In this document: positions 1 to 64,000 of the stretch, piece after piece
Position numbering within the stretch: position 1 is the first letter of the stretch
How the letters are laid out: the number at the start of each line of letters is the position of its first letter
From: an archaeon
GTDB lineage: Archaea > Micrarchaeota > Micrarchaeia > Norongarragalinales > UBA97
Length of the DNA stretch: 64,000 nucleotides
Assembly: GCA_020057405.1 (NCBI GenBank)
Contig: JAGVFW010000011.1
Coordinates: forward strand, 13,111 to 77,110
Direction of reading: 5' to 3'
Notes under the pieces: model-generated
What the model was told of the DNA's origin: nothing
The model's database searches: none
The model's input: the letters and a program-made list of their open reading frames with translations, nothing else
Position numbers and translations under genes: made by a program

Positions 1-36
1 CCAATTCACCCGACTAAGCAAGAGCTATTCGAAGAA

Positions 37-441
37 TTGCTCATCATGAGGGACATTGGTGGCCTGAAAATACTCCCCTCAACCAAAGAAGGCCTCATCA
101 CATTCAGCCGAATTCCAAAAGAAATAGGCTACAAAGGCACTTGGGGCAGGGTGCGCGCGGTATACGAGGCGAAAACATCAAGCGGAACAGCACAGTATAC
201 CGCACAAGTAGACTTTGACGATAGCAGACGCCTTGACACCAAATATTGTTCAGGCTGGAGCGGCTCTAAATTCGCGGAATTTAATGGCGTGACTTTATGC
301 CAAGGACCTCCCGGAGAGAAAACAACTGCATACTACTGGAATAGTGGGTTTTTCGGAGTGAAAATACTACAGCCACCCGACCAAGAGCTTAACGCGCCAC
401 TCGTTTCCGCCTACCTAGCCAAATACCCGGCTGACAACTAG
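37..441 (+). CDS. hypothetical protein (134 aa)
   Basis: ORF at window edge with no recognisable motifs. Confidence 0.3.
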   Translation: MLIMRDIGGLKILPSTKEGLITFSRIPKEIGYKGTWGRVRAVYEAKTSSGTAQYTAQVDFDDSRRLDTKYCSGWSGSKFAEFNGVTLCQGPPGEKTTAYYWNSGFFGVKILQPPDQELNAPLVSAYLAKYPADN

Positions 442-489
442 CCTCACTTGCGCAAAGCAAGAAAAGGCTTTACATGATAAGGTGAAGTT

Positions 490-894
490 ATGCCGAAAAT
501 TATGCTTGCAGGGTGCGTCATCCTAAACGAGGAAGGAAAAGTGCTTTTGCTCCACCGCAAGGAAGCGGGAAAGAGCCAATGGGAACTTCCTGGCGGCAAG
601 ATAGAGGAGGGCGAGGAGCCCTGGCAGGCTGCTGTGCGCGAGTCGCTAGAGGAAGTGGGTGTCGAGCCCGCGATTGCGATGGAGCTTGGCTTCCGCGAAT
701 TCCGCGAGAGTGCGGCAATTTACAAGTACTACTGGTTCTCCGCGACTATTGACAAGCCGCCTTCAATCAAGGAGAGCAAGTTTGACAAGCTCGCTTACTT
801 TTCGTGGCACGACATGACAATAATGCGCGAGGAACTCTCGCCAAACGCGCGCAACCTCCTCCAGGCATACGAGGACAACAAGCTGCCCCTCTAA
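490..894 (+). CDS. NUDIX hydrolase
   Basis: Nudix box GGKIEEGEEPWQAAVRESLEEVGV (GX5EX7REUXEEXGU). Confidence 0.8.
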   Translation: MPKIMLAGCVILNEEGKVLLLHRKEAGKSQWELPGGKIEEGEEPWQAAVRESLEEVGVEPAIAMELGFREFRESAAIYKYYWFSATIDKPPSIKESKFDKLAYFSWHDMTIMREELSPNARNLLQAYEDNKLPL

Positions 895-948
895 GGCCAA
901 AGACTGCCGCAACTAATTTATTCAATCAACGCCCCCATTAGAAGTTCG

Positions 949-1704
949 ATGAAAAAACTCTTGCGGCGTGTCGCCGCGGCTGCCGTTTTACTTAGCGCTT
1001 CCGCGACGACGGGAAACGTCGGTCCGGCAATAGCCCGCTCGTCACAACCGTTTGCCTTCCACGCCTCGCCCGCAAGCAATATCGAAGTTTTGCGGCCGGC
1101 AAAGGGCCAGTCGCTAAAGGCGTTCGCCGCCTCCACCAAGGGCAAGTACAAGTGGGTTGTCAACGCGGGTTTCTTCAACCCAAAAAACCGCATGCCAATA
1201 GGATTTCTGCGGGACGATGGCCAACACATTGACTCAATCCACTTAACGTCAAGCCGAAGCGCCCTCGGAATCTTCGAGATTGGCGAGCAGCGGTTTGCGT
1301 CAATTGACCGCGTGCTGCACACCAAGTCCGGAAAAATTTATTACCGCATCACGAGCGGCTACGACTGGAAAAAAGCAATCGAGGCAGTGCAGGGAGGCCC
1401 GAGGCTCGTGCAGGATGGGAAAGTTGTCTTCGGCACGCAAGAGCACCGCGAAGGGTTCAAGCCCGACGTCTTGAAAGGCGCAAACCGCAGGACCGTCGTT
1501 GGGCTCGACGCGGACGGCAACGTCATGGTGCTCGTGTTCAATAAAGACATTGGCCTAAAGGACGCCGCAGAGGCAATGAAGCGGAAAAACGCCGTCCACG
1601 CCTTCAACCTCGACGGCGGCACTAGCACGACGCTTATTGAGGACGGAAAACTGCGGCTCTACTCCGGCCGCTACCCGCCAGTCTACCTCGCTGGCCGCAA
1701 GTAG
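949..1704 (+). CDS. secreted phosphodiester glycosidase-like protein (DUF2233/NAGPA-like)
   Basis: N-terminal signal peptide (MKKLLRRVAAAAVLLSASA); GPRLVQDGKVV, VVGLDADGNVMVLVF and FNLDGGTSTTL motifs typical of the phosphodiester glycosidase family. Confidence 0.5.
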   Translation: MKKLLRRVAAAAVLLSASATTGNVGPAIARSSQPFAFHASPASNIEVLRPAKGQSLKAFAASTKGKYKWVVNAGFFNPKNRMPIGFLRDDGQHIDSIHLTSSRSALGIFEIGEQRFASIDRVLHTKSGKIYYRITSGYDWKKAIEAVQGGPRLVQDGKVVFGTQEHREGFKPDVLKGANRRTVVGLDADGNVMVLVFNKDIGLKDAAEAMKRKNAVHAFNLDGGTSTTLIEDGKLRLYSGRYPPVYLAGRK

Positions 1705-1778
1705 GCAGAAGAGCGTTTAATAGCCAGCGCGGGCAACACTGACGCCCAAGCCAAAGCCCCACGCCCCCAACAATAAGT

Positions 1779-1985
1779 TCAGCGCTTCTTCTTGGCCTTC
1801 TCGGGCCGAGTCTTTCTTGCAGGACGGCAGGCGTGGCCTTCAACTGGTTTTGAAAACTCTTTTCCGCACTGCGGGCACTTCCAAAAGCCGATGCGCTTGA
1901 TGAGTGAAGTGACGCTTGAGACGACGCGCTTGTGCTCTTCACTCATATTGCCGTGCTCCTCAAAAACTTCTTGAGTGGAGACCAA
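1779..1985 (-). CDS. small zinc-ribbon protein with Lys/Arg-rich C-terminus
   Basis: CPQCG...H..C metal-binding pattern and basic tail in a 68-aa ORF; start may be the internal Met at 1946. Confidence 0.35.
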   Translation of the reverse strand: MVSTQEVFEEHGNMSEEHKRVVSSVTSLIKRIGFWKCPQCGKEFSKPVEGHACRPARKTRPEKAKKKR

Positions 1986-2338
1986 TAGAATTCCTTCCAG
2001 CCGCTTGCGATGTCTTTAGCAAATTCTTCGGGAACGCCGGTTTGAACGAAAGTGAGCTTGGTGTTCTTGCCGGCGGCGGTTAATTGAAAAACAACTTTGG
2101 AGAAAACGCCGTCGGGCCAGTCGCTGGCGCGCCACGCTTGGACAATTTTCTTTGATTCAACCAGCTCGAGGTTCTTCCCTGTTGCCCAACCGTCAAAGGC
2201 AGTGAACTTGCCGCCCGGTATCCGGCTGATTACAGCCTTGCCTCCCGTAAACGCGGAGTGCTTGGCCGAATCCATCAAAGCGGCGTAAACTAGAACAGGT
2301 TTTGCGGGCAGAATGACCGACTGGCGGATTGACTTCAT
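1943..2338 (-). CDS. SRPBCC/AHSA1 (activator of Hsp90 ATPase-like) family protein
   Basis: Composition and WKEFYW / GWATGKNLELVE motifs resemble the AHSA1/START-like fold. Confidence 0.55.
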   Translation of the reverse strand: MKSIRQSVILPAKPVLVYAALMDSAKHSAFTGGKAVISRIPGGKFTAFDGWATGKNLELVESKKIVQAWRASDWPDGVFSKVVFQLTAAGKNTKLTFVQTGVPEEFAKDIASGWKEFYWSPLKKFLRSTAI

Positions 2339-2384
2339 TTAACCAAAGCCAATAGGAAAACGAGGTTTTTTAAGCCCCCGAAAA

Positions 2385-2852
2385 TTGGCTTTAAAGGGGG
2401 AAACCCCGTTTGGAGAGGTGGTTTGGGAAATGATTGAAATAGTCACTAATTGGATGGCAGTCGTTGCCGCGGCAGTTTCGGCAATGGTAATCGGCTACGT
2501 TTGGTACGGCCCGCTTTTCGGAAAGATGTGGATGAAACTAATGGGAGTCAAGGAAATGGGCGACAAGAACGGCATGATGAAGGGTATGGCGCTCGACTTT
2601 CTCGGCGCCCTCGTGATGTCCTACGGGTTCGTCTTCACCCTGTCGTTTGCCATTGCAGCCGGGTTTGTGGCTAAAGGCGATTTCGTCAGCGGCGCGATGG
2701 GCGGATTCTGGGTCTGGCTCACCTTCGTCGCAACGGTGATGCTCGGCATGGTCGCCTGGGAAAAGAAGCCCTGGAACCTGTACTTCATCAACGTCGGCTA
2801 CCGCCTAGTGTCGATGGCAGTGATGGCAGGAATCATCACCGCGTGGATGTAA
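2385..2852 (+). CDS. DUF1761-like integral membrane protein
   Basis: Four predicted TM segments; VIGYVWYGPLFGKMWMKLMG motif. Confidence 0.5.
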   Translation: MALKGETPFGEVVWEMIEIVTNWMAVVAAAVSAMVIGYVWYGPLFGKMWMKLMGVKEMGDKNGMMKGMALDFLGALVMSYGFVFTLSFAIAAGFVAKGDFVSGAMGGFWVWLTFVATVMLGMVAWEKKPWNLYFINVGYRLVSMAVMAGIITAWM

Positions 2853-2948
2853 GCACTTCGCCCATTCTTCCGACGGGGGACCCGGCAAACCCCCCAACAC
2901 TCTTTTTTATTACCCTCTTTTCCCTAACAACCTAGAGAGTGGGTCGTT

Positions 2949-3626
2949 ATGCGGTTCTTCAAGTACGGCGAGAAAGGCAGTGAAATCCTGGCAATAGTGC
3001 TGCCTGGAAGCATCCAGCGAAGCTCAATGGTGAAGGAAGGCGACGAGTACGAGTTCATCGAATTGGCTCCGGGGGCTTTCTTCCTCGCAAGCAAGGCATA
3101 TCTCTCCGACGTGACTAGAAAAGACCTCGTCGCCAAGCTTGGAGCCAAGGTATTTGAATCAAGCGTCAAGCCCGCCGGGCAAACGACCGCGGCGCCCGTT
3201 TCGCAAACAGCCGTCCCGGCTCCAGTGGCCAAGGTAGAGTCTCCAAAACAGTGGGCGGCAGTCGGGGTACCGCAGTCGGCTTCAAAGAACTACTTTGAGG
3301 GCGAACTTGAAAAGCAGGGCTTTTTGGTCGTGGAAAACGAGGCCGAGGCCAAGGAACTCAGTAAAGCGCTCGAGGCCCGCATCAAGACGGGCGACGTCAA
3401 GGGCGTGCGCGGGTTTGACAAAAAGTTTTACATCGTCAGCCGCGAGTTCTACGAGTCGAATGTCGCAAAAGTGATGAACTCGCCGCCCAAGTCGGAATTC
3501 ACTGCCGCCGAAGTCACGGGCATCGTGAAAACTCCCGAACCCGGCGCCGCCGCACTATTGCAAGTGATGAAGGAAGAAGGCCAGTTGCTTGAGAAGCGCC
3601 GCGGCTACTACCAAATCATCAGGTAG
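2949..3626 (+). CDS. hypothetical protein (225 aa)
   Basis: Long ORF with coding-like composition and a plausible TTG/ATG context; no recognisable motif. Confidence 0.4.
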   Translation: MRFFKYGEKGSEILAIVLPGSIQRSSMVKEGDEYEFIELAPGAFFLASKAYLSDVTRKDLVAKLGAKVFESSVKPAGQTTAAPVSQTAVPAPVAKVESPKQWAAVGVPQSASKNYFEGELEKQGFLVVENEAEAKELSKALEARIKTGDVKGVRGFDKKFYIVSREFYESNVAKVMNSPPKSEFTAAEVTGIVKTPEPGAAALLQVMKEEGQLLEKRRGYYQIIR

Positions 3627-3635
3627 TGATGAAAA

Positions 3636-4271
3636 TTGGTTAGGAAGCAAGCTCTCTTTTCCAAGATGGCTACGTGGCCCGGCCGCCACGCTTCACTGAT
3701 TAAGGAAATGGCGCGCATCCTGCCCTCAAGCGGCAGGCTCGAAATCGTGAACTACGGGCCTGGCGTGATGCACAAGGGCTTTGTTCCGCTGGTGCCAAAA
3801 GGGGAAAAAGCATCCAAGGGCCCGCTCGTGCGCAGCTGGGGCCGCGCAATCCGCCTAGTTGAAAGTACGGCCAGAAGACGCATGGAAACTCCCGAAGGCC
3901 TCGTGACTTTCGAGCCTTTTGAAATCGCCCAGGCGATGGGCGAGGAGAAAAAAGACTTCCGCCTGACCGTCATCGACAAGAAGAGCCATGTGCAAACTGT
4001 GATGGAAAACTCTCCGAGTTATCCTTTGCATCGCAAGAACATCCGCTTCATCAACGCCGGCATAGAAACATTGAGCACGCCCGCCCACGGCATTGTCGCA
4101 CTTGCCGTGATTGGCTACGCAGACCGAAAGAAAGCGGTTGCGAACATGGCAAAAGCGCTCGAGACCGGAGGGGTTCTTGCAACCGACCACCTCACGGAGA
4201 AAGAAATGGCGGAGCACGGCCTGAAACTCCACAGGAAGTACGCCGACGGCGCACTCTACGTCAAGCAATAA
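3636..4271 (+). CDS. hypothetical protein, possible Rossmann/methyltransferase-like
   Basis: LEIVNYGPG resembles a Gly-rich motif I; otherwise unassigned. Confidence 0.35.
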   Translation: MVRKQALFSKMATWPGRHASLIKEMARILPSSGRLEIVNYGPGVMHKGFVPLVPKGEKASKGPLVRSWGRAIRLVESTARRRMETPEGLVTFEPFEIAQAMGEEKKDFRLTVIDKKSHVQTVMENSPSYPLHRKNIRFINAGIETLSTPAHGIVALAVIGYADRKKAVANMAKALETGGVLATDHLTEKEMAEHGLKLHRKYADGALYVKQ

Positions 4272-4273
4272 CC

Positions 4274-4285
4274 GGGGGGGGGGGG
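4274..4285 (+). repeat. G12 homopolymer tract
   Basis: Twelve consecutive G, 2 nt after the stop of the 3636-4271 gene. Confidence 0.9.
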
Positions 4286-5148
4286 AATACCGGAATGCCG
4301 CTGTTTTTATTCCGTCCCGCGGTTCGCCCTATTACCCACTAAAGTGATGCCCCCCTATGCCGTCAGTCTTCGTACTGTCAAACGACCGCCAGTCAACAGA
4401 CTCAGCCATGGCGTTTACCGGCGACGAGTTAATCGTGCTCGTCGTCATCGACAAGGGCGCCCTCGCGACGAGCTTCGATTCAAGAATGGACGCGATTGAA
4501 CGAAAGGCAATGGCCCTTGAGCACAAGCTCGCATCTATCGGCAAAAAGTGCCGAGTCATAGTCGAGTGGGGCGACAAGAATGAAGTCGTCGCAAATACCC
4601 TCACCCGCGAGCGGGCGCAACTTTTGCCTAGCTGATTCGCTTTAGCCCGAAGCCATTATATTCCGCCTGCTGGAAGTCAATAGAATATGGCGGCCAAACA
4701 CTTCCTGCGCAACAACGCCCAGTTGATTAAAGGACTCAGGCAAATTACTGCCGCCAGCGACAGGCCTCTAAGCATGGCAAGTTTGGCGGGCTCGATGCAC
4801 AAAAAAAATCGCGCTCGGCCTTGGCCGCATGAATGTTCGCACCGAAAACCAAGCGATTTCACGAAGCGGCAACCGCGCAGACATTGTCGTCGCCCTAAGC
4901 ACGCCGGTAGCCAACTTGTCTAAGCGGAGCCTGCACTTGAGTGCGGCCCGCTCTGCAATGGCAAACGGCGGGTGGCTTGTCACAAAACCACTCGCGCCAG
5001 AAGAACTCCTGGCTCACTCGCTAAAAGAACACGCCAACTACGGAAAAACAGCCATTTACGTGGTAGACGAAAAGACGCGATCGCGCCGGTAAACGCACCC
5101 TCCCCCCGCGCCGCCGATAATAAAAGCCTGCGCGACATAAGCACCTTC

Positions 5149-6312
5149 ATGCTGCATCCGCGCCTCATTAAAGACGCAATCCACGACTCGATTGAGCTTA
5201 GCGACGTGGAGTTGGCCGTCATCGACTCACCTCTTTTCCAGCGCCTGCGGTTCGTGCGCCAGCTCTCGACCGCCTATTTAGTCTACCCGAGTGCGATGCA
5301 CACGCGGTTTGAACACTCGCTTGGCGCGATGCACTTGACGGGCGTCCTTGCGCGGCGCTTGGGCTTTCCTGAAGGCAAAGTGCGGGCCCTGCGCCTCGCG
5401 GCGCTTTTGCACGACATTGGCCACGGGGCTTTTGCACACGTGAGTGACCCGCTCTTGCAGGAAAAGACGGGAAAAATGCACGAGACGCGCGGGCTTGACC
5501 TCGTGCGCCGAAGCGGGCTAAAGGAAATCGTCGAGGACGCGGGAGTCAGCCTCAAGGAATTAAGCCGGCTGATGGAAGGCAATGACGAGGGTGCCATTAT
5601 CACTAGGGACCTGGGCACCGACAGGATCGACTATCTCTTGCGCGACGCGCACTTTACTGGAGTGGCGTACAGCACGATTGACGCAGACAGGCTCCTCCAC
5701 ACCATGGCTTATCGCAAGGGCGAGTTGTTTGTTGAAGAGCGGGGAATGTTGGCTGCCGAGAGCCTCCTGGTTTCAAGGCACTTCATGTTCAAGGCAGTCT
5801 ACTACCACCCCACCGTACGCATATCTGGCGAGATGGTCGCCCAGGCGATGCGCGAGGCCCTAGCCGACGGGCGGATTGCGCTTAACGACATTGCCCAAGG
5901 CAGCGACGAGCGGCTGCTCTACACGCTTGAGGCGGCCGGAAGCGACTTGGCGCGCAGGCTGCTTGAACGGCGGCTCTTCAAGTCAGCCTACTCAGTCGAC
6001 TTTCGCCGGGGCGCGGGTGCGCTTGCGACGGTCCGTTCAGCCGGCTTCAGGAAGCGCTTTGCCAAGCACATGGAAGAAAACGGGTTTATGCAAGACGATT
6101 ATTTGGTGTCGTTGCCTGACAGGCGGGAATCGCACTTTAGCGCCAAAGTCTTGCTAAAGGACGGCAGGACGACTACCCTTGACCAAGCAAGCGGCCTGGT
6201 GCGCGCCCTTGAGGCCGAGGGGCCGGAAAGCCCGCTTATTGTCGCCTGCAAGCCCGGGCTAAGGGAAAAAGTTGCAAAAGCGTCGAAAGCGTTTTTCAGC
6301 CGCTTACGCTAG
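5149..6312 (+). CDS. HD-domain phosphohydrolase (dNTPase/SAMHD1-like)
   Basis: H..HSLGAMHL and LHDIGHGAFAH metal-binding motifs. Start placed at the internal Met (MLHPRLIKDAIHDSIEL) that matches the family N-terminus; the ORF finder's longer 4972 start adds a basic, low-complexity extension. Confidence 0.75.
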   Translation: MLHPRLIKDAIHDSIELSDVELAVIDSPLFQRLRFVRQLSTAYLVYPSAMHTRFEHSLGAMHLTGVLARRLGFPEGKVRALRLAALLHDIGHGAFAHVSDPLLQEKTGKMHETRGLDLVRRSGLKEIVEDAGVSLKELSRLMEGNDEGAIITRDLGTDRIDYLLRDAHFTGVAYSTIDADRLLHTMAYRKGELFVEERGMLAAESLLVSRHFMFKAVYYHPTVRISGEMVAQAMREALADGRIALNDIAQGSDERLLYTLEAAGSDLARRLLERRLFKSAYSVDFRRGAGALATVRSAGFRKRFAKHMEENGFMQDDYLVSLPDRRESHFSAKVLLKDGRTTTLDQASGLVRALEAEGPESPLIVACKPGLREKVAKASKAFFSRLR

Positions 6313-6510
6313 CGGGCGAAAATTTGGAGAAGAAGCTCGATGACGATTACGAAGACTGCAAATCCGACGACGAGCTTTGGGTCAAGCTGGATGTTGCTTG
6401 CGCTCACGTCATAAAATCGCATGAGCCCGGTGCTTCCCGCGGGTGCGGTAATGCGCTCGTCTGCCATAGTCTTTATTAAATCGGCAAACGCATTTAAAGC
6501 GTTGGTTGTA

Positions 6511-7371
6511 ATGGCGGACGACATCAAGGGCGTGCTAAAAGAAATCCCCAACATCATAGTTTTAATCCTGCTAATCGCCGCGCTCTTATTTGTCGCAACC
6601 AAGTTCAAGTGGGTTCACTGCAGCCAAATCCCGCAGTGGTGCGATGTCTACTGCCGCATCACGGGCAACTCGCAGGTGGCAGTAATTTACGGCGCTCCCG
6701 ACGACCCGGGCACCGGCGATGCTCTTCTCTTGCGACGCAGGATAACGGCCGAGCGGCTCTTTACTAACGTCGTGCCGTTTCGGTCAAGTGAATTGTCGGG
6801 GGGTATCCTCGATGACTACGAGATGGTGGCCCTAACCCAGTTCAAGCGCATCACTTTACGCGAGGCGATTGTATTGCGCGACTTTCTTAACAAGGGCGGG
6901 TCGCTCTTGTGGGAGGGCGACGCTGCAAGCGAGTACAGGTTTAGCGGGGAGGACGACACTTACGCGAGGCAGATGAATCTCACGAGCCCCGGCTTCTACG
7001 AGGCATTCAAGGACGCGGTCGTCAACAAGAGCAAGGGATTCGGCATTTTGGGCGACATTCTTGGCGCGCAATACAACAAGACCGTGCCCGCAAACCCGCA
7101 AATCATCCGCATCAAGGCGCTCTCCGAAAGCCACATGGTAGTGCAGGGAGTCAAGAACTTCAACCTCTCCCGCGCGCCCTACGCGATTGTCACCGCCGAC
7201 CCGCGATACTCCACCCAAGTCGCGGTTTTCAGGACGCCGGACGACAAGAGCCACCCCATGTTCCTCGATAGAAAGTACGTGGGCCGGCTGTTTTACACTG
7301 CAGTGCCCCTCGAGTACATCGACAGCCGCACGCTTTTGACCAACGTAATGGACTACATGGTGACGTGCTGA
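6511..7371 (+). CDS. membrane-anchored GATase1-like (ThuA / GH42-trimerisation-like) protein, paralog A
   Basis: N-terminal TM (IIVLILLIAALLFVA); VAVIYGAPDD...YEMVAL...LRDFLNKGGSLLW pattern of class-I amidotransferase-like folds. Start chosen at Met 6511. Confidence 0.4.
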   Translation: MADDIKGVLKEIPNIIVLILLIAALLFVATKFKWVHCSQIPQWCDVYCRITGNSQVAVIYGAPDDPGTGDALLLRRRITAERLFTNVVPFRSSELSGGILDDYEMVALTQFKRITLREAIVLRDFLNKGGSLLWEGDAASEYRFSGEDDTYARQMNLTSPGFYEAFKDAVVNKSKGFGILGDILGAQYNKTVPANPQIIRIKALSESHMVVQGVKNFNLSRAPYAIVTADPRYSTQVAVFRTPDDKSHPMFLDRKYVGRLFYTAVPLEYIDSRTLLTNVMDYMVTC

Positions 7372-8312
7372 GGGGAAAGAAAGAGTTTAAATACGGGAGA
7401 ATGTTTTATAAACTGCAACCAGTAAAATCAGATACGCTGTTAAAACTCTTCAATGGTGATGAATTTATGAAGCGCGGTCAGGCTTATGTTCCTTCGGGCG
7501 GCAGCCACATGTTCGAGAGCGCCATCCCGCTCATCCTCATCGCCATTCTCGCAATCTTCATCGCAGGGCGCTTCGGCATCATCGACTTTAGCGGCGTCCC
7601 CGTGCTCAACAGCATCTTCCCCTCGCCGAAAATTGTAGTCGGCGTGGTCGGACGCGCTTCGCCCGAAATGGAGCAACTGCTCCAGAGCGAGGACTTTAGA
7701 GTCGCAGGAGTATACTACGCCGGCAACATTGACCAGCGCGTAGTCTACAACGGCGTGCTCAACAACTTCGACGTAGTCATAGCCCAAGGCGACCCCGTCT
7801 GCGACAGAACAGCTAGGAAGGTCATGGGAGACCGCGTGAAGGCTGGCGGCAAGCTCATGATAATCCAGGATGCCTGCACTCGCGTAAGCGATGACAGGGC
7901 AGCGTTTGGCTGGGACATTGGCATCGGCAGCCTTGGAGACGTAGTGCCAGTAATCATCGGCGGCGTTACCAAGGAACTCACGCCGTGGACTACTGAACCC
8001 CGCGCAGGCAAGTTCAAGATTATCGACGTCGAGCACCCGATATTTAATGGCGTGAAGAACTTCCAGTTCTTCTCAACCATTACCTTCATCACGGTGCCCA
8101 AGCCCAACGCGCGCATCCTCGCGTTCATCGACGCGAGCTCGATTGGCAGGCCGACCGGCGAGAGCTGGTTTGCCATCGTCGAGAGCCAGGGACTGCTTTC
8201 AGGCAAGGTCATTTACTTCAGCTTTGACCCCGCCACGGTTGCAGTCCAGGGCGGAACCGGCAGGAACATGTTCCTCAACACCCTGCTCTACCTGCGCGGC
8301 GCAAAGGGCTAA
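7365..8312 (+). CDS. membrane-anchored GATase1-like protein, paralog B
   Basis: Same architecture and size as the 6511-7371 protein (TM, then VKAGGKLMIIQD); overlaps the upstream gene by 7 nt; start uncertain. Confidence 0.4.
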   Translation: MLRGKKEFKYGRMFYKLQPVKSDTLLKLFNGDEFMKRGQAYVPSGGSHMFESAIPLILIAILAIFIAGRFGIIDFSGVPVLNSIFPSPKIVVGVVGRASPEMEQLLQSEDFRVAGVYYAGNIDQRVVYNGVLNNFDVVIAQGDPVCDRTARKVMGDRVKAGGKLMIIQDACTRVSDDRAAFGWDIGIGSLGDVVPVIIGGVTKELTPWTTEPRAGKFKIIDVEHPIFNGVKNFQFFSTITFITVPKPNARILAFIDASSIGRPTGESWFAIVESQGLLSGKVIYFSFDPATVAVQGGTGRNMFLNTLLYLRGAKG

Positions 8313-8373
8313 GTCCCACTCCGCTGGCCTTTTGGCCAGCTCTTTTATTTTTCAAAACCCCCCAGCGCCTAGC

Positions 8374-8380
8374 TTTTAAT
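8374..8380 (+). promoter_or_regulatory. TATA-like box (TTTTAAT) ~25 nt upstream of the GTG start at 8402
   Basis: Archaeal TTTAWA-like element at spacing consistent with a leaderless transcript. Confidence 0.35.
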
Positions 8381-8401
8381 TCACTTCGAGGTTAGCATAG
8401 C

Positions 8402-11332
8402 GTGGCTCCCTACCTTGACTCGGCCTCTCACGAGGGCTGGCACGAACCAGAACAAGCGCCCCTGCAGTTTCCCTCAGGCGAGCCGCCAAAACCAGTTACC
8501 CTCAAGAGCATAGGCTACGGCATCCTCGCACTCGCAATCCTGGCGGCGCTCCTGGCAATGCAGGCGCCCGAAGAGCCCAATGAGAAAACAACTTCCGGCA
8601 CGTCATCAAACCTGCTAAGCAAGCTCGGCTCGACAGTGACGCGCGTAGCCAACGCGATACTCGGCCTAGAGCCCAAAAAACTCGCTGCAACAGTAAACGA
8701 CACGAAGAACGCGATTTCAACTACGCCTGCTCCAACACCGGTAGCGACGAGCCCAACGCCTTCCCCCACGCCCGACCCCTGCGCTTGTCCTGGCATTTAC
8801 ACGCCGGTCTGCGGCTCTGACGGCAGGACTTACTTCAATGTTTGTGTTGCAACCTGCGAGGGGGTCTCAATTGCGCCTGCAGAGAACTGCGTGAACTCGA
8901 ATCTTCCCATAGTCACGCCCCGGCCAATGCCCTCGCCAGGCTCGCAAGGCAGTCCCACACCAACACCCTGTCCATCCTGCAGCCCAACTCCCACTCCAAC
9001 GCCGACGCCTTCGCCCACGCCAACACCCTGCCCATCCTGCAGCCCAACTCCCACTCCAACGCCTACCCCGTCACCGACTCCCACGCCTACTCCGTTTCCA
9101 GCGGACTTTTTCGTTGCGCCAACCGCTTGCAGCGACTCCAACCCGGGAACGCAAGCGCAGCCGTTCTGCACTATACAGAAGGCGCAAGCCGAAATCCGCA
9201 GCCTGATTGCGGGCGGCATGGCCAAGGACGCGATAGTGGCGCTGAGGGAAGGCGTTTATCGCATCAACTCGACCATTAACTTTGGCGCAAGCGATTCTGG
9301 CAAAAACGGCTTCAAGGTCAAGTACGTCGCGTACCCCGAGGAAACGCCGGTCCTTCGCGCCAGCCGCGACATCACGGGCTTCGCTCCAACAGGCCAACAA
9401 GGCGTTTTTTCGACCAACCTGCAAAGCGCGGGCTTATTCGACAACGGTTCGCTCGTGTTGTTCTACAACGGTCAGCTCCAGCAGCCGGCGCGGTACCCAA
9501 ATTACCGGGCCCCGGACTTTGGCGCGATAGACCCGTGGGCCGGAAACTTCCTGTACGCGACCGCGCCGAGCTTGACTGCGGACCTCAAGATTTACTACGA
9601 CACCACGAAGCTTGACGCCAGCGGCTGGACGACCGCCCCCGGGAGCCAGGTGGTGATTTTTACCGGCCCCAACTACGTCAACAGCTTTGGTGGAGTGGCA
9701 AGCATCAGCCAAAGCACTGGGACAATCAACATAGCGCGCATAAACAACCAAAACCAGTGGAGCTGGGACTCTGCGTGGCCCTATGACATCAGGGTCGGCA
9801 ACAGGTTCTACATCCAAAACGTTCGCGAGGCGCTTGACGCACCCGGCGAGTGGTACTACAACCCGCAGACGAAAGACCTCTTCTTCTATCCGCCCGCGCC
9901 AATGGGCCAAAACGACCGCGTTTCGCTCCCGGCGGCCTACGACATCATTCGCGTCGAAGGCGGCCAAAACATGGAGTTTAGCGGCCTCACCCTCGAGGAA
10001 GCGTCGGGAACAGGCTTTCTTTTGCACAACAGCAACAACATCGTGATTGCCAACAATGAAATCCGCAGCATAGTGATGAACGACAACAAGCACCCGGGAA
10101 CATGGGGACGCGTCTGGCCGTACGTCTCCTCGCGCGGCATTTACGCGTACGCCGAGGCGGCATCCGACCCGCAGTTCGAAAACATCGTGATAGAGAACAA
10201 CTCAATCCACGACATCGGCGGCGAGGGAATAAGCCTGGGGTCGGCCTCCACAACCCAGGCAAACCAAGACAGGTCAAACGAAGACTACCACTTCAAGAAC
10301 CTGGTTCCGCACAACCACCGCATAACATACAACAAAGTCTATGACACGGGCAAGGTCGCCGCCGGGACTACCGCAATCAAGTTCCGAGGCGTTGGCATTA
10401 CGGTATCGCACAACGAGGTCCACGACGTGCCCCGCATAGGCATCGGGTTCCAGGGAAACGATGACATAATCGAGTACAACCTGGTCTACAACGTGAACCG
10501 GCAGACGGAAGATTCCGGCGGCATCACGCACGGCTCGCGCGGCTGGACTTACCGCAACAACACCATCCGCAACAACTTCGTGCACGACACCGGCGGCTAC
10601 GCGTTCAACAACAGCGGCAGCGGCCTCTACGAGTTCAACAAGTTCAGTTGGGGAATTTACCCCGACGACTTTTCAAGCCAGTTTGAAATCCACGACAACG
10701 TTGTTGCCCGAGCTTCCAAGGGCATGGTGCAAATTCATTCGGGACGCGACAACTACATCCACGACAACATCGGCATTGAAGGCGCCTACAGCGGGCTCTA
10801 CGCGCAAGGCGAGTGGGGAAAGGCAGCCGACAACGCCTCCTTCCAAAACATGTGGAACGAGGTGCAGAACCTTGCCGGCTGGGGCTTCGACACGGCAAAA
10901 TACTATAGCAAGTACCCGCTGCTTGCCAACATACCCAATCCCGCAACCATGGCCGAGAACACGGTGTTCGACAACAACAAGTATGATCGCAACATCATCT
11001 ACTACCCGGGGCACGCGAGTGCTCCCGCTTACTGGGTGCGCCACATCATAGGCACTCCAAACACGGCATTCACCAAGAACCTACTTTGGAACGGCGGCGG
11101 CTCGATTTTCGTGCAGGAACCCGAAGCGGTATCCCACGGCGGCAGCTACACTTGGACCAATGGCGCCTACGTAGCCTTCTACAACTGGACGTACTGGAAG
11201 CAAATGGGCTACGACGCAGACTCACTAATCGCCGACCCGCTCTTCACCAACCCGGCTGCAGACGACTACACTCTCCAGCCGTCGTCGCCCGCCTGGGCAC
11301 TCGGCATGCACAACGTCATCGTGCCACGGTAA
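8402..11332 (+). CDS. membrane-anchored Kazal-domain protein with Pro/Thr linker and C-terminal right-handed beta-helix (pectate lyase/PbH1-like) domain
   Basis: GTG start supported by the paralog N-terminus (MAPY..HEGWH); TM helix; Kazal pattern [29 protein letters not shown]...ENC with six Cys; PTPTPSPTP linker with two CPSC motifs; repeated [13 protein letters not shown] / [20 protein letters not shown] beta-helix repeats. Confidence 0.75.
8961..9080 (+). repeat. 60-bp tandem duplication (x2) inside the Pro/Thr linker of the Kazal gene
   Basis: 8961-9000 and 9021-9060 are 39/40 identical, encoding [18 protein letters not shown] twice. Confidence 0.8.
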
Positions 11333-11358
11333 GTGTGAGAAAGCTTCACTGCAATCAG

Positions 11359-11367
11359 CTTTTATTT
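11359..11367 (+). promoter_or_regulatory. TATA-like box (CTTTTATTT) ~22 nt upstream of the ATG at 11385
   Basis: AT-rich box in an otherwise GC-rich context. Confidence 0.3.
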
Positions 11368-11384
11368 GCTAACGCAATTAGGGG

Positions 11385-11942
11385 ATGGCAATGGCTCCCT
11401 ATCACCTAGACGCCGACCAGCACGAGGGCTGGCACCAAGAAAGGCAGCCCGCGCCCCAGCTTCCTGAAGACCATGCGCCAGAGCCTTTCTCGCTCAAGCG
11501 GCTTGCGCTATCGGTGCTCGCAATAGCGATTGTCTCCGCCATGCTGATGGTGCAAGTGCCTTCCGACGCAGCCGAAGGTGCCACGCACTCAACCACCCTA
11601 GGCTCAAAGCTCGTCACCGCAGTCGGCGTCGTGGCGGATGCCATTCGCTCGTTTGCACCGAAGAACCTGTATGAAAAAGGCGGCGCAGAAGGCAACCTGC
11701 AGGGGACCGCCAATGCCTCGAATCAAACCGACCCCACGCCCATTCCGACCCCCGATTTTGGCGCGTGCGGCTGTGAGCGCGCGTACAAGCCAGTCTGCGG
11801 CCGCGACGGCATCACCTACAACAACACGTGCTTTGCCACGTGCGCGGGCGTCATCATCGCTGCTGCTGACGACTGCGTTACTGCAAAAACGGCTACTCCG
11901 AGGCCCGTCGTCGCGCCCTACGGCACGCCGGTGCCGAGCTGA
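11385..11942 (+). CDS. short membrane-anchored Kazal-domain protein (paralog lacking a C-terminal enzyme module)
   Basis: N-terminus MAMAPYHLDADQHEGWH parallels the 8402 protein; TM; Kazal CGCERAYKPVCGRDGITYNNTCFATCAGV...DDC. Confidence 0.7.
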   Translation: MAMAPYHLDADQHEGWHQERQPAPQLPEDHAPEPFSLKRLALSVLAIAIVSAMLMVQVPSDAAEGATHSTTLGSKLVTAVGVVADAIRSFAPKNLYEKGGAEGNLQGTANASNQTDPTPIPTPDFGACGCERAYKPVCGRDGITYNNTCFATCAGVIIAAADDCVTAKTATPRPVVAPYGTPVPS

Positions 11943-11953
11943 GTTGTGGAAAA

Positions 11954-12409
11954 ATGATTGTCGGAGTGGACGCGGGGCTGACAACGGCAATCGCGTTCGT
12001 GTCACTTGACGGCAAGCCCGTTTCCGCCAAAAGCGGCAAGCACTGGGGTTTTGAGGAGGCGATGCTTGCAGTTGCGCAAGGCGCCCCATCAGTTGAGATA
12101 GTGGCCTGCGATACCAATCCTTCGAGCCACTTTGCCAAGCAGCTGGCCTCGGCTTTTGGCGCTCGGGCTTACGTGCCCCGCCATTCGCTTCCGGTGATTG
12201 ATAAGGAGCGCATTGCGCAAAAAAGCGGGCTAAAGCTCAAGAACAAGCACGAGCGGGACGCCCTTGCCGCCGCTGTTTGCGCCTGGCGGCATTACCAGAA
12301 CAAGCTAAGGCAAGCCGGAACCAAGGCAGTCAAGGCTGGAAAGGCTGCTGGTGAAGTGCAAAAGCGCGTGCTTGCGGGAGAGAAGATGGCGTACTTGGTA
12401 CGAAAGTGA
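11954..12409 (+). CDS. RNase H-fold (YqgF/RuvC-like, DUF460-like) protein
   Basis: MIVGVDAGLTTAIAFVSLDG N-terminal motif typical of RuvC/YqgF-like resolvase folds. Confidence 0.4.
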   Translation: MIVGVDAGLTTAIAFVSLDGKPVSAKSGKHWGFEEAMLAVAQGAPSVEIVACDTNPSSHFAKQLASAFGARAYVPRHSLPVIDKERIAQKSGLKLKNKHERDALAAAVCAWRHYQNKLRQAGTKAVKAGKAAGEVQKRVLAGEKMAYLVRK

Positions 12410-12412
12410 GTC

Positions 12413-12787
12413 ATGCGTTTAAATAACTTGGGCAGAATAATCTGCTTTATGGAACCGACTAAGACTACCGCTCCAAGCGGCGATGCAAAACAATCCGCCA
12501 AGCCGGCACGGGCACCGTTTGAGGGAAACGTCATTTTTGTGGGAAAAAAGGAACCCATGAACTATGTACTGGCGCTAGTTGGCAGGTTTAACGCGGGGGC
12601 GGCGAGCGTGGAGCTAAAAGCCCGCGGCCGAACAATATCGAAAGCCGTTGACATTACACAAATCCTAAAGAACCGCTTTTTGTCCGACGTGCGCATTGCC
12701 GACGTCAAGCTATCGACAGAGGAAGTCGAGAACGAGGACGGCACGAAAAGCCGCGTAAGCAGCATGAGCGTAACGCTCTCCAGGTAA
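12413..12787 (+). CDS. albA: chromatin protein Alba
   Basis: [16 protein letters not shown]...[26 protein letters not shown] matches the Alba core; 30-aa N-terminal extension, start may be Met 12449. Confidence 0.8.
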
Positions 12788-12792
12788 ACTCC

Positions 12793-12798
12793 TTAAAT
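12793..12798 (+). promoter_or_regulatory. TATA-like box (TTAAAT) ~26 nt upstream of the GTG start at 12822
   Basis: Spacing consistent with a leaderless mRNA. Confidence 0.35.
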
Positions 12799-12821
12799 CC
12801 CGTCCCTGCGTAACGGTTTGC

Positions 12822-14642
12822 GTGAACGAACAGTCACTCGAGGCACAGTCAGAAGAAAAGAAGGGGATGGAGGGATTCGGCCTCGTCACCCTCCTGCTCG
12901 CCATCGGCATGCTGCTGCTCTACTTTAGCGCGGGGGGCGGCGACTCCAAGCAATTTCTCGAAAAAGCATCAAACTCCATCCAAAACCTGACTCAAACAAT
13001 CAGGGAAACGGGAAACGAGCCAACTCCGCAACCAACCCCGGCGGAGATTGGCTCAACGGCAACTCCGACGCCAGAGGCCGAAGGCGAGTTTGCGCAATGC
13101 GGGTGCCCCAAAACCTATTCACCCGTATGCGGTTCCGACGGCAACACCTACTACAATGGCTGCATGGCAAGATGTCGCGGAAAAGAAATCGCGAACGCCG
13201 AAAACTGCGTAAAACCGTGGATAACGCCAGTACCAACGCCCAACCCAAGCTCGACGCCTACACCAACTCCGCTGCCAAGCACGACCCCCACGCCCAACCC
13301 CTCGCCAACAATTAGCCCCACGCCAAGCCCAACTCCCACCCCGACGCCAAGCCCAACGCCCTCACCGACTCCCACGCCAACCGCGAGCCCAACGCCACAA
13401 GCGGACTTCACTTTCGGCTGGTACACGATGGTCGAAACCGGATCCTTTGCCAACCTCAGTGCAATAGCCAGTGCCGGCGGATCGAACACGGTAATTGCCT
13501 ACTCGTGGCCAGCCGAATGCGGCGGCTGGGGACCCACGGTGAACCACTCTTGCTGGAGAAACTACCTTGATGCCGCACAAGCCCGCGGAATCAAAGTATG
13601 GGCTGAAGTTCCAAGAAACCTGGTCAATGCCCAAAACTTCACGGGATTGAGGCAATTTGCCCAAGGCCTCAGGGGCCACCCGGCACTCGCGGCGTACTAC
13701 CTTTCCGACGAGCCCGACCAGGCGTTCTGGCAAAACGACCCTAGGTTCAGCCCACAAAACATGACACTCGCATACCAAGTGCTAAAACAAGAAGACCCCC
13801 AAACGCTAGTAACCCACGTGGTTGTGCAAGTGGGCTTTGGCGTTTACCCGCAACTCGACTGCAGCGCGTACGGCGACCCAAGCAAGCACCACCTAGGGTG
13901 CCACAAGCCCTACGGACAAAACACGGCCATCTACAACGCTAGCACTTGCGGGGAACGCGATTTGTGCAACCTCGCCTACTACGAACCGTCCGCCGACATC
14001 CTCTCTACCGACTACTACCCGTTCGAGTATGGACTCGAAGGCCAAACCATCAAGAACGTGACAGTCTACCCCTACTGGCCCTTCGACCGCACCAAAAAAT
14101 GGAGCGAATACGCCAAAGCCCGGGGCAAAAACTACGTAGCGATAGTGCAAGGAACCTACTGGCTCGACCGGCTTATTTCGATGACGCCCGAACAACTGGA
14201 ATTGCATCCCACAAAACAAGAATACCGCTTCTACTCAATAGGCAACATGCTGGAGGGGGCAACCGGCATCATCGCATTCGTTGCCTACCGCTCTTCCCAA
14301 AATGTTAGGAACAACATCATCGCACCCGCCTACAGCGACATACAATCGTACAAAAAACTATTTTATGACGGCATCGCGGCGTCATGTGTTCCGGCCCAGG
14401 AATGCGCGGAAGTAATAGCAAAAACCACTCAAGACGGAACCGACGGAACACTTATTGGTGCGCTTAACGCCAATTTCACAACTCAGCGAACCATCACGCT
14501 TGCCCTGCCCGCCCCGGTCACCTCGGTCAAGCTCTTTGAAAACGGCGTCCTGCAAGACTACCCCGGCCTAATCAGCATAAACGGAAACGCCATTACAATC
14601 CGGTTAGAACCCCAGCAAGCAGTACTGCTAAAAGCAAGCTGA
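12822..14642 (+). CDS. membrane-anchored Kazal-domain protein with Pro/Thr linker and glycosidase-like TIM-barrel domain (family unassigned)
   Basis: GTG start; N-terminal 75 aa ~85% identical to the 14863 paralog; Kazal [29 protein letters not shown]...ENC; long PTPSPTP linker; C-terminal domain with YYLSDEPD (acid/base-like) motif. Confidence 0.7.
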
Positions 14643-14727
14643 AAAGAAAAACGCGAATAACTCGTTTCATCACCAAACAATTATCAGCACTAGGAAGATG
14701 CACTAAACGCGCAGACCGTACCCTATT

Positions 14728-14739
14728 CCCCCCCCCCCC
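14728..14739 (+). repeat. C12 homopolymer tract
   Basis: Twelve consecutive C between Kazal paralogs 3 and 4. Confidence 0.9.
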
Positions 14740-14834
14740 GACCGAATCGGCCAACACGTACTCAGCGCCAACCGAACTCGCACTCGATGTGCCCGACAAG
14801 ACACTCGCACTCAGGTTGACACCCGGTTAGCGAA

Positions 14835-14840
14835 TTAAAA
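14835..14840 (+). promoter_or_regulatory. TATA-like box (TTAAAA) ~26 nt upstream of the GTG start at 14863
   Basis: Same spacing as the paralog promoter at 12793. Confidence 0.35.
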
Positions 14841-14862
14841 GCGCAACTCGCGTTACGATAGC

Positions 14863-17229
14863 GTGGACGAACAGGCACTCGAGGCACAGGCTGATGAGAA
14901 GAAGGGAATGGAGGGATTCGGCCTCGTCACCCTCCTACTCGCCATCGGAATGCTCATGCTCTACTTCAGCGCGGGGGGCGGCGACTCCAAGCAAATGCTC
15001 CAAAACGCATCAAACACCGTCCAAGACATAACCCAAACAATCAAAGAAACGAGCAACGAGCCGACGCCGGAGCCAAGCGAACCCACGCCAGAACCATCTA
15101 CTGAAACGCCCACGCCGCCTCCTGGGGAAGAGCAAAACGAGTTTACACAATGCGGATGCCCCGAACTCTATTCTCCAGTGTGCGGAGAGGATGAAATAAC
15201 ATACTACAACGCGTGCATGGCACGCTGCCGCGGGCGAAGCATAGTCGACGGCCAATACTGCGACCCGAACAACTGGCCAACTCCCCGGCCAACACCGACG
15301 CCAACCGTAACGCCCAAACCAAGCCCCACGCCAACCCCTTGCCCAAGCTGCGCAACGCCGACCCCTACACCCACGCCAAGCCCAACTCCCAGCCCTGGCC
15401 CCACTCCAATGCCAACCCCGCCACTCGATTATTCGGGCTACTGGAGTTTCGACAACTACAGCTCCACAACGGTCTTTGATGCGTCACCAAACCACTTTGA
15501 CGCAGCCTATACCGCAGGCGACTCGAGCCAAAACAGCGTCAACGGTGCTTTTGGAAAATCACTCAAGACCACCCAAACGAACTACGCCCGCGCGGCAGGA
15601 GACGCCCTCACCGACGGCCCGTTCACCGTAACCAGCTGGTTCAAGCACGACGCCGAACTCGTCTCCGACCAACCAACTCCCTGGGTAGGCGGCTTGGGCA
15701 AGGCCTACCGCATGCGCTTGGGCTGGATGGGCGGCGGCACGGACTTTTACCAAGGTGGCTGGATGTGCAAAATCAATTCCGGCAACGCGCCAAGCGTCTA
15801 TCAAGTTTATCCAGTCAAGGCAGGCGTTTGGTACAATGTCGCATGCACTTGGGACGGCAGCTCGATTAAACTCTATGTCAACGGCTCGCTAGTGCGAAGC
15901 GACAGCTACGCTAGCCAAAGCTATGTTGGCAGCGAACAGTTTGACTTTGGACGCTCAAGCGACACTTACTGGGTCGGCAGCATTGACGAAGTGAGAGTGT
16001 ATCGGCGAGCACTTTCCGAAAGCGAACTCTTGACAATGTCGCCCGACTGGGCCAAGAAGCGCCAGACTGAAACACCCAAATCCACCTACTCCTTCACTGA
16101 CTCGATTGGAGTAAACATGCACGACTGGCCTAACTATGAGTCGGCAATCGCCCCCCGCGTGCGCGAACTGGGCGTCAAGCACCTGCGCGACAACCTGTGG
16201 TTCATCAACAAGAGCGCCTGGACCCAAACTAAGATGCGCCAACACATTGGGGACGGCGTAAAATACGCCTTGATTCCCGACCAATTCATGCTCAACGCCA
16301 CCGACGTCGTGCCCTATCTCAAGTTCCTCTACGGCAACCTCTCAGGGCAGTACGGTAATTCATTCATCGACGTAGTCGAAGGGCCAAACGAGCCCGACAA
16401 CTTCTACGACAACGTTCCGAACATCCTGCAAAAAACATTCGACTACCACACTTCGATGTACGCCGCTATCAAGGCCGACTCACAAACGCAGGCAATCAAA
16501 GTCGCCGCGCCGTCACTCACACTAAGCCACGACCGAAGCGCCTTCGACGACTACAACTACGCACCCATTGCCGACTACGCAAACGGACATTTCTACCAGG
16601 AACCCCTAAATCCCGGCTACCCACTCATCGACAAGAGCGAATACTACGTCAAGGGCGAAGCGCCCGGCCTACCCGTGCTTGTGACAGAAGCAGGCTACAC
16701 TACCTACTCCGGCGGCTTTAGCGAAACATTACAGTCGAAATACCTCGTGCGCACGCTCCTCGAATACTTCAACCGCGGCTACCCCCGCACCTACCTCTAC
16801 GACTTTGCAAACGACGGCCCATCAGGCGACGACCAGTACCACTCGCGCTTCGGGCTAGTAACCTGGGACGCGGTGCCAAAACCCTCATTCTACGCAATCA
16901 AGAACCTCATCACCATCCTCTCCGACACTAGCACGCCAATAACGCCACACGCTCTTGACTATGAACTCGAGACAACTAGTGCCGACCTTCATCACCTGCT
17001 CTTGCAGAAGACAAACGGCGACTGGTACCTCGTGTTGTGGCTCGAACGCAAGAGCACCGACACCGACGTCACTGCACAAGTGACAATCCGCACCTACACT
17101 CCGGTGACGCAAGCGCAGTTATTCGAGCCCCACGTCTCGGCAAGCGCAACGCAAACTTTCGCCAACCCCGCAGTAATTACGCTAAACGTGCCGGACAAGG
17201 CAGTGATTGTCAAGCTCACTCCCGCTTAA
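14863..17229 (+). CDS. membrane-anchored Kazal-domain protein with Pro/Thr linker, LamG/ConA-like lectin domain and clan GH-A glycoside hydrolase domain
   Basis: Kazal [29 protein letters not shown]; PCPSC-containing PT linker; LamG signature [22 protein letters not shown]; GH-A acid/base [10 protein letters not shown] and nucleophile [10 protein letters not shown]. Confidence 0.75.
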
Positions 17230-17313
17230 CTGCGCTAGAGATAAACCTCGTCATGCTCATTGCGCTCGAACTAGTGATGAAGGGCTAGTTGTAGAAAGCG
17301 CACCTAAAAGAAA

Positions 17314-17940
17314 TTAGACGCGAAGGCCCGTTTCACGCATTGCCTTTCGCAACTCCTCGATTCCCTGCTTGTTGGAGTCGAAATTAATCCCGCAAATGCC
17401 GAGCTTGCGCGCGGTTGCAATGTTCTCTGGAGTGTCGTCAACGAACACCACGCGGCTTGGCGAAATGCCGAAGCGGCGCAGCATGTGGACGAATATAGCG
17501 TCGTCCGGCTTTTTCGCACCAACTTGGCTGGAGAAAATCACTTCGTCAAAGAGGCTGTCAAACCCGAACCGGCTCTCCATTCCCTGGCGGAAAAGCTCGT
17601 TGTTGTTGCTTAGAATGACGATGACGTAATTCTCGCGCAATTCCTTAAGCAGCTTGCGCATTCCTGGCGTCTCTTTCAGCCGCTGCAAGTCGGGCGTTCC
17701 TGTGACAAGCACGCCGCCGAAGTCAAAGCCGACCACGCGGCGGTTGACGTAGAGGCGGTAGGCAAAATGCAAGTAATAGGCAACGGCATAGCAAACGGCT
17801 GCGAGCACCGGCAACAACAAGCCCTCAAACAAGTCAGGCCAAGCGTAGAAGCCTCCCGCAAAAAGCACGACCGCCCAAAACAACTGCCCCCGGCGAAAGC
17901 CGAAGAGACGCATCAAACCCATAGCACAATTTGCCCGCAA
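17314..17940 (-). CDS. HAD-superfamily hydrolase with N-terminal membrane segment and degenerate motif I
   Basis: Motif I VVGFDFGGVL (second Asp replaced by Gly), motif II ILSNN, motif III KKPD, motif IV FVDDT; two N-terminal hydrophobic helices. Confidence 0.65.
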   Translation of the reverse strand: MRANCAMGLMRLFGFRRGQLFWAVVLFAGGFYAWPDLFEGLLLPVLAAVCYAVAYYLHFAYRLYVNRRVVGFDFGGVLVTGTPDLQRLKETPGMRKLLKELRENYVIVILSNNNELFRQGMESRFGFDSLFDEVIFSSQVGAKKPDDAIFVHMLRRFGISPSRVVFVDDTPENIATARKLGICGINFDSNKQGIEELRKAMRETGLRV

Positions 17941-17946
17941 CTGGTT

Positions 17947-18936
17947 TTAAAGCGTGGTGACGGGGCGCGCCTGCACTATGTAGAAGACACCTGACTCGAG
18001 GGCCCACTCAAGGTCTTGGGGCGAACCGTAGTGCACCTCGATGCGGTTGCACAGCCGCGAAAGCTCAAGTACCTTGAGGCCGGAGAGCTTCTGCTTGGCG
18101 CGCTTGTCTGCAGGCACTGGCAGGTGTTGCGTGCCGCCAGTAGGCCCGCGGACAATCATTTCCTCCTGTTCATTCACCTGCACGTCGAGAAGCATTTCCT
18201 CAGCCTTGTCGACAACGTACTTGTCTGGAGTAATCAGCCCGCCCACTATTGCCTCGCCAAGACCGAAGCCCGCCTCGATTACCATCTGGTTGCGGTCGCG
18301 AGTGACGGGATTGACGGTGAAGGCAACGCCGCTCACCTCGCTCTCGACCATCTTTTGCACGACAACACCCACGCCCACTTGCGCCTTCTCCAGGCCCTGC
18401 TCAAAGCGGTAGAAAATCGCGCGGGGAGTGAAGAGCGATGCCCAGCACTTTCGCACGGTTGGCAAAAGCGTCTCGCCAGTCGTATTGAGGTAGCTTTCTA
18501 ACTCTCCGGCCCAACTCGCTGCCGAAGCATCCTCGGCGGTTGCACTCGAGCGTACTGCGACAAAACGCGCGCCGAGAGTATTGAATTGCGCAGTTATGGC
18601 ACTGGCCATGTCTTGAGGAATATCTGCCGACTCAATCAACGAACGGATATTCTTGCTTGCCGCGTCAACGCTCGACGTGTTGTGCTGGTCCACTTTAGCC
18701 AATTCAATGGCAATCTTTCCCCCAAGCCCGTTAACGCGGATGAATTCATCAAATGAAGCAACAGAAACGACAAAACCTGGCGGGACAGGAATGCCGGCCG
18801 CAGTCATTTCACCAAGCTGCGCACCCTTGCCCCCAGCAATTGCAACGCTGGCCTTCGAAAGAGAAGCAAAAGGCAAGACAAACTTTTCCATAAACCTAAC
18901 CCCAAACTCTATCGTAATTGTGGCCTGCTGCGACAA
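17947..18936 (-). CDS. stand-alone PEP/pyruvate-binding ATP-grasp domain protein (PPDK_N; PEP synthase / rifampin phosphotransferase-like)
   Basis: VAIAGGKGAQLGEM...PVPPGFVV...WASLFTPRAIFYR...GVAFTVNP match the PPDK N-terminal nucleotide-binding domain; ORF stops after this domain. Confidence 0.75.
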   Translation of the reverse strand: MSQQATITIEFGVRFMEKFVLPFASLSKASVAIAGGKGAQLGEMTAAGIPVPPGFVVSVASFDEFIRVNGLGGKIAIELAKVDQHNTSSVDAASKNIRSLIESADIPQDMASAITAQFNTLGARFVAVRSSATAEDASAASWAGELESYLNTTGETLLPTVRKCWASLFTPRAIFYRFEQGLEKAQVGVGVVVQKMVESEVSGVAFTVNPVTRDRNQMVIEAGFGLGEAIVGGLITPDKYVVDKAEEMLLDVQVNEQEEMIVRGPTGGTQHLPVPADKRAKQKLSGLKVLELSRLCNRIEVHYGSPQDLEWALESGVFYIVQARPVTTL

Positions 18937-19030
18937 CGGGCTTTTCCTCCCGCGGCACGCCCTGCCACACCTGCATGAGAAATATGATGACGAGCAGCGT
19001 GAAGATGATGTCGCTCTCGCTCATGTTTCT

Positions 19031-20584
19031 CTACCCCTCTAGCTTCCTTACGATACCCTTGACCGCGTCAACCTCGACCAAGTCACCGTCCTTGAGCACT
19101 TTCGTCGCAATTTTCGTGCCAATGACGCAAGGCACGCCAAGCTCGCGGCTCACTATCGCCGCGTGCGAAGTGACTCCACCCTGCTCGGTGACGATTGCGC
19201 CTGCCTTCTTCATCGCAGGAACGACGTCAGGATTCGTTGCAATTGCGACTAGGATGTCTCCCTGCTGCATCTTCGGCAGGTCGGCTGGTGACAAGACGAT
19301 TTTCACTCTGCCGGTTGCCTTCCCTAGGCAGGCGCACTGGCCGTGAAGCTCGCTGATGTTACCGTCAACCTGGACAACTGCGGTTGAGGCAAGAAGCGCC
19401 GCGTCGTCGCCAGTGACTAGCATGTCACGGCCTTTCTCCGAGTAGAGGACAAACTCGCTGCGCGAGCTTAGTTTCTCCAAGTCGAAGCTGCCTGTAAGCA
19501 GCGCCTCGTACTCTTTCGGCAGCATCGTTCGGGCTTGGTCTAGCGTGATGCCCTTGCGCTTGGCGATTTCCTTGAAAACCGCACGCAGGCGGTAGACTGC
19601 ACGCAATTGCCGGTAGCGGCGGTAGAGTTTCGTGAGCATGAACTGGCCGAAAACGTGGAAGAGCCGCTTGAACTTGCCGTCCATTCCAATTTTTGCCTCG
19701 AGGTCTGCCTTCTCAAGCGCCTTGACTTTCAGGTCGTTCTCGATGCCCTCAAGCTCCTCAGAGGGCGACTTGCCGGACTTGAGGTAGTCGGAGAGCTCGC
19801 CAATGTAGTGCCTAACTGGTGCCTTTTCGCCTACCCAGAGGGCCGAGATTGGCGAATACTCGCCGTAGTAGGCAAGCAACATGTCCCCGGCCTTGCCGCG
19901 CATCTCCGCCTCGATCACGTCGGCCGGCTGGTGAAGGAACAACTGCTTGTGGAAAGCGTTGTTCTCGATCTCAATTGCAATTGAGAGGAACCGCTCGTGC
20001 TGTTCCGCTTCCTCGCTGCGGTCGGAGGGGGTGGTCAATGCAACGAAAAGCGTGTTGACCTCGTCCTCGCCATTTGCTTTTGTGCGCAGGTAGCGCTTGA
20101 GAAGTTCAGTAAACTCAGGGTAGAACATGTCGGTCGCGTTTGGCAGCCAGCCCCACTCGTAGAGCGAGGAATGCACTTCCAAGTGGTCCTTGAGAAGGAG
20201 CCACAGCTGGGCGTCGGAGAGCGGCTTGAGGTCGGCAGGAATTTTCTTGCCGCTTGCCTCAAGGGCATCCGAGTGCCGCACGATCTCGGAGTTTATTTTC
20301 TCGCCGTAGCCGGGGTCGGCGTCCATCTTGTTGACTAAGTTTAGCGTGAAGTCAAGGCAGCTTTGCTTGCCGTAGTAGAAGCTCATGTCACGGCCCTTGA
20401 AGTGGCCGAGGATTTTGCTGTAGTTTCTCCCGCAGCTGTCCTCCATGTTGTTGACAAAAGCGCGGAGCCAGATTTGGCAGAAGAAAAAGTCAATGTTGGG
20501 AATGTCTTCAGCAACCATCCACTCGTCGCCGTCAGCCAAGCACTTGAGCCCGTTCTCTTTCGAGAGTTGTTCGATTCGTTCCAT
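19031..20584 (-). CDS. PEP-utilising enzyme mobile (His-swivel) domain protein with ~400-aa unassigned N-terminal domain
   Basis: C-terminal GGVTSHAAIVSRELGVPCVIGT is the phospho-His swivel signature; N-terminal region has no motif I recognise. Confidence 0.7.
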   Translation of the reverse strand: MERIEQLSKENGLKCLADGDEWMVAEDIPNIDFFFCQIWLRAFVNNMEDSCGRNYSKILGHFKGRDMSFYYGKQSCLDFTLNLVNKMDADPGYGEKINSEIVRHSDALEASGKKIPADLKPLSDAQLWLLLKDHLEVHSSLYEWGWLPNATDMFYPEFTELLKRYLRTKANGEDEVNTLFVALTTPSDRSEEAEQHERFLSIAIEIENNAFHKQLFLHQPADVIEAEMRGKAGDMLLAYYGEYSPISALWVGEKAPVRHYIGELSDYLKSGKSPSEELEGIENDLKVKALEKADLEAKIGMDGKFKRLFHVFGQFMLTKLYRRYRQLRAVYRLRAVFKEIAKRKGITLDQARTMLPKEYEALLTGSFDLEKLSSRSEFVLYSEKGRDMLVTGDDAALLASTAVVQVDGNISELHGQCACLGKATGRVKIVLSPADLPKMQQGDILVAIATNPDVVPAMKKAGAIVTEQGGVTSHAAIVSRELGVPCVIGTKIATKVLKDGDLVEVDAVKGIVRKLEG

Positions 20585-20658
20585 GGTAGTGTGTATGGCC
20601 GGAACTTTCGAAGTAGGTTTAGCCAGCGCACGCTGGTAGGTATAAAAAGCGGGGGTAA

Positions 20659-21399
20659 TCAGCGGACGTTTTGCAGCAAATCGGCAAGGAAGGGCATGAA
20701 CTTGGCTTGGGCTTTTCGCAAGTGCTCGCTCGCCGTCGCCACGCTGATGCCGAGTGATGCGGCAATCTCGTCTACTGAAATTCTTTTGGGAGTGTCGAAG
20801 TAGCCTTTGCGGACTGCGTATGAAATGACTTCCATCTGCTTTGGCGAAAGAGCTGCTGCGACTGACTTGAACGCAAGCATTTCTTGGAGGCCGAGGTAGG
20901 CCGTCGGCTTTGCCTTGCGCGGGTCAAGCACCCTCTTTCTAAGCAGCTTGACCTCGAAATTGTCCTTTAGAAGCGAATAGAGCTCTCGCAACTGCTTCTC
21001 GTCCTGCACGTAAATCGCCGACGAGTCAACGCCGCCTTTCGTAAGCGAGGGCTCAAGTGGCACCGCGCCAGTCTTGCCGATGGTTTCAATCAAGAGAGAC
21101 TCCGGCTTGCTTCGAAGATAGACGAGTGCGCGGTCTCCGTGGCGCTCGACGAGGCGGATGTCTTTGACGTGCTTGTGCGCCTTGAGCGCGTTAATCAACT
21201 TCGAAACGTCTTCTTCCGCCTCGACCTCGTAGAGGCCCGAAGCGATGCCGTTTCCGTAGGCAAGCGGCGAAATCAAGCTCACGCGAGCGCCGTGAACGCG
21301 ATTCACGCAGTCGATGCAAAAGCAAGTGTGAACCCACTGGAGCTCGACGAGCATGGGCCGCTCGTGCTTGACCGGCTCGATTTTCAAAACCTTGGACAT
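20659..21399 (-). CDS. HTH_10 (Bat-type) transcriptional regulator
   Basis: C-terminal TPKRISVDEIAASLGISVATASEHLRKAQAKF helix-turn-helix. Confidence 0.65.
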   Translation of the reverse strand: MSKVLKIEPVKHERPMLVELQWVHTCFCIDCVNRVHGARVSLISPLAYGNGIASGLYEVEAEEDVSKLINALKAHKHVKDIRLVERHGDRALVYLRSKPESLLIETIGKTGAVPLEPSLTKGGVDSSAIYVQDEKQLRELYSLLKDNFEVKLLRKRVLDPRKAKPTAYLGLQEMLAFKSVAAALSPKQMEVISYAVRKGYFDTPKRISVDEIAASLGISVATASEHLRKAQAKFMPFLADLLQNVR

Positions 21400-21515
21400 A
21401 GAAAACTAGTGGGAAAGGCGGAATAAAAAACGCGCTTTTGGTGCAGCTTTTGAGGAGCGAGAAGCGAGCCGCCCAACGGAGGGCGGGAGCCTCGCAGCGA
21501 CGAAAAAAGGTGCAG

Positions 21516-21620
21516 TGGGCCCAGCCGGAATCGGACCGGCGATCTTTCGCACGTCAAGCGAACGTCCTTGGCCAACAGTATACCAAAGTATGCTGTCGTT
21601 TACCATTCGACTATGGGCCC
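21516..21620 (-). tRNA. tRNA-Val(GAC) with a ~31-nt intron at the non-canonical 25/26 position
   Basis: Perfect 7-bp acceptor GGGCCCA/TGGGCCC, D-arm GTCG-AATGGTAAA-CGAC, then a 31-nt insert (hairpin CAGCATAC-TTTG-GTATACTG), then G26, anticodon arm TTCGC-TTGACGT-GCGAA, variable loop AGATC, T-arm GCCGG-TCCGATT-CCGGC, discriminator A; 74 nt without the insert. Confidence 0.5.
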
Positions 21621-21653
21621 AAATGGATGATACTATAATGTTGCGAATGGTTT

Positions 21654-22325
21654 TTATTTCGCTAATATTGACATCCGACCTGACTCTACCCAAGCCTCGT
21701 AGCGTGAAATGTTGCGCGGATTGCTGCTTCCAACGAAGGAAAACCAGTTTTTGGTGTTCGCAATGCCGTTGACGCCGACAATGTGACCTGATTCGTAGGC
21801 CGAAAAACCCGCTTCGCGCAAGATTGCCTTAATTTGGAGTCGAAGAGGCTCGCTGGAACTGCTGATTATCGCAAACGGCCGACGATAGCCCTCTGACTTT
21901 CTAGCGGCAAAGCACCCATCAGTGTCAAAAATTCCCCTAACGACACGCAGCTTCTTTACAAGCTGCAGAGCTACAATCCAGTCAGGCAGACGGATTTGGC
22001 CCTTCTTGCCTATTGGAAAGCCTACTTTCACGAGAATCAAGGCGAATTCCTTGTTGTTTATGACAAGGTCAACGGTATTGACGTTCTTGACATTAGTAGG
22101 TTTGCGCAAGTGAAGGTACGAATTGACGCCCAACTCAGTCAACAAAGGCTGCAAATAATTTTTAAAATATTGAAGGTCAGTCGTTGCGTTTCCGGTGATG
22201 AAGATGCGGTAGGCAACTAAACCGCCCGCGTCCTTTCTCTTAAAACGAACTAAGCAGCCGTCGCCAACAAGAGCGCCAAATAGCTCTAGAAAAGAATGAG
22301 ACTCAAGGTCAAAAAGCGGCTTCAT
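21654..22325 (-). CDS. free-standing LAGLIDADG homing endonuclease (double-motif)
   Basis: Two dodecapeptide motifs, LELFGALVGDGCL and VVRGIFDTDGCF, ~100 aa apart; own start and stop; not embedded in a host ORF. Confidence 0.75.
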   Translation of the reverse strand: MKPLFDLESHSFLELFGALVGDGCLVRFKRKDAGGLVAYRIFITGNATTDLQYFKNYLQPLLTELGVNSYLHLRKPTNVKNVNTVDLVINNKEFALILVKVGFPIGKKGQIRLPDWIVALQLVKKLRVVRGIFDTDGCFAARKSEGYRRPFAIISSSSEPLRLQIKAILREAGFSAYESGHIVGVNGIANTKNWFSFVGSSNPRNISRYEAWVESGRMSILAK

Positions 22326-22380
22326 GCTAGAATTAGGACTTCAGCAAAGCAATTGCTTCCGGGAGGGTGGCTTGCCGGGC

Positions 22381-22818
22381 TTACTTAAGCTCTTTTCTGA
22401 TGAGGCTCGCGGTGGCGAAGAGGTCTTTTTCGGCCGGTTCGGTGCGCAAACCCATTTCCTTGACGGCCACCTGCGTGAAAACGTCGTCGCCGTCGCGGCG
22501 GGGAAGCAAGTGCACGTGAACGTGCCTCTTGACGTACTTGCCTTCGGGCAGGTAAGGGCGGAAGTGCTGGCGCATGTCGACCCCGTCGCCCAAGCCCGCG
22601 GCGAGTATCGCCTTCTCGACGCGCGCGACGACTTTAAAGAGGTCAAGTAGCTCGGCGTCGGGAACTTCCATAAGCGACTCGTGGTGCGTCCTCGTCGTTA
22701 CGAGGCAGTGGCCCTCTGCAATGGGATGCTTGTCCATAAACGCGATCGAGTGGGCAGTTTGCGCAATCACGCCCTCGTGAGGGTTGTCGCGGATGTGGCA
22801 GAAGTCGCAGTTGTGCAT
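22381..22818 (-). CDS. HIT-family hydrolase
   Basis: Histidine triad HVHVHLLPR; N-terminal C.FCHI; start chosen at the internal Met. Confidence 0.8.
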   Translation of the reverse strand: MHNCDFCHIRDNPHEGVIAQTAHSIAFMDKHPIAEGHCLVTTRTHHESLMEVPDAELLDLFKVVARVEKAILAAGLGDGVDMRQHFRPYLPEGKYVKRHVHVHLLPRRDGDDVFTQVAVKEMGLRTEPAEKDLFATASLIRKELK

Positions 22819-22875
22819 CAAACAATTTGAGCACACAGGCAGATATAAATTAGAAATGTGCACTAGAAAGAACCG

Positions 22876-23187
22876 ATGCACCCTCTTTACGAGAAGCTCG
22901 TTGAAAAACTAAGGCAGTTTCCTGCAAAAGTAAGCAGTTTCAGTACGCCCAATCACCATTCGCTCGAAGTGGTATTTCACGTGGGGGACATGCGCGAAGA
23001 AGAAACATACGCTGCTGAGAGCAGTATTAGGGACGCTTTTGAGTTTGCCCACGGAATCATGAGCAAGGGACATCTTGAAGTGCAGGTCCGCCCATCAAAA
23101 GGGCTCTTTGAGCTAAGTGCCATCGGGCACAGCAACAAGGGAGTTGAACTCGTTAGGTTCCTGCACGATAGGCTGAAGGAAAGATAA
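22876..23187 (+). CDS. hypothetical protein (103 aa)
   Basis: ORF with coding composition; no motif. Confidence 0.35.
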   Translation: MHPLYEKLVEKLRQFPAKVSSFSTPNHHSLEVVFHVGDMREEETYAAESSIRDAFEFAHGIMSKGHLEVQVRPSKGLFELSAIGHSNKGVELVRFLHDRLKER

Positions 23188-23189
23188 GG

Positions 23190-23261
23190 TGGACTGGACG
23201 GGAATCGAACCCGCAACCTCATGCATGCCATGCATGCGATCTACCGTTGATCTACCAGCCC
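23190..23261 (-). tRNA. tRNA-Ala(GGC)
   Basis: Cloverleaf: acceptor GGGCTGG/CCAGTCC with the G3:U70 Ala identity pair, D-arm GATC-AACGGTA-GATC, anticodon arm CATGC-ATGGCAT-GCATG, T-arm GCGGG-TTCGATT-CCCGT, discriminator A, genomic CC follows; TTTAAA box ~30 nt upstream. Confidence 0.85.
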
Positions 23262-23304
23262 GGCAAATAGGGTATGTGTGAAAAAGCCTTTAAAGCGGCA
23301 GGCT

Positions 23305-23538
23305 TTAGGCGGGTGACACGAAGACAACCGTGTCGCCGCGCAGGAGAACGGTGCCGAGCTTTCGCTTCAACTCGCCGTTTTTCAGCTCCTCGCCGTTGTC
23401 GATGACGAGGTTCATGTGGACGTCGAAGCTGGCGAGCGTGCCGCGGATTTCGACGTCGCCCTTAAGCTTTACTAGAACGTTATTGTTTAGTGCCGCGTTC
23501 AAAACATCGAACGGCCTTTTTTCAGCCAAAAAAACCAC
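23305..23538 (-). CDS. Sm-like (LSm) archaeal protein
   Basis: Sm1/Sm2 motifs [26 protein letters not shown] and [15 protein letters not shown]. Confidence 0.85.
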
Positions 23539-23553
23539 CTACCCTAAATATTC

Positions 23554-24330
23554 TCAGACGCGAAAGATTCGCGTTATCTGCTCTACTAATTCTGCCAGCC
23601 AGTCCTTTTTAACCTTGCTTTCGTCGACCGGCTCGCCAGTTAGCTCTCCCGCAAGCACGCGCATCCTCTGGGAAAAAGTAGTATTCGGGAATTTGAGGAA
23701 AACCGGTTCCTGCGTGGCGCTGGCCCGGCGAACGTTGGCGTCAATTGGCGACTGCGCCAAAAGCTTGGCCTCAAGCACCGTGCCCATGTCCTTGGCGCTT
23801 ACTTCAGCCGCGTCGGCGTAGTACATGTTGTAGACAAAACCAGCCACGCGCACGCCGTTCTTCTCGGCAAACGAGCGGACTTTAAGCGCGTCAGCCAATG
23901 ACGAGGGCTCGGGCGTGACGACGACAAGCAGTTCTTTTGCGGCCTTGATGCCGGCTTGCGCGTCAGGCGCCAGGCCTGATGGGCAGTCGATGATGACGAA
24001 ATCAAAACTCTTCAGTTCCCCAACCGCGGCGCGCAGGCGGCCGTAATCAATTCGCCTGATGCGCTCGGTGCTAAGCCCGGCAGGCACGTAGTTTAAGCCC
24101 GCGGGCCCGTCGTAGACGGCGTCGCGCATGGACGCCTCGCCAGTAAGCACGTTGTGGAGGCTGATTGGCGCGCGGTCAACGCCAAGGAGGATGCCGAGGT
24201 TCGCCATGCCAACGTCTGCGTCGACAACGCAGACTTTAAGGCCCTTCTCGGCAAGCGCAAGCCCGAGATTTAGCGAGACGCTGGTCTTGCCTACGCCGCC
24301 CTTGCCGCTTGCAACCGCTATTGAACGCAT
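23554..24330 (-). CDS. minD: MinD/ParA-family ATPase
   Basis: Deviant Walker A GKGGVGKTS at the N-terminus, DADVGMANL, ParA/MinD length. Confidence 0.85.
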   Translation of the reverse strand: MRSIAVASGKGGVGKTSVSLNLGLALAEKGLKVCVVDADVGMANLGILLGVDRAPISLHNVLTGEASMRDAVYDGPAGLNYVPAGLSTERIRRIDYGRLRAAVGELKSFDFVIIDCPSGLAPDAQAGIKAAKELLVVVTPEPSSLADALKVRSFAEKNGVRVAGFVYNMYYADAAEVSAKDMGTVLEAKLLAQSPIDANVRRASATQEPVFLKFPNTTFSQRMRVLAGELTGEPVDESKVKKDWLAELVEQITRIFRV

Positions 24331-24333
24331 TTT

Positions 24334-24888
24334 TCATTCACCGTCGTCGCCGGCGAGGCGCTCAAGCAAGTCGTCCACGGCAGGCAGGCCGTCATCGCCG
24401 GCCGAAGGCTGCGCTACTGCGCCGGAGACCTTGTATTTCTTTAGAAGCTCGTCGCGCGTTGGCGATAGGGATTGGAACTTGAATTCCTCCTCGAAGAGCG
24501 GGTCGAACTCGATTTTGCGCGGCCTTAACTCCGCCGCGGAGGGAATGTATATTGCCGCCTCGTTAAAGGCAATCGCCAGCTGCACCTGCTCGTTGGTCAG
24601 CTCGACGACGTCGATGACGCCCTTAATCGCCGTCGAGGCATTGAGTACGCGCTTGAACGCGTCGCCGCCGACGGCCATCTTGCGAAAAGCGTAGTACTCG
24701 TAGAAGCTCGCGACGGGCTTTCCGTCGTCAAAAACTTGCGTGCCTTCTTCGATGCCGTACTTTCCTTGCGTTGCGATTGCCGCGTAGCCTGAAAACTTGC
24801 GGTCTGAAAGCTCGCGGAGGAGAGCGAAAAAGTCTATAACGGCGACGTCAAGCCCCGTCTTTAGGGCATTGCCTGAGGGCAGGTTCAT
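24334..24888 (-). CDS. hypothetical protein (184 aa), acidic C-terminus
   Basis: ORF immediately downstream of minD on the same strand, 3-nt gap. Confidence 0.4.
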   Translation of the reverse strand: MNLPSGNALKTGLDVAVIDFFALLRELSDRKFSGYAAIATQGKYGIEEGTQVFDDGKPVASFYEYYAFRKMAVGGDAFKRVLNASTAIKGVIDVVELTNEQVQLAIAFNEAAIYIPSAAELRPRKIEFDPLFEEEFKFQSLSPTRDELLKKYKVSGAVAQPSAGDDGLPAVDDLLERLAGDDGE

Positions 24889-24935
24889 CGAGTAGACTAA
24901 TTCAACGGATGGTTAAAAACCTAAGCACTTCCGCG

Positions 24936-26408
24936 TCAACCGCGCAAGTGGGGGTGGAGAATCTCTGCAACTCGCATTGAAGCCTGTATTCTTGAAGCGT
25001 CCTTGCCATTTGCTTTGGCCAGACGGGCCTTGACGCCGGACAGAAGCGATTGCGCGTTGTTTAGTTTTGACGCCCACGTGCTCCAAGCAGGAGTGCCGGG
25101 CCGCGCGTGGCTGGGGTGCTCGAGCGAGTAGGCGTACACTGCAGTTGAAAGAGCGCGCTTGATGTCAGACACCTTGAAATCATGTTTCAGAAATTCGAGC
25201 TCACGCAGTATATCGTCGTGGCCGGGATGGTGGCCCAGGCCTTCTTTTTTAAGAGTTTCTGTTAGCGTGGCGCCGTTTCCATTGGCTTCGGCCGCGGATT
25301 TTGCTTTGGCTGCGGAAGCCTCAAAAAGCGAAAGGACGTTTGCAATCGGTTTCTTAGCAGCCCGTTCGGCAATCTCAGCGTGCGTCGTCACTTTGGCCTT
25401 CACGAGCTTGCAGGCGCGCAGGAAAGTGGACAAATCCAGCCGGGAATAGTGCGCGAGGTCCGAAGGCGAACTGCCGGCCTCCTTGATGTTCTCGATTGCG
25501 GAAACGATTTTCCCAAGGTTGCTTACGCCGAGGGTGGCGTGGACTTCGATAACGTCGTTGATGGAATGCCCTCCGTCAAAAACGTCGCTTAATTCAGAGA
25601 ACCGGCTGTTTCGGGCAACGCCTAGAGGCAGTACGCGCCAAGCGGCCATCTTGTGCATCAGCAACACCAGCGACCTTGCGGTCGTGGAACCGCCGGCACT
25701 CCTGATTAAAGCCTCGGCCCCGGCTTCGGGCGAGCGGTCGCCAGGCGGCAGGCTAAGAAAGACACCAAGGGCATCCTCAAAACCCAGTTTCTCCGACACT
25801 TGACTGATTTTATCATAATCGATGTCCCTAGCGTGCTTTAGGATGTGATCGTATTCGGATAGCACTTCAAGACCCGCGGTGTCGAAAAACCTTGCGATAA
25901 AATGCTGCGAGCGCGGGTCGATTCCCTCACCAATCGCTTCCTTGAGCTTGTTTGGAGGCACGCTGCGGTCCAAAAGCCAGTCTATCGAATCGACTGAATT
26001 GCTTGTTTTCTTGTCTTTAGAGCCTGCCCAAATTCTGGCCGAGGCTTCTGGCGCCTCAATGATGCTTTTCAGGAGCTGCCTTAGCTGTGCCGGTTCTGAA
26101 AACACGCCCTCAGCCGTAGTCGGCAGGGGATTCTTAACGCCGCCAGTGCCTTTGATTCTGATCATCCCTTGTTCTGCAACAATTTCGGATAACTCGTCAA
26201 AAGGCGCCATCAGGTATGCCTGTCCCTGGGCACTGGACAAGTGATTATAGAAGTACGGCAGCGAAGACTCGAGAATCTCCCGCGAGAGGTCCTGCGGGTC
26301 GCGCTTAAGGTGTGTAGAGAGGACTGAAACCAGTGGAGTTCGCGAAAAGCTGGCGGCGTGCTCGTCTGCAATCCGCTTGAACCTATCCTCAAGTTCACCC
26401 TTGCGCAT
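24936..26408 (-). CDS. hypothetical protein (490 aa)
   Basis: Long ORF co-oriented with the minD block; no recognisable motif. Confidence 0.45.
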   Translation of the reverse strand: MRKGELEDRFKRIADEHAASFSRTPLVSVLSTHLKRDPQDLSREILESSLPYFYNHLSSAQGQAYLMAPFDELSEIVAEQGMIRIKGTGGVKNPLPTTAEGVFSEPAQLRQLLKSIIEAPEASARIWAGSKDKKTSNSVDSIDWLLDRSVPPNKLKEAIGEGIDPRSQHFIARFFDTAGLEVLSEYDHILKHARDIDYDKISQVSEKLGFEDALGVFLSLPPGDRSPEAGAEALIRSAGGSTTARSLVLLMHKMAAWRVLPLGVARNSRFSELSDVFDGGHSINDVIEVHATLGVSNLGKIVSAIENIKEAGSSPSDLAHYSRLDLSTFLRACKLVKAKVTTHAEIAERAAKKPIANVLSLFEASAAKAKSAAEANGNGATLTETLKKEGLGHHPGHDDILRELEFLKHDFKVSDIKRALSTAVYAYSLEHPSHARPGTPAWSTWASKLNNAQSLLSGVKARLAKANGKDASRIQASMRVAEILHPHLRG

Positions 26409-26412
26409 GAGT

Positions 26413-26883
26413 TCACTCTTTGAGGTTGATGACTATGTCGGCCGCGTTTCGTAAGGCGCTGGAGAAGTCGGGCTCGCAGCCGGCTACGATGGTTTCCTTG
26501 CCGTGCGCCTTTGCCTTCATCACGACGGGCTTAAAATCGCTGTCGCGGCTGACTATGGCGATGACGTCGATGTTGTCATTGAAGCTCGCCTCAACCGCCT
26601 CGACCGCGAGGGCCACGTCAACGTCTGACGGGACGACGACAGGATCGAAGCCCTGATTGGTGACTGCCTCGATGAGCTTGTCTGAAGCGTACTGGTCTAG
26701 GAAAACCTTGGCGACCTTCATCTTGCCGTGCTTGGCGAGCGTCTTTCGCACCTTTTCGAGGTCGATGCCGAGCTCTTTTCTAATGATGTTGGGGCCGTCG
26801 ACAAAGCACGCGATGTTCTTCTCGCCCTTCTTCTTCGCCATCAGGGCCTTAAGGCCTTCAAGCATGTTTGGAACGTTAGCCAT
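26413..26883 (-). CDS. NYN/LabA-like (DUF88) domain protein
   Basis: IACFVDGPN ... SRDSDF pattern of NYN domains; start chosen where the TatD stop (TAA) overlaps ATG as TAATG. Confidence 0.6.
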   Translation of the reverse strand: MANVPNMLEGLKALMAKKKGEKNIACFVDGPNIIRKELGIDLEKVRKTLAKHGKMKVAKVFLDQYASDKLIEAVTNQGFDPVVVPSDVDVALAVEAVEASFNDNIDVIAIVSRDSDFKPVVMKAKAHGKETIVAGCEPDFSSALRNAADIVINLKE

Positions 26884-27626
26884 TATTTCCACCCGAAAAA
26901 CTTTTGCGCGTTTGCACAAAGAGCCTCGGCGACAACCGCCAAGTCCTCATTGCGGCCAGACGCGACGACTTCGTAGGCGGCCACGACGTCTTTCGGTTCG
27001 CTTACGATGCCCGGCCCAAGCCCAAAGGGCGAGTCGGTCTCGCAAGCAAGTGACGCCAGCGGCAGCTTACGAGCAATCTTTAGCCGAGAGTCGCTTTTAA
27101 TGGTTGGCAGCGAAACCAGCCTGCCCGCCGGCGCGGCGGCCTTCTCGGCAAGCTTCTCAAGGAGGAAAAAGTGCATCATCGCCGGAACTGAAGGAAATTC
27201 GGCGAGAATCTCAAGCACCCGCTCTTCAGCCTTCCGAGAGTGGACGACGACGGGCAATGCCAGTTCCTCGGCAAGCGCGAGCTGGCTGCGAAACGCCTCC
27301 TCCTGGGCAGGAAGTTCTGCCTGCCCGAAGTGGTGGGCGTCGAGGCCAATCTCGCCGATGCCGACTATGGAGTCGCGGTTGGCGCGGATGAAAGAGAGTT
27401 GCTCTTGCAGGTCGCACTTGGGAACGTCGTAGGGCGAGACGCCCAAGACGACTTCAACGGTTTTCGGAAAGCGCTTGTGAATCGAGAGCTGGGCGAGGTT
27501 TGCCGCGGGGCCGGAACCGGCTGAAACGGCTTTAGTCACGCCGGCCCCAATGGCTCGGCTGACGATGGCATCGAGGTTGCCGTAAAGCAGCTCGTGCTCA
27601 AGATGGCAGTGGAAGTCTACAAACAC
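26883..27626 (-). CDS. tatD: TatD-family metal-dependent hydrolase/DNase
   Basis: N-terminal FVDFHCHLE, internal HSR and C-terminal TDSP motifs. Confidence 0.85.
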   Translation of the reverse strand: MFVDFHCHLEHELLYGNLDAIVSRAIGAGVTKAVSAGSGPAANLAQLSIHKRFPKTVEVVLGVSPYDVPKCDLQEQLSFIRANRDSIVGIGEIGLDAHHFGQAELPAQEEAFRSQLALAEELALPVVVHSRKAEERVLEILAEFPSVPAMMHFFLLEKLAEKAAAPAGRLVSLPTIKSDSRLKIARKLPLASLACETDSPFGLGPGIVSEPKDVVAAYEVVASGRNEDLAVVAEALCANAQKFFGWK

Positions 27627-27722
27627 GTCTTTTCACCAACACTCTTTAAAAGCTTGTGTGGCCACAAAGTAATAAAACTCGTTTCTATGGTGGTAGCAGT
27701 GTCTGGAAAAATTTTCTCTACT

Positions 27723-28094
27723 ATGGGCGACTTAAAGCTGGGCAAGTATGTCATGATTGACGACCACCCCTGCCGCATCGTGAGCATGGACAAGAGCAAG
27801 CCCGGAAAGCACGGCGCGGCCAAACTCAGCGTAGTGGCAATCAGCCTGTTTGACAACTCCAAGCGGTCGCTAATGAAGTCAACCGACGCCGACTGTGAAG
27901 TCCCGATTGTGGAACGAAGGCGCGCCCAAGTAATCAGCGTCGCTGGCGACAGCGCGCAGCTGATGGACCTTGAGACTTACGAGACGTTCGAAATCAGCGT
28001 CGATGCGGAAATACGCACGCAGCTTGAGGCAGGCAAGGAAATCCAGTACATGGATGTCATGGGCCGCCGCACGCTCGAGCGCGTCTACGAGTAA
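27723..28094 (+). CDS. eif5a: translation initiation factor 5A (aIF-5A)
   Basis: Hypusine loop SKPGKHGAAK; start placed at the internal Met (MGDLKLGKYVMIDDHPCRIV) matching family length. Confidence 0.85.
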   Translation: MGDLKLGKYVMIDDHPCRIVSMDKSKPGKHGAAKLSVVAISLFDNSKRSLMKSTDADCEVPIVERRRAQVISVAGDSAQLMDLETYETFEISVDAEIRTQLEAGKEIQYMDVMGRRTLERVYE

Positions 28095-28135
28095 AAAGAC
28101 TGTATTTAAATGCGCGTTGCGAAAGAACTGCGTAT

Positions 28136-29173
28136 ATGCGCAAGCTTTCCTTTTTGCTGGCATTCGCTTTGGCAGCGGCAGCATCGTTTGCCGCTGCAGC
28201 CGACTACAACGTCACGCAAAGCGGCACGTTTTTGCTCACCGTCGACGACTCGCTTTACATGGGCAACCTGCAGGTAAAGGTCCTCGACTCTGCCCCGCCT
28301 GACGCGATTGCCGTCGCAGTCTTTACCGGCGGGCTCAAGCAATTTGGCTTTACGCGAATCGGCCGCGGGCAATACCTTGACCTGCCGCCCTATTCCATCC
28401 AGTTCCAAGAGTTCAACTTGTTTAACGGCACCAACTACGCGAATGTTAGCGTCTACATCGCGCCGACGCCAACCCCGGCGCCCACGGCAACGCCGGAACC
28501 TACTGGCGATGGAAGCGCGGTAACCCCAGAGCCGACACCCTCTGACGGCAGTGGCACAAGCGGCGTGACTGAACAGCCGCTTGAGGACGACAATGGATAT
28601 CCGGTGGGCGCCCTGACTGCCGAACAGGCGGCGCAGTCGCCCAACTGCGAGGGCGCGAGTGCGTTAAACGCGATTGCGGCAATAAGTCCCCAAAGCGTAG
28701 CGCAGGGCGACCGGGTCAACGCGCTTTTGCAGGACGCGGCTGCTGACTCAAACTCGATTGCGAATGCGACGCTTCGGGTAATCTACCCGTCGGGCAAGGA
28801 ATTTGAAATCAAGACCGACACCCTCGGCCTCACAAGCTTCATCGCGGTTGAGAAAGGCAGGTACACTATTTTGCCGGGCGGGTGCTTCCAGCTTCCGCAA
28901 ACCCAGGTTTACGCATATCCTGACGCCGTGCCGGGGCTTGCAAAACAGGCCATTCCCGCACCGGCACTCGAGTTCTTCATCGACAATTATTTCGCTATTC
29001 TGGCAATCATCGTCGCGATTCTCCTCCTCACCGTCGCGTGGTTCACTTACGACTTTATTAACGAGAACACGTCCCTAGATGAAGCGCTGGAGAAGTTCGA
29101 AAACTGGCTTGAAACGCAGGTGGCGGCCCTCAAGATACAGCTCTTTGGCGGCAAGCAAGAAAAGAAGAAGTGA
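28136..29173 (+). CDS. surface protein: signal peptide, Pro/Thr/Glu linker, C-terminal TM anchor
   Basis: MRKLSFLLAFALAAAASFAAAADY signal; APTPTPAPTATPEPTGDGSAVTPEPTP linker; FAILAIIVAILLLTVAWF anchor near the C-terminus. Confidence 0.5.
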   Translation: MRKLSFLLAFALAAAASFAAAADYNVTQSGTFLLTVDDSLYMGNLQVKVLDSAPPDAIAVAVFTGGLKQFGFTRIGRGQYLDLPPYSIQFQEFNLFNGTNYANVSVYIAPTPTPAPTATPEPTGDGSAVTPEPTPSDGSGTSGVTEQPLEDDNGYPVGALTAEQAAQSPNCEGASALNAIAAISPQSVAQGDRVNALLQDAAADSNSIANATLRVIYPSGKEFEIKTDTLGLTSFIAVEKGRYTILPGGCFQLPQTQVYAYPDAVPGLAKQAIPAPALEFFIDNYFAILAIIVAILLLTVAWFTYDFINENTSLDEALEKFENWLETQVAALKIQLFGGKQEKKK

Positions 29174-29179
29174 GCAAAC

Positions 29180-30658
29180 ATGGCCTCTACGATGATGGCG
29201 CAACGCGAGTTTGACCTCGATAAGCGCAAGAACTTTTCCGAATGGTACAACACCATAATCTACGCCTCGGGGCTAATCGACGGCCGCTACAACGTGGCGG
29301 GCTTTGTAGTGCACAAGCCCCTCGCAACTCGCCTCATGCGCGGCATTTACGCGCTCCTTGAGCCGGAGCTTGAGGCAGACGGCCACGAGCCCGTCGCGTT
29401 CCCCACAGTCATTCCGAAAGAGAATTTCGAAATCGAGAAAGAGCACGTGGCAGGTTTTGTGCCCCAAGTCTTTTGGGTCACCAAAGGCGGAGGCGAAGAG
29501 TTCGCCAGGCCGCTCGCTCTTAGGCCGACAAGCGAGACTGCATTCTATCAAATGTTTGCCCTCTGGATAAAAGCGCACTCGGACTTGCCGATGAAGTTCT
29601 ACCAAAGCTGCACGGTCTTCCGCTATGAGCACGAGACGCTCCCGTTCATCCGCGGCAGGGAATTCCACTGGATTGAGACGCACGATGCTTTTGCAACCGC
29701 AAAAGAGGCGCTTGGCCAGACGGCAACTGACAACGAGATTTTTTCCCGCGTGCTCTTCGACCATCTTGGCGTGCCGGTGACCGTATTCAAGCGTCCCCAG
29801 TGGGACAAGTTCCCGGGCGGGGAAGAGACTTTCGCCTACGACGTGCTCATGCCAGACGGGAAAATGCTACAGTGCGGAAGCACCCACTACTTGGGCCAGA
29901 ATTTCACTAAAGCGTTCGGAGTCAAGTTCACTAAAGCCGACGGCGGCGAGGAATTCCCCTTCAGCACGTGCTTCGGCCCCGGAGTGTGGCGCATCGTCGC
30001 CGCGGTTGCAAGCGTGCACGGCGACAACAAGGGCCTCATCCTGCCGTTTTCCGTTGCGCCCGTGCAGGTGGCGGTAGTGCCGATTGCAAAAGGCGAGAAC
30101 GCCGAGGCGGTCGTAAAGGAGTGCCGCAAGATTGCCGCCGGCCTCAAGAAGGACGGCATCAGGGTTGTGTGCGATGATTCGGATAAGTCGCCTGGCTTCA
30201 AGTACAACTACTGGGAAATGCGGGGTGTACCCCTGCGCGTTGAAATCGGCGGCCGCGAGCTCGAGGCTGGCACCGCGACCGTCGTTCGCCGCGACACGCG
30301 CGAAAAGAAGGTCGTGCCGCTTGCCAAACTCGCCGACGAACTGCGAAAGGAAGGCAGTGCGATGCTTGCGACGCTGAAGGACGCCGCTGAAGCCGACTTG
30401 AAGGCGCACGTTACTGAAGCCAAGACGAAAGAGGAAGTCAAGAATGTCCTCGAGTCCAAGGGCGGTTTCGTGCGCACTCACTTCTGCTCGACCGCAAGGG
30501 ATGGCGAGGCGTGCGCAAAGGAACTCCAGGCATTCACTATCGGCGGCAAAGTGCGCGGCACGCTAGTCAACAAGGAAGAAAAGCCCGCGGCGGGCGCCAA
30601 ATGCGTGGTGTGCGGCCACTCGGCAAAGACAGTCGTTTACGTTGCAAAACAGTACTAG
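29180..30658 (+). CDS. proS: prolyl-tRNA synthetase, archaeal/eukaryotic type
   Basis: Class II motifs 2/3 (FRYE...R, GRE), C-terminal zinc-binding CVVCGH and terminal Tyr typical of archaeal ProRS. Confidence 0.9.
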   Translation: MASTMMAQREFDLDKRKNFSEWYNTIIYASGLIDGRYNVAGFVVHKPLATRLMRGIYALLEPELEADGHEPVAFPTVIPKENFEIEKEHVAGFVPQVFWVTKGGGEEFARPLALRPTSETAFYQMFALWIKAHSDLPMKFYQSCTVFRYEHETLPFIRGREFHWIETHDAFATAKEALGQTATDNEIFSRVLFDHLGVPVTVFKRPQWDKFPGGEETFAYDVLMPDGKMLQCGSTHYLGQNFTKAFGVKFTKADGGEEFPFSTCFGPGVWRIVAAVASVHGDNKGLILPFSVAPVQVAVVPIAKGENAEAVVKECRKIAAGLKKDGIRVVCDDSDKSPGFKYNYWEMRGVPLRVEIGGRELEAGTATVVRRDTREKKVVPLAKLADELRKEGSAMLATLKDAAEADLKAHVTEAKTKEEVKNVLESKGGFVRTHFCSTARDGEACAKELQAFTIGGKVRGTLVNKEEKPAAGAKCVVCGHSAKTVVYVAKQY

Positions 30659-30667
30659 CTGAATTCA

Positions 30668-31465
30668 ATGACAACGCTGGCTAAAATCGCAAGCTGGGAA
30701 AGCACCTCCAACCGCATGACTGCGCTTGCCAGGCGACTCAGAAACACGAGTTTAAACAATCACGCAAGCTTCGTTTACCGTCTAACCGACAGCCAACGGC
30801 CGGTCAGGATAAAAATAAAAAATTTCGGAAAAACGAAGGCGGGACCAAGCGACGAAGAAAGCAGGGAACTGATTTTGGATGCCATTTCCTTTCGCGTGCA
30901 TCGGCCGAAAGGCGCGCGAGGCTACGGCATCACGCCCCACTTCATTGACAAGAAAGGCATTTCAGCACTTCACCTCGGCTATCACGACATGCACCAGGCT
31001 AGCTTTTACACCGGAGGCGAGCACGATGTTGAAAACCCGAAGCCGGAAAACCACATTCCAATCGAACCTGTGAAAAAAGGGCTTGCGAAAATAGCCGAAA
31101 TGATTGGCAACTACAAGAAAGCCACCTGGCTTTCTGGCCTTAGCAGAAAAGCAATTGACGAACTGGTTAGAGCGGCCAAGAAGGACGGCGGCCATGACGT
31201 TACGGTAATACGATTTGCAGTGCATGACAGGGAGCACGGAAACCTCAACGCCCGCGAGTACTGGCCATACAACCCAAGCGAAGCCGAGCTAAGGCAAAGC
31301 GAGGACGAGCTAAGGCGAGAGCTAGTCGAGAGAATGCCTCTAAAAATACGAGAAGCGTATGAAAAAGAAGATGCCGAACTCTCGATTTTTAAGAGCAAGT
31401 CCGGCAGGGAAACAACGCTTTACGCAATCGTAAAGACGAAAGTCTTGCCCGAAGAGCACACTTAG
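30668..31465 (+). CDS. hypothetical protein (265 aa)
   Basis: ORF with coding composition directly after proS. Confidence 0.4.
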   Translation: MTTLAKIASWESTSNRMTALARRLRNTSLNNHASFVYRLTDSQRPVRIKIKNFGKTKAGPSDEESRELILDAISFRVHRPKGARGYGITPHFIDKKGISALHLGYHDMHQASFYTGGEHDVENPKPENHIPIEPVKKGLAKIAEMIGNYKKATWLSGLSRKAIDELVRAAKKDGGHDVTVIRFAVHDREHGNLNAREYWPYNPSEAELRQSEDELRRELVERMPLKIREAYEKEDAELSIFKSKSGRETTLYAIVKTKVLPEEHT

Positions 31466-31656
31466 GCCGCGATGGCCTTGGGCACTCGCCCGTTCATGAT
31501 GCACAACTCGCCTGCGAGCTTGTTTAACTCCTCGCCGCTTTTCATGATGTCAAGAGTGCGCACGAAGTTCTTGTTCGCAGTAAAGTCTCCGCTAATCTTT
31601 TCAGGATAGCGTTGCACTATTTGCTTGGCAAGCACGCGTAAATGTCGTCCTTTCAT
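31462..31656 (-). CDS. rps17e: ribosomal protein S17e (small archaeal form)
   Basis: LAKQIVQRYPEKISGDFTANKNFVRTL...ELNKLAGEL parallels the S17e pattern (KYPNEFT.DF..NK..V..L); start taken at the internal Met. Confidence 0.6.
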   Translation of the reverse strand: MKGRHLRVLAKQIVQRYPEKISGDFTANKNFVRTLDIMKSGEELNKLAGELCIMNGRVPKAIAA

Positions 31657-31903
31657 CTCAAACCACCTTCGCTCCATAATCTAACATAATAGCCCCGGGC
31701 AGATTTTCGTAGGGAAAAATGCGAAATCCTCCCCTGCTTCGAACTGCCGATCTCCTGGTTCAAAGCCAGACGTCCTTAGCCCCCCTTTCGGGGTTTGGCC
31801 GCTAGACGACGGGGCTACCTAACTACTGTGCTGCAGGCGAATTATTAACCCTCGCGCTTGGCCGAGGCGAATCATTATTACGGCGATTGCGGTAAATTCC
31901 TCC

Positions 31904-32401
31904 ATGATAGACTTCCTCAAGCTCGCCCTCTCGGTAAAGGCCGACGAGACGCAGGCTTACACTACTGCTTTTCTCCCCCCCTTCGTGCTCTTTGCGGTAA
32001 TGCTGCTTTTGTTCCTCGGCCTCACCCTCGAAGGCATTGCGATTGCAGTGCTATCCGGCATCGTGATGGGCGGCCTTGCCGTCGTCGGCCTGTGGTTTTT
32101 CACCGAAGCGCAGATTGACGGCGTGCTTTCCGTCCTAGACTACTCGCCTGCAGTCAAGGTAAGGAGCGAAAGCGGGGTTGAAAAAGCACTCGCGCGCGTC
32201 ACCCGCGTTTTTGCGCAAAAGAACCTGACGCAAGTGCCCCTAAGCCTAAGCGAGTACGCCTACTACTCCCCTAAGCCATTCGTCGCCGTACTGGTTAAGC
32301 CCGCTGGCAGTGGCAGCGAGGCCGCAATCGCGTTTGACACGGAAAACCCCGAAGCCAGGGCGATTGCGCAACTCTTGGCATCGAGCCTACGAATCAAATA
32401 A
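31904..32401 (+). CDS. hypothetical membrane protein (165 aa)
   Basis: Two predicted TM helices. Confidence 0.4.
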   Translation: MIDFLKLALSVKADETQAYTTAFLPPFVLFAVMLLLFLGLTLEGIAIAVLSGIVMGGLAVVGLWFFTEAQIDGVLSVLDYSPAVKVRSESGVEKALARVTRVFAQKNLTQVPLSLSEYAYYSPKPFVAVLVKPAGSGSEAAIAFDTENPEARAIAQLLASSLRIK

Positions 32402-32410
32402 AAAAGCGCG

Positions 32411-32433
32411 CCACCTAGTACTTACACAGGTGG
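32411..32433 (+). promoter_or_regulatory. inverted repeat CCACCT-N11-AGGTGG immediately upstream of hsp20
   Basis: Palindrome overlapping the AGGTGG element 5 nt before the ATG. Confidence 0.3.
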
Positions 32434-32438
32434 TTGAC

Positions 32439-32951
32439 ATGGCAAGCAAGAAACGCCGTAGCTTCTTTGACTCTTTTTTCGACGACTTTCCGGACTTTGG
32501 GGAAATTGACAAGATGTTTGACGCGATGATGCGCGACGCGGGCCGCATCAAGACCGAGCCAGGAAAGCCATTAGTCTACGGCTTTAGCATGCACGTCGGC
32601 CCAGACGGCAAGCCTCACGTCGAGCAGTTCGGCAACGTCGAAGTGCCAAAGGGCAAGATGAAGGACGAGCGCGAGCCGCTTGTCGACGTCATTGACGCGG
32701 AAAAGGAAGTCACAGTCGTTGCGGAACTGCCTGGAGTGACGAAAGAGGAAGTGCACCTGCGCTTTGCAGGCGGCACCCTAGTGATTGACGTCAAAGACCC
32801 GGAGCGAAGGTACTACAAGGAAGTCGCCCTGCCTGCGCAAGTCGACGAGGACAGCGTGAAGGCAACTCTCAAAAACGGCATCCTTGAAGTCAAGATGGCC
32901 AAGAAAAGGGCGGCCAAGGCGCAAGCCAAGGCAATCAAGGTCGAAGGCTAG
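32439..32951 (+). CDS. hsp20: small heat-shock protein Hsp20 (alpha-crystallin domain)
   Basis: VIDAEKEVTVVAELPGVTKEEVHLRFAGGTLVIDV...ATLKNGILEV ACD signature; start at the internal Met 32439. Confidence 0.85.
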   Translation: MASKKRRSFFDSFFDDFPDFGEIDKMFDAMMRDAGRIKTEPGKPLVYGFSMHVGPDGKPHVEQFGNVEVPKGKMKDEREPLVDVIDAEKEVTVVAELPGVTKEEVHLRFAGGTLVIDVKDPERRYYKEVALPAQVDEDSVKATLKNGILEVKMAKKRAAKAQAKAIKVEG

Positions 32952-33600
32952 GGGACGCCACTTTTTTCTTTCCAGCAGGCGCCAGCATCTTCCTCACTTG
33001 CTCGTCGGTCAGTTGCGGAAATTTTTCGTAGAACTGCCCGACTGCGTGGAAGAAAGGCGGCTCGAGCAAGACGTGCACTTCGTCAGCGTGCTTTCGCAGG
33101 AACTCGACCGCGGCGGGGGGCGCAACAGGCGTTGCCACAACGATTTTAGCGGGTTTTTTCAAGCGGATGAACTTTATTGCAGCTACGGCGGTGCTTCCGG
33201 TTGCGACGCCATCATCAACAACGATTACAATCTTTCCCGCAAGGCTCGCCAACCGCTTTTTTCCAACCAGCTCAGTGCGGCGCGTAGCAAGTGAAGCCTC
33301 AACCAGCCTGGCCTGCTGCGCGAACACGGCCGTCTCAAGGCCCGTCAGCTCGAGGTCGGGGTTAATCACTTTGGCGCCGCCGTGGCTCACCGCACCAACG
33401 GCGACCTCCGCGTTGGCCGGGTACGGCACTTTTTTGGCAACAACGAAGTCAAGAGGCGCGTTAAGTTCCCGCGCAACCACTGCGGCAACCTCAACCCCGC
33501 CGCGTGGAATGCCAAGCACGATTGCACCACGGCCACGGTAGCCGACAAGCCTGCTTGCAAGCAGCTTGCCTGCGGAAAAACGGTCAATAAAGCGGCTCAT
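32935..33600 (-). CDS. type I phosphoribosyltransferase
   Basis: PRPP-binding motif IVIVVDDGVATGST. Confidence 0.75.
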   Translation of the reverse strand: MSRFIDRFSAGKLLASRLVGYRGRGAIVLGIPRGGVEVAAVVARELNAPLDFVVAKKVPYPANAEVAVGAVSHGGAKVINPDLELTGLETAVFAQQARLVEASLATRRTELVGKKRLASLAGKIVIVVDDGVATGSTAVAAIKFIRLKKPAKIVVATPVAPPAAVEFLRKHADEVHVLLEPPFFHAVGQFYEKFPQLTDEQVRKMLAPAGKKKVASPSLRP

Positions 33601-33948
33601 AAGGCAGTATTTGGCGGTTGCGGGCTTTAAACACTAGAGCCAACACACCCAAGGGGTATGGCCCCCGCTTCAAAAGCCCCCCCTTCGGCCGCCTGAGAGC
33701 GGCTTGCAGGCCCGAATATATCGAAAAACGGTCCGGCCGGCCAAACCAGAGCCAATTATACTGCTTCGGTATTGATTTTGAGGTCTCTAGTGTGGCCGCT
33801 AGGGGTAAAGAAAAACCGGCTCGCGGGTGCCTTAGGGGGGCGGCAAGCCGGCAAGCCACCGTTGGCCAAGGAACGACCGCTCGGGGGCAGTAGCAACTAT
33901 GCAAAGTGAATTGAATGGTCTTCGGATTGGCTCGAATGAAAAAAAAGA

Positions 33949-34144
33949 GTGCCCGAGAGGACACGCGAGCCACCTGCCAAATTAGGTTAGGAACTGGTGA
34001 GTTGAATGAATTTCGTTAGTGCGTCAAAAAAAGAAAAAGTGCTCGAAAGGACGAGAGAGTCACCCACCAAATACAATTGGGGAGAACTCGAATATATTTC
34101 TTGTGCCGGTGTGCTCGAGAGGGTAAGAGGGTCACCCACCAAGT
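33949..34144 (+). repeat. three degenerate direct copies of a ~34-nt motif (GTGCYCGARAGG...GAG.CACCYRCCAARY), periods 90 and 72 nt
   Basis: Copies at 33949-33982, 34039-34072 and 34111-34144, ~75-80% pairwise identity; the third lies inside the tRNA-like gene. Confidence 0.6.
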
Positions 34145-34189
34145 GACTGCGCGCAGGCGCAGTGTGGGGTTCAAATCCCCACCGCCGGC
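34105..34189 (+). ncRNA. aberrant type-II tRNA-like gene (long variable arm; anticodon loop CCACCAA), possibly a pseudo-tRNA
   Basis: Acceptor GCCGGTG/CGCCGGC, U8, D-arm, stem-loop GTCAC-CCACCAA-GTGAC, 17-nt variable arm (TGCGC-GCAG-GCGCA), T-arm TGGGG-TTCAAAT-CCCCA; but one extra nt lies between the T-stem and acceptor, and the loop has C33/A34. Confidence 0.35.
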
Positions 34190-34222
34190 AAACGACCCTC
34201 AAGTAAACCAGAGGTGGTTGAC

Positions 34223-34342
34223 ATGAAAGTTGACGTAAGCAAGTTGAGTTTTGGAAGCCTGAACAAGGCCTTCACCGAGATGGATGAAGGCAACCTGGCG
34301 TTCTCCCGCAAGGGCGAGCGCGTGTTCGTCGAAGTGTGCTAG
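34223..34342 (+). CDS. small ORF (39 aa) sharing the exact 14-nt start context of hsp20
   Basis: MKVDVSKLSFGSLNKAFTEMDEGNLAFSRKGERVFVEVC, preceded by AGGTGGTTGAC, identical to 32428-32438. Confidence 0.3.
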   Translation: MKVDVSKLSFGSLNKAFTEMDEGNLAFSRKGERVFVEVC

Positions 34343-34354
34343 GAAAAAAGAGGA

Positions 34355-34573
34355 ATGAGAACAATGGACACGATGGACTACGCTGAGGCTGACGCGAATG
34401 CGCAGCGGCGGCCCCAGTTTTTCATCAAGCAGAACGGCGAAGTCATCGGGGCGGCCTGGCTTAAGGAAAGCCAGTCTGGGAAGTACCTTAGCGTGGCGGT
34501 CAACAAGGACATCCACGCGGGGTCAAAAGTGTTTCTTTCCCCAAGGAAGGGATTCGAGGGGGTTTTCGGGTAA
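34355..34573 (+). CDS. hypothetical small protein (72 aa)
   Basis: ORF downstream of the 39-aa ORF. Confidence 0.35.
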   Translation: MRTMDTMDYAEADANAQRRPQFFIKQNGEVIGAAWLKESQSGKYLSVAVNKDIHAGSKVFLSPRKGFEGVFG

Positions 34574-34686
34574 TAGAGGCATTAGGGGCAGTAGGCGCAA
34601 CAAGCCAATCAGGCACCGCGCCGCCCCCATTCCTCCACCCATCCGAAAGCTTTTAAGTCAATTATAACAAATTATAATAGATAGAG

Positions 34687-34896
34687 ATGGTGCAAGTGTT
34701 CAAAGCGAAAGTCAGGCCCATTGGCTCCTCTGCAGGAATCATCATTCCGCAGGAGGTTCTGCTTGCGGAGAAACTAGCTCCGGGCGAGGAAGCGGAGTTC
34801 GCAGTAATCCACCGAAATTTTGCCCTACTCGACAATCTCATGGGCACAATGAAAGGCGCAAAGCCGTTTGTGCGCGATCGGCGCGACAGAATTTAG
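34687..34896 (+). CDS. vapB: AbrB/SpoVT-fold antitoxin (VapB-like)
   Basis: KVRPIGSSAGIIIPQEVL swapped-hairpin motif; directly precedes a PIN gene. Confidence 0.8.
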   Translation: MVQVFKAKVRPIGSSAGIIIPQEVLLAEKLAPGEEAEFAVIHRNFALLDNLMGTMKGAKPFVRDRRDRI

Positions 34897-34904
34897 GTGG
34901 TTTC

Positions 34905-35279
34905 GTGCTCCTAGACACCTGGGCCTGGATAGAACTCTTTCAACGAACTCCCAAAGGCCTCGCTGTGCGAAGTAGGATGAAAAAAGACGAAGTGCTTACC
35001 TCTGCACTTAGCCTTGCCGAAATAGCCCACTGGTGCAATCGGAACGGAAAGGAAGCCAGCCCATACCTACAAGCAATGAGGCAATCATCAATAATCTTGT
35101 CTGTCAGCGATGAGCTAGCAGAGAAAGCCGGCTTAAACCTCGCGGGCTTTAGGCAAACGTCGCCAGGAATTGGCATGGTCGACGCAATAATACACGCTAC
35201 TGCCGAATCAGTCAGCAATCTTTTACTCACCGGCGACCCGCATTTTCGTAACCTGCCCGGCGTCGAATTCATCGAATGA
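34905..35279 (+). CDS. vapC: PIN-domain toxin VapC
   Basis: GTG start 8 nt after the vapB stop; LLDTWAWIE, DAIIHATA and LLTGDPHF acidic-residue motifs. Confidence 0.85.
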   Translation: MLLDTWAWIELFQRTPKGLAVRSRMKKDEVLTSALSLAEIAHWCNRNGKEASPYLQAMRQSSIILSVSDELAEKAGLNLAGFRQTSPGIGMVDAIIHATAESVSNLLLTGDPHFRNLPGVEFIE

Positions 35280-35351
35280 TTTACCCTAAAGCGAGTAACT
35301 ACGCGTTTTCGGCTAGGGGGGTTAAATGCCTTTAGCGGCTGCAAGTGCGTC

Positions 35352-35975
35352 ATGGACTTGATTCGCGAGTTTGCCAAAGGCAGGCCCGTGCTGGTTTTTG
35401 ACTCAAGCGACCGCGAGGCCGAAGTGGATTTCATGCTTGCGGCCGGGGCAGTCACGCCGAAGCTTCTTGCGCAGATGCGGGAGGATGCCGGCGGGCTCAT
35501 TTGCGTCGCAATCGGCGAAAAACCCGCAAAAGCGCTCAAGCTGCCTTTTGCTGCAGACTTGCTTAGAAAGAACGGACAGCGGGGACTTGGTCGCGAGAAG
35601 ATGCCTTACGGCGGGCAAAGCGCTTTTTCGCTTACCGTAAACCACAGGGAGACGTTTACGGGCATTCCCGATGCGGACAGGGCGCTTTCCATCACGGCGT
35701 TGGCCAAATTGGCGGCACGCCCCTCGCGCGCGGCGTTTGAGAAGCAGTTCTACGCTCCCGGACACGTGCAGTTGCTCATTGGCAGGGGCCTGAAGCAACG
35801 CCAGGGCCACACTGAACTGTCCTTGGAACTCTGCAAGCGGGCGGGGTTGCCTGAGGCGGCGGTTGTTTGCGAGATGCTTGACTCTAAAACTGGCCGGGCG
35901 CTAACGCCCGCCAAGGCGAAAGCCTATGCCCTGCGGCATGGATTGGCGTTTGCCGAGGGCAAGCAACTTATTTAA
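35352..35975 (+). CDS. ribB: 3,4-dihydroxy-2-butanone 4-phosphate synthase
   Basis: VLVFDSSDREAEVDFMLAAG...GGLICVAI matches the DHBP synthase active-site region. Confidence 0.75.
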   Translation: MDLIREFAKGRPVLVFDSSDREAEVDFMLAAGAVTPKLLAQMREDAGGLICVAIGEKPAKALKLPFAADLLRKNGQRGLGREKMPYGGQSAFSLTVNHRETFTGIPDADRALSITALAKLAARPSRAAFEKQFYAPGHVQLLIGRGLKQRQGHTELSLELCKRAGLPEAAVVCEMLDSKTGRALTPAKAKAYALRHGLAFAEGKQLI

Positions 35976-36032
35976 AGCATCCAGCGCCTAATCCCGTCTG
36001 CTTCACAGCAACCGCATAGAGGGATTTGGCAA

Positions 36033-39000
36033 TTGTTCGTATCGCAGATAGAGCTTCGCAACTTCAAGTCGTTTCCTAGTGCAACGATTAAGCTCCAGCA
36101 GGGCTTCAACGGCATCGTCGGCCCAAACGGCTGTGGGAAAAGCAACATCATCGACAGCCTGCTCTTCGCTTTTGGCGAAAACCGGCTTAAGGCGATGCGC
36201 GTCAAGCGCTCGGTTGACCTGATTTTTGACAACAATAAAGTTGCCGAAGTCAAGGTCACCCTAACTAATGGCAGCGAGTCGCATGAAGTCGCGCGCATGG
36301 TCAAGCGCGATGGCAAGACGAAGTACATGCTTGATGGGAAGCGCACTAAGCGCTACGCGATTGAGGACTTTCTTTCCCACCACTCTGTCTCGACGACGAA
36401 CATCATCAAGCAAGGCGAAGTCCAGCGCATCGTTGAGATGGATAGCAAGGACCGGCGCGGCTTGATCGATTTAGTCGCCAACGTGAGTGAGTACGAGGAC
36501 AAGAAAAAAGAGGCGATGGGCGAGCTTTCGCAAGTTGAGTCCAAGCTCCGCGAATCCACTACGCTCATGCACGAGCGGGAGGGGTACCTTCGCGAGCTTG
36601 AGCAGGAGAAGAACAACGCGATAAAGTACAAGGAACTAAAAGAACGGCTCGACGTTCTCAAGGCGACGATAATCTACATTGACTTGAAAAACTACGAGGC
36701 CAGTTTCGAGGCGCTCATCAACTCGATGCTTGACCATGACAACAAGATTTCCGCAGTCGTTGCCAAAGTCAAGGAACTTGAGTCCTCGATTACTGCAAAG
36801 AATGCAGAGAAGGACGAGATTAACAAGCTCATCATCGAGCGCAGCCACGGGGAAGATGCCGAGTTGCAGCGGGCGATTGACGCCCTTAGCATCGGCATCG
36901 AGACGAGCAAGCGGACTATAGAGGAAAAGGGCGCCTCCGCAAAAGAGGCCGACGAGAAGCTGCATTCGAGGAAACTCGAGCTCACTAAGGCGGGTGACGA
37001 GGCGCACGGCACGGGAACTCAACTAAAGGAAATCGAGGAGGAGCTTGCGGTCGTCGAGAGGCTGTTAAAGGAGAAGACCGCGGAGTACAACCGTCTTTTG
37101 GGGAGCAGCAACAAGTTTTCAGAAGGCTTTCAAAAGGCCCGCGAGTTTGTCGAGCAGTCAACCGAGCGAATGTTTGGCATCAAGTCACAGCTTTCCGAGC
37201 TTCAGGCCGACGCGGGCAAGAACGAAGAACTGGCTCGGATGAAGGAAAAGGAGCTCGACCGCATCAAAAGCGGCGAGTTCGTCGACTATGGCCCCCAAAG
37301 GAAGGAAGTCGAGGGGCAGCGCCACGGGCTAAACGCCAAGCTAAAGGAAGCGCAGGCTACCCTCGACGGGCTTTTTGAGCGAGAGCGAAAGCTAAACGAG
37401 CGCGTGCCGGTGCTTGAAGACCTGCTTTTGATGGCGCGCGAAAAATGCGTTGAAATTACTTCGCGCCTGCGCACGGCCGGTGAAGGCAACGAGCGGTCGG
37501 CCGAGGCGGTTGACACGCTGCGAAAGGAGGACAAGGGCGTTCTCGGCACGGTCGAGGAGCTCTGCACTTACTCAAGCCGGTACGCCGTCCCCGTGCAGGT
37601 GGCCTTCGGCGCTCGCAGCAACTTCGTCATCGTCGACTCAAGCAAGACCGCGTCAAGAGCCATTACTGCACTCAAGTCGCGGCGGCTTGGCCGCGTGAGC
37701 TTCATCCCCCTTGACAAGATTGGCACGCCGAATCTCATCAAGAAAGAGGACCGCGAGCTTGCAGAGAGGCCCGGGGCGCTTGGGTTCTTAATTGACTTGA
37801 TTGATTTTGACGAGAAGCACAAGCGCGCCTTCGAGTTCGTTTGCGGCAACACGCTTTTGATGTCTGACATGCACTCTTGCGAACCCCTCATCGGCAAGAT
37901 TCGGATGGTGACGATGGAGGGCGAGCTTGTCGAGTCAAGCGGCCTGATGACTGGCGGCACTTTCACGCTGCGCGTGAGCGCGGCAGTCGAGAGAAGACAG
38001 TTAACTGAATGGGAGAAGAAGCGCGACGACGCGAAACGCGAAAAGGATGGGGCTTATGATGCGCTGCAGGGCCTTCGCGAGGAGATGAACGACGCGCGAA
38101 AGAAGAAAGCCGAGGCCGAACTTGCGCTAAAGTCCTGCGAAATCCAGCTCGCCCACATGGCCGAGCAGGAAAAGCGCGAGCGGGAAAGCAAGGCCCACGT
38201 GGCAAAGGCGCTTGACGAGATTGCGTCGGACATAGTGCAGTTGCGCGAGTCTGTCGGCAAATCAAACGAGGAGCGAAGCCGGCTCGTACGCGAGCTCTCG
38301 GACTTAAACCTCAAGATGCTTGAAGCCAAGCAGCAGGTTGATGTTGAGAAGGAAGAGGCTTTCGGCATCCAGCTAAAGGAGCGCGAGCGGGCGATAAACG
38401 AGCTGCGCATGAAGTACATCGAGTACGAAAACCGGCTGCAGTCCCTGCGCACGCAGCATTCGCTTTACGACAAGCAGGCGCGCTCGCTTGAAAAAGAAGT
38501 TGCCGAACTCGACGCCCAGACGGGGGTCCTGCGAAAAGCCGTTGACGAGGCTGACGATTACATCAAGAAGGCGCGAGGCGAGCTAAAGGAGAAGACCGAG
38601 GCGCAAAAGGCCCTTAGCAGCCGGTTTGCCGAGATGGTGAACAAGCGCGAGAAAATCGATTCCGAAATCGCCAAGCTCGGCAACGAAAAGGGCCGCCTTG
38701 AGTTCGAGCGCGAGAAACTCGAGCACGAGGCCGGGAACGAGCGCGTGAAGAAGGCGGTTGTCGAAAACACGCTCGCCACGCTAAAGGGGCAGATGGACGA
38801 GTTCGCGAGCGTCACGCCGATGGATGGCAAGGGAATCGAGCACAAGCCCGAGCTCGTCGCCCACGCCAAAGTCGCGCACGCTGAAATAGAGTCGCTTGGC
38901 AGCGTGAATATGCGCGCGGTTGAGATGTACGAGACGCGGGCGAAGGACTTCGAGGAACAGAAGAAGCGCGTGGAGCAGCTCTTCACCGAGAAAGAGGCGG

Positions 39001-39485
39001 TAATCACCGTCATCAACGCAATCGAGGGCAAGAAAGTCGCGACTTTCATGGAGTCCTACAACCACATCAATTCGAACTTCAAGCGCATTTTCGCGCAAAT
39101 CTTCAAGGGCGAAGGCACGCTGTTTCTCGAGAACCCCGAGCGGCCCTTTGACGCCGGCCTCACCATCCAAGTCAAGCTTGAGAACAAGGAAGTCAAGTAC
39201 CTCGAGCTGATGAGCGGCGGCGAGAAGAGCCTGATTGCACTGGTCTTCATGTTCGCGGTGCAGAGTGTCAACCCGTCGAGTGTATACATCCTCGACGAGG
39301 CCGACGCGGCCCTTGACGCAGAGAACTCAAGGAAGCTCGCGATGCTCTTGCACGCGCTTGCGGAAGGCACGCAGTTCCTCGTCGTCACCCACAACCAGAA
39401 CGTCTACAAGGAAGCCGACACGCTCATCGGCGTCAGCGCCGCGAAGGAAGGCAGCCGCGTGGTTGAAGTGAAGTTGAACGAATAG
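36033..39485 (+). CDS. smc: chromosome segregation ATPase SMC
   Basis: TTG start; Walker A GPNGCGKSN, extensive coiled coil, hinge, signature LSGGEKSL and Walker B ILDEADAALD at the C-terminus. Confidence 0.9.
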   Translation: MFVSQIELRNFKSFPSATIKLQQGFNGIVGPNGCGKSNIIDSLLFAFGENRLKAMRVKRSVDLIFDNNKVAEVKVTLTNGSESHEVARMVKRDGKTKYMLDGKRTKRYAIEDFLSHHSVSTTNIIKQGEVQRIVEMDSKDRRGLIDLVANVSEYEDKKKEAMGELSQVESKLRESTTLMHEREGYLRELEQEKNNAIKYKELKERLDVLKATIIYIDLKNYEASFEALINSMLDHDNKISAVVAKVKELESSITAKNAEKDEINKLIIERSHGEDAELQRAIDALSIGIETSKRTIEEKGASAKEADEKLHSRKLELTKAGDEAHGTGTQLKEIEEELAVVERLLKEKTAEYNRLLGSSNKFSEGFQKAREFVEQSTERMFGIKSQLSELQADAGKNEELARMKEKELDRIKSGEFVDYGPQRKEVEGQRHGLNAKLKEAQATLDGLFERERKLNERVPVLEDLLLMAREKCVEITSRLRTAGEGNERSAEAVDTLRKEDKGVLGTVEELCTYSSRYAVPVQVAFGARSNFVIVDSSKTASRAITALKSRRLGRVSFIPLDKIGTPNLIKKEDRELAERPGALGFLIDLIDFDEKHKRAFEFVCGNTLLMSDMHSCEPLIGKIRMVTMEGELVESSGLMTGGTFTLRVSAAVERRQLTEWEKKRDDAKREKDGAYDALQGLREEMNDARKKKAEAELALKSCEIQLAHMAEQEKRERESKAHVAKALDEIASDIVQLRESVGKSNEERSRLVRELSDLNLKMLEAKQQVDVEKEEAFGIQLKERERAINELRMKYIEYENRLQSLRTQHSLYDKQARSLEKEVAELDAQTGVLRKAVDEADDYIKKARGELKEKTEAQKALSSRFAEMVNKREKIDSEIAKLGNEKGRLEFEREKLEHEAGNERVKKAVVENTLATLKGQMDEFASVTPMDGKGIEHKPELVAHAKVAHAEIESLGSVNMRAVEMYETRAKDFEEQKKRVEQLFTEKEAVITVINAIEGKKVATFMESYNHINSNFKRIFAQIFKGEGTLFLENPERPFDAGLTIQVKLENKEVKYLELMSGGEKSLIALVFMFAVQSVNPSSVYILDEADAALDAENSRKLAMLLHALAEGTQFLVVTHNQNVYKEADTLIGVSAAKEGSRVVEVKLNE

Positions 39486-39576
39486 AGTTGCAAACTTTCG
39501 CGAACACCTAACTAAGCCCGGCAAGTGGGTTACAAAAAGCTTTTTATTGCCCCCACTCAATTTCTAAAAGAACGAG

Positions 39577-40443
39577 GTGGTTCATTTGAAGAAATTAGTT
39601 TTGGCAGTGCTCTTCTTGGGCATCGTAGCAGGAATGGCATCGGCAGCAACGCTGACGATACGGCCCGATGGCCAGGGATTTTACTCGGCGTGGACTAACG
39701 TCGGATGCAGTTCCGGCTCAAGCGAATGGCAGTGCGTTGACGAGTCGTCTGCAAACACTAGCGACTACCTGAAGGCAACGAATACGGCAAAGGAAAGCTT
39801 TTCCTTCGGCAGCACCGGCCTATCGACTGAAACAGTCAACAGCGTCACAATCTACTACTACGCGAAGTGGAACCTGAAGACTGCAGACTCGTGCTTTGAC
39901 GCGATGATTCGCGCAAGCAGCACCGACTACGCCGGGAACAACTTCTGCACGAACGGAACTTGGCTGTACTACTCGCAGACGTACTCCACCAACCCGGCTA
40001 CCGGCAGCGCGTGGACGATTGCAGAAGTCAACGCGCTTGAGGCTGGCATGAAGGGCGGTGCAACAAATGGCGGCGGTTACGTAGCGCAAGTGTACGCAGT
40101 AGTTGATTACAATCCCCTCTTGTCCGACCTGTTCATCAACGGGTTGAACTTCTATGAATACGACAACAGCAACGGAACCGGCCAAGTCAGGGCGTTTGTC
40201 TGGGGCTACACCAAGAACGCTGGCGTCGCGAATGCAAGTGCATCGACGACACAGATGTCGTACCTGTCAACCGATGACCAGTCGGTAGGCGTGCTTGCAC
40301 CCGGAGTACAATCGTACTTCAGCCGCGACTACCTGTGCACTTCGGCGCACACATTCACCGCAACAGCCGACTTTTACGGCGCGGTGACGGAGAGCAACGA
40401 GGGCAACAACGCGGCCTCGGTCTACATCGACTGCGTAGTGTAG
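39577..40443 (+). CDS. secreted protein with C-terminal CARDB-like domain
   Basis: Signal peptide MVHLKKLVLAVLFLGIVAGMASA; C-terminal ...VTESNEGNNAASVYIDC resembles CARDB. Confidence 0.5.
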   Translation: MVHLKKLVLAVLFLGIVAGMASAATLTIRPDGQGFYSAWTNVGCSSGSSEWQCVDESSANTSDYLKATNTAKESFSFGSTGLSTETVNSVTIYYYAKWNLKTADSCFDAMIRASSTDYAGNNFCTNGTWLYYSQTYSTNPATGSAWTIAEVNALEAGMKGGATNGGGYVAQVYAVVDYNPLLSDLFINGLNFYEYDNSNGTGQVRAFVWGYTKNAGVANASASTTQMSYLSTDDQSVGVLAPGVQSYFSRDYLCTSAHTFTATADFYGAVTESNEGNNAASVYIDCVV

Positions 40444-40505
40444 AGTAAGAAAACACGCCAAAAAGGGGAAGACGAAAAATCCCCCTTTTTCCCTTCTTTT
40501 TTATT

Positions 40506-40841
40506 TTAAGTGACTTTAGTGCCAACGGGCACGTCGGCCTGCGGGCCGAGGAGCACGCAAGTGCTGCCGTCATCGCTTTCGGCGCAGAGCAGCATTCCCT
40601 GCGATTCCTCGCCAGCGAATTTTGCGGGCTTGAGGTTGGCGAAAACGACGACTTTTTTGCCGACGAGTTCTTCGGCAGTGTAGTAGGGAACTAATGATGA
40701 GACGATTTGGCGGACTTCGCCTTCGCCCATTGCGACTTTGAGCTTGTAGAGCTTTTCAGTGCGGGGCACTTTCTCGGCTGACAAAATCTCGCCAATCAGA
40801 AGCTCCAGCTTCCCCCAATCGGTAAGAACAGCTTGCTCCAT
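40506..40841 (-). CDS. tRNA-binding protein (CsaA/Trbp111, MetRS C-terminal-like OB fold)
   Basis: KLYKLKVAMGEGEVRQIVSSL...VGKKVVVFANLKPAKFAGEESQGMLL signature of the tRNA-binding domain. Confidence 0.8.
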   Translation of the reverse strand: MEQAVLTDWGKLELLIGEILSAEKVPRTEKLYKLKVAMGEGEVRQIVSSLVPYYTAEELVGKKVVVFANLKPAKFAGEESQGMLLCAESDDGSTCVLLGPQADVPVGTKVT

Positions 40842-40844
40842 GCC

Positions 40845-41057
40845 CTAAAGCCCGAGTGCGCGCAGCACGACGCCGAACGCTATTGCCAAAAGAACGGCTA
40901 CTAGGAGGAGGTTGATGTAGGAAAGTGCCTTGAGTTCGAAGAGTTTTGACTCCATTGTCTCCTCTACGCGCTTGTCAAAATCATGGAATGCCTGGAGCTC
41001 GGAATCGAGCGATTCGAGCATTCGCGCGATGTCTTCGTTGTTGGTTCGTTTTGCCAT
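40845..41057 (-). CDS. small membrane protein (70 aa)
   Basis: C-terminal TM helix; start taken at the internal Met to avoid overlap with MCM. Confidence 0.3.
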   Translation of the reverse strand: MAKRTNNEDIARMLESLDSELQAFHDFDKRVEETMESKLFELKALSYINLLLVAVLLAIAFGVVLRALGL

Positions 41058-41133
41058 GGCAAGCCACTTCCGATAATTCCTTATGGTTAAAAGCAGCACT
41101 TGATTTAAACAGTTTCCGTAAGGTGTGGTTTCA

Positions 41134-44100
41134 ATGGAAGTAGCGCAACAGAGGCTTATTAGCAGCGAGCTGGTGCTGCGGTTCGACAAGTTTTTCTCGC
41201 AGGAGAGCCAAAAGCGGCGGCTTGAAATCGTTGCCTCAAAGTACCCGCAGGTAAAGAGCGCCGATGTCGACCTTGACGACGTCTACAAGTTTGACCACGA
41301 CTTGGCGGACGAAATCCTTGAGCAGCCTGACGTTTACCGCGAGGCCGCGGAAGAGGCGGTGCGCAGGATGGGCGTGGCGTCAGTGCAGGAAAACGAGTTT
41401 TCGCCCCACGTGCGCTTCTTCAACACGCCTGACGTGCCAAAATTCCGGCCCATGGTGCTTGAGCTCGGCGCAGACCACCTAAACCGCCTTATTTCGATTG
41501 ATGGCACGGTCAGCTCAATTGGCGACATCAAGCCGCACTTGAAGCGGGCGGTGTGGCGCTGCAAGTTCTGCGAAGCCACTACCGAAACTTTTCCCGACAA
41601 GACTGAACCGGTCCAGCCGCCGTTCTTTTGCGAGAGCTGCACGCGCAAGGACGGGAAGGCCAACTTCGAGCTTGACGAGAAGGCAAGCTGGCTTGTCAAC
41701 AAGCAGCGGTCTGAAATCCAGGACGCAGTCGAGCGCCTGCGCGGCAACGTCCCGGCAGTGCACGTCGAACTGTGGCTTGAGGACGACCTCACCAACAGGA
41801 TTGCGCCAGGCGATAAAGTCATCCTTAGCGGCATCCTGAGGCTAAAGCCCCTGACGCAAGGCCGCGGGAAGAGCAGCGTTTACGGCAAGTTTTTCGAAGT
41901 CATGCACGTTCACGAGCGTGAACTTGAATTCGAGGAAATCGAGATTACAAGAGAGGATGAGGTCGAAATCCTCAAGCTTGGCCGGGACCCCAAGCTGTTT
42001 GAGAAAATCGTCGCGAGCATCGCACCCAGCCTCTACGGTTACACTGAACTAAAGCAGTCGATTGCGCTGCAGCTATTCGGAGGCACGCCCGGAAAAGTGC
42101 TTCCTGACGGGGAGCGCATCCGAAGTGATATGCATATTTTAATGATCGGTGATCCGGGTTGTCTCGTGGCCGATGAGCGGGTTGCACTAGGAAACGGCGC
42201 AATCGCTAAGATGGGAGAGCTTGGAACCAAACACTTGCAGGAAATAAACGTGTCCGTGCTTACTGGCGAGGGGGGAAGGAAACGGGATGTCGCAACCGTC
42301 TTCCACAAGTACCCTAACCAGCCGGTCATGGAAGTAATTACAGAAAGCGGCAAAAGCATCAGGGGAACTCACAACCACCCGCTATTGTGCGTAGAAGGCG
42401 ATTACGGAAGGATACAAAGAAATTGGAAGCGCCTTGATGAACTCAAAGTCGGGGACAAACTGGCGGCAGTAACGTCAATCCCCTGTACGATTACCGCACC
42501 GGTCGCTACCGGATTCAAGCCTCTAGCCTACAAGGGGGGACCCAAGTTCAGCGGAAAGCTGCCGGCCCGCTTCACGCCCGACCTGGCCGCACTGTCGGGC
42601 TATTTCCTTGGCGACGGCTGGGCAACTGAAACTGAAGTCGGATTCGTAGTGGCCGAACCGGAGAAAGACATCATACCCGAGCTTGAGCGCAAGTGCGTAA
42701 AGCTTTTTGGCATTAGTCCCAAGAAAGTGTCGCACAAGCTCGCTAAAGGCAGAACGGTTCCACTCCACTACTTCGGGCTATACTCGAAAGATATTGCGAA
42801 TAACTTAAAGTTCCTTCGGGAAAAGCGCGTGCCGGCACTGGTCCTCGCGTCGGGAAATAGGGTATTGGCGGAATTCCTAAAATGGCTCTTTGAAGCTGAC
42901 GGCACGGTCTTCGACAAGGGCAGGGGCAGGCGGGTCGTCGGGCTAAAGGCCAAGAATATCGAACTATTGCGGGACGTTCAGATGCTCCTACTTAGGTTTG
43001 CAATCCACTCGCGAATCGACGGCAACGCGCTTTTGATACGCCGGGGGAATGACATCATTAAGTTTACAAAGAAAATCGGCTTCGCATCGCAAAAGAAGAG
43101 GAAAAAACTCGAAAGCCTCGCCGCCAAAGCCAAAGGATTCGCGAGGACAAAGGGGCAGCGGGTTGAAAAAATCGTCAAAATCATCCGACACCCCCCCGAA
43201 GACGTCTTCGACGTCGAAGTGCCAAAGGGCCACCGCTTCATCGCAAACGGCATTATCTCCCACAATACGGGCAAGTCAACTATGCTTGAGTACGTTTCCA
43301 ACATTGCGCCCAAGAGCGTTGTTGTTAGCGGTGGCAGCTCGACTGGCGTCGGCCTCACGGCTGCTGCTGAAAAAGAGGAGGGCGGCGAGGGTTGGGTGCT
43401 TAAGGCGGGCGCCATGGTGCTCGCGAATGGCGGAATTGTCGCAATTGACGAGCTTGACAAGATGAATGAAAACGACAGGGGCGCAATGCACCAGGCGATG
43501 GAGCAGCAGTACATCAGCATTGCAAAGGCAGGCATTGTCACTGAATTCCAGACCAAGACTGCAGTCTTGGCGGCTGCAAACCCAAAGCTCGGCAGGTTTG
43601 ACCCCAACACGCCCCCCGCGCAGCAATTCAACATTTCTCCGGCCCTGCTCTCGCGTTTCGACCTGATTTTCACCATGCGCGACGTGCTTGACGAAAGCCG
43701 GGACAAGGCAATGGCGAGCCACATTCTCGAGGGCCACAGGATTGCGGCCTCGAAGGAAGCCCCGCCGAAGTCAAGCATCACCGTCCCGCTAATTGAGCAG
43801 ACTATTTTGCGAAAGTACATCGCTTACGCAAGGCGCCACTCAGCTCCAAAGCTCACGAAGGAAGCCTCGGAGAAAATCAGGGACTACTACGTGCAAATGC
43901 GCCGCATTGGACAGGAGCAGAATACTTTCCCGATCACTGCGCGGCAAATTGAGGGCCTCATCCGCCTCTCGGAAGCTAGCGCGAAAATGCGTTTGTCGGC
44001 AACAGTTGACTTGCAGGACGCCCAGCGCGCGGTTGACTTGCAGAACTACGTGCTTAACGAAGTCTTCATCGACAGGGAGACCGGCAAGCTCGACAGCGAC

Positions 44101-44337
44101 GTCGTCAATCTCGGACAGTCGAAGAACCGGCTTGACCGCGTGCGGACCGTGCTTAACATCATCCGCGACATCGAACGCGAGTACGACCTCGCTCCCATCG
44201 ACGATGTCGTGAAGGAAGCGCGCAACTACAACATCGACGAGTTCTACGCAAGGAACCTCATCGACGAGCTACTCCGCAAGGGCGAGCTCTACGGCCCCAA
44301 GGCGGGGTATGTGAAGAGCGCACGGCAAAGGGAATAG
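41134..44337 (+). CDS. mcm: MCM replicative helicase containing an intein in the Walker A loop
   Basis: Zn-finger CKFCE...CESC, Walker A GDPG-[intein]-TGKST, Walker B IDELDKM, Arg finger SRFDL; alternative GTG start at 41125; 701 aa after intein removal. Confidence 0.9.
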   Translation: MEVAQQRLISSELVLRFDKFFSQESQKRRLEIVASKYPQVKSADVDLDDVYKFDHDLADEILEQPDVYREAAEEAVRRMGVASVQENEFSPHVRFFNTPDVPKFRPMVLELGADHLNRLISIDGTVSSIGDIKPHLKRAVWRCKFCEATTETFPDKTEPVQPPFFCESCTRKDGKANFELDEKASWLVNKQRSEIQDAVERLRGNVPAVHVELWLEDDLTNRIAPGDKVILSGILRLKPLTQGRGKSSVYGKFFEVMHVHERELEFEEIEITREDEVEILKLGRDPKLFEKIVASIAPSLYGYTELKQSIALQLFGGTPGKVLPDGERIRSDMHILMIGDPGCLVADERVALGNGAIAKMGELGTKHLQEINVSVLTGEGGRKRDVATVFHKYPNQPVMEVITESGKSIRGTHNHPLLCVEGDYGRIQRNWKRLDELKVGDKLAAVTSIPCTITAPVATGFKPLAYKGGPKFSGKLPARFTPDLAALSGYFLGDGWATETEVGFVVAEPEKDIIPELERKCVKLFGISPKKVSHKLAKGRTVPLHYFGLYSKDIANNLKFLREKRVPALVLASGNRVLAEFLKWLFEADGTVFDKGRGRRVVGLKAKNIELLRDVQMLLLRFAIHSRIDGNALLIRRGNDIIKFTKKIGFASQKKRKKLESLAAKAKGFARTKGQRVEKIVKIIRHPPEDVFDVEVPKGHRFIANGIISHNTGKSTMLEYVSNIAPKSVVVSGGSSTGVGLTAAAEKEEGGEGWVLKAGAMVLANGGIVAIDELDKMNENDRGAMHQAMEQQYISIAKAGIVTEFQTKTAVLAAANPKLGRFDPNTPPAQQFNISPALLSRFDLIFTMRDVLDESRDKAMASHILEGHRIAASKEAPPKSSITVPLIEQTILRKYIAYARRHSAPKLTKEASEKIRDYYVQMRRIGQEQNTFPITARQIEGLIRLSEASAKMRLSATVDLQDAQRAVDLQNYVLNEVFIDRETGKLDSDVVNLGQSKNRLDRVRTVLNIIRDIEREYDLAPIDDVVKEARNYNIDEFYARNLIDELLRKGELYGPKAGYVKSARQRE
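42160..43266 (+). mobile_element. MCM P-loop intein (~369 aa) with LAGLIDADG homing-endonuclease domain
   Basis: Begins Cys after GDPG, ends His-Asn before Thr(+1); internal LSGYFLGDGWA and LKWLFEADGTV dodecapeptide motifs; boundaries +/-2 nt. Confidence 0.8.
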
Positions 44338-44442
44338 TATAGCGCCTGAAAAATCCCTAGATTTCGCCAGCGTAGCGGCAAGGCCGGCAAGCCACTGCCG
44401 AACATATTTATAAGGCGAGTTGTATATACTTGTGGTGTTTAG

Positions 44443-44688
44443 GTGGGTAACGTGTTGATTTCACTCGATGAGAAGCACGAGCGCCTCTTGCGGCGGCTGG
44501 TAGAAGAGAAGCACCAGGGCCGCAGGGGAGCCATTAGCGCAGTGGTAGCCGAAGGAATCGATGCAGTTGCGGAAAAGAGCCATAGACGGGCGGCGGCAAA
44601 ACGCCTGATTGAAGGCATGCGCAAAGGCGTCGACTTTGGCTTGAGGGGAAGGAAAGCTTACGAGAGCAGGGATGAGATTTATGACTGA
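44443..44688 (+). CDS. ribbon-helix-helix/CopG-like antitoxin
   Basis: Small basic ORF overlapping the downstream PIN gene by 17 nt. Confidence 0.6.
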   Translation: MGNVLISLDEKHERLLRRLVEEKHQGRRGAISAVVAEGIDAVAEKSHRRAAAKRLIEGMRKGVDFGLRGRKAYESRDEIYD

Positions 44689-45106
44689 AGGAACGGTTCT
44701 CGTAGATACGAATGTCCTCGCCTATGCTTATCAATCATTTGACGACCGGCATGAGACTGCCGTCAATGTGCTCGACGAGTTGATTGAAAACGGGAGGGGC
44801 GCAGTTAGCGTCCAGAACTTGGCGGAATTCTCGCGCTTGGCAGTTGAAAAATTCCCGAAAACCATTTCCCACGAAGAAGCACGGGAAATTGTGTTGAATC
44901 TCTCTGCCAGCCTTGACGTCGTATCGTACCGGGCGCAGACTGTCTCTGAAGCCTTAAGACTATGCAGGACCTACAAGCTGCACTTTTTTGACGCGCTTCT
45001 TGCGGCCACGATGGAACAAGACGGAATCAGAATTATAGTCACCGAAAACGAAAAAGACTTTAGGAAAATACCGTGGCTGAAGGTCGTCAACCCATTCAAG
45101 CCCTAA
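44672..45106 (+). CDS. vapC: PIN-domain toxin (VapC)
   Basis: VLVDTNVL...DALLAATM...IIVTENEKDF acidic quartet. Confidence 0.8.
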   Translation: MRFMTEGTVLVDTNVLAYAYQSFDDRHETAVNVLDELIENGRGAVSVQNLAEFSRLAVEKFPKTISHEEAREIVLNLSASLDVVSYRAQTVSEALRLCRTYKLHFFDALLAATMEQDGIRIIVTENEKDFRKIPWLKVVNPFKP

Positions 45107-45193
45107 ACCGCAAAGCTCATTTTGGCAGTGAGGCCTATGTTTGCGGCCGCGGGCAAAGCGCTTTTAACCAAGCGGCAGCGAAAGTAACTTGCT

Positions 45194-46120
45194 ATGCGAA
45201 AAGTAGTATTGTTGATGATAGCGTCTTTCCTCTTTGTCCAGCTCTTGGCGCTCGCGGTTGGAAGCGAGTTCATCGCGCAAAAAATCAGCGTCGTAAAGGA
45301 CTCGGCTGATAACAATAACGCGATTTTCTTCTTTGGCTACGTGCTCTTTAGCGCCGTTGTGCTCCTCCTCGTGCTAAGGTTCTACAGCGGCAACCTGTTG
45401 TTCGTCTTCCTTGAGTTCGTCCTCCTGTTCTTCTCAATGCAAATACTATTCTCCCTAGTTGTTGACAGCGAGCTGGTTGCCGCAGGCGCGGCGCTTTTAG
45501 TCACCCTCCTGCGCTTCAAGTTCCCCTACATTCGCGCGCTGCTTTTGCTATTGGCAAGCGCTGTTGTCGGGGCGCTTTTGGGCTCGAGCCTCGACATCGT
45601 GCCCGCAGTAATCCTAAGCGCGCTTCTGGCCGGCTATGACGTCATCGCGGTTTTCTACACCAAGCACATGGTGACCCTAGCTAAGGGGCTTAGCGCGCGG
45701 GGAGCGGCTTTTAGCATCCAAATCACTGCGGAAAAGAAAATCGAGGCGCGGACAAAGGCGGTCGTGCGGCCCGCGCTCAAGCTCCCAAAGGGCGACGCGG
45801 CGTACAGCCGTGGCATTGCGACTAAAGTTAGCGCGCCGACAACAGACCGCGAGCGCGATTCCGTAGAGACGATTGAGCTTGGCACGGGCGACTTAGTCAT
45901 TCCTGCAATGCTTTTAGTCAGCGCACTCAAACTTGACGGGGTCGGAACTCTTCCGCTTCACGCCATCGCCGCCTTTGCAGGCAGCGTGTTAGGCATCGCC
46001 GGACTGTTTTGGGTGCTTGAACGCCAGAGGGGCTATTGGCCGGCGCTGCCGCCACTCGTTTTCGGCGCCCTACTCGGCCTAGCTGCACTTCAAGTGCTCA
46101 TTGTCCTCAAGGTGGTTTAG
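45194..46120 (+). CDS. archaeal presenilin/signal-peptide-peptidase homolog (A22 aspartyl intramembrane protease)
   Basis: Multi-TM protein with the YD (LLAGYDVIAVF), GxGD (LGTGDLVIP) and PAL (YWPALPPLVF) motifs in the correct order. Confidence 0.75.
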   Translation: MRKVVLLMIASFLFVQLLALAVGSEFIAQKISVVKDSADNNNAIFFFGYVLFSAVVLLLVLRFYSGNLLFVFLEFVLLFFSMQILFSLVVDSELVAAGAALLVTLLRFKFPYIRALLLLLASAVVGALLGSSLDIVPAVILSALLAGYDVIAVFYTKHMVTLAKGLSARGAAFSIQITAEKKIEARTKAVVRPALKLPKGDAAYSRGIATKVSAPTTDRERDSVETIELGTGDLVIPAMLLVSALKLDGVGTLPLHAIAAFAGSVLGIAGLFWVLERQRGYWPALPPLVFGALLGLAALQVLIVLKVV

Positions 46121-46123
46121 GGA

Positions 46124-46561
46124 ATGGACGGCGAAAGCGCGCCAATCCGCTCTGAGAAGCCGCACCGCGAAACGGCACGGCATGCACTCGTCTCCGAATT
46201 GCTTGAAGGAAGTTTTGTGAAGGGCAGTGCTGAGGGCGAAGCCAATTTTATAGAGAGTGAGGCCGGCCGGTTTGCCCGCGTCTGCATAATCGGCACGGTT
46301 GTTGAACGAAAGTCTACTGAAGATGGGCCTGAACTTATTGTTGCTGACGCCACGGCCGAGATTTTAGTTCGGCCCGCCAACGATTTGGTCGCGTCTACGC
46401 TGCAAGGGCTTAATAAGGGCGCCGACGCTCTACTAATTGGGAAAGTGCGTGAGACGCGCGAGCGGTTTTTGCTCGCCGAAATCGCGCGGCCGCTTGAGGA
46501 CCCGAACTGGGAGGCCGCACATTTGCTCTCTGCCGCGCTCTCCAGGAAGAAATCGAAATGA
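46124..46561 (+). CDS. hypothetical OB-fold-like protein (145 aa)
   Basis: ORF 4 nt after the presenilin homolog; overlaps aIF2beta start by 4 nt. Confidence 0.35.
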   Translation: MDGESAPIRSEKPHRETARHALVSELLEGSFVKGSAEGEANFIESEAGRFARVCIIGTVVERKSTEDGPELIVADATAEILVRPANDLVASTLQGLNKGADALLIGKVRETRERFLLAEIARPLEDPNWEAAHLLSAALSRKKSK

Positions 46562-46974
46562 CTGACCTGCTCACTTACGACACCCTCTTAACCGGCGTTT
46601 ACGCCAAGCTGCCCAAGAAAAAAGCGCGCGCGGACCGGTTTGAAATCCCGATTGCTGACTCCATAGTCATCGGCATCCGCACGACTATAAAGAATTTTGA
46701 CGCAATCTGCGCCTACCTCCGCCGCCAGCCTGCTGACGTGGCCAAGTACTTTTTCAAGGAGCTCGCCGTGCCGGGCGTCATCGAGGGCCCGCGCCTGGTG
46801 CTTGCGGGCAAGTTTTCCAACCGCGCGATAAACGAGCGGCTGGCTGGTTTTGTCCGCGAGCGCGTGCTGTGCAAGGAGTGCGGCAAGCCCGACACCGAAC
46901 TTACGCAAATCGACCGCAACCTGTACTCGCTTAAGTGCGAGGCGTGCGGCGCAAAAGCGACGGTGCGCGTCTAA
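46558..46974 (+). CDS. eif2b: translation initiation factor 2 beta subunit (aIF-2beta)
   Basis: C-terminal zinc ribbon CKECGKPDT...CEACGA and family-typical N-terminal region. Confidence 0.85.
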   Translation: MTDLLTYDTLLTGVYAKLPKKKARADRFEIPIADSIVIGIRTTIKNFDAICAYLRRQPADVAKYFFKELAVPGVIEGPRLVLAGKFSNRAINERLAGFVRERVLCKECGKPDTELTQIDRNLYSLKCEACGAKATVRV

Positions 46975-46997
46975 GAAAGTTAATTAACAAAGCGTGA

Positions 46998-47375
46998 GTG
47001 AGATTATATCCGATGATTGCGAAAAAACCGTTTAAGAAGAAGCCCGCGTTCGTGCCGCGCATGCCATCAGGGGCGCCCATGACGCAGACGCAGATTGAGG
47101 AGCGCATCCGCACTCCAAAGCGCCACGAGGGAGAGATGTTCGCCATGGTAGTCGAGCAGAAGGGCGGTTCGCGCATGATTGTCCAGTGCGAGGACGGGAA
47201 AGAGCGCCTTGGCCGCATTCCTGGCCGCGTGAGAAAGCGTTTGTGGATAAAAGACGGCGATTACATCATCATCAAGCCCTGGGTAGTCGAGGCCGACGAG
47301 AAATGCGATTTGGAATACCGCTACACGCCAGTTCAGGCGGATTCCCTCAAGAGAAAGGGCATCATTCGCTTCTAG
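46998..47375 (+). CDS. eif1a: translation initiation factor 1A (aIF-1A)
   Basis: S1/OB core EGEMFAMVVEQKGGSRMIVQCEDGKERLGRIPGRVRKRLWIKDGDYIIIKPW; start may be the Met at 47013. Confidence 0.85.
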   Translation: MRLYPMIAKKPFKKKPAFVPRMPSGAPMTQTQIEERIRTPKRHEGEMFAMVVEQKGGSRMIVQCEDGKERLGRIPGRVRKRLWIKDGDYIIIKPWVVEADEKCDLEYRYTPVQADSLKRKGIIRF

Positions 47376-47390
47376 CTTTAAAGTGAGTCA

Positions 47391-48155
47391 ATGTGCGCAC
47401 TCAAGATAAGTAAACGCAAGCGCCCTGAACGCGAGGACAAGCCCCTAAAGGAACGGCTGAAAATCGCAGGGAAAGTGCTTGATGACCCGACTTTGATGGT
47501 GCTCGTCGGCTTCCTTAACGGGAAAGTCATCAAGAGCGTCGACTATCCCATCTCAAGCGGCAAGGAGGCGGTGGTTTTTCGCGCGACCACGCCAAAAGGC
47601 GAGTTTATTGCAGTCAAGGTATTCAAGTTCGAGACTAGCGCATTCCGCCACATGAGCGAGTACATCGAGGGCGACCCGCGCTTTCGGCACGTCAAGCGCC
47701 AGAGGCGGCCGCTTATACGGGAATGGGCAAGCAAGGAGTTCGCCAACCTGCGAAAGGCGTTTGAGGCGGGCGTGCCGTGCCCCGAGCCCATGCGGCTAAA
47801 GCAAAACGTGGTGCTCATGGAGTTTATCGGCGAGGGCGGCAGGCCTTACGCATTGCTTAACGAAGTGGTGCTAAGCGAGCCGGAGCAAATCTTCCGCGGG
47901 CTGATGGCGGATGTGAAAAAACTCTACTCAATTGGTTTGGTGCACGGGGACTTAAGCCCGTATAACATCATGCTGCGAGTGCGGGACGGCCGCGAGCAGC
48001 CGGTAATCATCGACTGGGGCCAGGGAGTCCTCCTCGAGCATCCGCGGGCAAAAGAATTTCTCGAGCGCGATGTTCGCACCGTCTGCGAGTTCTTCAAAAA
48101 GCAGGGAGTCGAGTGCGACGAACAAACCGAACTGCAACGCATTTTAAAGCAATAG
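47391..48155 (+). CDS. rio: RIO-type serine/threonine protein kinase
   Basis: ATP-binding AVKVFK, catalytic LVHGDLSPYNIM and IIDWGQGV motifs, RIO length. Confidence 0.8.
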   Translation: MCALKISKRKRPEREDKPLKERLKIAGKVLDDPTLMVLVGFLNGKVIKSVDYPISSGKEAVVFRATTPKGEFIAVKVFKFETSAFRHMSEYIEGDPRFRHVKRQRRPLIREWASKEFANLRKAFEAGVPCPEPMRLKQNVVLMEFIGEGGRPYALLNEVVLSEPEQIFRGLMADVKKLYSIGLVHGDLSPYNIMLRVRDGREQPVIIDWGQGVLLEHPRAKEFLERDVRTVCEFFKKQGVECDEQTELQRILKQ

Positions 48156-48904
48156 CCTCACATTACCAGAATGTGGAAAGCGAACTGCTCAAACGCGGCA
48201 ACTACCTGCTGAAGCGGGCTTCGGAAAACCCAACGCCAAACCACTACTTTGCCGGCCAGGCGCTTTACTACTTCACCATGGCCAACTCTAGGGAAGGAGC
48301 CAAGCAAGCAATTGCCGTGCTCAAGCGAAACTTGGGCCGCACAGGCGACTTTCCGCAACTCAAGGGAAAACTGGAGAAAAACGCCCAGGCGGTCGAACTC
48401 GCCGAATTGCCGAAAAAACTGATGCGCTACTACGACCTCTACGCAATCCATTTTGACAAGATTGCTGAAGCATCACGAAAACTAGTCATGTTTCCAGTTG
48501 AAAGCGAGAAACTCCAAGAACTGGAGCGGCTTGAAGGTTCAAGGCCAAAGCTAAATCAGCCGGCCTTTGAAATCCTGATGAGGCAAATTGAAGACCAGCA
48601 GGCCAGAAAACAAGGCTGGGACACCAAAGCAACTTCAAGCGCACTCGCAAAGAGAGCGGAAACCAACGCGGACGCAGATGCAGTCGCCACTGCAACCAAG
48701 CTATTAATGGGCGAGCGGCTGGCCAGCGCACAACAAATTGCCATGGAACTGCAGGCCAACGGCCTTCACTTTGATGACGCGAAACTGGTTGGCGATGCAT
48801 TCATGAGCCTAATTGGCGACGGCAGGGCGCTAGTGCAAAACAGTGCCGCCCGGCTGCACGCCAGCCACCTATACCGCACGCTGCGTGGGGTAAAGGGCGG
48901 TTAG
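48113..48904 (+). CDS. hypothetical protein (start uncertain; overlaps rio end by 43 nt)
   Basis: ORF in the rio-KH synteny gap; a later Met start near 48278 is possible. Confidence 0.4.
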   Translation: MRRTNRTATHFKAIASHYQNVESELLKRGNYLLKRASENPTPNHYFAGQALYYFTMANSREGAKQAIAVLKRNLGRTGDFPQLKGKLEKNAQAVELAELPKKLMRYYDLYAIHFDKIAEASRKLVMFPVESEKLQELERLEGSRPKLNQPAFEILMRQIEDQQARKQGWDTKATSSALAKRAETNADADAVATATKLLMGERLASAQQIAMELQANGLHFDDAKLVGDAFMSLIGDGRALVQNSAARLHASHLYRTLRGVKGG

Positions 48905-48987
48905 AGGGGCCTGAAACGCCATTTTTCGCTGTTTGGCCGATTGTGCGACGGGCAGGCTATTTAAGGCTTTAGAGGGTAACTAGTAGC

Positions 48988-49530
48988 ATGAGAGTTTTTG
49001 TCCTGCCCACCAAGCGCCTTGAGCGCTTGAAGAAAGATAGCGGCCGCGCGCTCAAGGATTTGGAGAAGAAGGGCGGAGTCAAGATTGCCGTAAAGGAAGA
49101 AGGCGATTACGCAACGCTAGAGATTACCGGGGAAAGCGAGGGAGAGTGGGTGGCGGGCCAAGTGCTTGCCGCAATAGACTTGGGATTCCAACCAAAACAA
49201 GCGCTAAAGCTCTTTGGCGAAAACATCTACCTTGAGACGATTGACCTTGGCGAGGCAATGCATGGCAAGGAAAACGCGGTGACGCGCATGAAGTCGAGGA
49301 TCATCGGCTCGGAAGGCCGCATTAGAAAAGCGCTTGAGGAATTAAGCGAGGCTGCAATTGCAATCAGCGACGACTCGCGCGTGGGGTTGCTTGGCGGTTT
49401 TGAGGAAGTTAAGGCCGCAAAGGAAGCCGTTTTGCGCCTCCTTGAGGGAAACCAGCACGGCGGGGTCATCACCTACCTTCGCAACGAAAAGAGAAAACGC
49501 GAGGCCCAATCGCTTGGAATCAAGCTGTAA
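48988..49530 (+). CDS. KH-domain RNA-binding protein
   Basis: Two KH-like GxxG segments (IIGSEGRIRKAL); conserved neighbour of rio in archaea. Confidence 0.65.
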   Translation: MRVFVLPTKRLERLKKDSGRALKDLEKKGGVKIAVKEEGDYATLEITGESEGEWVAGQVLAAIDLGFQPKQALKLFGENIYLETIDLGEAMHGKENAVTRMKSRIIGSEGRIRKALEELSEAAIAISDDSRVGLLGGFEEVKAAKEAVLRLLEGNQHGGVITYLRNEKRKREAQSLGIKL

Positions 49531-49626
49531 ACCGTGAGCCTTTCGAATGCGCAAAGGTTTTAATGCTTTAAGCGACTAACCGTGTTTGACTCGCCTAAAG
49601 TCTTGACGCGATTTTGAAGCAATCAA

Positions 49627-51309
49627 GTGACTAGAATGGCAAAGAAGACCGAAGAAGAACGCGTGATTTCAGCTGACGAGCTGTCAAAAGAGTTCAAGGA
49701 ATACAGCGTAGCCGAGTTCTTCAAACGCAACCGCCAGATGCTTGGCTACACGGGCAAGGTGCGCTCGCTAACTACCGCAGTGCACGAGTACGTCACCAAC
49801 AGCCTCGACGCCTGCGAAGACAGTAAAGTTCTCCCCGACATCCTCGTTGAAGTCCATTCCTTTGAAAACGGCCACGTCCGCGTCATTGTCGAGGACAACG
49901 GCACGGGCATTCCGAAAAAGAACGTAGGCCAAGCACTGGGCAAGCTCTTGGCCGGCACGAAATTCATGAAGCGCCAGCAAAAGCGCGGACAACAGGGTAT
50001 TGGCGCCTCGTACGCAACCCTCTTCGGCCAAATTACGACCGGCAAGGAAACGCACGTCAAGACGAGCTTAGGCGACGGCAGCGTTTACGAGTGCGACGTG
50101 AGTGTTGACATCAACAAGAACGACCCGCAAATCCGCAATGAAAAAGAGGCGCGCGGCAACTTTAGAGGCACGCGCATTGAAGCCGAGTTTGCTGAAGTCG
50201 AGTACAACCGGTCAACTTACGGCGTTTACGAATACCTCCGCCGCACTGCAGTTGCCAACCCCCACGCTCAAATCACTCTAGTCGAGCCCAACAAGGAAAT
50301 CACAGTCTTCCCGCGGGCGACTAAAAACATTCCAAAGAAGGCAAGGGAAGTCTTGCCCCACCCCCTCGGCATCACCACAAGCGACTTAGTCGACATGGCG
50401 CGCGTCACCAAGGGCCGCAAGATAGCCTCTTTCCTCCAAAGCGATTTCTCGCGCCTGAGCGCCGAGAAAGTCAAGGAAATCGCTTCAATGTGCCCCGGTG
50501 TTGACCTCGAGCGCGCACCATCGGCACTCACTTGGCCAGAAGCAGAGAAGGTCGTCAACGCCATGCAGAAAATCAAGTGGATTGCACCCGAGATGGACGC
50601 ACTGCAGCCCATTGGCTTAGTCGAGCTTGAAAAAAGCCTCAAGAACTTGCTGGCACCAGAGCGCTTAAAGGTAGTCGAGCGGCCGCCCAAGACCTTCCGA
50701 GGCGGCATCCCGTTCATGGTTGAAGCCGCAATCGCCTACGGCGGCAAGTCCGGAACAATCGGCAGTGCCGACGGCAGCGGCGCAGGCAAGGGCGAAGTCC
50801 TCCGCTACGCCAACCGCACGCCACTCTTGTTTGACGCAGGCGCCTGCGCAACAATGGAATCAGTAAAGACCATTGACTGGAACCGCTACGACCTGAAAAA
50901 CTGGGAGGACATGCAGGTCAGCATCTTCATCAACTTTACTAGCGTCTACGTCCCCTACACTGGCGCGGGCAAGCTTGCAATCGCCCAGGAAGAGGAGATT
51001 GTGCTCGAAATCCGAAACGCGCTCATGGAATGCGCCCGCGATGTCGCGACTTACCTCCACAGCGTGCGCCGTGGCGAGGAACAGGAAGCCCGCAGGCAGA
51101 TTTTCTTCCGTTACATCGGCGAAGTAGCAGAATCGCTTCACGACATCACCGGCAAGTCCAAAGTAGAGCTTGAAGGCAAGCTGCGTAAGATCGCCGAGGA
51201 AAAGACGAGCATACTCGAACAACAGGATGACGAGGCTGAAATGGAAGAGCTGGACAAGATTGAGAAAGCCGCGTCCAAGGCAATGAAGGACGAAGGCGAA
51301 GAGGAGTAG
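49627..51309 (+). CDS. top6B: DNA topoisomerase VI subunit B
   Basis: GHKL/Bergerat fold motifs EYVTNSLDA, VEDNGTGIP, GQQGIG; acidic C-terminus. Confidence 0.9.
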   Translation: MTRMAKKTEEERVISADELSKEFKEYSVAEFFKRNRQMLGYTGKVRSLTTAVHEYVTNSLDACEDSKVLPDILVEVHSFENGHVRVIVEDNGTGIPKKNVGQALGKLLAGTKFMKRQQKRGQQGIGASYATLFGQITTGKETHVKTSLGDGSVYECDVSVDINKNDPQIRNEKEARGNFRGTRIEAEFAEVEYNRSTYGVYEYLRRTAVANPHAQITLVEPNKEITVFPRATKNIPKKAREVLPHPLGITTSDLVDMARVTKGRKIASFLQSDFSRLSAEKVKEIASMCPGVDLERAPSALTWPEAEKVVNAMQKIKWIAPEMDALQPIGLVELEKSLKNLLAPERLKVVERPPKTFRGGIPFMVEAAIAYGGKSGTIGSADGSGAGKGEVLRYANRTPLLFDAGACATMESVKTIDWNRYDLKNWEDMQVSIFINFTSVYVPYTGAGKLAIAQEEEIVLEIRNALMECARDVATYLHSVRRGEEQEARRQIFFRYIGEVAESLHDITGKSKVELEGKLRKIAEEKTSILEQQDDEAEMEELDKIEKAASKAMKDEGEEE

Positions 51310-51317
51310 GGTTTCCC

Positions 51318-52451
51318 ATGGTCATAGCAGAAAAGAACAACAAGGAAAAGCTCAAAGCCAGCCGCGACGAGATTCTTGAAAAAATCAAGCGCACCGGCGA
51401 GAAGCTAATAAAAGAGATTGACAAGGGCGACAACCCGGCACTAGAAATTCCAGTGCGCGGCAGCAGAAACGTCGAGTTCGACGAGAAAAACAAAAAACTC
51501 GTGCTAGGCGACAAGATTGCCCACCGCTACCTCTTCAACGTCGGACACGCCAAGAAATTCATGCAAACCATGCTCGTCGCGAGCTACGTCAAGAAGGATT
51601 TGCTTGAGAACAACCTGACGGCGACTCTCCGGGACCTTTACTACGCGAAAAAGCGCACAATCGCTGGCACCAAGGAAGAAACAATCGAGGAACAAAAAGA
51701 GTCCGACTTGGCCATTGTCGACTTTGAAGTCTCGCTCGACACTTTCCGCGAAAAGCTCCACCTGCGCGCTGAACCAAAAGGCCGCATCGCAGGCGACATG
51801 GTAGTCACCGATAGGGTGCGCGACAAGGTCGACTCAATTGACCTTTCGCGAATGGGCTCCGGCGGATGGGCAGTGCCCTCAATTGTCGAACAAATCGAAT
51901 TCAAGGACGTTGGTGCCGAATACGTGCTCGTTGCCGAGAAAAACGCGCTCTTCGATAGGCTTAACGAGGACGAGTACTGGAAGAAGAACAAGTGCATGGT
52001 GATGACGACTGCCGGCCAGGCGGCCCGCGGCGCAAGGCGCTTCCTCCAGAGGCTAAACGAGGAACTCGGCTTGCCGGTCTACATCCTCACCGACGCAGAC
52101 CCCTACGGTTGGTACATCTACTCGACCATGAAGTACGGCTCAATGGCACTTGCCCACGAGAGCGACCGTCTTGGATGCCCCAACGCACACTTCATCGGCA
52201 TGAGCATCAGCGACATCGAGCACTACGACCTGCGCTCGGTGACAATCAAGGCAAAGGACGTTGACATCAAGCGCGCAGAAGAAATGAAGGAATACGAGTG
52301 GTTCAAGAGCAAGCCCTGGCAAGTCGAAATCAACAAGTTTCTTGAAAAGAAAATTAAGGCCGAAATCCAGGCACTCAGCTCCAAGAGCCTGCAGTACGTG
52401 TCAAACACTTACCTGCCCGAAAAAATCGCGAACAAGGACTTCCTGCCTTAA
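51318..52451 (+). CDS. top6A: DNA topoisomerase VI subunit A (Spo11 homolog)
   Basis: Spo11/Top6A 5Y-CAP and Toprim regions (RDLYYA, YVLVAEKNALF, LTDADPYG); 9 nt after top6B. Confidence 0.9.
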   Translation: MVIAEKNNKEKLKASRDEILEKIKRTGEKLIKEIDKGDNPALEIPVRGSRNVEFDEKNKKLVLGDKIAHRYLFNVGHAKKFMQTMLVASYVKKDLLENNLTATLRDLYYAKKRTIAGTKEETIEEQKESDLAIVDFEVSLDTFREKLHLRAEPKGRIAGDMVVTDRVRDKVDSIDLSRMGSGGWAVPSIVEQIEFKDVGAEYVLVAEKNALFDRLNEDEYWKKNKCMVMTTAGQAARGARRFLQRLNEELGLPVYILTDADPYGWYIYSTMKYGSMALAHESDRLGCPNAHFIGMSISDIEHYDLRSVTIKAKDVDIKRAEEMKEYEWFKSKPWQVEINKFLEKKIKAEIQALSSKSLQYVSNTYLPEKIANKDFLP

Positions 52452-52460
52452 GGTGCTAGC

Positions 52461-53096
52461 GTGCCAAAATTCGCCGCAGTTCTCTTTGACTTCGACGGCA
52501 CGCTCGTTGAGACGCACGACTACATTCTCGGCGCTTACAACCACGCGCTGGCTTCGATTGGAAAGCCCAAAATAGACCTGGAATTCCTTTCAAAGTGGGC
52601 AGGCGTGCCCCTTGACTCGGTCTTCCGCAAGAACGGATTTACTGAAGCGGAAATCGAGGCGCTAACCCTGAGCTTTTACGAATTCCAGAAGGCCAACCTC
52701 GGCCTCGTAAAGGCATTTCCGGAAACAAAGCGCGTGCTTGTCGAGCTTGAGGGTCGCGGGGTGAAAGTGGGCATCGTCACTGCGAGAAAGACGCGCAGCA
52801 CGAAGATGATGCTGGAACACACGGGCCTTGGCAAATTCATCAAGGAAATAATCGCGCCAGACAACTTCAACAAGAACAAGCCCTCGCCAGAACCATTCCT
52901 CGAGTGCGCGCGCCTGCTTGGCGTAACTGCAAAAGAGTGCCTCGTTGTCGGTGACGGGTGCGCCGACATTGTAGGCGGCCACGACGCTGGAATGAAGACC
53001 GCCTTGGCCGAATACGGCTACGGCGCTGCACACGAATGCCACCAAAAGCCCGACTTCATACTCAAGAGCGTCGCTGACGTGCTCAAGCTAATTTAA
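52461..53096 (+). CDS. HAD-family phosphatase (phosphoglycolate phosphatase/beta-PGM-like)
   Basis: Motif I FDFDGTL, motif II VTAR, motif III K..P, motif IV GDGCAD. Confidence 0.8.
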   Translation: MPKFAAVLFDFDGTLVETHDYILGAYNHALASIGKPKIDLEFLSKWAGVPLDSVFRKNGFTEAEIEALTLSFYEFQKANLGLVKAFPETKRVLVELEGRGVKVGIVTARKTRSTKMMLEHTGLGKFIKEIIAPDNFNKNKPSPEPFLECARLLGVTAKECLVVGDGCADIVGGHDAGMKTALAEYGYGAAHECHQKPDFILKSVADVLKLI

Positions 53097-53154
53097 AAGA
53101 AAAATTGAGGCGGGCGAATGCGCCCTTGCCCTGTCGCTTGGGAAACTAAATTGC

Positions 53155-53976
53155 TTAGCGGCGCTTGCGTCTGGCGCTCTTCTTGGATGCCGAAACGCGA
53201 ACTTTCGAAGCCGCCTTCCTGCCGCCCTTCTGCTCCTTGGTGAACTCGTGGTACGAGTAGACGATGAGGAAGACCACTGCAACTAGCACGGGACCGATGG
53301 CAAGCAGAAACGACCACTTGGGAAAGACCAGGCCAAAGAGGGCGATGATGCCTGCGGCTTTAAAGAGCCGACTTGCAATTGCATGAGTCTTGTCCCAGAC
53401 GTGATCGCTTGAAAGAGTCCACGGCGTGCGGACGCCGACGAAGTAGTTGCGCTTGGAGTCCGCCATCATCACGCCCACCTGGTAGAAAATGGCGGCTAAA
53501 GCGATTGGCATTGTCGCAAGCGGACTTAAGGGCTTGCCGAAGTTCCAGAGAATGTAGAGCTGGATGAAGAGCATGGCGATAACAAGCGAGAGTATGATGA
53601 AGAAGGCGTCAAGGTCGTTGCGGAACGCCTCGATTGCCTTGTGGCGCGGGTCAATGCGAGGGATGAGCACGAGGAGAATGAAGACGAAGAGGATTACGAC
53701 CGGCATGAGAAAGACGGTCCAGCTATCCGCATAGCTGTTTACAGCGCCGTTAGCATCCCAGTGGCTGGCGATTACCGGAGGAAGCAGCGGATAAGCCCAA
53801 ACTGCAATTGCAAAACAAGCAAGCGTAACCAACAAAACAGCGTTTTCAGCGAACCTCAAGCCAATCCCCTCGTAAGACTCAGGCACCAGGGCAATAAAAA
53901 GCATTTGAAAGACGCTTAGTGGCCCCGTAGAACGGAATAAAAACCATTCCCGACCTATAATTGTTGAGAGCAACAC
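53155..53976 (-). CDS. SdpI/YhfL-family (DUF1648) membrane protein
   Basis: Multi-TM with IPRIDP and NYFVGVRTPWTL signature; basic C-terminal tail. Confidence 0.5.
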   Translation of the reverse strand: MLLSTIIGREWFLFRSTGPLSVFQMLFIALVPESYEGIGLRFAENAVLLVTLACFAIAVWAYPLLPPVIASHWDANGAVNSYADSWTVFLMPVVILFVFILLVLIPRIDPRHKAIEAFRNDLDAFFIILSLVIAMLFIQLYILWNFGKPLSPLATMPIALAAIFYQVGVMMADSKRNYFVGVRTPWTLSSDHVWDKTHAIASRLFKAAGIIALFGLVFPKWSFLLAIGPVLVAVVFLIVYSYHEFTKEQKGGRKAASKVRVSASKKSARRKRR

Positions 53977-53989
53977 TACTAATTCTAGT

Positions 53990-54062
53990 GCCTCGGTAGC
54001 TCAGCTGGTAGAGCGCCTGGCTGTTAACCAGGATGTCGCAGGTTCGAGTCCTGCCCGGGGCG
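53990..54062 (+). tRNA. tRNA-Asn(GTT)
   Basis: 73-nt cloverleaf: acceptor GCCTCGG/CCGGGGC, D-arm GCTC-AGCTGGTAGA-GCGC, anticodon arm CCTGG-CTGTTAA-CCAGG, T-arm GCAGG-TTCGAGT-CCTGC; TATAATT box ~31 nt upstream. Confidence 0.9.
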
Positions 54063-54192
54063 CTTCTTCTCGAAGTATTAGCGCCGGTTTGAAGTGTTCT
54101 TTGGGCCGGCAAGTCACGGCCGCGAGCATGATTTGGGGGCGGTGGGACAGTATGCGTTATTTTGGCAAAACTTCTGGGGACGCACTGGCTAG

Positions 54193-55890
54193 CTAATTGA
54201 TTTGGTCCCGGAGGGGCAGCAGGCCCAAGTGCAGTACGGCTCCGCGGAAAGTTCCGTGGACTGCGGCCACGCCGCCGTAGAAGTACGGATTTGCCTCATC
54301 TACTACCAGGTCAGCGTAGGTGCCGTCCGCCCTGCCTCCCCAGTACGCCGGCATTGAAGTGGGGTTGGCGGCCTTCTCGAAGATTCCGAGCATTGCAAAA
54401 CTGCGGCCCTGGCCCTGATTGTACCACGAGCCGCTTGCGTAAACCTTGGTAGGCGTCACTACCAGCGAATCGAACGAAGGCCGGTATGTAGTCTGCAATT
54501 GGACTGTTCTTTGGAGGTTCAAGTTTGAAAGGTTGGCCGCGTCAAGCACGAGCACGATCGAACCGCCGGCCGCGTAGATTGTGTTCCCGTCAACCACCAT
54601 GTCCTTGAAGATGGCGCGGTTGAACCGGGTGTTCGGGTAAGTGGCAATTTGCTCAAGTGATGGCGAGAAGACCGCCACGCTCGGGTCGTCGTAAGTTCCC
54701 CTCACCCACGAGACGATTAAGTGCTCGTCCTTTACGGCAAACCCGTATAAGTTGCTAGAGTAGCTCAAGTCGCCGACTACGCTCACGGCGTTGGGGTTGC
54801 TTATGTCTATTTTCTTGAGCGAGCGGAGGAAGCTTACGTAAGCGAAGTTGCCCGAAAGCGCGATGTCGAAACTCCCGTAGCCGTCACTGGCCGGGATTGT
54901 GCTCAGCGGGCCCGACAGCGTGCCGTTGGGGAAGAACTTCAGCACGACGAAGCCCGTCCTTGTCGCGCCGTAGACGTACTCGCCGTCTGGAGAAAGCTTG
55001 AGCTTGTTGAAAGTGAAGTTATTGGCTGCAGACCTTACGACTGGCGGGAACAAGTAAGACCCAAAGTCCAGGCGCGTGGAATTCAGGCGATAGACGTCAA
55101 TTCCACTGAAAGATTTGCCTACCAACAGCATTTGCGTCGGCGCGTAATACTCGAGCGCGCCGCCTCCTGGCAGCGCCTCGCTCAGCTGAAACACGCCGGG
55201 AGGCGGTGTTGGTAAAGGAGAGGAAGCCGGAGTGGGGGTTGGCGTTGCGGCAGGGCTCGCAGTCGGGGTTGCGGAAACAGTCGGGCTTGCAACCGGAGTA
55301 GCGGAGGGAGTCGCGGTGCTTTCCGGTGAGGGAGTTGGGATTGTAGTTGGCGCCTCAGGCGTCGCAGTAGCTGCGAAAACCGTTGCTTGCGCGCTTGCCG
55401 CGGGAGCCGGACTTGCGTCCGCACTCCTGAAGAGTTGCAGTCTTCGTCCTATTTCGTCTTTCAGGATTCCATCGCACTTGTCAAGGTATTGTTCTGCCGT
55501 GAGGAAGAGGGGATCGTCAAGGCGGTTGGCTTCAAGCCGCGCGATTTCACAGTCCATTGTTGCCAGCGAGAACAGCGGTCTTGCTTCCTCGAGTTCCCTT
55601 CGCGTCTCCTCGCTTGCACGCTCGGGCAGCGTCATGTCCCGCAACTGGATGAAAAGGTTGCAGGTAGTTTCACTGCCTTGCTTGGCAGTGATTTCCGCAT
55701 AGACCGTCACGCCTGCCAGTGTGACTGTTGCCTTGGCGGGGCCGCAGCTTGCCTGCGTCTGTTCCTTCAGGCAACTGATGCTGTTGGCACAGTCGCGGAA
55801 ATCCACTCCAGTCTGCTGCTGCACGCAGCCTGCAATGACTAAGGCTATTGCGGCCAGGAGGCAAAATATTTTTTTCATCAGCCTTTTCAT
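54193..55890 (-). CDS. secreted protein with Pro/Thr/Ala-rich linker and C-terminal repeated beta-strand (beta-propeller-like) domain
   Basis: Signal anchor MKRLMKKIFCLLAAIALVIAGC; PTTIPTPSPESTATPSATPVASPTVSATPTASPAATPTPTP linker; recurrent hydrophobic-repeat units (YVYGATRTGFVVL, FAYVSFL, IYAAGGSIVLVL). Confidence 0.5.
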   Translation of the reverse strand: MKRLMKKIFCLLAAIALVIAGCVQQQTGVDFRDCANSISCLKEQTQASCGPAKATVTLAGVTVYAEITAKQGSETTCNLFIQLRDMTLPERASEETRRELEEARPLFSLATMDCEIARLEANRLDDPLFLTAEQYLDKCDGILKDEIGRRLQLFRSADASPAPAASAQATVFAATATPEAPTTIPTPSPESTATPSATPVASPTVSATPTASPAATPTPTPASSPLPTPPPGVFQLSEALPGGGALEYYAPTQMLLVGKSFSGIDVYRLNSTRLDFGSYLFPPVVRSAANNFTFNKLKLSPDGEYVYGATRTGFVVLKFFPNGTLSGPLSTIPASDGYGSFDIALSGNFAYVSFLRSLKKIDISNPNAVSVVGDLSYSSNLYGFAVKDEHLIVSWVRGTYDDPSVAVFSPSLEQIATYPNTRFNRAIFKDMVVDGNTIYAAGGSIVLVLDAANLSNLNLQRTVQLQTTYRPSFDSLVVTPTKVYASGSWYNQGQGRSFAMLGIFEKAANPTSMPAYWGGRADGTYADLVVDEANPYFYGGVAAVHGTFRGAVLHLGLLPLRDQIN

Positions 55891-56028
55891 TAACCAACCG
55901 CCATTTAAAAACTCGCTCTCAGGGGGCTCGGCTGTCCTTTCACTAAAGACATCTGGGCCTGGTCTTGGCTCTGGTGGGGGGTATCCGCCTTATTTCATTT
56001 GCTTTAAATAAAAGAAAGGCATTACAGG

Positions 56029-57006
56029 ATGGTGAAGCCCGTCCCGTTTTTACTGCTTGCGAGCCTTTTGCTGGGAGGCTGCATCACGGCCGCGGAGTTC
56101 GAGGACCCCACTCCGAGTCCGACAGCTACTGGCACACCAGACGAGCCACTGCTGATTGAAATCAGTTCTGCCGAAGTTCAGCGCAATGACGCCCCGCCGT
56201 CAATAACGATAAGCGCCAGTCCATCTAACCCAGACAGGGGGCAGGTGTTCACCCTGGCAATCAGCTCGCAAGACGACCTGGCGGTCAAGGCCCTTTCCTG
56301 GGAATCTGCGGACGTTTTTACAAAGCAGCCGGAAACAAATTCTTTCGACTGCGGACTGCAAAAAATCTGTTCGGTCAACTGGGATTTCAGCTCGGGCCAA
56401 GACGGCTTGAAGACCATTACCGTCTACTCCACTGACTCGACTGGACACTACTCCGGAAGAACCCCGGTTGAAATTGACGTCCGGCCTTTTGATGCGCGGC
56501 CTGCTTCCACGGTCACGCCGATTGCCGGTTGCGGGAATGACGTTTGCGACAGCGGGGAGGCGTTTGAGACCTGCGCCCAGGACTGTCCTGCCGCTGGCTT
56601 CAGGTGCGCTAACGGCGTTTGCGAAGGCGGGGAGTCGTATCAAAGCTGCCCGCAGGACTGCAGCGTGAGCTCCATTGTAGGAAGCACTTGCGGCGACGGC
56701 GCGTGCGAACGCGGGGAGGACAAGGCAAACTGCCCGGCCGACTGCACGTCAATAAAGCCCAACTGCGGAAACAACGTTTGCGACGCGTGGGAAAACAGCA
56801 CTAGCTGCCTTGCCGACTGCGAATCGGCTGGCGCGACCGAGGACGCGTGCACTTACAATTCCGCGTGCGGCTACAAGCAAATCTGCCAAGGCGGAAAGTG
56901 CGTGAGCGTGGACTGCACGAATGACGCGCAGTGCAGCTACGGCAAGGAATGCAAGTACAATCGATGCGTCAGGTGCCCAAGAGGCCCATACGGGCCGGCA
57001 TGCTAA
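56029..57006 (+). CDS. secreted Cys-rich protein with four tandem ~30-aa CGNxVC[DE]...C..DC repeats plus an EGF/antistasin-like C-terminus
   Basis: Signal peptide with lipobox-like GC; repeats CGNDVCDSGEAFETCAQDCP / CANGVCEGGESYQSCPQDCS / CGDGACERGEDKANCPADCT / CGNNVCDAWENSTSCLADCE. Confidence 0.55.
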   Translation: MVKPVPFLLLASLLLGGCITAAEFEDPTPSPTATGTPDEPLLIEISSAEVQRNDAPPSITISASPSNPDRGQVFTLAISSQDDLAVKALSWESADVFTKQPETNSFDCGLQKICSVNWDFSSGQDGLKTITVYSTDSTGHYSGRTPVEIDVRPFDARPASTVTPIAGCGNDVCDSGEAFETCAQDCPAAGFRCANGVCEGGESYQSCPQDCSVSSIVGSTCGDGACERGEDKANCPADCTSIKPNCGNNVCDAWENSTSCLADCESAGATEDACTYNSACGYKQICQGGKCVSVDCTNDAQCSYGKECKYNRCVRCPRGPYGPAC

Positions 57007-57152
57007 CCCCCGCCCAGAATCCTCCCTCGCCTCGGCACAACCCTTACTAGTACGCGTTTATTTGGAGTTCAATTAGAGTTTACGTGCGACCTACCTCGCT
57101 GTTGCCGAAAGGCAACAAGCAAGCTTTTATTTCGCCCGCCAGTTAGGCTTGC

Positions 57153-57611
57153 GTGAAAACCAGTGTTTTTAAGCGCAAGCCCGAGTTCTGGGTTGCGTTT
57201 GTTTTTGCGCTGATTGCCTGCTGTGCAGTTGCCGCGCTTTTCCTATACTCTCTTTTTAGCCAATCGAGCCTCGCCGTAATTGCCGCGGCCCTGGTTGCGT
57301 TGGGGGCAATAAGTATTGCCGTTGGCAACGCGCTAGTAAACACGGTGACCACGGTTGCCGTGGGACCGGGCAATGTTGAAATAAGGTTTTTGGGCAGGGA
57401 AAAAGTTTCTTTCTCCAAGGCGGACGCCATACTAATTTCCGCCGCGCTTTGGGCAATTCCCGCAGAGCTCACAATCAGGCACGGCAAGCAGGTTGTCTCG
57501 ATTGGCACTTACACCTGGTTTAAAGACGCGCGGGGGCTGGAGAAAGCAGTGCAGCAGGCGCTCAAAACCAAGGCAAAGAACCTCGGGATTATCACTTCAA
57601 AAGCCGAGTGA
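57153..57611 (+). CDS. hypothetical membrane protein (152 aa)
   Basis: Two N-terminal TM helices followed by a small soluble domain. Confidence 0.35.
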   Translation: MKTSVFKRKPEFWVAFVFALIACCAVAALFLYSLFSQSSLAVIAAALVALGAISIAVGNALVNTVTTVAVGPGNVEIRFLGREKVSFSKADAILISAALWAIPAELTIRHGKQVVSIGTYTWFKDARGLEKAVQQALKTKAKNLGIITSKAE

Positions 57612-57697
57612 AGAGTGCCGAAATTCGCGTGAAACAAGACCCGGGCAGTTTTTTGCCCCGGGGCTTGGTTTTTATTCCCCAAAAGAGTAACGAAAAC

Positions 57698-60600
57698 ATG
57701 CGTAAGGGCGCTTTTCGGCGGGCCGCATTCCTATTTTCCTTGCTCTTGCTAGTTATGGCAGTTCCCTTGCGCGCCACCAACCACACTTTCGAGTGCAGCC
57801 GGATGGCGCCCGCGGACTGGATTATCCAGCCGGCAGCGGAAGAAAACATGCGCGACGACAGTACCATGGACAAGGAGGAAGCCGCAATTGCCGAACAATA
57901 CGACCACTGCAGTTACCGCAACGCGGACAACGCGATAAACCCGCAGATGAATGTCCTGCTGTTCGTGCAGGGAGTGTTTCACCACAAACAGGCTGGTGCG
58001 GACAAGTACATTGCCAACACCGTCGAGGGCACGAAAAAATACGGGGTTACCGGCAATACCCCGGACAACAGGTACTGGTTTTTCACTGGTGCCAACTGGA
58101 GGATTGTCGTGGAAACTGCGGAGTTCGTCAGCGAATACGACCCCAAGACAATGAAGCCAAAGGGATACCACTACTACGCATGGAAGGGCAGGGGCGAAGT
58201 TTGGAAGCAAATCGGCCACTGCGTGCTTTCAGTCTCAGGCGAGCTTTTCCCCCCTGACTTGAACTACCGTTTCGACCCCATTCCGGAACGCGGGCCCTAC
58301 ACCACCAAACAGCAAGCCGTCGAGGTTGGAAGGGGCGTGCTGATGCGCGAATTGGCCGAGAAGGGCGAAGGGCTTTTGGCAAAAGCGTCAACCGCGGAAC
58401 TCCAGGAATTCTGCATGCGCTCGCTTGACGGCACGGAATCAGCCGCTCCAACGCCATCACCTTCACCGAGTCCATCGCCAGAGCCCAAATGCGATACAAA
58501 CGGGGAAATAATTTTCGAGCCAACTCAAGGCGTCTGGCAGGATGACTACCACTTTGCCGACGCGCCAGGAAAAAGAATAGAGAGAATCGCGCAAGGGCAA
58601 TACAATGCTGAACTGCCAATGGTTGTGGGAAGGCGCTCGCTTATTTTCGGACAAAGAGGGGCTGGCGCCCCAGACGCGGTAACGGACTTCGAGCGCAGGA
58701 CAATTAAAATGAAGGGGACCACTACGGGAACCACGGCGGTAATGTCGAGGATCAAGTTCTCGCTCGACTCGCTTGGAGCGTCGAAAACCGTCTACGAATC
58801 GGCCAACGAAATCGCGCTCCCAATCGGCCCGCCTTGCGGGGCGCAACACGCCTTTTCAAGAACCCTGCCCGCCGGGCTGGGCCTGCCGCCCGCGACGGAC
58901 TTCACTTTTGACTCAAAGGGCGCCTACGAGCTCAAGGCAGAACTGCTAAGGGGAAGCGACAGCAAGCCGGTAGGAGTGCAGACCAGCGTCTTTGGAAACG
59001 CGGTTGAAACAAAGGAAATGCAAGTGCACTTTGTTGCAACAAGTGTAATGCCGGCAATAGGCGCGTTGGCTGCGCAAAACCTGGCCGCGTGGACACGCCA
59101 GCTGGCCCAGGACTCGCAAGCCTACATTCCCGACTACTTCCCGCTTGCGCAAGGGCCAAACGCGATACAGACCCTCACCTATCCAGTACTACGCTCGTAC
59201 TTCTCGACCCTGGCTCAGGCAAACCAGAGCTGGAAGGCTTACTGGGCAAGCGCGCTCTTTACGACAGGCGAGGATGACGAGCGGGTTTACGAACATTACC
59301 GCAGGCAGCACATGGCCGCGCAGGTTTTCGGGGAACTTTCGGCAGGCGCAATGTTCGGCAACGCCGACAAGATAGTAGTGGTCATACCAAGCGAGGAGGC
59401 GGGAACGCTGATGGGATCAGGGGCAGTGGCAATCTCGGTTACCCAAAAAGTGGTGATAGTGCCCTACAACATTAACTACACAAAGCCGCCCCACGACACG
59501 GTTGCCCACGAACTTGCACACACCATGCCCTTCATATGGTCCGCGGACGAAATGCTGGCGGCGTGCGCAGACGATTACCACAACACCAACCGGACTATTG
59601 CGCACGGTTTTAGGATAACTTACGGGGGCGCTCCGGCAGTCAGGGGACACGTTCCAGCCGGCGGGGCGCTGCCGATAATGGGGGTCGGGACGCTCGTCGT
59701 AGGGCCGGCCGTGTGGGCAACCGACACGCTCTACGACGCCAACAGTTACACCGTCTGGAACGACCAGTGCACTTATACGCACTTGGCGGACTACATGCAG
59801 GCGCCAGTTGACCCCAAGCTGCTTTTGGTAAGGGGCGAAATCGCAAGAAAGGACGGCAAGTATTTTGCGAGGCTGGCGCCATCATACGAGTTTTACGGAA
59901 CGCCTACCTTGAGCGCCAACGGCACGGGAAGCTGGAGAATAGTCGTCAGGGACGCTTCGGGAACCGAAGGTCCGTCATACGCGTTTGAGCCCGGGTGGGA
60001 ACTGCCCACCCAGCCAGAGCACGTTATCCTTGACCTCGTTTCCTTCACCCAAGCAATACCGTTTGAAGACAATGCCGCATCAATAGAAATATACTCAAGC
60101 GAGGGGCTTGAGGCTACGATGAAGTTAAGCGCCAACGCGCCGACAGTGCAAATAACCTCGCCTGAAAACAATTCAAACACCGAGCCCCAAGAACAGGGCA
60201 CCCCAATTGCGTGGGAGGCGGGTGACGCGGACGGCGACGCGCTTGCCTACACCGTGCTTTACTCTTCCAACGGGGGCGAAAGCTGGCGGCAAGAAGTTTT
60301 TGAAACAACGCAAACAAGCGCGAAAATAAGGCTCGACGACGCGCCCGACCACCTTGTGAAAGTGCTTGCAACAGACGGCGCCAACAGCGGCGAGGCGGTC
60401 GTGGCTTTCAGCACGCGAGCAAAGGAACTCCAGCCCACGCCGGAACCCCAAGCTGCTTCGCCGCAAATCGAGCTTCCCCAAGAAATAGACTTTTCATTCA
60501 TCCCGCAATCGGTTGCCAGCTTGCTTGGCGGGGGGATTGTGAGAATAGACTTGTACGAGGGCGGCACTCCCGCATCGTTTTGGTATGAGCTCCAAGAAGG

Positions 60601-61207
60601 CGGCAAGGCAGTCAGGCTGGCCGAACCGCAGGGGGCAGCCCTTGCTCTGCAAGTTTCAATGACGCGCTCGGTATTTGAGGCAATGCAAAACTCCGTCGAC
60701 TCGCAGAATGCCGCAAAGCTGGCGGTGAGCCGCGATGCCGTGCGAATCAATTCCCCGGACGCTGCAAAGCAGGCGGCGCTCGGGTTTTTCAAGCAGACCG
60801 TAAAAGGGGATGAATTCAACCCCGCGCCCGGAAGCGAAGTGCAATTCAGGGGAAAAACGGCAACAGTGGTTGAAGGCCCGGCAGGAAGGCCTGCCCTCTC
60901 AATTGCCGGCGAGCGGTTCCTGCCGGTGATGAACAGGTACGGCGCGCCCATGGGAGCAAGCATTCCGGGCACGGCAGGGTTGCTGGCCAAGGCAAAAGAA
61001 TCAAGCACGCAAGGCGGGGCGGGCGAAGGGTTTTCGCAAAAGGCGGGAGTGCTTGCGGCAGACCCAAAGACCGGAAAGCCCGTGCTTGAGCCTCAAGCTG
61101 AATCAACCCCGCGGGCGCCAATCGCGGCAGTGAAGCCGGCAAGGGCGGCGTACAGGGCGGGGATAAGCGCAAGAAATGCATACAGGCAAGCGACTGCAAG
61201 GGGATAA
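57698..61207 (+). CDS. giant secreted protein (~1170 aa) with a zincin-like HExxH motif and Ser/Pro linker
   Basis: Signal peptide MRKGAFRRAAFLFSLLLLVMAVPLRA; APTPSPSPSPSPEPKC linker; HELAHTM embedded in VAHELAHTMPFIWSADEM; start taken at Met 57698 (ORF opens at 57608). Confidence 0.5.
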   Translation: MRKGAFRRAAFLFSLLLLVMAVPLRATNHTFECSRMAPADWIIQPAAEENMRDDSTMDKEEAAIAEQYDHCSYRNADNAINPQMNVLLFVQGVFHHKQAGADKYIANTVEGTKKYGVTGNTPDNRYWFFTGANWRIVVETAEFVSEYDPKTMKPKGYHYYAWKGRGEVWKQIGHCVLSVSGELFPPDLNYRFDPIPERGPYTTKQQAVEVGRGVLMRELAEKGEGLLAKASTAELQEFCMRSLDGTESAAPTPSPSPSPSPEPKCDTNGEIIFEPTQGVWQDDYHFADAPGKRIERIAQGQYNAELPMVVGRRSLIFGQRGAGAPDAVTDFERRTIKMKGTTTGTTAVMSRIKFSLDSLGASKTVYESANEIALPIGPPCGAQHAFSRTLPAGLGLPPATDFTFDSKGAYELKAELLRGSDSKPVGVQTSVFGNAVETKEMQVHFVATSVMPAIGALAAQNLAAWTRQLAQDSQAYIPDYFPLAQGPNAIQTLTYPVLRSYFSTLAQANQSWKAYWASALFTTGEDDERVYEHYRRQHMAAQVFGELSAGAMFGNADKIVVVIPSEEAGTLMGSGAVAISVTQKVVIVPYNINYTKPPHDTVAHELAHTMPFIWSADEMLAACADDYHNTNRTIAHGFRITYGGAPAVRGHVPAGGALPIMGVGTLVVGPAVWATDTLYDANSYTVWNDQCTYTHLADYMQAPVDPKLLLVRGEIARKDGKYFARLAPSYEFYGTPTLSANGTGSWRIVVRDASGTEGPSYAFEPGWELPTQPEHVILDLVSFTQAIPFEDNAASIEIYSSEGLEATMKLSANAPTVQITSPENNSNTEPQEQGTPIAWEAGDADGDALAYTVLYSSNGGESWRQEVFETTQTSAKIRLDDAPDHLVKVLATDGANSGEAVVAFSTRAKELQPTPEPQAASPQIELPQEIDFSFIPQSVASLLGGGIVRIDLYEGGTPASFWYELQEGGKAVRLAEPQGAALALQVSMTRSVFEAMQNSVDSQNAAKLAVSRDAVRINSPDAAKQAALGFFKQTVKGDEFNPAPGSEVQFRGKTATVVEGPAGRPALSIAGERFLPVMNRYGAPMGASIPGTAGLLAKAKESSTQGGAGEGFSQKAGVLAADPKTGKPVLEPQAESTPRAPIAAVKPARAAYRAGISARNAYRQATARG

Positions 61208-61208
61208 C

Positions 61209-61718
61209 ATGGATTCCAACAAACTGAAACCTGAAACTGGAGGGAAAAAAGAGCTTCCGCCCAAAGCGCCCTCGCTTTTTTCCAAAGCCGCGCCGTTTGC
61301 ACTTGGTGCTATAGCGCTGCTCATAATTGCGGTAGTTTTTAGCGTTTTTATTCTGCCGAAAACGCCTTCTGCAGGCGGGGCGGGCTTGGAGGAGGCGGCC
61401 GACTTTTCCCCTTCACTCAAGGATTCTGCCGCCTACAAGGCATTGGCTGAAAGCGGGCTTGAAAACGCGATAGTTGAGTCAAAGGAAAACGAAGTGCTGG
61501 TCTACCTGCAGGTGGATGTGGGAAGGGACGGAAGGGAAGCTGCGTTTACCGCCCTTGGGGCGGCAGGCGCCCTTGCTAAGGCAGAAAGCACGGTGAAAGT
61601 GCAAGTAGAGCAGGGAGGCAAGAAAACTTTTTACTCCGCAAGCGCTGCTGACGTGCACGCGCTGCTTGACGGCAAAATCAGCGACGAGGAATTTGAAAGC
61701 CGCGTGTCAAGCAATTAA
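61209..61718 (+). CDS. membrane-anchored hypothetical protein
   Basis: N-terminal TM ALGAIALLIIAVVFSVFIL; starts 2 nt after the giant gene stop. Confidence 0.4.
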   Translation: MDSNKLKPETGGKKELPPKAPSLFSKAAPFALGAIALLIIAVVFSVFILPKTPSAGGAGLEEAADFSPSLKDSAAYKALAESGLENAIVESKENEVLVYLQVDVGRDGREAAFTALGAAGALAKAESTVKVQVEQGGKKTFYSASAADVHALLDGKISDEEFESRVSSN

Positions 61719-61816
61719 CCCGATTTCAGCCCACGGTTCTTTCGTCACTGGCAGAAGGCGCTTTTTTCTCTTAAAGTCACGAGTATATAGTCCGGTTTGC
61801 CGTTGACATAATTACA

Positions 61817-62338
61817 ATGAATTACTTGCTTATCGCACTTTTTGCGGCAGTGCTGCTTTTTGGCTGCGTTAGCCAAACAATACTGCCCGAGCCTACCGCA
61901 ACGCCGACAGCCGCGCCAACAGTTACTGCGCAGCCTACTGCAATTGCTACTCCGATTCCGACAATCGTGTTTGTTGACGCGACGCCCGCTCCAAGCCCGA
62001 CGCCAGTTTCAGAGTTCACTGAAATGACTTTCGACGAGTTTCTTGCCGACTGCTCAAAGTCAACTAAGCTTACTGGAGTCCTGCGCGCCCAGCAGGTAAG
62101 GCTAGAAGGAAAGATTTCAACGATATACGACATCGTCAACAGAAACGGCGTCATCATCACCCTCGAAGGTTTTGGCTCAGCTTCAAAGCCGACAGGAATG
62201 GAAGCGACCGGCTCCACGATTTACACGTTCTTCGGCACTCCGTCAAAGCACCCGATTGCCATCTACACTCAAAACGAATGCTGGCTTAAGTTAGAGAAAA
62301 TCGAGAACACCGAGCAAGTCTATCCGTTGCCCGAATAA
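61817..62338 (+). CDS. lipoprotein-like secreted protein with Pro/Thr/Ala linker
   Basis: MNYLLIALFAAVLLFGCVSQ signal with Cys; PEPTATPTAAPTVTAQPTAIATPIPT linker. Confidence 0.45.
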   Translation: MNYLLIALFAAVLLFGCVSQTILPEPTATPTAAPTVTAQPTAIATPIPTIVFVDATPAPSPTPVSEFTEMTFDEFLADCSKSTKLTGVLRAQQVRLEGKISTIYDIVNRNGVIITLEGFGSASKPTGMEATGSTIYTFFGTPSKHPIAIYTQNECWLKLEKIENTEQVYPLPE

Positions 62339-62425
62339 GGGAAAGTGGGCAAACTATTTTTTGAATTCTCGCTCGACGCGTGCATCAATCAATATGGTTA
62401 TATCCTTCGGCGACCATAGTATTGC

Positions 62426-62755
62426 GTGGAGAATCTGCCCGAGGCTATCGTTAGCGACGGTCGACTTCTGGAAAAGAAGTTTGATGCCGCCGACGGAGTC
62501 ATTGACGCGGGCGAACTTGACCACCGCGAATTCTCTTCCGAACTAGTTAGGAAAGTCATTTACCTCCAGCGCGAGTTTTCCTCAAAGGAAGCCTGTGCGC
62601 GATACGACGAGGAGAAAGTCGACGGCTTTCGCGCGCTAGCAAGACATTTTCTAACGGAGCTAAAGGACGGTTCTCTGACAAGCGAAAGCACGCGTGAAGT
62701 CAGCCGCCACCTGAAGAACAACTTCCCCAAGCTGCAGATGCCCAAGAAAAGGTAG
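62426..62755 (+). CDS. hypothetical protein (109 aa)
   Basis: ORF with coding composition only. Confidence 0.3.
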   Translation: MENLPEAIVSDGRLLEKKFDAADGVIDAGELDHREFSSELVRKVIYLQREFSSKEACARYDEEKVDGFRALARHFLTELKDGSLTSESTREVSRHLKNNFPKLQMPKKR

Positions 62756-62960
62756 CTGTCCGGGATTCCCGCTGCAATTAAAAGCAGGGTGTGGGTGCAA
62801 CTAGTCTAACTTTATGGTCTTCAAAGTAATTCCGTTCCGCAACGGCACCCTACGGTGCAAGCTGGAGTACTTAGACTTTTAACAGCCGGTAAGAGCAGCA
62901 AACCGAGGGGCACTGCCGCACGGCAAAACTAATAAGCCACAAAGGACACTCTTAGTCACT

Positions 62961-63779
62961 ATGAAAAGGCAGTTCCGGCTCGAACAGTTCAGGGAAACGC
63001 CAACGCCCGAGAAAGTCAGGCAAGTAAGGCAGTTTTTCCTCCTAGGCCATCCTAACCTAGTGATTTCCATTGCAGGAAAACCGGGCGCGGGCAAGAGCAC
63101 GCTCGTGCGGGAACTTGCAAAATGGCTTGGCCTTAAGCACCAGGAAATGAGCGACCCAGCCTACGAGGAAGAGGAGAACGAGACTCACGAAGTTTCCTAC
63201 CGTCACCTACCCGGCAGCCTTAATGAAAACAAGAAACTCGCAAAGCAGTATGCCGTAGTTGACGCGCTAATTGACGCAAAAGGAATCGAGGCCGCACAGA
63301 AGTTCGCCAAAGACCGGGGCGGCATTGTTGCCGGAAGAATGCCCGCGTTTTTTGGCATTCCGAACGTGATTGCAAGGATAAACGCCAGGTTAAAGGGCAG
63401 AAAAACGCGCAATCTCAGCGTCGAGCGGATTCGGGCGGAAGCAAACGTCACTGAAGTTACTCCGATTCCGATTGGAGTGAGGATTTTCTTGCATTGCGAC
63501 CCCGTTGTCGCAGGCGAACGCAACTATTTCCGCGAACTCAGCCACGCTGGCTCCAAGGAACACCTAGAAAGCCCCGAACACGCGACCGAGAAAATACTCG
63601 ATAGAGAAGCCGACGACCAAGCGCACTACCTCAAGCAATACGGCATAGACATCGCAGACCCCTCCAACTACGACATAATCATTGACACTACCAACCACAA
63701 CAAAAACCCGCACGAAACGCTGATGGATGCCCTATTCGCAATCCGGGCGCACCTGGAAAAGCAAGCAAAGCAGAGGTAA
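62961..63779 (+). CDS. P-loop nucleotide kinase-like protein (cytidylate-kinase/AAA_18-like)
   Basis: Walker A ISIAGKPGAGKSTLVREL near the N-terminus; ...YDIIIDTTNHN lid-like region. Confidence 0.5.
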   Translation: MKRQFRLEQFRETPTPEKVRQVRQFFLLGHPNLVISIAGKPGAGKSTLVRELAKWLGLKHQEMSDPAYEEEENETHEVSYRHLPGSLNENKKLAKQYAVVDALIDAKGIEAAQKFAKDRGGIVAGRMPAFFGIPNVIARINARLKGRKTRNLSVERIRAEANVTEVTPIPIGVRIFLHCDPVVAGERNYFRELSHAGSKEHLESPEHATEKILDREADDQAHYLKQYGIDIADPSNYDIIIDTTNHNKNPHETLMDALFAIRAHLEKQAKQR

Positions 63780-63823
63780 CCGGCTATTGCGCCGCATGGG
63801 GAGGAGGGGTGTCGGTCGACCTT

Positions 63824-64000
63824 TTACTTTAGCACTACCATGTTCGTCATGCCGAAGGCGTGCGTCTCGACCGCGCCCTTGCCCTTGAGGCGGTTGACAA
63901 TCCGGTGCGTCTTTACTGCAGAGAAGCCGGTCTTTACCGACAAGTCCTTTTGAGTGAGCTTGCCGCCGGCCTCGCGGAGCTTGGCAACGGCCTGCTTTTC
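63824..64000 (-). CDS. winged-helix transcription regulator, 5' end beyond window
   Basis: C-terminal ...KLTQKDLSVKTGFSAVKTHRIVNRLKGKGAVETHAFGMTNMVVLK with stop at 63824-63826; partial. Confidence 0.45.
   Translation of the reverse strand, partial: EKQAVAKLREAGGKLTQKDLSVKTGFSAVKTHRIVNRLKGKGAVETHAFGMTNMVVLK

Follow-up and report, generated by a model that had tools for sequence, protein, structure and literature searches.

A tRNA-Val(GAC) gene of a DPANN archaeon with a very probable 33-nt intron at position 22/23 of the D arm

The tRNA-Val(GAC) locus

The 64-kb stretch of DNA analyzed here (the window) carries on its minus strand, at 21516–21620, a complete precursor tRNA-Val(GAC) gene of 105 nt, as judged from its sequence, from a covariance-model match and from the score of its orthologue. 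Read from 21620 to 21516, the locus is GGGCCCATAGTCGAATGGTAAACGACAGCATACTTTGGTATACTGTTGGCCAAGGACGTTCGCTTGACGTGCGAAAGATCGCCGGTCCGATTCCGGCTGGGCCCA; all of its parts and signals described below lie on the same strand, and CCA is not encoded within 21516–21620. The 5′ exon (21600–21620; 21 nt, GGGCCCATAGTCGAATGGTAA) comprises the 5′ strand of the acceptor stem, U8, A9, the 5′ strand of the D-stem, the D-loop and A22. [quoted passage not shown] Between the exons lies an insertion of 33 nt (ACGACAGCATACTTTGGTATACTGTTGGCCAAG; 21567–21599) at Sprinzl position 22/23, delimited by the alignment of intronless relatives, by the differences to the orthologue and by the cutting rule for bulge-helix-bulge (BHB) motifs. 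The acceptor stem has 7 bp, and the anticodon GAC (21553–21555), specific for valine, is evident both from the sequence and from the Rfam alignment of the anticodon arm.

The analyses below make it very likely that the locus encodes a functional tRNA-Val(GAC) from a DPANN archaeon, probably of the Micrarchaeota, and that the gene is interrupted by a 33-nt intron at 22/23, in the 3′ strand of the D-stem. A sequence-only reading had proposed an archaeal tRNA-Val(GAC) with a non-canonical BHB-type intron in the D-arm region, which homologues and the fold of the precursor support. Likewise, the roughly 30 extra D-arm bases that it saw as a hairpin are there, as are the anticodon loop TTGACGT and, in the T-loop TCCGATT, a C in place of U55 (21534). 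It had placed the intron differently, however, and this placement is revised in the following.

Intronless relatives define the junction

Relatives were collected by a metagenome scan with the 5′ half of the gene (GGGYYCNTAGTCGAATGGTAA), a pattern that fixes the sequence only as far as GGTAA and that returned at least 121 matches at 120 or more loci. Among the matches listed, 83 of 121 are intronless tRNAs of 72 nt. The 47 distinct intronless relatives among the matches listed are uniform in the region of interest: every one contains GTCGAATGGTAAGAC, every one has the junction GTCGAATGGTAA/GAC, and every one has the D arm GTCG-AATGGTA-AGAC. The same D arm, with a G13·A22 mismatch and a 7-nt loop, is found in the relative L008, an intronless tRNA-Val(CAC).

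When the intronless tRNA-Val(GAC) genes L086, L069 and L009 were aligned with the window gene using MAFFT, their gap fell exactly at GGTAA/33 nt/GACG, beginning just 3′ of the 5′ exon; this exon has the identical sequence in the orthologue L089/L095. We further built a covariance model (R1) from the 47 distinct intronless relatives only and used it, with filters switched off, to search the entire window. It matched 21612–21524 (44.0 bits, E = 1.6e-10) and placed 34 nt opposite a single model position, between GGUA and GACG. The same search found no second tRNA-Val within the 64-kb window. In Sprinzl numbering, GGUAA corresponds to G18, G19, U20, A21 and A22, and GAC to G23, A24 and C25; the intron therefore sits at 22/23. 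Its removal leaves a 72-nt tRNA with the D arm of all 47 distinct intronless relatives (among the matches listed), and the predicted spliced product is thus 72 nt long with the junction ...AAUGGUAA/GACGUUCGC....

Intron-bearing relatives

Three intron-bearing sequences, the window gene included, allow the intron itself to be compared. The locus L089 and the window are collinear across ~14 kb with 73–82% DNA identity, which makes L089 a true orthologue from a different species. In this orthologue (L089/L095), the exons are identical to those of the window at 72 of 72 positions, while the intron, equal in length at 33 nt, differs at 10 of 33 bases (Fisher p = 3.2e-6). A third locus, L049, is syntenic with the window, in that a tRNA-Ala and the next gene come after the tRNA-Val in both, and it carries an unrelated intron of 38 nt at the identical 22/23 junction.

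The neighboring introns are less constant. The tRNA-Val of L049 has an additional intron near 45/46, and its tRNA-Ala has one at 37/38, where the tRNA-Ala of the window has none. The related contigs also have tRNA introns in the T-loop, at 37/38 and near 29/30 and 45/46, as would be expected for an intron-rich lineage. Because L049 has these extra introns and the window does not, tRNA introns appear to be gained and lost within the clade while the 22/23 intron of tRNA-Val(GAC) is kept: it persists across at least three diverged lineages as its neighbors come and go. At one further locus, L093, we found only a 22-nt 5′ piece of a tRNA with a hairpin after it; as no 3′ half lies within the locus, we discarded it as a candidate for a split or long-intron gene.

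Standard tRNA finders

ARAGORN makes no call at the locus, and the Rfam tRNA model (RF00005), run over the whole window at its gathering score, misses it. On short stretches (up to 125 nt), the Rfam model reaches 22.1 bits against a threshold of 29 bits and covers only the 3′ 58 nt, mistaking a GGCCA within the insertion for an acceptor strand. By comparison, the same model gives 50.9 bits over the full length of the L095 orthologue, whose exons are identical and whose intron is equally long, and 65–67 bits for the intronless tRNA-Val(GAC) genes L086 and L069. The shortfall at the window locus looks like an alignment or banding artifact, with GGCCA in the intron as a decoy. ARAGORN does call a tRNA once bases are excised, but when all excisions of 12–49 nt were tried it did so for hundreds of variants, and it therefore cannot discriminate between splice solutions. 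A scan of a genome collection with an anticodon-loop/T-loop pattern yielded three bacterial chance matches only.

These results bear on annotation: default ARAGORN and Rfam runs miss the gene, and without the intron call the genome would appear to lack a tRNA reading GUC and GUU. They also bear on how boundaries are called, since the prettiest cloverleaf is here the wrong splice solution, and homologues together with the cutting rule give the right one.

Rfam, run over the whole window at E ≤ 1, returned nothing new. Matches to its 'Plastid-ycf2' model were rejected as antisense-tRNA look-alikes, as this model also matches the antisense strand of a tRNA-Asn. Group I and group II introns have a ribozyme core of hundreds of bases and, in bacteria and organelles, usually lie at 37/38. 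With an insertion of 33 nt and no match to the Rfam models of either group at the locus even at E ≤ 10, a self-splicing intron was rejected as well.

Fold of the precursor

According to the BHB rule, the splicing endonuclease of archaea cleaves after the second base of each 3-nt unpaired stretch that flanks a 4-bp helix. The precursors of the window, L089 and L049 share one minimum-free-energy (MFE) architecture, with −46.3 kcal/mol (z = −3.9) for that of the window, in which such a motif can be recognized. Its central helix H pairs the exon strand UGGU (U16, G18, G19 and U20; 21602–21605) with the intron strand GCCA (21569–21572), and these 4 bp are invariant in all three intron-bearing sequences. 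On the 5′ side, helix H is followed by the splice-site bulge AA/A (21599–21601), with the predicted cut after its second base, A22; a 3-nt AAN bulge between H and the intron helix h′ is found in three of three precursor folds. Helix h′ itself (21573–21598) consists of 6 bp, a C·A mismatch and 4 bp, and is closed by a UUUG loop. The hairpin that the sequence-only reading had seen in the insert exists, but it corresponds to the inner part of this helix.

The 3′ splice site, AG/G (21566–21568), was placed by the folds and by a BHB scan, again with the predicted cut after the second base. It lies within a 3×2 internal loop, in which the final two bases of the intron face G13, A14 and A15, and not in a clean bulge; the D-stem pairs G10-C25, U11-A24 and C12-G23 are formed in the precursor folds. 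The strict hBHBh′ motif is consequently absent, the outer helix h having 0 contiguous pairs at the 3′ site. With an internal loop at the 3′ site and no contiguous outer helix, the motif has to be classified as relaxed (HBh′), and a relaxed motif (HBh′/BHL-like) is indeed present at both predicted cut sites. Folding of the precursor thus yields a BHB, as had been suggested, in its relaxed form and at the corrected 22/23 sites.

By the BHB rule, the precursor would be cut after bases 21 and 54, which coincides with the junction defined by the homologues; the same agreement holds in L089 and L049. In a systematic BHB scan, the cut pair 21/54 has four of four central pairs and, in the window, the longest h′, and no other intron-sized solution within the D-arm insertion is shared by the three sequences. 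With three distinct sequences only, both sides have changed in 6 of 11 pairs of h′, where 87.9% of cells are paired; over the whole structure, these three sequences have 97.4% of cells paired, compared with 84.4% after shuffling and 35–49% with slid partners. On these three distinct sequences, compensating changes keep the motif while the intron sequence drifts. As stand-alone statistical evidence, the motif was rejected, because 93% of shuffled sequences contain at least one BHB-like motif of equal looseness. Its weight comes instead from its exact match with the homologue-defined junction and from its conservation.

Expression signals and a proposed splicing pathway

Upstream of the gene, an alignment with the orthologue reveals a block (TTAGCGAAATAAAAACCATTCGCA; 21642–21665, −45 to −22) that is identical at 24 of 24 positions, while the spacer around it differs. 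Within the block, a TATA-like element (AAATAAAAA; 21651–21659) is preceded by a purine-rich stretch. By analogy with archaeal promoter architecture, the block is probably a BRE/TATA promoter with a leader of ~8–10 nt. A TTTTTT run 8–13 nt beyond the 3′ end (21503–21508) is a probable oligo-T terminator, and the orthologue has a T run in the same place.

In the pathway that we propose, the gene would be transcribed from its own BRE/TATA-like promoter, with transcription ending at the oligo-T run. In the precursor, the 3′ part of the intron (GCCA) would pair with U16, G18, G19 and U20 to form the 4-bp central helix of the relaxed BHB. The 5′ cut site would be presented in the 3-nt bulge (A21 A22/A) between this helix and the covarying intron hairpin, and the 3′ cut site (A G/G23) in the small internal loop closed by G10-C25, U11-A24 and C12-G23. 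The splicing endonuclease would cut two bases into each unpaired stretch, an RtcB-type ligase would join the exons, and the outcome would be a 72-nt tRNA with the D arm GUCG-AAUGGUA-AGAC, to which CCA would then be added. The sequence comparisons and folds establish the gene, its junction and the conserved fold; cleavage, ligation and CCA addition, as well as the type of endonuclease, we infer.

A relaxed motif needs a broad-specificity endonuclease, as the sequence-only reading had anticipated. Since there is no outer helix at the 3′ site, the strict-motif α4 and α′2 enzymes should not cut it (PMC3239211, PMC5829648). Only the (αβ)2 and ε2 endonucleases are reported to cut relaxed substrates (PMC5829648). 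We would accordingly expect a broad-specificity enzyme such as ε2 in this organism. A tRNA-intron endonuclease domain (tRNA_int_endo) was not found by Pfam among 38 ORFs scanned from the window.

Alternative readings

The sequence-only reading had placed a 31-nt intron (AGCATAC...AAGGAC or one of three equivalent registers) between the D-stem and position 26, leaving a 74-nt product with a 4-bp D-stem (GUCG/CGAC), a 9-nt D-loop and the junction ...GGUAAACGAC/GUUCGC.... This solution is appealing in that the MFE structure of the 74-mer is indeed a cloverleaf (−33 kcal/mol), as claimed, and in that 25/26, too, has been published as a non-canonical site (PMC4090602). We nevertheless consider it highly improbable. 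Its D arm, GTCG-AATGGTAAA-CGAC, occurs without an insertion in 0 of 121 relatives among the matches listed, as opposed to the uniform GTCG-AATGGTA-AGAC of the distinct intronless ones, and it cannot exist in L049, which reads TGGGC after GGTAA and hence has no CGAC strand. No BHB can be drawn around the 31-nt splice sites either, as the four registers give 0, 0, 1 and 0 of 4 central-helix pairs. Lastly, 1 of the 10 differences between the window and L089 would land in an otherwise invariant exon, at position 25. The resemblance arises because the start of the intron, ACGAC, mimics the 3′ strand of the D-stem; the intron has 33 nt and lies at 22/23, and the predicted product has 72 nt, not 74.

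The preferred reading, a spliced 33-nt intron, also has to be weighed against two readings in which no splicing takes place. The gene could be dead, a tRNA-Val inactivated by the insertion that is neither spliced nor used any more; this would agree with the failure of the standard finders (ARAGORN and Rfam) and with the negative search for the endonuclease among 38 window ORFs. A dead gene would, however, hardly retain 72 of 72 exon positions next to genes that are only 73–82% identical, nor a conserved promoter-like block, nor an insertion in which 10 of 33 positions have diverged, with changes that compensate one another. Given also that a third lineage (L049) has an intron at the same junction with the motif intact and that the window has no other tRNA-Val, we regard inactivation as very unlikely. 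The mature RNA, an unspliced, expanded tRNA or a tRNA-like RNA, could instead retain the insertion as an additional arm of the D domain; the stability and conservation of the insertion's hairpin might speak for this. Yet the insertion sequesters G18 and G19, whose elbow contact with the T-loop is, to our knowledge, needed by every tRNA; its ends match the endonuclease cutting rule to the base; and 83 of 121 relatives among the matches listed do without it. With a lineage, moreover, that is known to splice such insertions (PMC3239211), retention appears extremely unlikely.

Relation to described introns

The phenomenon is already known, and so is the lineage for such introns: 22/23 has been listed among the non-canonical sites, together with 20/21, 25/26, 29/30 and others (PMC4090602), D-arm introns are a recognized class (PMC12397907), and the relatives are rich in introns. 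The closest described system is that of ARMAN-2 (Candidatus Micrarchaeum acidiphilum; Fujishima et al. 2011, PMC3239211), with which the window organism likely shares its phylum-level lineage. In this member of the Micrarchaeota, 56% of tRNA genes are disrupted, and its ε2 endonuclease cuts relaxed motifs in vitro (PMC3239211). Both systems have short introns at sites other than 37/38, whose relaxed motif presents one cut site in a clean bulge and the other in a loop, and disrupted tRNA genes are abundant in both genomes. The introns described from ARMAN-2, however, are at 59/60, 53/54 (in the T-loop) and 37/38, whereas that of the window is in the D arm at 22/23, and its central helix, in a further difference from them, uses G18 and G19 of the D-loop. 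The window organism is also not ARMAN-2 itself, having 55% G+C and relatives from groundwater and sediment metagenomes.

As summarized in PMC4090602, the crenarchaeal 22/23 introns of Thermoproteales (Sugahara et al. 2008) are inserted at the same point, follow the same splicing logic and have relaxed HBh′/hBH motifs. They belong to another lineage with an (αβ)2 endonuclease, and the likeness is one of the summarized description, with no implication of common descent. With canonical 37/38 introns of the strict hBHBh′ type, the window intron shares the 4-bp central helix, the geometry of the 3-nt bulge and the cutting rule; it differs from them in position and in lacking an outer helix at the 3′ site. 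The 22/23 site, so far summarized mainly from Crenarchaeota, is thereby extended to DPANN relatives from groundwater and sediment.

Position 55

Pseudouridine 55 is the partner of G18 in the tRNA elbow. U55 is described as conserved and its pseudouridine as universal (PMC7912444), which makes C55 the less ordinary point of this gene. Among the matches listed, 13 of the 47 distinct intronless relatives carry C55 (10 tRNA-Val(CAC) and 3 tRNA-Val(GAC)). In the tRNAs called by ARAGORN on the fetched contigs, C55 is present in 17 of 55 distinct tRNA-Val, in 1 tRNA-His and in 0 of 21 others. Within the window, both of the remaining standard tRNAs carry U55. Moreover, three pairs of genes differ at base 55 only (L097/L055, L027/L094 and L015/L039). 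From these counts and pairs, C55 is a recurrent, tolerated state of the tRNA-Val family, neither an error nor peculiar to the window gene; between roughly a quarter and a third of the clade's tRNA-Val genes carry it. This suggests that the need for pseudouridine 55 may be relaxed in the tRNA-Val of this clade.

Gene neighborhood

A free-standing gene for a double-motif LAGLIDADG endonuclease lies directly 5′ of the tRNA-Val(GAC) gene, and homologues lie directly 5′ of related tRNA genes, or overlap them, in three other contigs. A comparison of the protein with PDB sequences returned no match.

One may ask whether the D-arm intron owes its retention to interrupting a recognition sequence used by mobile elements that attack this tRNA family. 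The intron would then provide 'immunity' to the tRNA gene. This would be an archaeal parallel to collaborative intron/endonuclease homing, and a direct case for the idea, reportedly put forward by Randau and Söll, that disruption of tRNA genes protects against integration. We give this very little credence: the orthologue L089/L095 has the intron and no LAGLIDADG gene, and the tRNAs adjacent to LAGLIDADG genes in the other contigs have no 22/23 intron.

Elsewhere in the window, at 34105–34190, there is an odd tRNA with a long ('variable') arm. A search with a second model (R2) found no further copies of it in 532 kb of fetched loci, and PRTase-based synteny of its region to more distant relatives was not found.

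The overall gene content of the window is archaeal, with aIF5A, an archaeal-type ProRS, a RIO1 kinase and a KH protein, and its proteins are not acidic, so that a haloarchaeal origin can be dismissed. In the relatives L004–L007, identified at 91% identity through a 517-aa PEP-utilizing protein, no tRNA adjoins the gene for this protein. The closest named homologues of the protein are from Candidatus Micrarchaeota archaeon and Norongarragalinales (53–63% identity), and proteins from groundwater metagenomes reach 70–91%. It is on the names of these homologues, as given by the sequence sources, that the probable assignment to the Micrarchaeota (DPANN) is based. By eye, the translations of the window also include putative topoisomerase VI subunits, an SMC protein and an MCM with an intein.

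Further introns in the tRNA-Val family

In L049, the more distant of the syntenic lineages, the tRNA-Val(GAC) gene (1189–1334, −) carries a second intron of ~35 nt near position 45/46, and the adjoining tRNA-Ala(GGC) gene (1930–2021, −) has an intron of ~19 nt at 37/38, which is missing from the tRNA-Ala gene of the window (23190–23261). These differences between L049 and the window indicate that intron gain and loss are both active in their clade. Elsewhere in the tRNA-Val family, the introns among the metagenome matches listed range from 22 to >80 nt and occupy several canonical and non-canonical positions: near 29/30 in L029, L030, L078, L091, L092 and L109, in the T-loop in L045, and at 37/38 in L011, L025, L035, L104, L125, L012, L017, L103 and others.

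On a G+C-rich contig of 265 kb (L093), the family is represented by a 5' fragment of 22 nt, GGGCTCATAGTCGAATGGTAAG (3179–3200, +), after which comes a long hairpin with perfect pairing; no 3' tRNA half was found within the locus. This fragment could be the remnant of an integration site.

Two sub-threshold matches to the Rfam family Plastid-ycf2 (RF04354; 28 and 24.8 bits), at 21515–21620 (+) and 53990–54063 (−) of the window, both fall on the antisense strand of tRNA genes; we regard them as artefacts of a model that evidently resembles antisense tRNA.

A LAGLIDADG gene beside tRNA-Val

The tRNA-Val gene of the window is preceded by a gene for a LAGLIDADG_3 protein of 223 residues (21654–22325, −; Pfam domain), the 3' end of which lies 34 nt 5' of the tRNA gene and overlaps the TATA-like block of the latter. 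Because two motifs, LFGALVGDG and RGIFDTDG, can be discerned by eye, the protein looks like a homing endonuclease of the monomeric type; a PDB sequence search with it returned no match. Homologs with 40% and 27% identity are found immediately 5' of related tRNA genes on three other contigs (L031, 45–674, −; L108, 852–1490, +; L084, 3353–3955, −), and in L031 and L108 the stop codon of the reading frame even coincides with tRNA positions 8–10. The syntenic relative L089/L095 does not possess the gene. Overall, it has the appearance of a free-standing endonuclease gene that settles beside tRNA genes.

A tRNA-like gene with a long variable arm

An odd tRNA-like gene of 86 nt lies at 34105–34190 (+); the Rfam tRNA model scores it at 38.2 bits when a short stretch is searched, but does not detect it at whole-window scale. 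It features a long variable arm with a 5-bp stem, an A at position 73 and an apparent 6-bp T stem, resulting in a 13-bp acceptor/T helix. Its syntenic ortholog (L130, 1325–1410, −, corresponding to L129, 2562–2647, −) has the same shape: in its acceptor, anticodon, variable and T stems, base changes are compensated on the opposite strand, whereas its anticodon loop reads CUGUCGA (GUC, Asp) instead of CCACCAA (C33, 'ACC'). Conservation thus extends to the structure but not to the anticodon. Allo-tRNAs and tRNA-Sec-like tRNAs (PMC5389517, PMC7609411) are the closest known molecules, but the 7/6 acceptor/T arrangement is absent among the types described there. No extra copies were found with model R2 in 532 kb of related loci.

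Protein genes elsewhere in the window

The members of a series of large, secreted-looking paralogs (8402–17229, +, also 11385–11942) resemble one another at the N terminus and have in common a Kazal-type domain and long linkers rich in Pro, Thr and Ser, and one of them has a Laminin_G_3 domain; a location on the surface of the DPANN cell is probable for these proteins. At 17947–20584 (−), split genes encode proteins with a PEP-utilizing 'swivel' domain and, separately, a PPDK_N protein, interleaved with HTH_10/BAT regulators, as in the relatives L004–L007, which have two or three PEP-utilizer copies in the same cluster. Finally, on inspection by eye, the translation of a 1070-aa reading frame (41125–44337, +) resembles an MCM helicase with an intein bearing a LAGLIDADG-type insert, the P-loop (GDPG...TGKST) being interrupted by a segment that extends from C...VADER to ...SHN.

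Follow-up and report, generated by a model that had tools for sequence, protein, structure and literature searches.

In a 64-kb stretch (the window) of a contig from a tiny, symbiotic archaeon of the Micrarchaeota (DPANN), positions ~33711-34222 are a clade-specific non-coding unit kept by selection, in which a class II tRNA-like cloverleaf is preceded by two conserved partial copies of its own 5' part. We infer that the locus is read on the + strand, toward a 39-aa ORF and the DUF736-like operon that this ORF opens. The explanation that we tentatively favour, as a serious possibility still short of probable, is that the cloverleaf is a non-decoding tRNA-like element, transcribed together with its partial paralogs and the small-ORF operon that follows, and excised in the manner of a t-element. 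The locus and its immediate context are composed as follows:

33711-33786, + strand: conserved block at the 5' edge of the locus, candidate + strand promoter region
33714-33723 and 33752-33761: TATA-like elements of the conserved block, GAATATATCG and CAATTATACT
33730-33742: palindromic GGTCCGGCCGGCC in the conserved block
33787-33838, no strand assigned: 52-nt segment present only in the window's genome, a gap in the alignment with L081
33839-33875, + strand: U0, conserved segment CGGCAAGCCGGCAAGCCACCGTTGGCCAAGG, 78% identical to L081
33906-33996, + strand: tandem unit A, with GTGAATTGAATG, an A8 run (33939-33946), U1 and the repeats D1 and D2
33997-34087, + strand: tandem unit B, with GTGAGTTGAATG, an A7-G-A5 run (34026-34038), U2 and a variable second hairpin (34062-34081)
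34088-34104, + strand: AT-/T-rich leader CTCGAATATATTTCTTGT, directly before the cloverleaf
34105-34190, + strand: tRNA-like cloverleaf, class II, 86 nt, containing U3 (from ARAGORN, Rfam and covariation)
34191-34222, + strand: trailer AACGACCCTCAA, then the SD GAGGTGG (34211-34217) of the 39-aa ORF
34223-34342, + strand: 39-aa ORF, first gene of the downstream small-ORF/DUF736-like operon (context, outside the RNA)
34355-34573: DUF736-like gene, after the 39-aa ORF

Genomic setting

Everything searched yielded the window's version of the locus and only two others, L081 and L102, both at the same genomic position, so that three distinct sequences were available for comparison. A metagenome pattern scan for family members returned only L102 and L086 (the same as L081), protein anchors led back to the same contigs, and the loci of genome contigs contained no further members. 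The more distant relative L001 lacks the locus and has no tRNA at that place, and homology with its counterpart region was not significant. The repeat copies thus recur at one position in related genomes, rather than being confined to a single sequence as the first-pass annotation had allowed for, and within the 64-kb window the repeat motif has no other copies or targets beyond chance expectation.

The locus lies in a syntenic block from ProRS to SMC whose only content is HSP20, PRTase, small ORFs, VapBC and DHBP synthase. The VapBC pair is found 500 nt downstream of the locus in the window and L102, and L081-type genomes lack the VapC gene. The 39-aa ORF is a called gene in L081 and in L107-L112, with 74% amino-acid identity between the window and L081; for the function of its DUF736-like neighbour no informative solved structure was found. 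A replication origin with iterons was considered for the locus and discarded, the GC-skew minimum lying near 19-20 kb. The region had been described as GC-rich and free of + strand ORFs of at least 60 aa, neither of which holds: GC content is 54.5% against 55.7% for the window (only 43% over 33901-34104), a 91-aa ORF starting with TTG spans 33618-33893 (+), and the minus strand contributes two more overlapping ORFs, of 129 and 71 aa. None of these three ORFs is conserved, as the ORF called in the relative uses another frame of the conserved block and a 52-nt indel separates the genomes.

A class II cloverleaf with a 13-bp acceptor/T helix

The cloverleaf (all coordinates on the + strand) is built from the following elements:

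34105-34111 / 34183-34189: acceptor stem, GCCGGUG/CGCCGGC
34114-34116 / 34127-34129: D stem
34131-34135 / 34143-34147: anticodon stem
34136-34142: anticodon loop CCACCAA, with C33 and A34
34148-34164: variable arm, 17 nt (arm proper 34148-34161, loop GCAG)
34165-34181: T arm, UGGGG-UUCAAAU-CCCCA (34164-34182, 6 bp, when G34164-C34182 is counted)
34190: discriminator A (A73), an A in all three versions

The near-complete cloverleaf recognized at first pass, with its T arm, 17-nt variable arm, one extra nucleotide at the T-stem/acceptor junction and CCACCAA loop, is thereby borne out. The extra C34182 between the T and acceptor stems and its partner G34164 are kept in all three versions, giving a 7/6 acceptor/T helix of 13 bp rather than the canonical 7/5 helix of 12 bp. 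The elbow bases U8, A14, G18, G19, U54, U55, C56 and A58 are present, canonical and invariant, and the variable-arm loop GCAG is invariant while its stem covaries. The window's sequence allows a 5-bp D stem capped by a GAGA loop, which in both L081 and L102 is broken by a U-U apposition. Over the three versions 97.4% of cells are paired and five pairs are changed on both sides, a result equalled by 1 of 500 shuffles, with slid controls at 40-60% paired. All four helices are supported by covariation, six G-U cells fix the cloverleaf to the + strand, and its structure conservation index reaches 1.07 (z -6.9).

The tRNA-like RNA matches none of the catalogued RNA families. At gathering thresholds, an Rfam scan of the window reports only a tRNA-Asn and a tRNA-Ala and leaves the cloverleaf unreported. 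The scan proposed in the first-pass annotation gave a sub-threshold tRNA-Sec match and nothing else: RF01852 is the best match, at 28.2 bits in both the window and L081 against a cut-off of 47, and since this is the best clan member, the cloverleaf also stays under the 29-bit gathering threshold of RF00005. A mascRNA match of 17.5 bits covers the T arm only. SRP and RNase P RNA, which had been considered at first pass, find no Rfam match in the window locus or in L081 even at E values up to 10. As for a tRNA-Leu origin, the model scores are 40 bits for tRNA-Val and 38.9 bits for tRNA-Leu.

ARAGORN calls the window's cloverleaf a tRNA-Gly(ACC), with a shifted acceptor stem, and those of the relatives a tRNA-Asp(GTC). 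The loop differs at four of seven positions between the lineages, being CCACCAA in the window and CUGUCGA in L081 and L102; the latter is fully canonical (U33, G37, A38) and is also found, unchanged, in a Micrarchaeota tRNA-Asp. In its canonical form, tRNA-Asp(GUC) of Micrarchaeota is a 75-nt class I tRNA with G73, and one Micrarchaeota tRNA-Leu combines A73 with a UCAG variable loop. These features raise the alternative, which we regard as somewhat unlikely, that the RNA works as an irregular tRNA, the archaeal equivalent of bacterial allo-tRNAs, with a class II scaffold, a non-standard acceptor branch, Leu-type charging and a free anticodon (GUC in the relatives, ACC in the window). It would then serve low-level recoding or supply a non-ribosomal user of aminoacyl-tRNA, with U1 and U2 as by-products retained for the sake of expression or processing. 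The uniformly canonical elbow argues for it, as do the relatives' U33, G37 and A38, which are exactly those of Micrarchaeota tRNAs, and the match of A73 and an NNAG variable loop to tRNA-Leu. Allo-tRNAs likewise have many anticodons, with GUC among the commonest, lie near toxin-antitoxin genes, as the locus lies near VapBC in the window and L102, and occur in polycistrons with irregular tRNA-like sequences. Against it, the window's loop has C33 and A34, which normal archaeal elongator tRNAs are not known to use, the anticodon varies among close relatives, the gene has no promoter of its own and stays under both tRNA thresholds, L081-type genomes lack VapC, and a Leu-charged GUC tRNA would be harmful. 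Given their canonical loop, the relatives' versions may nevertheless decode, a point against the non-decoding reading that we favour.

Conserved partial copies of the cloverleaf 5' part

The triplicated motif of the first-pass annotation stands as three 32-nt direct copies, U1 (33949-33980), U2 (34039-34070) and U3 (34111-34142, inside the cloverleaf), which have 23-27 of 32 positions in common. The pattern GTGCYCGARAGG-N8-12-CACCNNCCAA occurs three times in 64 kb, where 0.00 occurrences are expected by chance, and nowhere else in the window. U1 and U2 are themselves parts of a 91-nt tandem duplication (33906-33996 / 33997-34087; score 27 against a shuffle maximum of 5), each being immediately preceded by an A-run. 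They reproduce cloverleaf positions 7-38, ending inside the anticodon loop (positions 36-38), and the copies lie 72 and 90 nt apart. The triplet at the anticodon position is GCC in U1 and ACC or GUC in U2 and U3, and the segment shared by U2 and U3, GTCACCCACCAA in the window and GTCCCCTGTC in L081 and L102, is such that U2 mirrors the U3 version of its own genome. U1 has a GAGA-capped hairpin at its 5' end. Further upstream, U0 carries an additional CCACC...CCAA motif and a 14-nt direct repeat (D3) of the cloverleaf 3' end (GCCGGCAAGCCACC vs GCCGGCAAACGACC), and the 52-nt segment contains an inverted partial copy of U1 (I3, 20 nt at 33818-33837, 75% complementary to 33952-33971).

Several other readings of the units were tried and rejected. 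Full-length degenerate tRNA copies with T-arm remnants find no support when the sequences after U1 and U2 are compared with the cloverleaf 3' part (p = 0.5-0.9), and a search with the cloverleaf model matches neither unit. Mini-ORFs starting from GUG have unconserved frames and indels that are not multiples of three. Homology between the leader and the segment before U2 (GAATATATTTC-TT-GTGC vs GAATGAATTTCGTTAGTGC) is suggestive and not significant (p = 0.2).

The first-pass annotation had also proposed a split or multi-5'-half arrangement, with U1, U2 and U3 as alternative 5' halves joined by the splicing endonuclease to a single 3' half. Split tRNAs do occur in DPANN archaea (PMC4033280), the copies end at the canonical 37/38 junction and the units bear different anticodon triplets. 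However, where the 5' strand of the acceptor would be expected U1 and U2 have A-runs, and the sequences just before them (AAAAAAAAGA and AAAAAAAGAAAAA, respectively) hold no complement of the acceptor strand CGCCGGC; U1 of L081 cannot pair its anticodon stem with the 3' strand GGGGC, neither unit is matched by the cloverleaf model, and U3 is already contiguous with the 3' half. Neither inspection nor the ARAGORN intron mode reveals bulge-helix-bulge (BHB) flanks at U1 or U2, and allowing introns gives none in the + strand cloverleaf, adding only an implausible minus-strand call; an intron-containing tRNA was rejected as well. Judged by their sequences, U1 and U2 are unable to serve as alternative 5' halves, and the split-tRNA reading is close to refuted.

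Selection on the locus

Identity between the window and L081 is 77% in the cloverleaf, 100% in the segment before U2 (34020-34038, which is also 95%, 18/19, identical to L102), 72% in U1 and 76% in the trailer, and tandem unit A as a whole is at 72-82%. The conserved 5' block reaches 83%, including a 33-nt perfect run, and has no second copy in the window. The spacers, by comparison, fall to 35-46% and third codon positions to 58%. On these identities, 72-100% against at most 58% at neutral sites, the locus is under selection and U1 and U2 are not neutral relics. Those cloverleaf positions that differ from L081 are compensatory or lie in the loop, and in the L102 cloverleaf the acceptor stem and the T stem contain a single mismatch each.

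These data bear on the idea of a tRNA pseudogene with att-like duplications, of which the partial duplication of a 5' part ending in the anticodon loop is retained and the pseudogene is not. A decaying Leu-type tRNA pseudogene, whose partial copies would be scars of integrase events or slippage with no present function, is highly improbable in our estimate. The copies do stop where crossovers or splits classically occur, a 5' fragment placed upstream of a tRNA by a recombinase element is documented in archaea (PMC3293823), local rearrangements have taken place (the 52-nt indel with its inverted partial copy and an 8-nt duplication), and the L102 mismatches as well as the absence of the locus from L001 would fit decay. 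The term pseudogene is unsupported all the same, because the pairing of the cloverleaf has been kept and U1 and U2 exceed neutral identity. Furthermore, no integrase or mobile-element gene is present in the syntenic ProRS-to-SMC block and no integrase among the ORFs scanned on either side, BLAST against phage, plasmid and viral sequences gave no match, and four viral pattern scans returned nothing or random matches. By analogy with the Caldiarchaeum precedent (PMC3293823), the partial duplications may still be of integrase-type origin.

Strand and transcription

At the true tRNA-Asn and tRNA-Ala genes of the window, the 3' edge of the TATA element lies 27-28 nt upstream of +1 and pyrimidine- or T-rich tracts follow the gene. 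The cloverleaf's sole AT-rich element lies 6 nt upstream, with nothing conserved at -27 to -35, and no T-run occurs behind it up to the ORF 33 nt downstream. The leader containing this element (only 38% identical in sequence, yet with AT-rich columns shared by the three versions) is, by the standard of the true tRNA genes, too close to be the cloverleaf's promoter. From the same spacing we infer a promoter role for the conserved block at 33711-33786. Because the cloverleaf has neither a promoter at the true-tRNA distance nor a T-run behind it, it would be made within a longer precursor. In L081 a T5 run lies between the putative promoter and the units; it could stop + strand transcripts, which counts against the favoured reading.

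The many stem-forming segments that had been noted are real for the strongly structured cloverleaf and not for the rest: the + strand fold of the whole 622 nt is no better than shuffles (z -1.49; minus strand z -3.38), and the U1 and U2 modules have structure conservation indices near 0.5, low on both strands, which is a further weakness of the favoured reading. For the U1 core the index is 0.78 (z -3.5) on the minus strand against 0.53 (z -1.9) on the + strand. These values suit an alternative that we consider quite unlikely, in which U1 and U2 are minus-strand small RNA genes or at least terminators. In each unit an AT-rich, TATA-like element would be followed, after a spacer of some 25 nt, by an RNA of roughly 40 nt, the 5' part of which complements the tRNA-like D/anticodon region and which ends in a GC hairpin and a U7-8 tract; the reason why U2 and U3 change in concert would be that the small RNA base-pairs in antisense with the tRNA-like RNA, in a regulator-target or a sponge relationship. 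On the minus strand the A-runs read T8 and T5CT7, each right after a GC hairpin, an arrangement that fits such units better than + strand linkers. These are two of only five homopolymer runs of at least 7 in 64 kb, and the T-runs between genes of this genome follow the genes in sense orientation and so mark their ends. The complete conservation of 34020-34038 between the window and L081, the AT-rich elements at the same columns of otherwise unconserved spacers, and the conversion of + strand C-A mismatches (U1 of the window, U2 of L081) into G-U pairs on the minus strand point the same way, as do suhB/mmgR terminator-type Rfam matches on that strand of L081, which are weak (E about 0.5). In contrast, all unit loops are GARA, of GNRA type, on the + strand, and the U-G pairs of the window's U2 and of the second hairpin in L102, as well as the G-U-rich hairpin 33994-34020, work only on that strand. 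From the predicted starts, the small RNA would retain just 5-8 nt of the segment that co-varies, the AT-rich elements are compatible with promoters in either direction, and no enrichment of targets for the motif is seen in the window.

Predicted pairing with the small-ORF leader

The trailer AACGACCCTCAA is the same in all three versions. Its GACCCTC complements GAGGGTC within U3 and, with one mismatch, GAGAGTC in U2. RNAalifold pairs U2 with the trailer and the GCCACC / AUCGCC of U1 with the SD (GGUGGU / GGUGAU), the latter over 6 bp, with a double-sided change in one pair and single-sided changes in two. Within the window, the best predicted pairing of the small ORF's SD region is with U0 (-17.8 kcal/mol). 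The locus could accordingly be read as a translational control leader, in which CCACC-type motifs of U0 and U1 (in the window also U2 and U3) pair with the SD of the 39-aa ORF, and folding or excision of the cloverleaf frees the SD or not. The compensating changes in the U1-SD pairing, the predicted strength of U0 and the complementarity of the invariant trailer to the cloverleaf speak for such control, which we nonetheless judge very unlikely. Short GC-rich SD complements easily arise by chance in 480 nt. The U1-SD covariation amounts to one double change, and pairing with GGUGG is within reach of many CCACC motifs, points that weigh on the favoured reading too. U2 and U3 of L081 have no such motif, U0 pairs weakly there (in a comparison that used a misplaced SD window), and excision of the cloverleaf would put U1 and the SD on separate molecules.

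A model for the locus

In the model that we favour, RNase P and tRNase Z would excise the cloverleaf from the longer precursor, in the way of a t-element or mascRNA, and the same cuts would give the upstream unit RNA its 3' end and the small-ORF mRNA its 5' end (AACGACCCUCAA...SD). By analogy, the released RNA is probably a non-standard tRNA to which CCA is added, and appears to be no normal decoder. The archaeal tRNA-Leu identity set consists of A73 and a long variable arm whose loop reads NNAG, because of which the released RNA may, by the same analogy, be leucylated. U1 and U2 would act as modules of the precursor, each consisting of a hairpin with a GNRA cap, a stable type of four-base loop, and behind it an unpaired CCACC motif that complements the SD, and gene conversion would hold U2 identical to U3. 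Promoter, precursor and cleavage are all deduced from sequence, and the 13-bp helix may shift or impair cleavage by RNase P or tRNase Z. A broader proposal, which we put forward as doubtful, is that of an archaeal family of 13-bp (7/6) class II tRNA-like RNAs that keep a synthetase identity set while standing outside ordinary decoding. Their anticodon arm would evolve fast and in step with U2 through an interaction (with an opposite-strand small RNA, or as mimic and target of the same factor), the scaffold having become a regulatory module of a small-ORF operon in a reduced DPANN genome.

In genomes as tiny as those of DPANN archaea, some 500 nt of non-coding sequence kept by selection are unlikely to lack a role. 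This would be the first archaeal example, the selenocysteine system apart, of an irregular class II tRNA scaffold having a 7/6 helix, and the first case of conserved partial 5'-half paralogs accompanying an intact copy. Depending on the reading, it bears on the tRNA-shaped punctuation of archaeal transcripts, on the existence of an archaeal allo-tRNA-like class, charged but non-decoding, or on the fragmentation and reuse of tRNA genes. On a practical note, the tRNA-Gly(ACC) and tRNA-Asp(GTC) labels given by ARAGORN would corrupt the tRNA inventories of these genomes.

Comparison with known systems

Short partial tRNA copies are familiar from the tRNA operons of E. coli, where tRNA-linked repeats occupy spacers of the same transcription unit; these copy the 3' end and lie downstream, whereas here positions 7-38 are copied upstream. 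Split and tri-split tRNAs are reportedly present in Caldivirga (Fujishima, 2009). With the split tRNAs of Nanoarchaeum (PMC4033280) the locus has in common its DPANN, archaeal setting and several 5' pieces that end near 37/38 with different anticodon-position triplets, but its 5' pieces lack an acceptor strand and, on inspection and in the ARAGORN intron mode, show no complementary flanks for a BHB motif, and the intact copy is contiguous. In Caldiarchaeum, a 5' fragment of tRNA-Thr lies upstream of the gene, with a 1.8-kb recombinase-encoding element between them (PMC3293823). A partial 5' copy upstream of an intact gene, with its boundary in the anticodon-loop region, is found in both cases; at the present locus the copies are closely spaced, no recombinase is near and the arrangement is selected in three lineages.

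The 13-bp 7/6 helix and long variable arm recall tRNA-Sec, for which a 7/6 form was reported in mycobacteria in 2026 (PMC13449736). The cloverleaf differs in its anticodon position (ACC or GUC, not UCA), in having A73 rather than G73, and in the D arm of the relatives, which is not of the 6-bp/4-nt type (the D stem of tRNA-Sec has 6-7 bp and its loop 4 nt); the window showed no Sec machinery. The majority of allo-tRNAs have Ser identity, and A73 argues for Leu over Ser. Allo-tRNAs and irregular-tRNA polycistrons are described from Acidobacteria and other bacteria (Mukai et al. 2017, PMC5389517), and offer a precedent for irregular tRNAs that are charged yet unused in translation. Like them, the cloverleaf sets a long variable arm on a non-standard acceptor branch, differs in anticodon between close relatives (with GUC among the predominant ones), lies near toxin-antitoxin genes (VapBC in the window and L102, not in L081) and is arranged with other irregular tRNA-like sequences. 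Unlike their 8/4 or 9/3 branches of 12 bp (PMC5389517), its helix is 7/6 with 13 bp, and it is archaeal, with partial copies rather than full irregular tRNAs as companions.

Among the tRNA-like processing signals, which include the haloarchaeal tRNA-like element upstream of 5S rRNA and MALAT1/mascRNA, the t-elements of plant mitochondria (PMC1920247) are the precedent for the reading that we favour. In both, a non-decoding tRNA-shaped fold lies beside a transcript end, here 33 nt before an mRNA start codon and right after an upstream non-coding unit, the fold has no promoter or terminator of its own, and cleavage by RNase P and tRNase Z, putative in our case, would define the neighbouring ends. 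The present element, known from its sequence, is distinguished from t-elements by its full class II cloverleaf, the 13-bp helix, a Leu-like identity set and the two conserved partial paralogs that stand beside it.

Results and Discussion

A Selected tRNA-Like Cloverleaf in One Narrow Clade

The locus contains an 86-nt tRNA-like cloverleaf preceded by partial copies of its 5' part, set between a phosphoribosyltransferase (PRTase) gene and a short ORF.

Features of the locus and its flanks (window coordinates)
32935-33600, minus: PRTase gene, flanking the locus, with its own TTTAAA box about 30 nt before the ATG
33711-33786, plus: conserved block with two TATA-like elements, 83% identical to the relative's contig L081, including a 33-nt perfect run
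33839-33875: U0, a fourth, conserved motif-bearing segment; 14-nt repeat of the cloverleaf 3' end
33906-33996 and 33997-34087: significant 91-nt tandem duplication containing the partial copies U1 (33949-33980) and U2 (34039-34070)
34105-34190, plus: cloverleaf, containing the third copy, U3 (34111-34142)
34223-34342, plus: 39-aa ORF, the other flank, with a DUF736-like gene, a VapBC pair, DHBP synthase and SMC further downstream
34223-34573, plus: 39-aa ORF and DUF736-like gene, a 38-39-aa ORF/DUF736-like adjacency kept in the window, L081 and L102
34687-35279: VapB(AbrB-type)/VapC(PIN) pair, 3' of the DUF736-like gene; also L102 720-1000 (reverse complement) and L107 4326-4469 (reduced form)

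The first-pass annotation had described a triplicated motif ending in an aberrant tRNA-like gene, and both points hold: three 32-nt copies are found where 0.00 are expected, with no further site in 64 kb, and the third spans positions 7-38 of the cloverleaf, whose T arm, 17-nt variable arm, anticodon loop CCACCAA and extra C between T and acceptor stems are as described. Its picture of an ORF-free, GC-rich stretch with many stem-forming segments needs revision, as there is a 91-aa TTG ORF on the plus strand along with minus-strand ORFs (none conserved), the composition is not GC-rich, and the whole region folds on the plus strand no better than shuffled sequence, the cloverleaf alone being strongly structured.

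The ProRS-anchored loci of 80 DPANN genomes contained no similar DNA; the closest, L001, retains the flanking synteny, and its corresponding spacer is without a tRNA, an Rfam match or significant similarity. Anchoring on the PRTase yielded one close relative (70% amino-acid identity), the groundwater contig L081, in which the gene order is unchanged and the 565-nt spacer gives 81% in alignment with the window. A metagenome scan with a D-loop plus T-loop pattern recovered the L081 sequence again (L086) and a third, partial version, L102. As the spacers of further contigs reached through the DUF736-like protein are all identical to that of L081, the family comprises three distinct members within one narrow clade. 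Searches of viral contigs, phages and plasmids gave no link to the locus.

Across the three versions, standard pairs occupy 97.4% of 78 pair cells, and five pairs have changed on both sides, two of them in the variable stem and one each in the acceptor, anticodon and T stems. Of 500 shuffled controls a single one performed as well, and sliding the partners reduced pairing to 40-60%. The structure conservation index is 1.07 (z -6.9), the elbow carries the canonical nucleotides without variation, and six cells hold G-U pairs that would read as A-C on the opposite strand. The extra C and its facing G are both conserved, so that the acceptor/T helix takes a 7/6 form of 13 bp. These comparisons of sequence argue that the cloverleaf is a selected RNA of the plus strand; a pseudogene with scars is very improbable, since present-day selection is clear. 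The L102 cloverleaf (L102 794-879) carries one mismatch each in the acceptor (C3-A70) and T (G50-A64) stems, and its variable arm resembles that of the window, not that of L081; these features could reflect early decay, inter-lineage recombination or sequence errors on this 1-kb low-coverage contig.

Identity and Decoding Capacity of the Cloverleaf

The scaffold has A73 and a long variable arm, with an invariant GCAG loop on a covarying stem. A Micrarchaeota tRNA-Leu used for comparison has A73 and a UCAG variable-arm loop, and the archaeal LeuRS identity set consists of A73 and the variable-arm tip. Model scores gave no confirmation of a tRNA-Leu origin. The sole Rfam signal is to tRNA-Sec, at 28.2 bits vs a cut-off of 47, and is accounted for by the 7/6 helix, an arrangement reported in 2026 for mycobacterial tRNA-Sec (PMC13449736). 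A tRNA-Sec identity itself was ruled out by the wrong anticodon, the discriminator A73 and the disruption of the Sec-type D arm in the relatives.

The window's anticodon loop reads CCACCAA and that of L081 and L102 CUGUCGA, a difference at 4 of 7 positions beside an identical D arm. The relatives' loop is fully canonical and equals that of one normal class-I Micrarchaeota tRNA-Asp with G73, which is why ARAGORN calls their copy tRNA-Asp. To judge from these features, the cloverleaf is no ordinary decoder. The main rival to the non-decoding reading developed below, a working tRNA of irregular, allo-tRNA-like type (PMC5389517), is in our view somewhat unlikely.

Conserved Partial Copies as Possible Modules

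Each 91-nt unit of the duplication comprises GTGARTTGAATG, an A-run (A8; A7GA5), a GARA-capped hairpin, GAGNGYC and a CACCNNCCAA motif. Measured against third codon positions and unconstrained spacers, the identities of the copies and of the segments around them indicate that the copies are not neutral relics.

Identity between the window and L081
Third codon positions, eight flanking genes: 58%
Unconstrained spacers in the locus: 35-46%
Pre-U1: 82%
U1: 72%
Post-U1: 72%
Pre-U2: 100%
U2: 63%

U1 and U2 were tested as whole degenerate tRNAs and rejected. Nor do they serve as alternative 5' halves, because they lack an acceptor strand, and a split tRNA is hardly credible. An integrase-type origin of the partial copies is possible and has an archaeal precedent in a 5' tRNA fragment upstream of a Caldiarchaeum tRNA gene (PMC3293823), but the syntenic block is without an integrase. 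Within each genome U2 and U3 share 10-12 nt (GUCACCCACCAA in the window, GUCCCCUGUC in the relatives), a pattern that the alignments mark as concerted evolution. It is most simply explained by gene conversion, the repeats being 72 nt apart; the alternative is a functional link.

RNAalifold pairs U1 (GCCACC/AUCGCC) with the Shine-Dalgarno sequence (SD) of the 39-aa ORF (GGUGGU/GGUGAU), with one double-sided and two single-sided pair changes, and U2 GAGAGUC with GACCCUC of the trailer just 3' of the cloverleaf; among segments of the window, U0 gives the strongest predicted pairing with the SD. The motifs being short and repeated, and the matching U0 prediction for L081 having used a misplaced SD interval, these predicted pairings are leads only, and an element controlling the ORF by SD masking is quite improbable.

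As to the strand on which U1 and U2 work, the evidence points both ways; opposite-strand small RNAs arising from them are an unlikely reading. Minus-strand reading turns the A-runs into T8 and T5CT7 immediately after GC hairpins, both are among only five homopolymer runs of at least 7 in 64 kb, and intergenic T-runs mark gene ends in this genome. Two C-A mismatches would turn into G-U pairs, the U1 core has a better structure conservation index, and weak Rfam matches (E about 0.5) to the suhB/mmgR terminator part fall exactly opposite U2 and U1 (L081 2694-2731 and 2785-2822, L081 plus strand, equivalent to window minus). Points for the plus strand are the co-orientation of U1 and U2 with the cloverleaf, which needs to be transcribed from upstream, the GARA loops in every unit, the U-G pairs, and a hairpin rich in G-U at 33994-34020.

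In L001, two hairpin units (…GGCGGACGC…) with long A-runs between them lie in the spacer (15840-15990) that separates the 39-aa ORF homolog from the DUF736-like gene; their arrangement recalls the window's units with their A-runs, at sequence similarity that is not significant.

Genomic Setting

JGI metagenome contig 3300038439 Ga0394675_066552 includes a stretch identical to the window; the source samples are JGI 3300038439 and groundwater ERR2108714/ERZ909605. The window's ProRS, class-II with an archaeal/eukaryal C-terminal domain, best matches Micrarchaeota (DPANN) genomes, with identities reaching 65%; other neighbors encode HSP20, PRTase, DHBP synthase, SMC and MCM. L001 (15715-16400) also has the DUF736-like gene, at 44% identity, together with a small ORF judged homologous by eye alone. 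Outside this setting, DUF736 is known from conjugative elements of bacteria; no informative solved structure was found for the DUF736-like protein. The VapBC pair, present in the window and L102, has shrunk to a 47-aa ORF in L081-type genomes and thus has no strict link with the tRNA-like locus.

Elsewhere in the window, the MCM helicase gene (41125-44337, plus) is split by an intein that bears a homing-endonuclease domain of the LAGLIDADG type, with matches to Intein_splicing and LAGLIDADG_3 at residues about 355-714, and a stand-alone 223-aa ORF with a LAGLIDADG-like domain (21654-22325, minus) lies beside an HTH_10/BAT regulator and a HIT protein. Away from the locus, cumulative GC skew reaches a minimum at about 19000-20500 and rises afterwards, a possible sign of a replication origin or terminus.

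Expression Context and Proposed Processing

At both true tRNA genes of the window, the 3' edge of a TATA box lies 27-28 nt before the mature 5' end, and a pyrimidine/T-rich tract comes after the gene. At the cloverleaf the only AT-rich element lies 6 nt upstream and nothing is conserved at the tRNA-gene TATA distance; downstream, an invariant trailer (AACGACCCUCAA) and the SD lead into the ORF with no intervening T-run. Lacking both a TATA box at the right distance and a following T-run, the cloverleaf would belong to a longer plus-strand precursor, which would probably start at the conserved block 33711-33786. A palindrome, GGTCCGGCCGGCC, at 33730-33742 lies within the 33-nt stretch that is identical between genomes with saturated neutral sites and has no second copy in the window. 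Such conservation exceeds what a promoter alone would need; the palindrome is a possible protein-binding site.

We tentatively favor a tRNA-derived, non-decoding cloverleaf in a selected leader. The longer precursor would carry U1, U2, the cloverleaf and the ORF leader, with the two partial paralogs retained as modules of the same transcript. The cloverleaf would be released by tRNA end-processing enzymes in the way known for t-elements (PMC1920247).
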